Shown here: piece by piece, positions 1 through 31,887 of the stretch | Position numbering within the stretch: the stretch's first letter is position 1 | Layout: every line of letters begins with the position of its first letter | DNA from: a virus | Lineage: Duplodnaviria > Caudoviricetes | DNA: 31,887 bases | IMG/VR virus record: IMGVR_UViG_3300044448_005232 | Span: 1 to 31,887 of that record | Reading direction: 5' to 3' (one strand) | The notes under the pieces: generated by a model | Databases searched by the model: none | What the model saw: only the letters and a program-made list of their open reading frames with translations | Told to the model about the DNA's origin: nothing | Translations under genes and position numbers: made by a program

Positions 1-398
1 AAAGTTCCGCCGTTGCCGATAATTGTTACAGTGCTTGTAGCAGCTCTAATTTTCTCCACGCCTCCGGCGATTAATGAAAGCGCGTCTGCTGCTGCTGCCC
101 CGATGCCGGTATCGCCGTCCTGATAGTTGGGGAGAAGTACGGGGTTAGTGGCTGAAGGGTCTTCTAACTGAAGACCAACCTGACCGCCTGCCCCTGACCG
201 AACCCGTGACGTTTCGAAAAGTAGTCCCGGCCCAGATCCGGCTTTTAACGCCATTACTTCGCCGTCGTCAGTCGTGTTGATCGTGATATAGTCTTTTGCA
301 TCCGTCGATTCGATATCAAGCGCCGTGCTGTTGTTGTCTGGGATAACCGTAGTGCCACCGCTAAGATCTGAGTATCTTGTAAATTTTGCATCTGCCAT
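1..398 (-). CDS. Tail fibre / receptor-binding protein, N-terminal part (runs off the window edge)
   Basis: Not in the ORF track. ATG at 398 follows the RBS TAGGAG and the frame stays open to the edge: MADAKFTRYSDLSGGTTVIPDNNSTALDIESTDAKDYITINTTDGEVMALKAGSGPG...SATNPVLLPNYQDGDTGIGAAAADALSLIAGGVEKIRAATST. The DTGIG...ADxLSLIAGGVE pattern resembles phage fibre repeats, and the position after the ejection genes fits. Confidence 0.65.
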   Translation of the reverse strand, partial: MADAKFTRYSDLSGGTTVIPDNNSTALDIESTDAKDYITINTTDDGEVMALKAGSGPGLLFETSRVRSGAGGQVGLQLEDPSATNPVLLPNYQDGDTGIGAAAADALSLIAGGVEKIRAATSTVTIIGNGGT

Positions 399-407
399 AA
401 CTTACTC

Positions 408-740
408 CTACTTGGCCGTTGTGCCATCAATGTGAAGATCACCGCCACCAGCATTGCTTCCGGTGTCATCTCGCGTGACTTTTATTCTTCTTAGTTTCAT
501 GTCGAAGTTAATAATCTCTACGACATTCTGAGTAAGATCGATTGTTCGAATTAATTTTTCTGTATCTGCAGCAACATTATCTTCTTCAAAAAGATAATAA
601 ATTCTTAAACGAACATTAGTTGATGCAGAGTGAGCAACAATAGTGCTTGAAGCATGATTGACTGGACCAAGCGTAAAGCATTCTACCTCTGAAAGGTTAG
701 TGTTGGATCCAATTGTTTCTCTGTATTTATGAGTTCTCAT
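408..740 (-). CDS. Small hypothetical virion protein (beta-rich)
   Basis: 110 aa with a strong RBS (AGGAGGT); lies in the late operon just before the fibre gene. Confidence 0.6.
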   Translation of the reverse strand: MRTHKYRETIGSNTNLSEVECFTLGPVNHASSTIVAHSASTNVRLRIYYLFEEDNVAADTEKLIRTIDLTQNVVEIINFDMKLRRIKVTRDDTGSNAGGGDLHIDGTTAK

Positions 741-820
741 TTTTACCTCCTATGGCCCACATTTCAATCAAGGGGCGGGACATATCTTCATCCCATCTGG
801 TTAATTAAATTATATACAGA

Positions 821-3800
821 TCATGCTCTCTCAACAATAGATGTCATGGTAGTACCTGTATTTACTGTACTTCTCATCGGTTTATTCATTCCTGGTGGAC
901 GGCCTGGTCCTTCTTGCTTTGGCTGAAAAGTTGTTCTTAAAACTGCCATTGACTCAGGGTTCATGACAGGTATTTGAAACATTCTTGCAAGATTAAGACG
1001 ATCGGCTCGGCTTATCCTTTTATAAGTTCCAGGCTCTGACAGCTTTTCAATTACTTTAGTTTGAACATCTGCAAATATATTTGGTGCAGCTATCCTAATT
1101 GCCTCAATAACCTCATCAGTAGCTGTTCCATTGGACAAAGCATTTACAAGAGAATCAACTGGCTGATTTAAAGCCTCAAGAGTTCTTGAAAACTTAGCAA
1201 GCTCAATGGTGGTTGGAGCTACTTCATCATCAAGAAAACCAGGATTAGCTGTAGATGGCATCACTCTATAAGCATGAGAAAGACGATTTCTTAAAAGACT
1301 TTTAATGGCATTTTTTGTTTCAGGCATATTATCGCCAAGATCTGCAACTGACGCATCAAGAAAAGATTCCATCTCTACTGGACTTGTATTTATATAAGTA
1401 AGGAAATCTCTTGTTTCTTTAAACTGCTCTATAGTCATTCTGCTTGAAACAGGACCTAGTTTTTTTCTAATTGCTTTTTGTTTCTTGCGTTTTTCTTCTT
1501 CTTGCTTAGCCCCCTTCACATCTCTTTGAGATGCTGCAGGTAAAACAAAAGCTCTTGATATAGACTTGGGGGCAATTCTTTTTTCGCCGCCAGTTGAAAG
1601 ATAATTGATATATTTATTAACTAAACCATCAGTTTCCTGAATTCCTTTTCTGGCCATGTTTTCAATAATAAATAATCGAGATGCACCAACTGCGGGATCA
1701 ATAATGCTTTCAGCAGCATTAACAACCATACCAGTGGTAAGGCCGCCAACATATGGAAGAAACGTATTTGTATTTGGAAGATATGCTCTAGAGTTCATTG
1801 TCTGAGCGTTAACGGCAGTCCACCTTAAAGCGCTGCCTGCTTCACTTGTAATAAAATCAATGTCTTTATTTAATTTATCATTAGAGCGTTCTAATTTACC
1901 CCGTACTCGATTAAAGAAAATCTCAATATCGTGAGGGCTGCTAGATTTGCCAAGAGTGCCATTTGTAAAACCATCATCAACATACTGTCTTAATTTTTCA
2001 GAAAGCTTTACAGTTAATCCCTGAAGATCATAATCACGTATTACCATTTCAAGAACTTCTTGCCCTTGAGTTGCATGGCTTTGAAGTATTCTGGTTTTAG
2101 GTTTAACCGTATTTATTCTTAAACTTCTCATCCAGTTAAAGATTTTTGTTTGATCTGCAAAATTATCAAGACCATCATTTGCCATAAATTTAGATCTAAA
2201 ATCTTTATGAGTTAAAGAAAAATCTTTTCTGGCTTTATCTTGAAGCTGCTTGTAAATTCCCATGTTTCCAAACAAATTTTCGCTTTTTAATAAAGGTCTA
2301 AGATCTTTCTCAACTAAGTCATTAGCAATATCAGTTGCTTGGCTTGTAAGTTTTCCACCAAACATTCCAAAAAACTCATTACTTATATCTTCAAGCCTGC
2401 TCCATACAGCAGCCGTAAAAGCAGAGTCAGTAAAGCCGGTCATTTGAGCATCATTTAAAAACGATATAAATCTATTAACATCGCCACTATCCATAATTTC
2501 ACTGATAGTTTTATCAATCTGGCCAGCCATGCCAGGATCTCTTGCTAGTACACTTTCTTTAAATGTTTTCCAGTCAACTTCATTTAAAATATCTGCCCAG
2601 CCTTCAACTAATTGATTTGATCTTTGGCCACCAGTTGCAAAGCCTATTGCCTCTGGAGCAGTTGTCCATTTTTTAATAAACGGCTCAACAAATTCTGTAT
2701 CTAATGGATTTTTTTCTGATATCTGCTGAGCAGCAACAAGGGCTCTGTCTACTTGATCTTTCATTCTTTGAAGAGTTAAAGCAACCGGGGCAACAGGCAA
2801 GGCATCTGCTGCATCCCCCATTGGGTTTTGAATAATTTGTAAAACTCTAGTTCTTCTCATCCCAGCTTTATCTGCTTGCTGCAAAAGCTCTTCAACAAGA
2901 AAACTTTCATCAACAGATTCTGATAAACGCTCAGTTATTTCTGAAAGAGTTGACGCTATTTTCTTAGATTGAATTCTGGCTTTTCTGCCTTCTTCACCAA
3001 GGTTAAGCATTAACTGAGCTTCTTTTATTTCTTCAGTAGTAGCTGCGCCGCCTTTTTTAATAAACATGCCCATTCGAGCAATTGCATCTGTTGTAGCTTT
3101 AGATGCACCAGAGCCTGCAACTAAGCCAGCAATGCCGCCTCCGGCTTTCATTGTTGCAGTACCTAATTTACCAAGCAAAGGAATGCCTGCACCAAAACCA
3201 CCAGAAACAGCTCCACCAATAAGAGCATTTGTTGTCATTGTGTTTAATACATGCTCTGCAACATTGTCTAAGTTACCAAGAGACGCTTCTGACAAACCTT
3301 CACCAGCACCATAGATGCCGCCTTCGACCATGCCTGCTGCAATTGTACCAGTTGTACCTGAAATAAGATTTGCTGTTACTGGGCTAAGGTCTTTTAAACT
3401 TTTTCCAAACCCAGGAATTTTTGCACCAACACCCCGCTTAGCAACAAAATTAGCAACAACTTTATGAGCTGCTAGACCTGCTCTTGATGCTATTGCTGGA
3501 GCATTTAGGTTAGCTGCAATAGATGCTGCTTTTCCTAATGTGCTTCTGTGCTTTAAGCCTTCAGTGGCAAGTTTTCCAAGAGCAACTCTTTTTGCAAGTT
3601 CCTTTGCTCCAAGCTGTGCTCCTGCAGTGCCTAATTTTGCTACGCCAGCAGACGGACCAAGTGTTCCAGAATACAGGGCAGATGCAATTGATCCAATAAT
3701 ACCAGCACCATGATATGAACCGGGGTTATAGTTTTGATATTTATCCCAGCTTTCTGCAGCTTCATCTGAAAGCTGCCTTGTAATCCAAGGAGCGGCTCCA

Positions 3801-4093
3801 AGTGTACCGTAATCAAGAAGACCTAATACACCGGATAAAACTGTGCTATCGCCATACTCTTGACGCTCAAGAGCTTTGTTTGCTTCTACTTTGCTAAGCC
3901 ATCTTGCATTTCCTCTTACAAGGTCATTGGCTTCAGAGCCTGTTACGTTTCCTACTGTGCCATCTCTTAAACGAAGAAACACATCAGCATTAGATGGGAA
4001 ATCATATCTTCTTGTAGATAGCTTTCTGTTAACAAGCTTATCATCAAAATACTCAAGCTGGCCCGTTGATTTATTTACAAGAGGAGTTGGCAT
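821..4093 (-). CDS. Large internal virion / DNA ejection protein
   Basis: 1090 aa with a Gly/Ala-rich hydrophobic N-terminal third followed by mostly helical sequence. Last and largest gene of the block after the nozzle, as in podovirus ejectosomes. No catalytic motif recognised. Confidence 0.6.
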   Translation of the reverse strand: MPTPLVNKSTGQLEYFDDKLVNRKLSTRRYDFPSNADVFLRLRDGTVGNVTGSEANDLVRGNARWLSKVEANKALERQEYGDSTVLSGVLGLLDYGTLGAAPWITRQLSDEAAESWDKYQNYNPGSYHGAGIIGSIASALYSGTLGPSAGVAKLGTAGAQLGAKELAKRVALGKLATEGLKHRSTLGKAASIAANLNAPAIASRAGLAAHKVVANFVAKRGVGAKIPGFGKSLKDLSPVTANLISGTTGTIAAGMVEGGIYGAGEGLSEASLGNLDNVAEHVLNTMTTNALIGGAVSGGFGAGIPLLGKLGTATMKAGGGIAGLVAGSGASKATTDAIARMGMFIKKGGAATTEEIKEAQLMLNLGEEGRKARIQSKKIASTLSEITERLSESVDESFLVEELLQQADKAGMRRTRVLQIIQNPMGDAADALPVAPVALTLQRMKDQVDRALVAAQQISEKNPLDTEFVEPFIKKWTTAPEAIGFATGGQRSNQLVEGWADILNEVDWKTFKESVLARDPGMAGQIDKTISEIMDSGDVNRFISFLNDAQMTGFTDSAFTAAVWSRLEDISNEFFGMFGGKLTSQATDIANDLVEKDLRPLLKSENLFGNMGIYKQLQDKARKDFSLTHKDFRSKFMANDGLDNFADQTKIFNWMRSLRINTVKPKTRILQSHATQGQEVLEMVIRDYDLQGLTVKLSEKLRQYVDDGFTNGTLGKSSSPHDIEIFFNRVRGKLERSNDKLNKDIDFITSEAGSALRWTAVNAQTMNSRAYLPNTNTFLPYVGGLTTGMVVNAAESIIDPAVGASRLFIIENMARKGIQETDGLVNKYINYLSTGGEKRIAPKSISRAFVLPAASQRDVKGAKQEEEKRKKQKAIRKKLGPVSSRMTIEQFKETRDFLTYINTSPVEMESFLDASVADLGDNMPETKNAIKSLLRNRLSHAYRVMPSTANPGFLDDEVAPTTIELAKFSRTLEALNQPVDSLVNALSNGTATDEVIEAIRIAAPNIFADVQTKVIEKLSEPGTYKRISRADRLNLARMFQIPVMNPESMAVLRTTFQPKQEGPGRPPGMNKPMRSTVNTGTTMTSIVERA

Positions 4094-4105
4094 TTATTTC
4101 TCCGA

Positions 4106-5974
4106 TTAACGATTTACCAAATCATCATATATTTCAATGTAACTTTCTTTAAAGAATGTAGCATTGTAACCTTCAGATTGAGTCGGCAAAAATCCGTTTT
4201 CCAAAGTATCATTTACAATTTTTTCTGGATCGTTAATGCCTATTGAGTTTAAGTATGGTCTAATTTTTCTTTGATTAGATTCATTTGTTAGCATGTATCG
4301 AGACATTACAGCTCTTACATTTCTTGTCTCAAAATCATTTATAATTAATCTTACAAAATCTAAACTTTGCCCAGGCTCAAAAGCCATTCTTTGCCCAAAC
4401 TCTTGTTCAGATTGAGACAAGTTACCAACATCAACCATTCTAGCATAAGCTCTACCAAGCTGTTGACCAAGCTGCTTCATTCTTGTTTCAAGATTAACGC
4501 CGCCAAAATATCTGTCAAAATTAACTTTTGCACCAAGACTCTTTAAACTAAGTTGATTCGCATTAGCGCCACCGGCCTGTTCAAGCATATCAACAAGAGC
4601 TTTTGCTTCTTGAACCTTGTCCTGAACATCTCTTGATGAAATATAAAACTCTTTATCTTGATTTGTTAATTCAGTAATTTTTTTATCTTTTGGAGCAAGC
4701 ATAGATTTTAAAAAATCTGCTTTAGCCATTTTTTGGCTAAACTCTCTTTGCTGGGCAGCTGATGCCTTGTTTAAAATATCACCACGTTTAGATACTTCTT
4801 CTGCTGTTTGGCTTTGAATTGTGTTTGCAATTTTAAAATCAGATTCTTTTTTAATAAAATTATTTTCTTGCTTCCATAATGAAATTGCTTTTTGAAAAAG
4901 AGGATTATCTTTAAACTTGATTAGCTTAGGGTCTGAAGCCAACAAATCAATGTACTGATTTATTCTTCCATGTATTGCAGAGCGATAAGCATTTTCTTGG
5001 TCTACTGTTGATTTAAATCTATCCATAGTTGCGCCAAGACCAGTACTGGCAAGTTGGCCCATTGCTCTAAGATTATCAGTGTGTTTTTGTTTTGCTCTAA
5101 AGTCACTCCCAATGGCCTTAAACAAAGCAGGCATAAAGTAGTTAGGAATTTTACCTTCTGTACCAATAGATAAAAAAGTATTTCCAAAAACACCACCAAG
5201 CCAAAATAAAGTGCTTAAAGTTTTTGTTGCACTGAAGTTATCGTTATCATCAAAAAAGCCAAGAACATCTCCAAACATTCCTGGCTTTGTGCTTGCTAGC
5301 TTTTGGCTTTTTGTGAATGCGTCTTTAATTCCATTAGTATACAGAGATAAATCTTTTTGAGTTTTTTCTCGTATTTCTTTTATTTTGCTTTCTTCTTGTA
5401 TTGCAGCTTCAAGTTTTTGACTTTCAGTAACAGTGACCTGATTTGCAAATTCTAATTGAGCATCAAACTGTTGTCTTCTTAACTCTTCTTTTTGTTCATC
5501 TAGATCCCTTTGAGCTGTGCCAAGTACTTTAGTTTTTTCGCGAAGATCGTCTGATGATTGTTTTAATTTCTGGTTAAGAGAAGATAACTGTTTACTGTAA
5601 AGAACTGGCTCTTCTGGTTGATCAAAAACTTCCTGATAACTTGCTTTTATTTTTAAAGCTTCTCCAAGCGTAGTATCTTTTGTTACCCCTTCAAGGCCAA
5701 GAAAGTCTGCATCTATGCCAAGACTTTCAAGAGTTGCATTAAGTCTTTGATTTTCAGAAGGGATCCCTGCATCTTCAGTTGCACCCATAACAGCACTAGA
5801 AAGAGCAGCTGCAGCACCTGAAAAACCACCTGAAACTTGGCCAGATCCTCTAGACTCTCTAGATTCTTTAATTTTTTCAGAAGCATCCCCCAGCACTGTA
5901 GATATGTTTTCACCTTTAATTTTTAAATTTTTAAGGTCAGTAGTATATTCTGGAGATCTTACTATAGTAGCCAT
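4106..5974 (-). CDS. Internal virion / ejection protein (coiled coil plus hydrophobic segment)
   Basis: 622 aa with Q/E/K-rich coiled coil and the hydrophobic segment TLFWLGGVFGNTFLSI; call rests on synteny. Confidence 0.55.
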   Translation of the reverse strand: MATIVRSPEYTTDLKNLKIKGENISTVLGDASEKIKESRESRGSGQVSGGFSGAAAALSSAVMGATEDAGIPSENQRLNATLESLGIDADFLGLEGVTKDTTLGEALKIKASYQEVFDQPEEPVLYSKQLSSLNQKLKQSSDDLREKTKVLGTAQRDLDEQKEELRRQQFDAQLEFANQVTVTESQKLEAAIQEESKIKEIREKTQKDLSLYTNGIKDAFTKSQKLASTKPGMFGDVLGFFDDNDNFSATKTLSTLFWLGGVFGNTFLSIGTEGKIPNYFMPALFKAIGSDFRAKQKHTDNLRAMGQLASTGLGATMDRFKSTVDQENAYRSAIHGRINQYIDLLASDPKLIKFKDNPLFQKAISLWKQENNFIKKESDFKIANTIQSQTAEEVSKRGDILNKASAAQQREFSQKMAKADFLKSMLAPKDKKITELTNQDKEFYISSRDVQDKVQEAKALVDMLEQAGGANANQLSLKSLGAKVNFDRYFGGVNLETRMKQLGQQLGRAYARMVDVGNLSQSEQEFGQRMAFEPGQSLDFVRLIINDFETRNVRAVMSRYMLTNESNQRKIRPYLNSIGINDPEKIVNDTLENGFLPTQSEGYNATFFKESYIEIYDDLVNR

Positions 5975-5976
5975 AA

Positions 5977-6957
5977 TTAACCCCTCAACAAGTCAGATGA
6001 GCTAGGAAGTCCTGTTGCTCTTGCAGTTGTGCCTGGCCTTAAGTCTGTTCCGCCGCCACCTAACAAACCAGCAGTTATACCGCCTAGTATACCGCCTCCA
6101 ACTTTTCCTACAAAAGTTCCAGCTGGCCCAAGAGGACTAAGGGCGGCAGCACCTAATCCTGCGCCAATACCTGATGCAGCTCCTGTTGCTGCAGCTTTTC
6201 CTATACTTTCGCCACCTGCAAGAGCTGCCATTCCTGAGCCAACTCCTGAAGCAATGCCTGAGCCTATTGAACCAGCAGCTGTTTTAGCTCCTTCAGATAA
6301 TGCAGCGCCAGAAGCACCTGTTGCTCCACCCATTGCAGCAGAAGCAGCTCCAATTGCTGACGCCTGCTCAATGCTTTTGAGAGCGGCATCTAGGCCAGAC
6401 TGAACACCTTCTGCAGCAAGTCCTCCGATACCTGCTCCTATAGCGCGTCGTCTTACTTCTTTATCTTTTGAAAAAGCACCCTGAATTGCAGGTGCAGCAA
6501 ATCTTGCAATTTTTTCAACTTGTTCAAATGATGCTTTTCGTTTTTGAAGTTGCTTAGCGGCTAATTCTGCAGAGGTAACAATGCTATTGGCTTGTCTTAC
6601 AGCTTCTGACGCAGAGCGTTCAAATTCGCCTTGCATGTTTTGAGTATTTGCAACATTTGCCCCTACTTGGCTTGAAACTTTTCCTTCATCTATTCCTGAA
6701 TAAAAACTTCCTCTTGATGGCCTTTGAGAAAGCATTGAACTAACAGGAGGCATTTGCATGTTTGAAGCCATGGGGTCAGTAGCTGAAGGAGAAGTATTAA
6801 TAAACTTTTGTTCTCCTGCTGTTCCAACGCCGCCTAATCCAAAACCAGATGGAGATACAGACCTAAGCATAGGATCTCTATTTACAAGGCCCATAGCTCC
6901 TCTTTCAGCTGAGCCTGTTCCATACTCAAGTTGAGTTAAATCATCATAATAAGCCAT
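5977..6957 (-). CDS. Gly/Ala-rich ejection (pilot-like) protein
   Basis: 326 aa; the C-terminal half is glycine-zipper-like (GxxxG repeats), typical of membrane-inserting ejection proteins. Confidence 0.6.
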   Translation of the reverse strand: MAYYDDLTQLEYGTGSAERGAMGLVNRDPMLRSVSPSGFGLGGVGTAGEQKFINTSPSATDPMASNMQMPPVSSMLSQRPSRGSFYSGIDEGKVSSQVGANVANTQNMQGEFERSASEAVRQANSIVTSAELAAKQLQKRKASFEQVEKIARFAAPAIQGAFSKDKEVRRRAIGAGIGGLAAEGVQSGLDAALKSIEQASAIGAASAAMGGATGASGAALSEGAKTAAGSIGSGIASGVGSGMAALAGGESIGKAAATGAASGIGAGLGAAALSPLGPAGTFVGKVGGGILGGITAGLLGGGGTDLRPGTTARATGLPSSSDLLRG

Positions 6958-6961
6958 TACT

Positions 6962-8695
6962 TTAACCTGCCAATCCTGATCTTACACCGGGTCTATTTGC
7001 CATTTCTTCAGCTGGAGTGGGCTCAGCTGCGCCAGTTCCTTCAATAATATTAATAACAGGAGGAGCCAAAGGAGACTGACCAATATCAGATGCAGCAAAT
7101 CCTGGAATTTGTTGACCAAGCAAGTAATCAAGAGCGCCAAGCTCTTCAAACAGCTGCTCTGTTGGAGTTTCCCAGAACCAAGCTTGATCCATAAGAAACT
7201 TGCCAACTTCAACAATTGCACCTTCACGAGCAGCCCAGTACCTATAAGTAAGCTCTTCTCGAAGCTGTTCCATTTCCTGATCAACTCTCTGCTCTGCAAG
7301 ATAAACGTTAACCCCTTGGTCAACCAGTGCAGCAGTAAGAGAATTTCTACTTGCTTCAATTTGTTGATTAACCTGAGCTTCAGCAATTGTTCTTGCTTGC
7401 TCCATTTGAGCATCAGTAATTCCAGCTTCTTGTTGAAATGCTGCTTCCTGGCTAAGTCGCTGCTGTTCAAGATTAACTCTTTGAACTTCAATTTGCTGCT
7501 CAAGCTGGGCCTGTTCAACTGCTGTTGAAGTTTTAATCTGAGCAGCCATCTCACTTGCTCTTTGAGTAAACTCAGCTTGTTTAACAGCAGTTTGTTGAGC
7601 TTGCTCAGAAGCCTGCAATCCAGCTTGCTGTTCAAAGCCAGCTTGCTGAAGAGCAACATCTTTTTTCATTTCAGCAGTTTGCTGCCGAGCCTGCTGTTCA
7701 AACTGAGCTTGCTGGGTTTCTAGCGCAATGTCTTGCTGCCTTGCTTGTGTGCCTGCTTGGCCAAGAGCGCTTAAAGCCTGAAGCTGTTGCTGAGAAGCAG
7801 CCTCTTGAGCTTGCCTATTAACCTCTGCAATCCCCTGCATTCCAGTTCTAATAAGGGCAGAAGCAGGAACTCCTCTTTGAGTAGCCATCATGGCCAAAAC
7901 ATTTTGAATTCCACGTTCTCTTTGCTGCTCTACTACTGGACTCACTTCTCCTTGTGCCATAGCAGTTAAAGCATCTATTTGTTGTTGCTGAGCTAATGCA
8001 CCAGCATCACCAGTGCCTTCTGCAATTTGAGCTGCAGTTATTCCTCCAACTCCTCCTATATCTGCGCCTTGAAAAGCAGGACCCGTATCTCCAATAGTTG
8101 CTGCTGTTGGAACTGCTGCACCTGTAATTTGAGCTGCTTGGCCAGCAACTTCTGGAGAACCAATAGTTGCAGGTGTAATTCCTTGAGGGCTTCCTAAGTC
8201 GGCATTATCTCTGTTTTGAAGATTTGAAAGTATTGTTCCTATTGTTGGTTGATTAAACTCATAATTATACCCGCCAGCACCTGGGCCAACTTCAGGCACA
8301 AAGTCACCAATGTCTATAGCAGGTTGGCCGCCTTGACCGCTTGTACCAGGCATAACTTGTGGACCACCGACTGGAGCTAATGGTTCTTCGGCGGCTGTTC
8401 CTGGCAAATCAAACCCTGGCTGCTCTGTTGGCTGAGGTTGTCCTGGAAATGGCTGTGGCTCTGTGTCCATCATTGGAGTTGTTTCAATGTTTAAATCAGG
8501 GACACCTTCTGCTGATTCCCCAAATTGATTTAACTCTTCTTGAGCAGAAGCTGTTGATTCATTAGCCCTGCTAACCATGTCTGCATAATTTGGAGTTGTA
8601 TCTTGCGGCAAATCATCATCTTCTTCATTAGGAGAAGAAAACATGTTTCCTGGTAATTTAAAATTAAAGTTAAATGGGGTGTTGCCATTAGCCAT
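6962..8695 (-). CDS. Gln-rich internal virion / ejection protein
   Basis: 577 aa; acidic Pro/Gly N-terminus, then a long Q/A-rich helix with QAxFEQQA-like pseudo-repeats. Start overlaps the nozzle stop (TAATG). Confidence 0.55.
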   Translation of the reverse strand: MANGNTPFNFNFKLPGNMFSSPNEEDDDLPQDTTPNYADMVSRANESTASAQEELNQFGESAEGVPDLNIETTPMMDTEPQPFPGQPQPTEQPGFDLPGTAAEEPLAPVGGPQVMPGTSGQGGQPAIDIGDFVPEVGPGAGGYNYEFNQPTIGTILSNLQNRDNADLGSPQGITPATIGSPEVAGQAAQITGAAVPTAATIGDTGPAFQGADIGGVGGITAAQIAEGTGDAGALAQQQQIDALTAMAQGEVSPVVEQQRERGIQNVLAMMATQRGVPASALIRTGMQGIAEVNRQAQEAASQQQLQALSALGQAGTQARQQDIALETQQAQFEQQARQQTAEMKKDVALQQAGFEQQAGLQASEQAQQTAVKQAEFTQRASEMAAQIKTSTAVEQAQLEQQIEVQRVNLEQQRLSQEAAFQQEAGITDAQMEQARTIAEAQVNQQIEASRNSLTAALVDQGVNVYLAEQRVDQEMEQLREELTYRYWAAREGAIVEVGKFLMDQAWFWETPTEQLFEELGALDYLLGQQIPGFAASDIGQSPLAPPVINIIEGTGAAEPTPAEEMANRPGVRSGLAG

Positions 8696-11600
8696 TAGCT
8701 TGCTCCAATTGTATTACTTTCTGTCGTTCTAAATACACCACGCTTAATGCCAACCTCTAAAGCGATATGATCTAAAGCAAATCCATCACCAGTAGAAGCT
8801 GAATTATCAGCATCATAAATTTCAAACTTAATTGATTCGCATTTTTGCTTAGAAAGATGCCCTCTAAACTGAAGCTTTGCGTCAGTCGCAGAAGATGTGG
8901 TGAATGTATAAGTATCTACAGATGCACTGTCATCATAGTCGTAATAGACTTTAACAGTTAAAACATGTTTATCTCGAGATTCACCAAGCAAAGAAAATCT
9001 GTATACTCTTCCGAATCCTTGAATCTCATTAAAAGATATCCAACCTGTTTTTACTTTCATTGGCATGTAGGTTGAGCCAATTTTATAACTAGAATCTTCT
9101 TTTAGTATTTTATCTGCACTTGTAACTACATGGATAACATCATTTAAGTTTTCCATGCCTACAATTGTTTCACCATCACCAAGACTATAAGTGTAGCTTG
9201 ACCAGCCATTAAATCTATAATTATAGGCTAATACTTTATCAGTGAATGCAAATCTAACTGTTTCTGTTTTTTGATGATGCTTGATTGAAATTACTCGGCT
9301 TGATCCAACCAAATCCTCTACTGGGGCGCCGATGTAATCAAAGTTGCTTCCAGAAAGAGCAAATATCCCTCTAACATTTTGAAAGTAAATAACGCCATTT
9401 GCATAAAGAGTTGGGCTATCCTTCAAGGCTCCGACAGTAGAACTTAACTGCTTAGGTTTATAAAACTCGCCAACACCTGTTTTTGATGGGCCTTCACCAG
9501 ATAAAACCCAAGAAGATTGTTCTCTAAATATTGTTAAATCTGATCCTGAGCTGCAAAGAGCTGTTGGTTTGTCATGATCTAAACCATCAATTGGAACTTG
9601 AAAAACTTCACTAAATCCAATTCCAAACTTGTTCTCATATTCTTTGCTGTACCAAATTCTATTATCTTCAGTGATTGCAAAAATTCTATTTCGATGTGAC
9701 TCAATGTATCTGGCCGGAGGAGGTGCAACATTAGCAAGCTCTCCGCTTTCTGTATAAAGAAATGCCCCAGTAGCTGCATTAGCATCAGATACTTTGTCAT
9801 GATGACTAATTAAGGCAGTGGCAACAATAGAGCCATCAAAGTCAGGATTTTTAATTGTTGCTACTTTATTAAATACATTTCCATCGGCCTGGGTCCTGTA
9901 TAGAACAAGATTTAATCCGCCATTAACAAAACCCTTAATAGACATTGAGTTGCCATCAGCAGTTATAACAACTCCTGTTTCGCCACTTGAAAGAGTAACA
10001 GATTCTTCTGTTGATGGTTCAGATCTATGAAGGTTTCCAAAAGAATCTTCAAACTCCCAACAAGCTTTATACTTATAGGTTTTTGAATGTATTAAGTTTC
10101 CTGACGTGTCAGCAGTCAATGATACAGAGGGTTTATAGTAAAATCCTGTTTCATGAATTCTGTCAGATGCCGTTGATTTAATATTTCCAGGAGAGATAAA
10201 AAGCTCTCCACCAAGCTGCACTCTTGGAGTCTCATAAACAGGTTTTGTCGTATTCATTTTAATAATATGACACTGACTGTTAAGAGCAGTCACTAAATCA
10301 CCAGTAGATGTATTTGCCCAGCTTTGAAAGTTTGTTGCTCTTGGCAAAACACTGTAATGGTTTGTTCCATCCGTAACTACTCTAGGGGTAATTCCATTAA
10401 TGTGACCTCTAATTAATTCCTGTCTAAATGAAGAGCCAACAAGACATCTGTAAAGCTGAGGAACCAAAGATGTAGGATTGTCAATAATATCTGTCCAGGC
10501 TGTTACAGTGTGAAGAGTTTCAGCATCTTCTGTATTTCTGTTTTCTTGAGAAAGAAAATAATGAATGCCAGCAGTTGTTTTGATTGGCGCAAGAGGTATC
10601 CAGGCGTTTAATCTAAATGGAGCTGCATCATCATCAAAGGCCCCAGTGCCTGGTGTTACCTGATATCGACAAGACTTAGAAACATAAGTAGAAGAAGTTG
10701 TTCCCATTGTGCATAAGTACTCTACTTTTGTTCCATCTTCAGATTCGCAAAATCCACCTGACTCTACCATCACAGTGCTGCTAATTGCATCTGTTCCGCC
10801 AACTGCGCCTGATGTAGGATCTGCCTCTGTATGCTGTCTAATATGAACAGTGTCACCAACAGAAAAAGCAAAATAAACTCTTGCGGTGCCTCCGGCTGAA
10901 GACTTAAAAGCAGTCATATGCTTAATAGAGCCACTGGTGCTTACCTTGGCAGCAGAACCAAGAGATCCATTAGTATCTAATTGATAAGTTGCGTAATGCG
11001 TGCTGCTTGAATACTCAGTGTAAACAAGATGAACTTTTCGATAATTGCCAGAGCCTGCAGTATGCTCAATTACATCAAACCAGTTTTCACCTTCTGTTTG
11101 ACGATAAACAGATGAAGCAACAATATCTGAACCAGAAATAGTAAAATCATCATGGTCAAACTTGGCTTTTCGAATTGTTATATTTCCAGAACTATCTCGA
11201 AATTCATAATAAACTGCAAAACTATCATCAGCAGCATCAGTGTTTCCATGAGCTACAATTTTAATTTTTCCAACAAAATCATCGTCACTTGCTCTGGATG
11301 CAATTTCTCTATTTGAATTTACAATTGTTCCGGTAACTGCATCAATAACAGAAACTCTGTATGAGTATCGAACAGCATTTTGACTTGGTGTCCAAACTCC
11401 TTGAACCCATGCAATAGCAATGTAATCACCGCTATGACTAATCGCAATAGAAGGCTGGCTTTGATTATAGCCTGATGTATTTGATGCGTGAAATAATTCA
11501 GATTCAAAATGTTTATTTAAACCTAAACCACTGGCAGAAACTGTTTCATTGTCAGAGCCTATGAGCGTAATATTTGCTTCGTCACCTTGAATAATAAGAT

Positions 11601-11814
11601 TATCTCTATAGGCAAAAGTTCCTATGGGATTATTTGTTGAAGAAAGATCCCAGGTAGCAGAAGAAGAACCTTTTCTTTTTTCAAGTCTTCCCAACTTTTC
11701 AATAACTGCATTTTCAAGATTTTCAAGAGAACCTGGCTCAAGAACAATATCCGTAGACTTTGTGTCTAAACCTTTTCCAAACTGAATCCTAAAAACATTT
11801 TTATTTAAAGCCAT
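8695..11814 (-). CDS. Tail nozzle / tail tubular protein B-like
   Basis: About 1040 aa, beta-rich. N-terminal GLDTK...LENLENAV...GRLEKRKG and C-terminal TGWISF...GFGRVY patterns resemble podovirus nozzle proteins (P22 gp10/T7 gp12 position). Start set at ATG 11814 (TGATG overlap with the upstream gene). Confidence 0.7.
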   Translation of the reverse strand: MALNKNVFRIQFGKGLDTKSTDIVLEPGSLENLENAVIEKLGRLEKRKGSSSATWDLSSTNNPIGTFAYRDNLIIQGDEANITLIGSDNETVSASGLGLNKHFESELFHASNTSGYNQSQPSIAISHSGDYIAIAWVQGVWTPSQNAVRYSYRVSVIDAVTGTIVNSNREIASRASDDDFVGKIKIVAHGNTDAADDSFAVYYEFRDSSGNITIRKAKFDHDDFTISGSDIVASSVYRQTEGENWFDVIEHTAGSGNYRKVHLVYTEYSSSTHYATYQLDTNGSLGSAAKVSTSGSIKHMTAFKSSAGGTARVYFAFSVGDTVHIRQHTEADPTSGAVGGTDAISSTVMVESGGFCESEDGTKVEYLCTMGTTSSTYVSKSCRYQVTPGTGAFDDDAAPFRLNAWIPLAPIKTTAGIHYFLSQENRNTEDAETLHTVTAWTDIIDNPTSLVPQLYRCLVGSSFRQELIRGHINGITPRVVTDGTNHYSVLPRATNFQSWANTSTGDLVTALNSQCHIIKMNTTKPVYETPRVQLGGELFISPGNIKSTASDRIHETGFYYKPSVSLTADTSGNLIHSKTYKYKACWEFEDSFGNLHRSEPSTEESVTLSSGETGVVITADGNSMSIKGFVNGGLNLVLYRTQADGNVFNKVATIKNPDFDGSIVATALISHHDKVSDANAATGAFLYTESGELANVAPPPARYIESHRNRIFAITEDNRIWYSKEYENKFGIGFSEVFQVPIDGLDHDKPTALCSSGSDLTIFREQSSWVLSGEGPSKTGVGEFYKPKQLSSTVGALKDSPTLYANGVIYFQNVRGIFALSGSNFDYIGAPVEDLVGSSRVISIKHHQKTETVRFAFTDKVLAYNYRFNGWSSYTYSLGDGETIVGMENLNDVIHVVTSADKILKEDSSYKIGSTYMPMKVKTGWISFNEIQGFGRVYRFSLLGESRDKHVLTVKVYYDYDDSASVDTYTFTTSSATDAKLQFRGHLSKQKCESIKFEIYDADNSASTGDGFALDHIALEVGIKRGVFRTTESNTIGAS

Positions 11815-12125
11815 CAGAATACCCAAAGATTAACAGTTACAGATGCAGAAGCTTTTAGTTTAAGAAAATTTTCTTTGTCGCTATTGCTGCTTTCTTCATC
11901 ATAAACATTTGCTGAAGCATTCATTTTTACAGGGATATACCCTCTTGCTGCTCTTCCTAATTTATGCGGAACATCTGTTGAAGAAGTGCCAAGAGCAATA
12001 TCTTCAAGCAAAACTCCATCTAAGATCGGAGCTTTTGTTACTGGCCTTAATACAGTAGACAATCGATACTGTAATTCTCTGATATCTGAATCAGTTGTAT
12101 TTATTGATTCAAAATCTTTAATCAT
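11814..12125 (-). CDS. Small tail-associated structural protein
   Basis: 103 aa, translationally coupled between adaptor and nozzle; VPHKLGR motif is of a type seen in phage tail proteins. Confidence 0.55.
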   Translation of the reverse strand: MIKDFESINTTDSDIRELQYRLSTVLRPVTKAPILDGVLLEDIALGTSSTDVPHKLGRAARGYIPVKMNASANVYDEESSNSDKENFLKLKASASVTVNLWVF

Positions 12126-12820
12126 TACGTAATCAATCTATGGCCTGCAAGAATACCGATGTTTTCATCTGTAATCCCCATTGGCTCACCAGCATCTCTA
12201 TTTCTTGCTGCTTCTTCAATTCTGTTTTCGATTCTTTGAAGTTCTCGCTCTAGACCAGAAGTAGAAGTCTCTTCTTTCATTCTCATTTTAATTGCTGCTG
12301 AAACAACTGCGTATTCTTCCCAGTTTAAAGCAACTAGGTTACTTACTGTTGCGCCATCACTGGCAAGTTTTGTGTATGACGGAATGTACCAAACAGTTAT
12401 TTGATCTGTAGCATTTGGCTCTGGAACAAAAGTAATATTGGTTCCATTAAGATTATATCTAAAATTTGTATAACCTTTTTCAGTATGAATATGAGAGTTA
12501 GAAGAAAAAATGTTTCTTTCTTGAAAAGAATATCTTGGAATTCTAATAACATCAGAGCCTTGAGCAATATCTAATCCAAGCAATTTATAAAAATCACTTA
12601 TTCCAATAGAAGATAAGCTATAAGATTTGGTGCCGCTTACCAGAGAAAAAGTTGCAGAGTTTACATAGTAATCCTCAAACTTAAGAACAAGGATATCATG
12701 CAACTCAGCAAGGCCGGTGTTAATATAGTCGTTTACCTCAGCATCACTAAAAAAGTTATTGCCTACAGCATCGGCTAACCTTCTAGCCCTGGTCCTTAAC
12801 TCTGATAAGTTAGACATCAC
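12125..12820 (-). CDS. Head-tail adaptor (tail tubular protein A-like)
   Basis: 231 aa; N-terminal LSELRTRARRLAD...FFSDAEVNDYINTGLAEL helix pair is typical of adaptor proteins; follows the capsid genes. Confidence 0.7.
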   Translation of the reverse strand: MMSNLSELRTRARRLADAVGNNFFSDAEVNDYINTGLAELHDILVLKFEDYYVNSATFSLVSGTKSYSLSSIGISDFYKLLGLDIAQGSDVIRIPRYSFQERNIFSSNSHIHTEKGYTNFRYNLNGTNITFVPEPNATDQITVWYIPSYTKLASDGATVSNLVALNWEEYAVVSAAIKMRMKEETSTSGLERELQRIENRIEEAARNRDAGEPMGITDENIGILAGHRLIT

Positions 12821-13041
12821 TAATCTCCAGACATCATTTTCTCAACGCATACTTCAATAGCGTCTTTTAGATGACCTTCAAAGCCTGACCGATCACCACT
12901 AGAAACAGCATCAAAGATAGAATCTGCTGCTTCTGAAAAAGCGCCTTCATAGTCAGTAGGCTTCTCTTCCATTTCAACATCTTCTTCTGCACCTTCTGGC
13001 GGCTTGCCACCAAGAATCATAGCAACAGATGGACCCTTCAT
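12820..13041 (-). CDS. Small acidic hypothetical protein
   Basis: 73 aa, RBS GGAGAG, stop overlaps the next start. Confidence 0.65.
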   Translation of the reverse strand: MKGPSVAMILGGKPPEGAEEDVEMEEKPTDYEGAFSEAADSIFDAVSSGDRSGFEGHLKDAIEVCVEKMMSGD

Positions 13042-13055
13042 AAAACTCTCCAGTT

Positions 13056-13093
13056 AAAAAAGGAAAGGGCCGCCCGAAGAGATGACCCTTCCC
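13056..13093 (-). terminator. Rho-independent terminator after the capsid genes
   Basis: Minus strand GGGAAGGGTCATCTC-TTCG-GGCGGCCCTTTCC-TTTTTT: a stem with G.U pairs, a UUCG-type loop and a U-run. A second GC hairpin sits at 13105-13118. Confidence 0.8.
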
Positions 13094-13131
13094 TATAAAG
13101 GACAGGGGCCGGAGCCCCCCTCCCAGGATTG

Positions 13132-13479
13132 TTACGCATCACCCCGAGTAAGAATCAGGACAAATGTAAAAATACTTGCTGACTTAGTTGTTCCATCGCC
13201 TCCAGCGTAAGACTGAAAAGCAATAGTTGCGCCAGGCGCAGCTGCAGGAAAAGAACTAACAGTGTCTAGGCAGATGATTTCATCGCCAGATGCAGACAAC
13301 GGTGTTGCAACAGCCGCGATAAGTCCATTGTACTCACGGTCAAGCGTAAGCGTATAAAGACTGGTGTCTGTCAAAGCACAAGAAAATCCTTTACCAGCAG
13401 TAATACTGCCATCAGCAGCAATATGGCCAGCAACAATTTCAATGTTGTCGCTTTCAGAACTCATATTTGGAAAACCCAT
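13132..13479 (-). CDS. Putative capsid decoration / minor head protein
   Basis: 115 aa, beta-rich, RBS AGGAG; lies between the MCP and the terminator, so it is co-expressed with the capsid. Confidence 0.55.
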   Translation of the reverse strand: MGFPNMSSESDNIEIVAGHIAADGSITAGKGFSCALTDTSLYTLTLDREYNGLIAAVATPLSASGDEIICLDTVSSFPAAAPGATIAFQSYAGGDGTTKSASIFTFVLILTRGDA

Positions 13480-13492
13480 GATTATCTCCTAA

Positions 13493-14719
13493 TTATGCCA
13501 ATGCAATACGGCAGTTGTAGCCAGGGGCTGTACACAAAATATTGCCGTAGTAGCCGAATCGGTACTCGACACCATCTTCATTACTTTGGCGAATCCCGTT
13601 GAGCCCGTCAAAGTCAAGCATACGAGGAGCTGGTCCGAGGGACTTAAGCTTCCAGGTATCCAGCTGAAGCATGTAAGCAACATTGATTGGACAGTTATGG
13701 TCTGCAAAGCACTCAACCATGCCAGTTGGAGTAGCAACGCTAAGGCTTGAGAAACCAAAACTTGCATCTGATTCACCAGCTCCATAACGGCGACGGTTAT
13801 GTTCGCCTGCAACAGCAGCACGACCTTCAAGGTCAATTGCTAGCTCTGCCCAGTCAGTTGGGTTCATAAACAATGCATCTGGTCGGCCACCCTCACGAGC
13901 AACTTTAACACCAGCATTGATAATGGTTTCCATTACGCTGTTTGCATATGACTGACGCTGACCGCCAAGACGTGTGCTGTCTACTGTACGATCTACACCA
14001 AAGAATGTATCAGATGTAACACTGGCTGGAAGCCATGCATCAAGACCTGACATCTTAGCGCCAAAGTCACCTTCAACATAAAGAAAATCATCAGCGGACA
14101 AAGATGCAATGCTGTCAGTTGCATTACCAACTACAGTCAAAACATCGTTATCACGATCAACACCAGTAACTTCAAGAGTGCCTGAGTAAAGGGTACTGCC
14201 ATCAGTAGCGCTTGCTTTAAGACGCATACCAACTTCAAAGTTAATTGCATGACCTGCAACAAGCTCAACAGTAGTGTTGCCAAGGCTTGGACTCGCATGA
14301 ATCTGACCAATAGAGCCAGTTCCGCTGCGGAAAACATCACGGCCCATTGCGCGTGAAAGTGCATGAAGAGCTGAGTCAGTTTTAGACTTTGCAACGTCAA
14401 GCAAAGAACCTTCATTGCCATCAGCTGCAAGCAAAGTTTCATTATCAACGCTGACTACTGCATAGTCTTTTACACGTGTAACAACGAAATCTTCAAGCTG
14501 GGTTCCGCTACGGTTGTTTTGCGCAGTTGCAAAAGTAGCACTACGACCATTGGTCATGCCATATTCAACTGCATAAGTTGCATTTCGCCCAGGAAAAGTA
14601 GTTTCTTTTGGAAGCATAGCCAACAAGGGATTGTTCTTGTAGACCATGTTTTCGACCTTCTTGTACGGATACATGTCCTTCATGGCCGCATCGAAGTTCG
14701 TTAAATTAAAGGAAGCCAT
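13493..14719 (-). CDS. Major capsid protein (HK97 fold expected)
   Basis: 408 aa with a strong RBS (AAGGAGTGAGG); follows the scaffold; has ALFMNPTDWAEL and a C-terminal YGNILCTAPGYN pattern as in phage MCPs. Confidence 0.8.
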   Translation of the reverse strand: MASFNLTNFDAAMKDMYPYKKVENMVYKNNPLLAMLPKETTFPGRNATYAVEYGMTNGRSATFATAQNNRSGTQLEDFVVTRVKDYAVVSVDNETLLAADGNEGSLLDVAKSKTDSALHALSRAMGRDVFRSGTGSIGQIHASPSLGNTTVELVAGHAINFEVGMRLKASATDGSTLYSGTLEVTGVDRDNDVLTVVGNATDSIASLSADDFLYVEGDFGAKMSGLDAWLPASVTSDTFFGVDRTVDSTRLGGQRQSYANSVMETIINAGVKVAREGGRPDALFMNPTDWAELAIDLEGRAAVAGEHNRRRYGAGESDASFGFSSLSVATPTGMVECFADHNCPINVAYMLQLDTWKLKSLGPAPRMLDFDGLNGIRQSNEDGVEYRFGYYGNILCTAPGYNCRIALA

Positions 14720-14740
14720 TGCCTCACTCCTTTGTAAAAA

Positions 14741-15646
14741 TTAACTTGTAAAAAGTTTCCCGTCCCATTTTTCACGAACCTCTTCATAGCTCATGTTGCT
14801 GTTGGAAACTCTTGTAGGCTGTTCTTTAAATTTAGCCGATAAAGTTGCTTGCGGCTTACTCACTTTTCTAAATGCTTCTGGATTGTATCTCTGAAGTTTT
14901 TCTAAGATCTTGGGATCTGCATAAAAACTTTCTTCATGCTCTTTGATTGCTGATTCTAATTTTTCAAATGCTGCTTCGATTGATAATTCTTCGCCTGTAT
15001 TTTTGTAATGCTCAGCCATGCCTTGTGCAATTTCCTGGGCAGATAAAGAATCTGCTACAAGTGGATATGTTTCAGAATAGGACTGGCGATACTGGTCTAC
15101 ATCTGAAACAAACTTATTAATTGCAACTTGCTGTTGTTCCCTGGCTTTTCTTTGCTGCTCTTTTTGTTCTTTTTGCTGAAGCTCTGTTTTAAGCTTAGCA
15201 AGCTCCATTTGTGTTTTTGAAATACGATTTTCACTGTTGTTTGCGATGGCATCATCCAGGCTGCCTTCAGCTAAACTTCTTTGGAATTCTAAAGGATTTA
15301 TACCCTGGTTCTTTAAAAATTCATGAGGGTTGTTTTTAAGAAGCTCTTGATTTTTCATCAGCTGTTGAAGCTGCTCTTCTTTTTTCCTCATTTCGATTGC
15401 TTGTTTTTTTGCAGCAATCTCATTGGCCCGTTTCTCTTTGTCTCTTTGAACCTTGTCGAGAAACTCTCTACTTTTTGTTTTTTCTTTTACTGCTGTTACT
15501 TCTGCTACTTCTGCTACAGGTTCTTCTTGAACTGGCGCGTCTTTTTCAAAAATATTAAAAGACTTAGGCTCTTGTGGTGTTTCGGCCACGGCCTCTACTG
15601 CTGCTGGCTCACTTGCTGGAGCATCTTGTACTGGTGCTTCACTCAT
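14741..15646 (-). CDS. Scaffolding protein
   Basis: 301 aa with an acidic Pro/Ala N-terminus and long coiled coils; lies between portal and MCP. Confidence 0.7.
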   Translation of the reverse strand: MSEAPVQDAPASEPAAVEAVAETPQEPKSFNIFEKDAPVQEEPVAEVAEVTAVKEKTKSREFLDKVQRDKEKRANEIAAKKQAIEMRKKEEQLQQLMKNQELLKNNPHEFLKNQGINPLEFQRSLAEGSLDDAIANNSENRISKTQMELAKLKTELQQKEQKEQQRKAREQQQVAINKFVSDVDQYRQSYSETYPLVADSLSAQEIAQGMAEHYKNTGEELSIEAAFEKLESAIKEHEESFYADPKILEKLQRYNPEAFRKVSKPQATLSAKFKEQPTRVSNSNMSYEEVREKWDGKLFTS

Positions 15647-15655
15647 TTATATCTC

Positions 15656-17500
15656 CTACATTACGATCCCAGGAGGTAACCCTGGCATCGGCGGCGCTGC
15701 TGGCGCTGATGGTAATTGCCCAGGCATGCCCGGAGGCAATGCGGCTGGAGCTGCTGGCATTGGTGGAGGCGGCTGAGAAGCCTTAATTAAAGACTCTGCT
15801 TGAGAAATCCATCGCCTTAGTAGCTCAAGATTTTCTTCATCAACATCTTCCATCATTGCTAAGTTGTATGCTTGCTGGAATCGAACGATACCAAGCTCAA
15901 GGTTCATATATGGTTCTGGTGGGAAATATTCCCCATCTTCAACCATGCGCTCAATAGCCATATCGAGAACTTCAATATGAGCATTCTTCAGTTTGTTTGC
16001 TTTTTCTAGGTCGGGGAAATCGAGTAACTGGTGAGCTTCTTCTTTTGTGAATAACCCATTCATAGTCATTTCTGTAACTGAAGCTAGTTTTGCCGCTGGT
16101 GTCTGGGGGAGTGCTCCAATTGGTTTTACTTGAATAATAAATTCATCATTCTCAAGACTGATATCTTCCCAGTTAACTTTCTCAAGACCAGTTTTCTTAT
16201 CAAAGCTAGCAACAATGTACTCATCATTATCCCTGTGAGCATCCCTGATAAGTTCAATAATTTGAGATGAAGCATCAAGAAACATTTGTTCGTAAGCCTG
16301 GCCTACAACCATAAATCGCTCTGACTCAATATCAGAAAACTCACGAAGGGCTCGGCCTGACTCAAGTCCAACTGGTTTCTTGCTTTGAGCTGCAAGCTGG
16401 CTAATGCCCGTCATTTCATATGCCCGCTCTACTAAACGATCTAAATGAGCAAACATTTCACCAGATACGGAGCGAGGAACAAAAAACTGAGGAGGCGTTC
16501 CCCTGTATTTAATTGCACCCCAAATTCGATTGTTTAGATGGGACTGCACAATCTTTGAGGTATCTTCAATAAATACTTTAGGAGTTGCTAAGTGCATCTG
16601 CTCTTGAATCCTGGCAAGCAATTTATTGATCTCAACCTGCATGCCCTTTACTTCTCGAGCTAATCCGTTACCCCAAAAGCTTACAGGGTTTTCGGTCCAT
16701 CGAATAAATGTAAAAGGAAAATGGTCTTTAGTGAATTCAGAATCCTGCAAGGTAACAGTGTCAGTACATATTACATGTCTTCCATCGTTTGAATCTGGCC
16801 CACTTGGAAGATGCCATGCTTCATGACACTCCACCATATCTGAACTTCTTGTTTCACCTTCATAATCATCTGCTGGCTCTGCATTCCTGGAGGCCATAAT
16901 TTCTTTTCGTTTTTCGGGAAACAGCTCAGCAAGAACATGGCTAGATACTTTGCGCGTTTGAAACATTTGCCTTGGTGAGCCACCATTTTCTGTTTCAAGA
17001 GGATCTATCGTTAGCTCTGTTACTGGCACTCTTTCAGCTTTGATTTTGCCAAACTCAGTGTAGTATTTAATAATTCCTGTTCCACTTATGCATGCATCCA
17101 AAAAAGCTCTTTGGGCAATTGGATACATTTTCATAGAGTAAAACTGACCCTGCATAAGTTTATCAAATAGCTTTGATTTTCTTTTTTGAGAGTAGTTTCC
17201 GCCTTCAGTCAGAAAGCTAATAGCTGGTCTATGTTTGGAAATTTTAGAATTAGCGGCTTGGCATAAAGAGTGGATAATATTGAATGTGAGTCTTGGTTGC
17301 CTCATCTGGGCATATTGAACAGAGCCATAAGCGTATCGAGAGTGGATTGGCCTGCCATTGTACAAGCCCATAAATGTAGCAACGTCATTATAATAATGCT
17401 CTTGCTCATCTCTAAGGATGTTAATGAATTTACTGATAGCAGCATGAGGATCTTTCTCTGCTTGCCACCAAAAAGTATCTCCATAAACTCCGTAACTCAT
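15656..17500 (-). CDS. Portal protein
   Basis: 614 aa downstream of TerL; helical, with YEMTGISQLAAQS...ESGRAL and a Pro-rich C-terminal tail typical of podovirus portals. Confidence 0.8.
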   Translation of the reverse strand: MSYGVYGDTFWWQAEKDPHAAISKFINILRDEQEHYYNDVATFMGLYNGRPIHSRYAYGSVQYAQMRQPRLTFNIIHSLCQAANSKISKHRPAISFLTEGGNYSQKRKSKLFDKLMQGQFYSMKMYPIAQRAFLDACISGTGIIKYYTEFGKIKAERVPVTELTIDPLETENGGSPRQMFQTRKVSSHVLAELFPEKRKEIMASRNAEPADDYEGETRSSDMVECHEAWHLPSGPDSNDGRHVICTDTVTLQDSEFTKDHFPFTFIRWTENPVSFWGNGLAREVKGMQVEINKLLARIQEQMHLATPKVFIEDTSKIVQSHLNNRIWGAIKYRGTPPQFFVPRSVSGEMFAHLDRLVERAYEMTGISQLAAQSKKPVGLESGRALREFSDIESERFMVVGQAYEQMFLDASSQIIELIRDAHRDNDEYIVASFDKKTGLEKVNWEDISLENDEFIIQVKPIGALPQTPAAKLASVTEMTMNGLFTKEEAHQLLDFPDLEKANKLKNAHIEVLDMAIERMVEDGEYFPPEPYMNLELGIVRFQQAYNLAMMEDVDEENLELLRRWISQAESLIKASQPPPPMPAAPAALPPGMPGQLPSAPAAPPMPGLPPGIVM

Positions 17501-17805
17501 GGCGTTTCAGCACTCCTCCACAGATAATCATCATCTGTAAAACCTAGGTCATCTCTCTTTAGTTCATTAATATTTTTTGAGCCTGGCTCTTCTGGATCAG
17601 CATCATAGTTATCAAAGTTAAAACTACCCGGCTGAACATTGCCTATTGGCTGCATTTCTTGAACTATTGGAGCTTGTCCCCATTCTATTTCAAACTCAGC
17701 GTCTTTATATCTAGTAACACCAAAATCACTTAATAGCTTCAGCATTGCTTTAAGTTTTTTGGTTGTAGGACCTGCGCCCATATCTCGTTGCTTCTTTTCA
17801 GTCAT
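17497..17805 (-). CDS. Hypothetical protein between TerL and portal
   Basis: 102 aa, RBS GAGGA, ATGA overlap with the portal gene. Confidence 0.7.
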   Translation of the reverse strand: MTEKKQRDMGAGPTTKKLKAMLKLLSDFGVTRYKDAEFEIEWGQAPIVQEMQPIGNVQPGSFNFDNYDADPEEPGSKNINELKRDDLGFTDDDYLWRSAETP

Positions 17806-17813
17806 TTGCTTCC

Positions 17814-19331
17814 TCAGTGGCTATAGAGGTCAGAGTCAGCATATCCGATCCCCCACACTTCAGAATCATAATGCTCTTCATGTTCTTCCTCAAGAAGTTT
17901 TTGCTCCATCTCGTCTTCAAGTCTCCTGAAGTACTCCTTAGACCCTTTTTCAGGCTCATAACCAAGCTCTTCATAAAGATAGTGCCTGGATTCTTGCCAT
18001 GCATAAAAACAAGCATCTGAAAGGTGATTATCAAATCTTCTGTCTTCAGCAGTCCCGGCCTTGTTGTACTGGAGCTTATCCCACTCTGTTAAAAGCTCCA
18101 TGCCTCGTTTAACCTTGATATTACAGGCTTTTAGCTCTGAGTTCATAAGTTTAATCATGCCTACTTTATCGCCAGACTTATGAGCTGGCTTAATTGGAAG
18201 GCCGGTTCTTTGCTTAAAGGTTTCCATGACCATCTTTGAGGCGCCGCCACCTGTATCCATGACGATTGCAGTAAAGTCATAGTCACACATGAATCTATGT
18301 ATTTTTTCCTCTACTTCAGAGGTGAGCATCTTACTTTGCTTGAATTCATCAATGACATAAAGTGAAGGGTAGTCAGGTGTCCAAGCAACAACCACAAAGG
18401 CCGTAGCGTCATGATATCCGAGGTCGATCCCGAGGACATACTCCCACTCATCACTGACTGGTCTATCCTCGAACAAATTGTCCTGACTATAGTTATAGAC
18501 GATTTCCTGATTGTCGCGGACCCAGACTCCGAGGTACTCGCGTTTATAGGAGGGGTCGGAGGGGTTGAGGATTCCGTTGTCGATATCCTTTTGGATAGCT
18601 CGGACAGCGTGCTGCATGTAGGGGTTGTCTTTAACTGTCCACCTGTGAACTGAAAAATTATAAAAACTCTTTTCAGTTACATCATAAAAAAATCCATAAC
18701 AAGAAGAGTTAGGGGTAGAAATCATAACAAGACTTCCATCCCTATCAAGCAAGGCCGGAGTAAGAACTTCGTTCACCAGTTCTTTCAGGTTGATATTAAA
18801 GAATGCAGCCTCATCTAAAACAGCCAAGCTAAATGCAGCACCACGAAGTTTATCTACATCACTGGCATCGTTGGCGCCGGTGAACATAACCTGAGAGCCA
18901 TTAGGAAATGTAGCGACAAGATCTGCATTATTAAACTTAATGCCAAGACGAAATCTTTGATTGGCTTCTTTGAGGGAGCTCCAAAGAATACGCTTAGCCG
19001 CTTCCCTGGTACGTGCGATATACACACACATTGTACCATCAGCTTCTAAACACTCCTTGATAAGATAACGCCCTGCAGCATAACTCTTCCCACTACGTCG
19101 AGAACAGATAGCTGCTTTTCTTTTTGATTTATCATTAATAAAATTAAGCTGCTCAGGGAATAGGTTCTTAGTAAGGTTAAGCATCCTGCTTTTTTCAGAG
19201 TGCTTTTGAGCTACATTTTTTTGACCACCGGTAAGACCATTCCTTACAGCATATGCTTCCAGGATTTCTCTACTGGTGACAGAAAGAGAAGGGAGCTTAG
19301 ATTCACCCTTTGAACCTTTTGGTCTACCCAT
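17814..19331 (-). CDS. terL: Terminase large subunit
   Basis: Walker A CSRRSGKS, Walker B LAVLDEAAF, coupling motif ISTPN, RNase H-like nuclease GIDLGYHD...DNHLSDA. Likely start MGRPKG at 19331; the ORF track extends it to 19364. Confidence 0.93.
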   Translation of the reverse strand: MGRPKGSKGESKLPSLSVTSREILEAYAVRNGLTGGQKNVAQKHSEKSRMLNLTKNLFPEQLNFINDKSKRKAAICSRRSGKSYAAGRYLIKECLEADGTMCVYIARTREAAKRILWSSLKEANQRFRLGIKFNNADLVATFPNGSQVMFTGANDASDVDKLRGAAFSLAVLDEAAFFNINLKELVNEVLTPALLDRDGSLVMISTPNSSCYGFFYDVTEKSFYNFSVHRWTVKDNPYMQHAVRAIQKDIDNGILNPSDPSYKREYLGVWVRDNQEIVYNYSQDNLFEDRPVSDEWEYVLGIDLGYHDATAFVVVAWTPDYPSLYVIDEFKQSKMLTSEVEEKIHRFMCDYDFTAIVMDTGGGASKMVMETFKQRTGLPIKPAHKSGDKVGMIKLMNSELKACNIKVKRGMELLTEWDKLQYNKAGTAEDRRFDNHLSDACFYAWQESRHYLYEELGYEPEKGSKEYFRRLEDEMEQKLLEEEHEEHYDSEVWGIGYADSDLYSH

Positions 19332-19779
19332 GATAGCTCTCAACTTCATCTTTACTATGGTCATCAGACAATAAAGAATAGATATATGCTGGAAGAAGAT
19401 TGGCTATAAACCGAACGTTCCATTTATCTCTGGCATTTATAGACTGCATGTTATGTGACCAGTAGGTACAGAACACTGTTGATTTCTCATCAGGATAAAT
19501 ATCTCTTAGCAATTTTTTGCCTATGCCATTATTCCTAAAGGCTTTTTTAACAAATACAAAATGAAGAAGAGGTGTTGTTTCGATAGACCCATGAGCAGCC
19601 CAGCCAAGAATATGATTCTCATCATCATCAGCACAGAACACTTTGATGTTTCGATTATTATAAGCGTTGTCTATGACAAATCGCGTCATGCTACTAACAG
19701 CCCTGGTCGGGCACTTTACAGACTTAATCCATGAGTCATAAATAAAGTCTTCGTCAATTGCCTTAATATCTCTAATCAT
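19324..19779 (-). CDS. GNAT-family acetyltransferase
   Basis: Acetyl-CoA-binding motif A: LHFVFVKKAFRNNGIGKKLL. Start at ATG 19779 after AAGGAG. Confidence 0.7.
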   Translation of the reverse strand: MIRDIKAIDEDFIYDSWIKSVKCPTRAVSSMTRFVIDNAYNNRNIKVFCADDDENHILGWAAHGSIETTPLLHFVFVKKAFRNNGIGKKLLRDIYPDEKSTVFCTYWSHNMQSINARDKWNVRFIANLLPAYIYSLLSDDHSKDEVESYHG

Positions 19780-19780
19780 T

Positions 19781-20164
19781 TTACTGCTCCTTGCCGCTTT
19801 TGGCATTTTCATGTGCTTCAGATTGTTTTGCTCTGGCCTTGCGCTCTCTTACTGATTTGGCCACAAGTCTTTCAAGCTCCTGGTTAGATAGCTGAGCAAG
19901 CTCTGTAGATTTGAGTTGTGATTCAATCTCGAGAAGCTTCTTTAGCCCATTAAAACAGCTATCAAGTTTAGACATCTCTTTGGGGTCAAGTTCTTCGTTG
20001 TTGTCTGCCTTTTCTTTTAAAAGACTTATTTGGCTCTCAGTGATTTCGTACAGATCGCTCCAAAGACGGTGCTTGTCCTTGGACTGTACGATCTTTACCT
20101 TTTTGCCCCTGACTGCATAAGTTCCGCCAGTGTCTCCGGCCCGTCTTGCTTGTGCCATGCTCAT
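19781..20164 (-). CDS. Putative terminase small subunit
   Basis: 127 aa, helical, RBS CAGGAG; first clear gene of the packaging operon. C-terminal LAQLSNQELERLV resembles TerS tails. Assigned mainly by position. Confidence 0.5.
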   Translation of the reverse strand: MSMAQARRAGDTGGTYAVRGKKVKIVQSKDKHRLWSDLYEITESQISLLKEKADNNEELDPKEMSKLDSCFNGLKKLLEIESQLKSTELAQLSNQELERLVAKSVRERKARAKQSEAHENAKSGKEQ

Positions 20165-20253
20165 TCTCCTGCTGCATTTGCTTTAATAAAAGTAAAGCTG
20201 TTCTGAGACTATCGTCAATCATTGGATATAAATTCCTCACAATGAATACTAGA

Positions 20254-20482
20254 TGTCTGTTGTGCCAGATTCAACTCTGCCCTATCGTAGGAGTACTGGT
20301 TACGGAGTAGACGCGATTAAGTTCCGGGGGAGCTTACCTAAACGCGGACACGCAACCCTTATCTCCTTACATCTCATCAAGTACCTAGCTGCTGAGTATC
20401 ACCGGTAAGCATCGTGAATAAGGGTGGTGCCAGCTAACCAGGCGCTTAGACACAATACAGTACGAGAGAAATCTCTAATCTG
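20254..20482 (-). ncRNA. Candidate structured RNA / leader with crossing helices
   Basis: Perfect complementary pairs CTGGTTA/TAACCAG, GCTTACC/GGTAAGC and ACCCTTAT/ATAAGGGT in an ORF-free interval. Strand is inferred from late transcription. Confidence 0.35.
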
Positions 20483-20498
20483 CGGCTTTTGCTAGGAA

Positions 20499-20663
20499 AC
20501 CGGGGGGGGTGTTTTATAGGATCTGTACCTAAAGATAATAAATATTATTAAATAATAAAGATTATTATATATAACGCACTGCGCTAAACCCAAAATAGGG
20601 AAAAATTCATACAGGGTGTTTAACCTTTTCTTAGCTTTGTCTAACCGGGGATACCCCCTCCCT
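20499..20663. other. G-run / AT-rich / G-C palindrome block: candidate genome end, packaging site or divergent control region
   Basis: CCGGGGGGGGT, an almost pure A/T stretch (20531-20573) and CCGGGGATACCCCC lie at the switch between the late and early arms. Confidence 0.35.
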
Positions 20664-20699
20664 TAATAGATGTGTGTTGTCGCGAGTGTTTCGGTCGGG

Positions 20700-21483
20700 T
20701 TCACGCGGCGGAGTTGGCTCGGCCTACTTTGCTTGGCAGCAAAGGCTCGCTGTCGCTCATTCGCGAGGCTCATTCACTCCCTGACGCTCGCTCGGCCTCG
20801 ATGCGTACCGCTAACCTGCGGTTATCGCTTCGTATTTCCCGCGCTGGCGCGCTCCTGGGTTCAACACACCCCCGGTAAAATAAACCCCTGCACTACGCTT
20901 CGTACCGAAGATCAAGCACTTACACTTGGTTCTACTTGCAAAAAGCCGGGGTGAATTGAACTAAAAAACTACTTTTCACTCCGTTTTTTCCCTGTTCGGG
21001 GCGCAAATGCTTACTTGTGTTTCACTCGCAAGGCTCGTTCAACCGCATTTGCTCAAAGGCTATCCAGTTGTTTTGCCTCCGGCGGCCAAGGTTTCGCCCT
21101 TGGAAGGCACGCGATGCTTCCTCCTTGGCTCCAATCGCTTCGCGCTTGTTGCTTTGCGTCGTCTCTTTGTCTTCGTTCGCAGGGCTCACTACGACCGCAT
21201 CGCTCGTATGAAGAAATTCCTATTCCTCTTGAATCTCCAATTATGACACGGGTGCTGGCACAAAACCTCAAGTGCTCGCAGGCTGCGCTTTGATGTTTTG
21301 CTGGCATCTGAGTCCAGTAAAGAACGCCTTCGGCGCCACACGACAAAATAGACACAAAAGCCACTGCGTGGCCCTTCGGGTGCGCAGGCGCACTTTTGCA
21401 TCGATTTTGCCTTAGTGGTGAGCACACGCCTTTTTGGGCTTTTGTGCTCATTCTTGACAGAACTCAGACTGTTGGCCCGTGTC
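20700..21483 (-). other. GC-rich non-coding region of G.A-mismatch and GNA-loop hairpins (ssDNA-structure element)
   Basis: Several symmetric hairpins close only if minus-strand tandem GA/GA pairs are allowed (20745-20791, 21019-21043, 21169-21195). GNA triloops at 20812-20824, 21137-21143, 21325-21335 and 21372-21380. Confidence 0.7.
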
Positions 21484-21498
21484 CTTTTATTAATATTC

Positions 21499-21572
21499 AA
21501 TGAAAAAAATAATAAATAAAAAAAATAACTAATAAACTTACTTAAAAAAAGTTCAACAAACAGGAGAAAACA
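21499..21572 (+). promoter_or_regulatory. A-rich leader and RBS of the first early gene
   Basis: About 60 nt A-rich unstructured tract ending in AAACAGGAGAAAACA-ATG. Confidence 0.55.
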
Positions 21573-22202
21573 ATGAACTTAGAAGCAATGAAAAAGCAGA
21601 TGTTAGCCAAAGCAGCGGTAAAGCGAGAAAACGCGCAGCTGAAAGCCAATACCGCTGGTAAAAACAAACTTGCCCCGTTAGACCAAAGTCGGGTGCTAGT
21701 CACACTAGAACAAATGGCCATGGTCCAAGTACTGGAGCGAGACTTACAGCTTACGGAGGAAGGTAGTCCTGAGTACCAAATGTTCAAGATTGCTCTCAGT
21801 GAGGCTTGGAACAACATCAAGTCAAGCACCCCCAAAGGCACGGCCGAGCACTCACACATTTACTATACAATATTCCAAAGTTACCCATCGAAAGTTTGGT
21901 TTGATGACAAATCTCCGCAAGCTTACGAGGCGCGCATTGCATTCCTGGCACAGTGGCATGACACCATTGAGTTGGCCTTGGAACGTAAAGAGGCGGCTAC
22001 TTATACAGTGGATGAAGATGAGGATAGCGGCGAAGATGAAGAACTGGATGCCCACGAAAAACTACACCGCATGAAGGCATCTGAGGATATACACAATACC
22101 GGCCTGACCTGGGATGCGTACGAGGATGAAATATCCGAGAGAACATCGGAAGTTGCATCGATGTTCACGGCGCTGGTGGTGCCAGACATCGTCAACTTCT
22201 AA
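21573..22202 (+). CDS. First early protein, hypothetical, acidic C-terminal half
   Basis: 209 aa with a strong RBS and its own terminator; contains DEDEDSGEDEELD. Confidence 0.8.
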   Translation: MNLEAMKKQMLAKAAVKRENAQLKANTAGKNKLAPLDQSRVLVTLEQMAMVQVLERDLQLTEEGSPEYQMFKIALSEAWNNIKSSTPKGTAEHSHIYYTIFQSYPSKVWFDDKSPQAYEARIAFLAQWHDTIELALERKEAATYTVDEDEDSGEDEELDAHEKLHRMKASEDIHNTGLTWDAYEDEISERTSEVASMFTALVVPDIVNF

Positions 22203-22222
22203 CCAGGCCGAAAGGTCAGTGG

Positions 22223-22264
22223 AGCCTCGGCGGGACCAATGCGTCTCGTCGGGGCTTTTTATTT
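22223..22264 (+). terminator. Rho-independent terminator
   Basis: AGCCTCGGCGGGAC-CAATGC-GTCTCGTCGGGGCT-TTTTATTT: 14-bp stem with three G.U pairs on the plus strand, then a U-run. Confidence 0.8.
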
Positions 22265-22274
22265 GACCGGACCA

Positions 22275-22305
22275 CGCCCTCGCTGCGCTGCGCTCCGCTC
22301 GGGCG
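22275..22305 (-). other. Isolated G.A/GNA DNA hairpin
   Basis: Minus strand CGCCC-GA-GC-GGA-GC-[GCA]-GC-GCA-GC-GA-GGGCG. Confidence 0.7.
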
Positions 22306-22395
22306 GGGCAACCTGAGGGATACACACGAGCGACGGCCAGCGGTTTTTTTGCCGTATGGCCTTTTTGATTTCTAATTTTAAAACAGGAAAAACTA

Positions 22396-22731
22396 ATGGA
22401 ATTTTTTAAGACATTAAAACGATTTGGAAAAAAGATTGAAAAAGAAGTTTACGAGGATCAAACGCTCATCTCCATTGCTTACCGAGTTAGCCCCGAAGCT
22501 GTTGATCTTCTGGATATTGTTTTTGATGAAGTCCTTTCTAAGATTCTTAACTCAGATGAGTATCAAGAACGAAGTGCTCTTCAAGCTGAAATACAATTTT
22601 TAAAGAATGAAATAGATTCAAGAGAAGAAACAGAAAACTTTCTTCGTGACGAAAACACAACACTTAAAGAAAGAGCTTACAACATTGAAAAAGCTCTGCA
22701 TGCAGCTGGAAAAGGATATTTGATAGAATGA
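22396..22731 (+). CDS. Hypothetical early protein (coiled-coil C-terminus)
   Basis: 111 aa, RBS ACAGGAAAAA. Confidence 0.75.
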   Translation: MEFFKTLKRFGKKIEKEVYEDQTLISIAYRVSPEAVDLLDIVFDEVLSKILNSDEYQERSALQAEIQFLKNEIDSREETENFLRDENTTLKERAYNIEKALHAAGKGYLIE

Positions 22732-22958
22732 AGCTCCAAGGAATGACACCCAACTCTGTTCAAGCTCATCTTCAGAATGAAGTTAAAAGACTTAAAGAAA
22801 TGCTTATTGATGTTTTTGATGAAATAGATTCATTGGAGGAAGAAATAAAAGAGCTTCTTTCAGAAGAAGAGTACAAAGAAAGATTGATTCAAAAAAGCCA
22901 AAAAGAATTTGAAAACTTTAAAGCAGGGAAATGGAAATACCACAATGACAATAAATAA
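22728..22958 (+). CDS. Hypothetical early protein (coiled coil)
   Basis: 76 aa, ATGA overlap with the upstream gene. Confidence 0.7.
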   Translation: MKLQGMTPNSVQAHLQNEVKRLKEMLIDVFDEIDSLEEEIKELLSEEEYKERLIQKSQKEFENFKAGKWKYHNDNK

Positions 22959-23010
22959 AAACAAAACAATAAACAAAAGATTGAATTGGAAAAACCCATT
23001 TCGAGAATCT

Positions 23011-23039
23011 TTTATTAAAGCTTTTATTCAGGTTATAAT
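23011..23039 (+). promoter_or_regulatory. Possible sigma70-type promoter
   Basis: Perfect TATAAT at 23034-23039 in an AT-rich intergenic gap; the -35 match is poor (TTTATT). Confidence 0.35.
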
Positions 23040-23092
23040 TATTGCGTAGCAACGCCAGTTGCTCAAACAGGAAAAACAAACAGGAGAAAATT

Positions 23093-23275
23093 ATGGGTGC
23101 AAGAAAACAAGAGCTTATGGACCTCCAGGAGCAAAAAGCTATTAATGCAGATCTTCAAACAGCATGTGATTTATTATTGTCTGAGCTTGTTTATATTCTA
23201 GATGAACTACTGGCCTTGGGTGTTAGCGAATCCGAAATTGAGAAAAAAATCAATAAAGGAAATATCAATGAGTGA
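23093..23275 (+). CDS. Hypothetical protein
   Basis: Start moved to ATG 23093 after ACAGGAGAAAA (MGARKQELMDL...). Confidence 0.7.
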   Translation: MGARKQELMDLQEQKAINADLQTACDLLLSELVYILDELLALGVSESEIEKKINKGNINE

Positions 23276-23450
23276 TTTAGAAATAATATTATTAGGTTAT
23301 TTCAATCTCATAATGCTCACCATCATTATAGACAAGGCAGAAAAACATGCTGAAAACAGACAAAGAGTTCTTCAAAAAACTAGACCCATCGAAGGTAAGT
23401 CTCGAAAAAATCCCTATGCCGTGGGACGACCAATTAACCCGCGTAGATAA
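23268..23450 (+). CDS. Small putative membrane-anchored protein
   Basis: ATG 23268 after AAGGA; hydrophobic N-terminus LEIILLGYFNLIMLTIII; the 3' half overlaps the next ORF. Confidence 0.45.
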   Translation: MSDLEIILLGYFNLIMLTIIIDKAEKHAENRQRVLQKTRPIEGKSRKNPYAVGRPINPRR

Positions 23451-23574
23451 AATCAATATGGCTGAGCAAGATATCACCATGAATCTTGATAACCTTAAGG
23501 AGCTTGGTGTTCCGCGTCGTGTTGTTATCAGATTCTTAATTCAAGAAGTCAAAGATATCTTTGGAGGTAAGTAA
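23347..23574 (+). CDS. Hypothetical protein
   Basis: 75 aa; stop overlaps the next start (TAATG). Confidence 0.65.
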   Translation: MLKTDKEFFKKLDPSKVSLEKIPMPWDDQLTRVDKINMAEQDITMNLDNLKELGVPRRVVIRFLIQEVKDIFGGK

Positions 23575-23741
23575 TGAGCAATGATCAAGACCTCTGGGTT
23601 TTTCATGCCCCAATAAAAATTGTGGAACCAAAACAAAAACCACTACACAAGTTAGACCCTTACGAGCTAACCAGACGCAGTAAACCAACTGCAGAAAAAA
23701 ATGAAATTAACAAAAGAAGAAGATTAAGGAGAAAGAAATAA
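23574..23741 (+). CDS. Small basic hypothetical protein (55 aa, not in ORF track)
   Basis: RBS GGAGGT; MSNDQDLWVFHAPIKIVEPKQKPLHKLDPYELTRRSKPTAEKNEINKRRRLRRKK; TAATG coupling at both ends. Confidence 0.7.
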   Translation: MSNDQDLWVFHAPIKIVEPKQKPLHKLDPYELTRRSKPTAEKNEINKRRRLRRKK

Positions 23742-24130
23742 TGGCTGGCGAACCACCTTTAGATCCACCTGATGAAATCGAATTACCAGAACCAGACCAA
23801 GACAGCTGGGATCATTGGCGTCTCGTCGATAAGGCAGAAGACTTTTGGGAATGGATTAAAGAAGTAAAAGTTGATGAACTCACTGAAGCTATCGAACACG
23901 TCTTAGTGCCATTTATCCCGGGCAAAACAGGAAGACCAGGCAGTAGAGAATCCAAGCTTAAAGCTGGACAAGCACTGGTTGACCTTATTGAAGAATGGAT
24001 ACAAATGGGAGACCTTAACGATTACCATGAAGACAATCCATCAGGTCCTCCTGATTGCGATGGCCCTGATGAACCACCCTATGAACCAGTACACCCAATG
24101 TACGACGGAACAGGAAATCCATACGGATGA
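23741..24130 (+). CDS. Highly acidic Pro/Trp-rich hypothetical protein
   Basis: 129 aa, RBS AAGGAG. Confidence 0.75.
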   Translation: MAGEPPLDPPDEIELPEPDQDSWDHWRLVDKAEDFWEWIKEVKVDELTEAIEHVLVPFIPGKTGRPGSRESKLKAGQALVDLIEEWIQMGDLNDYHEDNPSGPPDCDGPDEPPYEPVHPMYDGTGNPYG

Positions 24131-24354
24131 ATCAAAAAGAAACAAAACCAAACTGGGCTGAACAGAAAAAAACCTTTGCTGAACAACTAAAGCAATGGGA
24201 CGAAGTTAAACGCGGAATTGAACGTCTTCAAAAATCAATTAAAAAAACAGAGGAATTATATGAGCAGTTACCTAGTAAGTCCGAACGACATAGCAATGTT
24301 GGCAAACAAAATAATTCATCTAAGACAAAAGCATCGAAGATGGATAACGACTGA
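24127..24354 (+). CDS. Hypothetical coiled-coil protein
   Basis: 75 aa, ATGA overlap with the upstream gene. Confidence 0.6.
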   Translation: MNQKETKPNWAEQKKTFAEQLKQWDEVKRGIERLQKSIKKTEELYEQLPSKSERHSNVGKQNNSSKTKASKMDND

Positions 24355-24823
24355 GGAATATATTGAACAAGCTGTTGAACTTGCAAAGCAAATAGCATGG
24401 GAGAATGTAGATTCACTTTGTCATACTTACAATGAAACCAGAGAAAATTACATTCCCCATATGCTTGCAGTAATTGGTGCTACAAAAAATATACGAATCT
24501 TAAATCAACACAATCCAAAAGCCACTGCTATTGAGTGGTTAGGACTTGTTAAGAATATTGAATATCAATCGGTAGATCACTTACCAAACAGTGATACTGG
24601 TACTCTTTGGCATGAAATAAAAAATTATTTTATCAGTGAACTTCCAGGAATTTATGACACCTGGGGTTCTTCAAAAAACATTCATCTTGAATTTAGAACA
24701 GGAAAATATCATGGGCTACAGCATAGTAAGTTACTTGCAGTATCAGGGAAAAAACGAAGACATAAAAGACGTTCTCGAGGAAGACATCGAATCGGAGGGA
24801 AAAGCCTTAGAGCTTGCCGCTGA
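24260..24823 (+). CDS. Hypothetical protein
   Basis: Start moved to ATG 24260 after GAGGA (MSSYLVSP...); the basic tail overlaps the next gene. Confidence 0.7.
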   Translation: MSSYLVSPNDIAMLANKIIHLRQKHRRWITTEEYIEQAVELAKQIAWENVDSLCHTYNETRENYIPHMLAVIGATKNIRILNQHNPKATAIEWLGLVKNIEYQSVDHLPNSDTGTLWHEIKNYFISELPGIYDTWGSSKNIHLEFRTGKYHGLQHSKLLAVSGKKRRHKRRSRGRHRIGGKSLRACR

Positions 24824-24950
24824 ATATCAAATGGCTTTCGGTAAACAGTTTCAAATATTTATTGTTGATGAAGGAAAAGAACTAACACCTCAGCAGTTTG
24901 TAAATAGTTTAACAATCACAACAGAGGACAGATACGGAGTTAACTTATGA
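24711..24950 (+). CDS. Hypothetical protein
   Basis: Start moved to ATG 24711 after ACAGGAAAA (MGYSIVSYLQ...). Confidence 0.65.
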   Translation: MGYSIVSYLQYQGKNEDIKDVLEEDIESEGKALELAAEYQMAFGKQFQIFIVDEGKELTPQQFVNSLTITTEDRYGVNL

Positions 24951-25282
24951 GTGATAAAAAAAACCAATACAATCAGGATTTCCAGAAGACTTACGATGGG
25001 CCGAACCAGTCAGCTCGGAACTTAACTACTTTGAGTGGCAAACAATACAACCATCCAAATATGAGAATGGAAACTCATCGAGAGATATTCAAGTCAATGC
25101 TGTTTCACATGAGGGAACTTCACGGAGAGTCAAAGCCAGTAGTGTTTCTAACAGACTCACTAAGGGTCATAGAAGCCCTTGCCGTTCTGTTCGAAGACAC
25201 TCCACTCGTGGAGGTCGCAGATATGATTTACGATATGGCCTACGACATGCACAGGAAAAGAATCAAAAATGAAGAGAACTAA
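24947..25282 (+). CDS. Hypothetical protein
   Basis: 111 aa, RBS GGAG, ATGA overlap. Confidence 0.7.
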   Translation: MSDKKNQYNQDFQKTYDGPNQSARNLTTLSGKQYNHPNMRMETHREIFKSMLFHMRELHGESKPVVFLTDSLRVIEALAVLFEDTPLVEVADMIYDMAYDMHRKRIKNEEN

Positions 25283-26246
25283 TCTTACAGCTGGTGTGTA
25301 TAGCGCATCCGCAATTTCAACTTTAGAAACTTGTGAGCAAAAAGCTTATCTTCAATACGAAGAAGGCTGGGAGCTAAAAACAATTAGCAACTCTCTTAAG
25401 ACTGGCATTCTTATGCATGATGCTCAAGAGATGTATATGCTTGGCCATAATGAGCAAGCTGTAATCAACAGCATTGAACAAGAGGCAAAAGCCAAAGGCT
25501 GGACTGAAGATGAGTTATTTCTTCCTAAGCTTCGTTCTTACATTCGAGGCTATTATGAAAGATGGGAAGCAGAAGATGCTGAGTCGTTTACTAATGGCCT
25601 TGAAGTTCTTTCAGTGGAAGATGACTTTGAGTTTAGGTTAGATCTTTCAAAGCTTGGCTGGCCTGGAGACTCAGCAACCTTTGTTGGCCGAACTGATGCA
25701 GTTCTACTAGATAAGAAGAATGATTGTATTATTTTGATGGAGCACAAAAATGTTTCATCAAGAGAGTGTCAAGATCCTGCATCTGTATTCTGGCAATCAC
25801 TCATCATGAATAACCAGCTGACAATCTACAGTGCAATGCTGGAAGAGAAATATCAAAAGCCGGTAATTGTCTGGTACGACGTAATGCAAACCAGTCCTAT
25901 GTCAAAACCAAAACTAATTAAAAAAGTCAGAGAAACAATTGAAGAGTTTGAAGAAAGACTAACGGCTACTTACAAAAACAAAGAAGAAAATAAATACATT
26001 AGAAAAACAATTCCTATTTTAAATAATCCAAAAGAAAGAAGAATGAAGGAGATTATTGAAATAGCAACAAACTCACAAAGCAGATTTTATCACGGCAAAG
26101 CAAGAAGAAATACTCAGAGCTGCAAGAACTATGGAGGATGTGCATTCTTCAATGTTTGTGTTGGGACCGAGTTGATTCATGAGAGTCCGCGATTTCAAAA
26201 GAAAGAACATTTCAAACCAAAGGAAAACAATGGCATCCCGTTCTGA
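25269..26246 (+). CDS. Cas4/RecB-like PD-(D/E)xK exonuclease with a four-Cys Fe-S signature
   Basis: N-terminal SASAISTLETC, GILMH, GRTD, MEHK, QLTIY and C-terminal CKNYGGCAFFNVC. Confidence 0.85.
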   Translation: MKRTNLTAGVYSASAISTLETCEQKAYLQYEEGWELKTISNSLKTGILMHDAQEMYMLGHNEQAVINSIEQEAKAKGWTEDELFLPKLRSYIRGYYERWEAEDAESFTNGLEVLSVEDDFEFRLDLSKLGWPGDSATFVGRTDAVLLDKKNDCIILMEHKNVSSRECQDPASVFWQSLIMNNQLTIYSAMLEEKYQKPVIVWYDVMQTSPMSKPKLIKKVRETIEEFEERLTATYKNKEENKYIRKTIPILNNPKERRMKEIIEIATNSQSRFYHGKARRNTQSCKNYGGCAFFNVCVGTELIHESPRFQKKEHFKPKENNGIPF

Positions 26247-27009
26247 TAAAGAAAAAGTTTCTGTAAGAGATATAGATATCCTTTCATGCATGACAAATAC
26301 AGCTACTCCGCCACCTCGATTAGTTATTTATGGTGAGCCTAAGATTGGTAAAACTACCTTTGCATCTAAATGGCCAGACCCATTGCTAATACAGACAGAA
26401 GATGGTGCCGCTGGTCTTCGTATCCCTAAGATTCCAGAAACTCCTTGCGAGTCCTGGGAAGAACTTATGCACTGTTTGAGGGAAGTTTATAATCAAGACC
26501 ACGACAGAAAGACTTTGATCCTAGATACGCTGGACAGAGCAGAGCAGCTTGCTCAAAAGAAAGTTCTCAATAAACATTTTGAAGGAGATAAAGGTAAATA
26601 CATGGCCTACCACAAAGGGCCAATGATTGCAGGTGAGATGATTTCAGAAGTCTTGTTTGCTTTAGACCTTATTCGAAAACGAAAAAATATGAATATTATT
26701 CTCATTGCTCATGATGGATTACTGCCTGGTGCAAATGCACTGGGTGAGGATTTCAAGAAGTGGGCACCTAACTTAACTAAACATGCCTGGAATCGAGCAA
26801 GAGACTGGGCCGATCAAATTGGTCACGCGCAATCTAACTTCAAAGTCTTCGATAAAAAAGCTCAAGAGATTGGAAAAGATAGATGGCTACATTTTCGCGG
26901 TAGTCCAGGAAGAGATGCTGGAACCCGTGTGGGCTATGAAATGCCCGATAAAATTAAACTAGACTTTGATGAATATTCAAAGCACATGAAGGAGCAGATT
27001 AATGCCTAA
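26230..27009 (+). CDS. Sak4-like AAA ssDNA-annealing protein
   Basis: VIYGEPKIGKTTFA Walker A, TEDG, TLILDTLD Walker B, ILIAH; lies between exonuclease and SSB. Start at ATG 26230. Confidence 0.85.
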   Translation: MASRSDKEKVSVRDIDILSCMTNTATPPPRLVIYGEPKIGKTTFASKWPDPLLIQTEDGAAGLRIPKIPETPCESWEELMHCLREVYNQDHDRKTLILDTLDRAEQLAQKKVLNKHFEGDKGKYMAYHKGPMIAGEMISEVLFALDLIRKRKNMNIILIAHDGLLPGANALGEDFKKWAPNLTKHAWNRARDWADQIGHAQSNFKVFDKKAQEIGKDRWLHFRGSPGRDAGTRVGYEMPDKIKLDFDEYSKHMKEQINA

Positions 27010-27466
27010 GATTAATTTTCAGATTACAGATGATGATGTTCAAAAACATGGACCACGTAAAAAGTTTGGCCCAGGCAATTACAAGTTTGAAGTTGTAAAA
27101 GTAGAACGAGATGTTGTTGATAATGAAAACAAGACACCTTATCTCGAGGTAACTATGTCACTTGAGCATGATGGCCGAGACATTCTTGTAAAAGATAACG
27201 TATGGCTTACTGCAAAAGCTAAGTGGAAGTACATTCAATTCCTAAAAGGTTTAGGTATCGATCCTACAGATGATGACCTTGATACAGAACAACTGGAAGG
27301 TATCGAGGGTGTAGTCCGTATGCGCAAAGAAAAAGACTCAAGCTTTCAGGAAGTTGGCGAGTATTACTCTGCAGAGGTTCGAGAGTTCCAGCCACTAGGA
27401 CCATTTCCAGAAATCAAAGAAGCTCCAAAGAGTAGTGCTCATGGAGATGATGAACCTCCCTTTTGA
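27002..27466 (+). CDS. Single-stranded DNA-binding protein (DUF669-like)
   Basis: PGNYKFEVVKVE...YLEVTM pattern and acidic aromatic C-terminus GDDEPPF; follows the Sak4-like gene. Confidence 0.75.
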   Translation: MPKINFQITDDDVQKHGPRKKFGPGNYKFEVVKVERDVVDNENKTPYLEVTMSLEHDGRDILVKDNVWLTAKAKWKYIQFLKGLGIDPTDDDLDTEQLEGIEGVVRMRKEKDSSFQEVGEYYSAEVREFQPLGPFPEIKEAPKSSAHGDDEPPF

Positions 27467-27490
27467 CAAAACAGGATAAGTCATTAATAT
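27463..27490 (+). promoter_or_regulatory. sigma70-type promoter
   Basis: Perfect TTGACA at 27463-27468, 16-nt spacer, TAATAT at 27485-27490. Confidence 0.5.
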
Positions 27491-27496
27491 TATCTT

Positions 27497-27561
27497 GGGG
27501 TCAGTGAGTTTTTTCCAGCGAGCTTTTTTTCCTGTGCTCGTGAGCTTTGCTTGCTGGCCCC
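27497..27561 (+). ncRNA. Structured small RNA or 5' leader upstream of the initiator
   Basis: 13-bp outer stem GGGGTCAGTGAGT/GCTTGCTGGCCCC with four G.U pairs; inner hairpin CGAGC-TTTTTTTCCTGT-GCTCG; begins just after the promoter. Confidence 0.55.
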
Positions 27562-27576
27562 TCCAAACGGGAAACA

Positions 27577-28059
27577 ATGCAAATTAACATTAATGCAAAC
27601 AGTCTTAAAAAACTGGTGAGGCTAATGAGGCTTTTGGCTAATGAGCTTGAAAGCCTTTATGCTCAGAAGAAATCTGAATCGCCTACACCTATGGTTGTTA
27701 TATCTAAGAATGACTCAGATACTCATCTGGTTATTGATTACTACAAGATTACTCACCCCAGCAGAGGCAAGGGCCTTAACAATAAACATAAAGACTGGAG
27801 GCTAATTCGAAAAAGGTTAGATCAAGGATACTCTGTTAAAGACCTTAAACGCGCTATTGATGGCAACTTCAACATGAAGTTTTGGAAAGAAAAAAGACTT
27901 CATGGAATCCAGCATATCTTTGGAAAAGATGGAAACCTAGAAACCTTTATCAGTTTTGGAAAGAATAAAGATTATGAGAAAGATGGAAAAGCTGGATACA
28001 ATTCTGGGAGTACCGAATGGGGGAGTGATTTCGATGGATTCGGCGACGGGGATCAGTAA
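27577..28059 (+). CDS. Putative replication initiator / replisome organiser
   Basis: LIRKRLDQGYSVKDLKRAIDG resembles the conserved C-terminal domain of phage initiators; directly precedes a DnaC-like gene. Start at ATG 27577. Confidence 0.65.
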   Translation: MQININANSLKKLVRLMRLLANELESLYAQKKSESPTPMVVISKNDSDTHLVIDYYKITHPSRGKGLNNKHKDWRLIRKRLDQGYSVKDLKRAIDGNFNMKFWKEKRLHGIQHIFGKDGNLETFISFGKNKDYEKDGKAGYNSGSTEWGSDFDGFGDGDQ

Positions 28060-28696
28060 AAGAGTTTTAGACTTTGCAGAAAAAATCAAAGAAGAAGGAT
28101 GGGGCTGTGAAGATGATGTATACAGCATCAAGGAACGCAGCACTTCAGACCTTTCTACTTATGCGCTTAAGCAGGGTATGCCGCAGCGCATTATAGATAC
28201 AATTATTGGGGGGTGTTCTGATACTCCTGCAATGCAGGCAGTCAGCAAGTTTCTAGAGGCACCACGGGAGGGGTGGTGTCTCGTACTTGGTGGCCCCAAA
28301 GGATTGGGCAAGAGTACAGCTGCCGCCTACTATCTATGGAAAAAGATTCTAGACTCAGAAGGCGAGCCATCATCCAAGATGAGATGGTGGACTGCGGCCA
28401 GAGTCTCCAGGGTTAGCAGTTACAATCAAGAGCTTGAGAAGATGATGCAGATATCTGTGATGGTGATTGACGATCTGGGCGTTGAGTACATGGATAAGAA
28501 TGGCCACTTCAGCCACAGGCTAGATGAGCTTATTGACGACAGGTATTCCAACTACAAAAAGACCATCATCACTACCAACCTAAACAAAAAAGACTTCCAA
28601 GCTAGATATGGCAACAGGGTTACTGATAGGATTCGAGAGGGGTTCAAGCATGGTGGGGACTACTTGGAGTTCAATGGAAGATCTTTAAGGGCGTAG
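27974..28696 (+). CDS. DnaC/IstB-like AAA+ helicase loader
   Basis: GPKGLGKS Walker A, VMVIDDLGVE Walker B, LIDDRY, TIITTNL, YGNRVTDRI. Exact start uncertain. Confidence 0.88.
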   Translation: MRKMEKLDTILGVPNGGVISMDSATGISKRVLDFAEKIKEEGWGCEDDVYSIKERSTSDLSTYALKQGMPQRIIDTIIGGCSDTPAMQAVSKFLEAPREGWCLVLGGPKGLGKSTAAAYYLWKKILDSEGEPSSKMRWWTAARVSRVSSYNQELEKMMQISVMVIDDLGVEYMDKNGHFSHRLDELIDDRYSNYKKTIITTNLNKKDFQARYGNRVTDRIREGFKHGGDYLEFNGRSLRA

Positions 28697-28697
28697 A

Positions 28698-29066
28698 ATG
28701 GGAAAATATCAAAGGGAAAAGGGAGCTAGGTTTGAGCGGGAAATTGCCAATAAACTCAAAGAAGTTTTTGGACCAAGAACAACCAGAAGCTCAGGACAGT
28801 GTTTCTCAGGAGACACCAGAGCTGATGTTGATTGTCCCGAAATCTGGGTTGAGTGCAAAGTTGGCAAACGACCGAACATCAAAGCCGCTCTTGAACAGGC
28901 AGAGGCAGCAGAAGAAATTGCTGACACTGGCAAAACACCTGTGGCCATTTGCAAATGGGACAGACAAGAGCCCATAGCATCCATGCGACTAGACTATTTT
29001 ATAGAACTGCTAAAAATCGCTTACAAGGGGGAAAGCAATGATGGCAGGGGAAATACCTTGGTTTAA
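28698..29066 (+). CDS. Holliday-junction resolvase (Hjc-like PD-(D/E)xK)
   Basis: KGARFEREIA...ADVD...WVECK...ALEQA. Confidence 0.8.
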   Translation: MGKYQREKGARFEREIANKLKEVFGPRTTRSSGQCFSGDTRADVDCPEIWVECKVGKRPNIKAALEQAEAAEEIADTGKTPVAICKWDRQEPIASMRLDYFIELLKIAYKGESNDGRGNTLV

Positions 29067-29343
29067 GCAAAAACTGGTAGTGAGGGAGCATGACGCACCG
29101 TGTTCACCATCTAGTGAAATTAAAATCACACAATATGCAGATTCAATTGCTATGGCCAAAAAAAGATATCTAGAATCTGTTAGTGTTGAAAACATGATTG
29201 GCCTGCCGCAGTATAGCGGCCCTGATTCCCGGGGAAGATGGACCGTTAGCTGGCGAGAAAAACGGCAGGCTGGTTATGAAAACACAGCTAAGTTTGGCTG
29301 GTACAGTAAGAAGAAAAAGAATGAGACTGGGAAAAAAACATGA
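29038..29343 (+). CDS. Hypothetical protein
   Basis: 101 aa with a GGGGG RBS-like sequence upstream. Confidence 0.6.
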   Translation: MMAGEIPWFKQKLVVREHDAPCSPSSEIKITQYADSIAMAKKRYLESVSVENMIGLPQYSGPDSRGRWTVSWREKRQAGYENTAKFGWYSKKKKNETGKKT

Positions 29344-29551
29344 AGAAACACCAGGGCTTGCTTACAGCTTGGCCGTACAAGTAATTAAATTTAAAAATCA
29401 AAATGCATTTTCTGACCTGTTAAACATATCAAAACGAAGAGGCATGAAAAAAAACAATCTATTAATGGCTCTAAAATCTGTGAGTAACCGTATAAATATA
29501 GATTTTTCTGATGAAGACTTTAAGGCTTTGCTTCACAAGCCAAAAAAATAA
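29321..29551 (+). CDS. Hypothetical basic protein
   Basis: Start moved to ATG 29321 (MRLGKKHEETPG...); the upstream part of the tracked ORF overlaps the previous gene. Confidence 0.55.
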   Translation: MRLGKKHEETPGLAYSLAVQVIKFKNQNAFSDLLNISKRRGMKKNNLLMALKSVSNRINIDFSDEDFKALLHKPKK

Positions 29552-29554
29552 ATT

Positions 29555-29629
29555 TGCCCTGTCTCCGCGACGAACGGCACGCGCATGTCGACAGCTAACC
29601 CCCTGTTTTATTTATCAGGAGGCAGGGCA
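29555..29629 (+). ncRNA. Closed-stem RNA element 1
   Basis: TGCCCTGTCTCC/GGAGGCAGGGCA, a 12-bp stem with one G.U on the plus strand, enclosing about 51 nt and followed by TTTT. Confidence 0.5.
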
Positions 29630-29639
29630 TTTTCGAATT

Positions 29640-29708
29640 TGCTCCATCCCCACAACAACGTAAATGGTTATCAAATCCCTATGAGACTAATTACTCGGGG
29701 ATGGGGCA
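29640..29708 (+). ncRNA. Closed-stem RNA element 2
   Basis: TGCTCCATCCCC/GGGGATGGGGCA, a 12-bp stem with one G.U on the plus strand, enclosing about 45 nt and followed by TTT. Confidence 0.5.
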
Positions 29709-29780
29709 TTTAATTCTAACACTTAATTGAAACACTTTTACCCTGCTTAACCAGTTTAAGTGAGGGAGTTAGGCAGGGGT

Positions 29781-30287
29781 ATGTCATTGTTAAGAAGGTG
29801 CACATTTTGTGAGCACTACAATATACATGCTGTTTATTATCCTGAGCTCTATAATCTTCCGCTTTCAACTATCTGCGTAAAGCTTCAGTGGCCGCGCATG
29901 TACAAGCAGGATGAAGTTGAGTCTGATCCCTGGTGGGGATTTAAAAAAAACTGCAATTTTTATGAAAGAGCTGAAAGTTTACCAAACGATCTAGAAGAAC
30001 AATGTAATGAATGGGAGATTTTGTATGATCAATCAATCAATGCTGGACCTTCCAGGCCAGAACATCCTGACAAGAGCCAGCAAGCTTCGGAGAGTAATGA
30101 CCCAAAGCAACGACCTGGGCGATTCAATAATGAAGAAAGCTCAGAAAGCAAGAGGGCATTTGTTTCTCCTCACTATCGAACTGCAGAAGATTCCAGGAGC
30201 TATGTCGCTAGAAAAAAGAAAAACAGAGTATGTGATAGCGTGGAAACAGATCAGCTCTGCTTACCATGTAGCAAAACAGATACTTGA
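29781..30287 (+). CDS. Cys-containing hypothetical protein (possible metal binding)
   Basis: ATG 29781 after AGGGG; CTFC...C...C in the first 70 aa; the 3' half overlaps the next ORF. Confidence 0.5.
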   Translation: MSLLRRCTFCEHYNIHAVYYPELYNLPLSTICVKLQWPRMYKQDEVESDPWWGFKKNCNFYERAESLPNDLEEQCNEWEILYDQSINAGPSRPEHPDKSQQASESNDPKQRPGRFNNEESSESKRAFVSPHYRTAEDSRSYVARKKKNRVCDSVETDQLCLPCSKTDT

Positions 30288-30408
30288 AGGAGCTTACAAG
30301 AATGACTACAAAAAAAGAAAGAAGCTAGAAGAAAAGCTATGCTGGTCTGTAACTTATGCTCTAGATTGCGTTGAGAAAGTAGACATCAACGAGGCCAATT
30401 GTACTTAA
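30025..30408 (+). CDS. Hypothetical helical protein
   Basis: ATG 30025 after GGGAG; converges on the endolysin with a short overlap. Confidence 0.6.
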   Translation: MINQSMLDLPGQNILTRASKLRRVMTQSNDLGDSIMKKAQKARGHLFLLTIELQKIPGAMSLEKRKTEYVIAWKQISSAYHVAKQILEGAYKNDYKKRKKLEEKLCWSVTYALDCVEKVDINEANCT

Positions 30409-30805
30409 ACCACCTAGCAGAGTCAGATCCTTTTTCACCCCTAGTATCGAAGTGAACCCATCCAGAATAAAGGCCCAGTCCAAATGGAACCTTCCGGCGC
30501 CTCGCTTCATTCTCAATCTCTATATAAAGCCTAAGAATGTGTTCTCCATGGCGTTTAGATGCATCTGAGTAAGTTATATCAGAAGCATAGCAAACACCAT
30601 CACGAGGGAGATGCCAACTTTGAGAAGCACCGCCAACAGACTTGTTATGTGATTCACAGCGCAGACCACTAGAGATCCTTAATGGAACTCCCAATCTTTT
30701 ACGCACTGCATCAAGAATACTAACAAGTAGCTGGCTGGGGTTTGATTCTTTGCAGCATGCACAGGCAAATTCACTTGAATCAAAGTACTGGCCTACCTTG
30801 CCCAT
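30386..30805 (-). CDS. Endolysin, peptidase M15A-type Zn peptidase
   Basis: YFDSSEFACAC, LDAVRKRLGVPLRISSGLRCESHNKSVGGASQSWH, ASDI, WVHFDTRG. Confidence 0.88.
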   Translation of the reverse strand: MGKVGQYFDSSEFACACCKESNPSQLLVSILDAVRKRLGVPLRISSGLRCESHNKSVGGASQSWHLPRDGVCYASDITYSDASKRHGEHILRLYIEIENEARRRKVPFGLGLYSGWVHFDTRGEKGSDSARWFKYNWPR

Positions 30806-30909
30806 TACTTTTTCTTCTTCTTCTTTACCTTTGCTTTTTTAATCATAGGCTTTTTAGCTTTGGGTGGTCTTCCAACTTTGCTTCCGTATGTTCCTTTACC
30901 TTGCGGCAT
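30805..30909 (-). CDS. Tiny Lys-rich protein (34 aa, not in ORF track)
   Basis: RBS AAGGA; MPQGKGTYGSKVGRPPKAKKPMIKKAKVKKKKKK; TAATG coupling to the endolysin. Confidence 0.75.
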   Translation of the reverse strand: MPQGKGTYGSKVGRPPKAKKPMIKKAKVKKKKKK

Positions 30910-30931
30910 TTTAGTATCCTTGTTTTAAATG

Positions 30932-31174
30932 TTAACGCTTTTTACCCTTATGAAGGCCATGTTTTGCGTGCTGTTTTCCTGCTTTAGTTGCAGCTCTTTT
31001 TTTCTTATTGGCCGCTGCCAACTTCTTACGACCTGCTGCAGTGCTTTTAAGTTTCTTGATGGTTGCAGATGGCGCATACACTTCACCAGTTTCAGATGAT
31101 TTTTTTCCTGATGGAGTTCGCCATTTTTGCTTAGTCCACTTCTTTAAGCTTTTTTGTGATTTCTTAAGAGGCAT
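30932..31174 (-). CDS. Small very basic protein
   Basis: 80 aa, KSQKSLKKWTKQKWRT...GEVYAP; resembles a small-protein family recurrent in aquatic phages. Confidence 0.75.
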   Translation of the reverse strand: MPLKKSQKSLKKWTKQKWRTPSGKKSSETGEVYAPSATIKKLKSTAAGRKKLAAANKKKRAATKAGKQHAKHGLHKGKKR

Positions 31175-31176
31175 GG

Positions 31177-31302
31177 CTATTTCTTTTTCTTACGAGAAAC
31201 TTTCTTTTTCTTAGCTACACCTTCAAGTGTTTTGGCCTGAGCAGCATGTAGCTTTGAAGCTTTCCGTAATGCCTTTGCAACTTTCTTAACTTTCTTTTTC
31301 AT
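31177..31302 (-). CDS. Tiny Lys-rich protein (41 aa, not in ORF track)
   Basis: MKKKVKKVAKALRKASKLHAAQAKTLEGVAKKKKVSRKKKK; RBS GGAGG; TAATG coupling. Confidence 0.7.
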   Translation of the reverse strand: MKKKVKKVAKALRKASKLHAAQAKTLEGVAKKKKVSRKKKK

Positions 31303-31487
31303 TACTTATATCCTCCGCCAGCAGCTTTATATTGCTTAGCTAGCATTTGCGCTTTACGTGCTGACCACTGGCCGGGCTTGCCACCCTTGCTCCCCGATTT
31401 AATCTTACTAAATAAACGTTTTCGCATTGTAGGCTTAGTATAGTTTCCTGCTTTGTTGACAGTGCTCTTTTTTTTCTTTGCTGCCAT
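31302..31487 (-). CDS. Small very basic protein (DUF5872-like)
   Basis: NYTKPTMRKRLF...GSKGGKPGQWSARKAQMLAKQYKAAGGGY; start at ATG 31487 (TAATG). Confidence 0.75.
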   Translation of the reverse strand: MAAKKKKSTVNKAGNYTKPTMRKRLFSKIKSGSKGGKPGQWSARKAQMLAKQYKAAGGGYK

Positions 31488-31774
31488 TACCACTTTACCT
31501 TATGTGACCAGTATCGAGCACTAAGCTTACTTGGCTTTGCGTCTTGTGCATTGTGCCTGGCGTAGTAAGATTTTTTTCTAGCCTTATCTTTGGCTGACTT
31601 TGGATTTTTTCCTGCACCCGTTACACCTTGCTGGCCAAATCTAATTGTTTTAATTTTATCGCCTTGTTTGGCAACAACAACATGAGACTTGGTTTTATGG
31701 CTAGGAGTTCTTTTGGGCTTATTGTAACCGCTGACTCCCGCTCGAGCTAATCGAGGATCTTTTTTCTTTGGCAT
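31487..31774 (-). CDS. Small very basic protein
   Basis: 95 aa, KSHVVVAKQGDKIKTIRFGQQG...SYYARH...SARYWSHKVKW; resembles a recurrent aquatic phage family. Confidence 0.75.
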   Translation of the reverse strand: MPKKKDPRLARAGVSGYNKPKRTPSHKTKSHVVVAKQGDKIKTIRFGQQGVTGAGKNPKSAKDKARKKSYYARHNAQDAKPSKLSARYWSHKVKW

Positions 31775-31775
31775 T

Positions 31776-31887
31776 TTACCACCTCATTTTTAGACCTGCC
31801 GCTGCGGTCCAGTCTCCACTGTTTGCGAACTCTCCGCTGGCAAATGCGAAGATATCATGTCCAAGCTTAAGATCCACGTTAGCCATA
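31776..31887 (-). CDS. C-terminal end of a hypothetical protein (probably truncated by the window edge)
   Basis: Open frame ...MANVDLKLGHDIFAFASGEFANSGDWTAAAGLKMRW, with the stop immediately before the next ATG. Confidence 0.55.
   Translation of the reverse strand, partial: MANVDLKLGHDIFAFASGEFANSGDWTAAAGLKMRW

Follow-up and report, generated by a model that had tools for sequence, protein, structure and literature searches.

Minus-strand G.A-zipper hairpins beside a probable terminase site in a family of marine tailed phages: candidate single-strand priming signals

The building blocks of the hairpins described here, and a priming role for them, are already known from plasmids and single-stranded DNA phages. 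One such site lies at ColE1 1330-1360 and in IncF plasmids; we take it to be ssiA (n'-pas), a primosome-assembly site, and GNGGAAGC to be the pas motif. ColE1, an IncFIA plasmid and a small Morganella plasmid have CCGAGCGTAGCGAG in common with conserved flanks, and both the ColE1 site and the IncFIA plasmid carry the 13-nt core CGAGCGTAGCGAG. In phiX174, GCGAAGC and an A5T4 tract are both found in the F-G gap, and the pas is described as a hairpin where PriA loads DnaB (accessible part of PMC5778457). Mini-hairpins are also reported at the G4 origin, at RSF1010 ssiA and in N4 promoters, and SSB binds mini-hairpins poorly (PMC13037366, in the portion available). A further parallel comes from Streptomyces telomere palindromes, which are packed one-strand hairpins with sheared G.A closure near a genome end (PMC4513846, in the part available).

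The window, by which we mean the whole stretch of 31,887 nucleotides analysed here, comprises positions 1-31,887 of IMG/VR record IMGVR_UViG_3300044448_005232, an 83% complete record of an uncultured podovirus-like phage; the sequencing runs that hold the phage are seawater or marine metagenomes. The late genes (terL, portal and capsid) are on the minus strand and the early genes are on the plus strand from 21573, with an early block that encodes an exonuclease, Sak4, a DnaC-like loader, a RusA-like resolvase and a gene in the SSB position. The large terminase gene, terL, is found at 17814..19364 (minus; phrog_2, E 9e-48), and the first late ORF at 19781..20164 (minus), which has no family match, is a putative small terminase gene (terS) by its position. 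Between the two, at 19324-19812 (minus), there is a GNAT acetyltransferase that is present family-wide. The first early gene (21573..22202, plus) has no assigned function and is fast-evolving (30.8% DNA differences to the relative L002); to judge from the sequence, a terminator-like hairpin and T run follow it at 22221..22266 (plus). An earlier note on this DNA called the region at 20700-21203 an early leader. It is actually a divergent intergenic gap of variable sequence that separates the late operon from the first early gene. The minus strand here serves the early genes as template and is at the same time the late-gene sense strand. Elsewhere in the window, the O-position gene contains short direct repeats at 27878-27999 (plus; AGTTTTGGAAAGAA twice), a possible iteron origin. 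We found no close cultured relative and no prophage copy among GTDB genomes, and a blastn search of cultured phages with the hairpin region returned only 3 AT-rich matches, all attributable to chance. A Toprim primase was found in 0/5 genomes, with the positive control found in 14/14. A single RNA-library contig covers terL to 21207 evenly, which is not evidence of transcription.

On the minus strand of this gap, we found three GA-zipper hairpins. Hairpin 1 (20752..20780) has three GA/GA steps around a CTC loop and extends to 20745-20791 across an internal loop. The earlier note had counted four GA/GA steps at 20745-20791; three of them are contiguous within 20752-20780, one beside a T.G wobble, and the fourth, judged by eye, needs an asymmetric internal loop. 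Hairpin 2 (21003..21052) consists of 21019-21043 with a CTT loop, and it does sit inside the 8-bp stem that had been described, at 21003-21010/21045-21052. Hairpin 3 (21111..21203) consists of 21169-21195 with a CCT loop, one GA step and one GNA step, and a 7-bp outer stem; the proposed GCGATGC/GCATCGC stem is there, within 21111-21117/21197-21203, but the hairpin is off-centre in it. The span of hairpin 3 also holds GCGAAGC (21137-21143) and GAGGAAGC (21116-21123), and the whole module is present twice in L099. Between hairpins 1 and 2 there is a GCA triloop hairpin, TAACC-GCA-GGTTA (20812..20824), with a 5-bp stem and a C.G closing pair. The sequences quoted in the earlier note, including this one and GCGAAGC, were all located at their minus-strand places, and the plus-strand motif TCGC-NNN-GCTC that it saw recurring occurs in 3 copies window-wide (20761, 21026 and 21177) and in 0 on the minus strand. 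Closer to the first early gene, 21325..21409 contains, on the minus strand, three GNA triloop hairpins and a stem at 21344-21409 with G.T wobbles; by-eye comparison recognises this stem in L063, L064, L099, L141 and L143, upstream of the first early gene. Hairpin 4 (22272..22308, minus), which the earlier note omitted, is on the same strand, immediately after the first early gene's terminator; it has a GCA loop and three overlapping GCGNAGC.

The minus-strand-only hairpins are real and strand-specific. We counted 3 GA/GA hairpins and 5 GNA triloops on the minus strand of 20700-21203 as compared to shuffle means of 0.01 and 0.76, with 0/500 shuffles reaching either count, and we counted 0 and 0 on the plus strand; this is the comparison of strands and shuffled sequence that had been suggested, and it came out in favour of the hairpins. 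Because the scanner was written after the hairpins had first been seen, the shuffle test is post hoc, and the core-flank test described below is the independent one. Nearest-neighbour folding is significant on neither strand (z = -0.16 as RNA, z = -1.36 as DNA), and the GA-zipper hairpins are missed by standard folding programs. In L002, the ORFs that span 21207 and 21360-21379 carry frameshifts.

To compare relatives, we collected 8 viral and 67 metagenomic loci of 55-98% identity in terL searches, and motif searches gave more loci. In the core-flank test, only the inner core (GAGC-N2-3-GCGA or GAGT-N2-3-ACGA) was searched for in 29 loci, and the outer two positions were then checked for pairing. 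On the early side, on the hairpin (terL-sense) strand, both outer pairs are Watson-Crick in 17/28 cores, with seven dinucleotide types, as compared to 1/16 expected; leaving out the window, the count is 14/25. Elsewhere, pairing was found in 2/8 cores on the other strand and in 0/8 and 1/6 on the late side, and control cores formed the outer pairs in 2/19, 2/34, 2/53 and 3/8. The loci are related, so the cases are not fully independent. This test shows that the predicted flanks of the GA hairpins covary across the phage family: with GA/GA allowed, the outer positions vary among related contigs and are often kept paired, which supports the suggestion that selection acts on a structure of one strand. 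In the window and L002, three hairpins have no substitution while terL third positions differ at 94/516, and one GNA hairpin is broken in L002; the low divergence of the hairpins could stem from recent recombination.

Multi-step hairpins have the same bias. In 107 kb of early side there are 11 on the hairpin strand and 2 on the other strand, and there are 0 in 164 kb of late side. Over 20 relatives, GNA triloops number 42 on the hairpin strand and 25 on the other strand, as compared to 19.3 in shuffles. The hairpin strand and the position relative to the box discussed below and to the first terminator are constant across phages of 58-100% terL identity. Presence among relatives is patchy, with module swapping. 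A paired core is found within 3 kb of the box in 10/18 loci with at least 2.5 kb of sequence and is missing in 8/18, the complete relative G001 has no multi-step hairpin, and eight loci (L105, L070, L093, L065, L064, L067, L050 and L100) have zero GNA triloops on the hairpin strand, 3 of them zero on both strands. L069 and L071 carry tandem CGCGTAGCG copies, and in these two loci tandem CCCGCGTAGCG-type triloop repeats replace the GA zippers, 300-800 nt from the box. The contigs of L001 and L071 start, at position 1, inside a GA-hairpin loop, which may be an assembly effect.

A second location recurs among the relatives. Of 26 loci examined, 8 distinct ones have, immediately beyond the first early unit and at 1.2-2.5 kb from the box, a GA hairpin with an A4T4 tract after it, and this distal element has the core CGAGCGTAGCGAG in common with ColE1 and the IncFIA plasmid. 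Hairpin 4 of the window is its positional equivalent, without the A/T tract, and in L110/L111 a GGA triloop takes the place of the distal GA hairpin. The exact 24-base pattern of the distal element matched 8 viral stretches, one of them from the window's phage family; six of the 8 are three lineages of another family in which first early gene, terS and terL are arranged in the same way, with the terminases of L210, L211 and L214 confirmed. The remaining stretch, L208, has three copies of the pattern ahead of the terminase operon, on the terL template strand and not the sense strand. DnaA boxes lie beside the distal hairpin in L105 and L118; over this region the count is 11 in 71 kb as compared to 21 in 300 kb elsewhere, only a minority of relatives have such boxes, and there is none in this region of the window.

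Sequence conservation ends sharply at a G-run/C-run dyad box, G5TATC4 (also written G5TAC4), at 20647..20658 (minus). On its late side, conserved boxes at 20574..20617 (minus) comprise ACCCT..TGAATTTTT (20601-20617) and a GCGCAGTGCGT dyad (20574-20584), and ACCCT..TGAATTTTT and GCAGTGCGT are preserved among relatives; the hairpin side is not alignable. Because the box lies upstream of the terminase genes, we infer that it is a packaging or genome-end site, probably where terminase acts (pac or repeat end). A blastn search with the window's box matched no phage record, and one with the box of L065 gave one short unannotated match only. The contigs have no preferred start base, and contig depth, which cannot map genome ends, shows no doubling over 20660-22290 in four runs. 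IHF-like sites occur near the box, in a strict form of the consensus that we assumed for IHF in 4/20 relatives and with one mismatch in the window. A TTTACCGGGG-like motif is present at 20870-20880 and 20911-20922 of the window and 140-330 nt from the box in 6/20 relatives, with an IHF-like site near some.

Ahead of the late operon there is a separate 237-nt, strongly covarying structured element (20273..20519, minus), a candidate late-leader RNA. On the minus strand, 24/31 predicted pairs have two-sided changes (26 sequences), and on the plus strand 23/33 pairs do. The minus assignment is tentative, since plus-strand covariation is similar, although G.U pairs lean toward minus. GTCCG and CGTCTACTCCGT are invariant, and the model of the element matched 45/57 sources, in relatives of 69-100% terL identity and none in the 58-61% group; there was no Rfam match. 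In that 58-61% group (L105, L108-L110, L113, L117 and L118), another conserved set, TACTAGTAATAC, TGTCAA and TTGACA, replaces the element upstream of the first late ORF.

How closely do the phage hairpins resemble the plasmid sites? In silico they fold on one strand only, as ColE1/F/phiX174-type sites do, and they have the same one-strand core hairpin, GA-GC-N3-GC-GA; GAGGAAGC occurs once in the window. The GAGC-GNA-GCGA core is exact in relatives; the window has pyrimidine triloops in three of its four GA-zipper hairpins and a one-off GCA form in the fourth. Unlike the plasmid element, the window has no conserved flanks and has multi-step GA zippers, and whole-length homology to the ColE1/F element including its flanks was not found. 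A ColE1/F ssiA model built from 3 plasmid copies gave no window match at E<=5, and in relatives it gave core-only matches, the L113 match being circular. The L113 hairpin itself matches 1,793 plasmid records, and among the 25 matches listed there was no annotated feature beneath. There is no family-wide enrichment of GNGGAAGC (3 on the hairpin strand, 7 on the other). The settings also differ, in that ColE1/F ssiA adjoins a plasmid origin whereas the phage hairpins adjoin a packaging-type box of a tailed double-stranded DNA phage. With phiX174 and the microviruses the common features are the GCGAAGC mini-hairpin, an A5T4 tract and one-strand arrays of cores and GNA loops; in microvirus MH572274, the intergenic region contains 2 cores along with 6 GNA triloops, every one of them on the gene-sense strand. 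However, the microvirus virion genome is single-stranded, and exposure here needs resection, displacement or supercoiling. In contrast to Streptomyces telomeres, the phage is terminase-packaged and no terminal protein or Tap was recognised in it.

Judged by its sequence, the GA-hairpin design is not peculiar to the window's phage. The 16-mer GCGAGCGAAGCGAGCG matches at least 122 viral stretches; we analysed 80 of these, which gave 73 distinct loci, 13 of which form one cluster. For controls, GAGC-N3-GCGAGTGAAAC gave 41 stretches, all chance except L045, and the other 40 gave 25 distinct. GCGAGCGAAGCGAGCG falls outside ORFs in 52/73 loci as compared to 8/25 controls (p = 7e-4), and a terminase gene within 2.5 kb was found in 15/73 as compared to 2/25, which is not significant (p = 0.13). 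PHROGs identified terL in 17/52 GCGAGCGAAGCGAGCG loci whose chosen flanking ORFs were scanned, a count that has no control. In cultured viruses, short core matches are individually weak (E about 1 or more), and those inspected are a hand-chosen subset. They lie between genes in microviruses, HRPV-2 and HRPV-6, upstream of terminase genes in Xanthomonas L522 and Burkholderia SBP9, and close to the repeat edge in DejaVu and Pavlo, phages discussed below. In T7-like S-RIP1, the DNA that separates terL from the first early gene contains two inverted copies, one of them antisense to all neighbouring genes. A match in MedDCM-S42-C7 was dropped, as it is apparently coding DNA and has no core, and short searches with the window's own hairpins matched almost only coding DNA. 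Six large phage contigs of 108-221 kb (L147, L158, L165, L175, L176 and L188) have the same AGTGAGCC-N2-GCGAACGA module near position 2501 and, some 170 nt from it, another GA hairpin on the opposite strand. The archaeal virus HRPV-6 carries the core and, to our knowledge, PriA is absent from its host context, so PriA is not the sole possible reader.

What the hairpins do can be read in several ways. We tentatively favour, at somewhat less than an even chance, accessory single-strand initiation or priming signals for host PriA/DnaG, used in end processing or recombination-driven replication. A rather unlikely alternative, which can coexist with priming, is that they are landmarks of the genome end: the box and hairpin 22272-22308 would bound a terminal repeat of ~1.6 kb with the first early gene inside it, and the displaced strand, once folded, would position or stop terminase or a nuclease. 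The distal hairpin and A4T4 element and its recurrence in another phage family with the same layout fit this idea, as do the two inverted copies in S-RIP1, while the window has no A/T tract and no phage polymerase was recognised among its scanned ORFs. The Microbacterium cluster ED phages DejaVu and Pavlo, which also count for this reading, have a similar layout (PMC7302621, in the part available), with late and early genes opposed, repeats of 2,959 and 3,354 bp, respectively, that hold leftward early genes and end inside a box-like CCCCGGG|CACCCCC..TTCAA, and a GA-rich motif at 70-95 nt from this edge; however, that motif is on the other strand and outside the repeat, the other repeat edge has no such hairpin, the likeness to the box is one of a G/C-run motif, the blastn search with the window's box found no phage record, and terminal repeats are hypothetical in the window's family. 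We consider it quite unlikely that the hairpins are mobile or hitch-hiking REP-like modules of little use to the phage that gather in a tolerant variable region. Patchy presence, module swapping, the tandem CGCGTAGCG of L069/L071 and the module in unrelated viruses would all be expected of such elements, but strand and position relative to the box and first terminator are constant, late intergenic DNA has none, a GIY-YIG (Ssn-type) nuclease was found in 0/5 genomes (control 12/14), and PHROG and Pfam scans of the window ORFs found no HUH nuclease.

The remaining readings invoke entry or transcription. Hairpins at the first-injected end could be DNA-entry signals comparable to the injection-stop region of T5, or could serve as decoys against nucleases or ssDNA sensors of the host, and we regard this as very unlikely. 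The region adjoins the first early gene, the lowest terL E-values are to T5-like phages (about 26% identity), L105 and L118 have DnaA boxes beside the distal hairpin, and the T5 iss is rich in palindromes and contains DnaA boxes (bioRxiv 10.1101/866236, in the part available); however, the window region has no such box, relatives that do are a minority, the T5 iss is highly conserved whereas the hairpin region is not, and injected DNA is double-stranded. As for the landing pad that had been proposed, an essential entry signal is unlikely because 8/18 well-covered relatives have no paired core. The proposed hairpin promoter set, in the form of N4-type template-strand promoters extruded by supercoiling between the divergent operons, is likewise improbable. 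As in coliphage N4, there are C-GNA-G triloops (6/8 in the window) on the early-gene template strand, and no sigma-70 consensus was found at 20100-22500 of the window, although early-facing sigma-70-like sites are present in 5/28 relatives. N4 extrusion needs the C-GNA-G form, and tandem GA stems, present here, are not described in N4 promoters (PMC4496689, in the part available). The triloops have no common flanking sequence such as the conserved -17 to +1 of N4 promoters, and the hairpins are at no fixed distance from genes. No virion RNA polymerase was found: a T7-type RNA polymerase (PF00940) was detected in 0/5 genomes, 3 of them at least 90% complete, which is weak evidence as the control was silent, and the largest ORF in the window (83% complete), G001, G002 and G004 is 1,265 aa as compared to about 3,500 for vRNAP. 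The 1,090-aa virion-type protein at window 821-4093 (minus) leans instead to the P22 gp16 ejection protein, its nearest named Atlas cluster (score 0.93, 63% of members), as a lead only. We give equally little credence to hairpins that act in RNA made off the minus strand. The late genes are encoded on that strand, RNA too can form tandem GA pairs, and the covarying 237-nt element is just downstream on the same strand; however, GNA triloops are a DNA-stable motif (PMC3201870, in the part available), neither strand of 20700-21203 has GNRA or UUCG loops, RNA folding is not significant, and Rfam (Flavo-1, STAXI and others) had no relevant match in the hairpin region or in loci with the module. Hairpin 4 is antisense within the early region, and the same core occurs on a non-coding strand in S-RIP1. 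These observations agree with the earlier argument for a DNA rather than an RNA fold.

The hairpins most likely act on a briefly single-stranded minus strand, because they fold on one strand and have their core in common with plasmid priming signals. Priming is the best supported of the three functions first proposed, since copies of the core are found in ColE1, in IncF plasmids and in the intergenic DNA of microviruses; against it stand the missing full ssiA match in the window, the pyrimidine loops, the patchy presence and the L208 hairpins on the terL template strand. Under the priming reading, the minus strand beside the box would become transiently single-stranded through 5'-3' resection and annealing (phage exonuclease, Sak4 and the SSB-position gene), rolling-circle strand displacement or terminal-repeat duplication. 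Sheared G.A stems and GNA loops would resist SSB coating, and host PriA/DnaB/DnaG would start the complementary strand, running toward the early genes. Several interchangeable hairpin copies would give redundancy, and relatives without hairpins presumably prime by other means.

In the literature searched, where subscription and older papers are thinly covered, we found no account of covarying GA-zipper hairpins at phage ends or a terminase site, although the supplement of PMC2864571, a source available in part, may describe similar motifs. The part without a published description that we could find is the family of covarying GA zippers next to a tailed-phage terminase site. In a bolder version, which we think unlikely, GA-zipper hairpins would be a general signal at tailed-phage ends: in this family, where no phage polymerase was recognised, the box and the distal hairpin would bound the terminal repeat, and hairpins on the displaced strand would recruit the host primosome to duplicate it. 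If true, this reading would identify the step that primes the duplication of terminal repeats in primase-less phages; how ends are formed and copied in tailed phages that have no polymerase or primase of their own is poorly understood. A motif with fixed G.A pairs and covarying flanks recurs in plasmids, single-stranded DNA viruses and phage end regions. Taken together, these data provide comparative evidence for selection in genomes on sheared tandem G.A stems, which are mostly known from oligonucleotide NMR.
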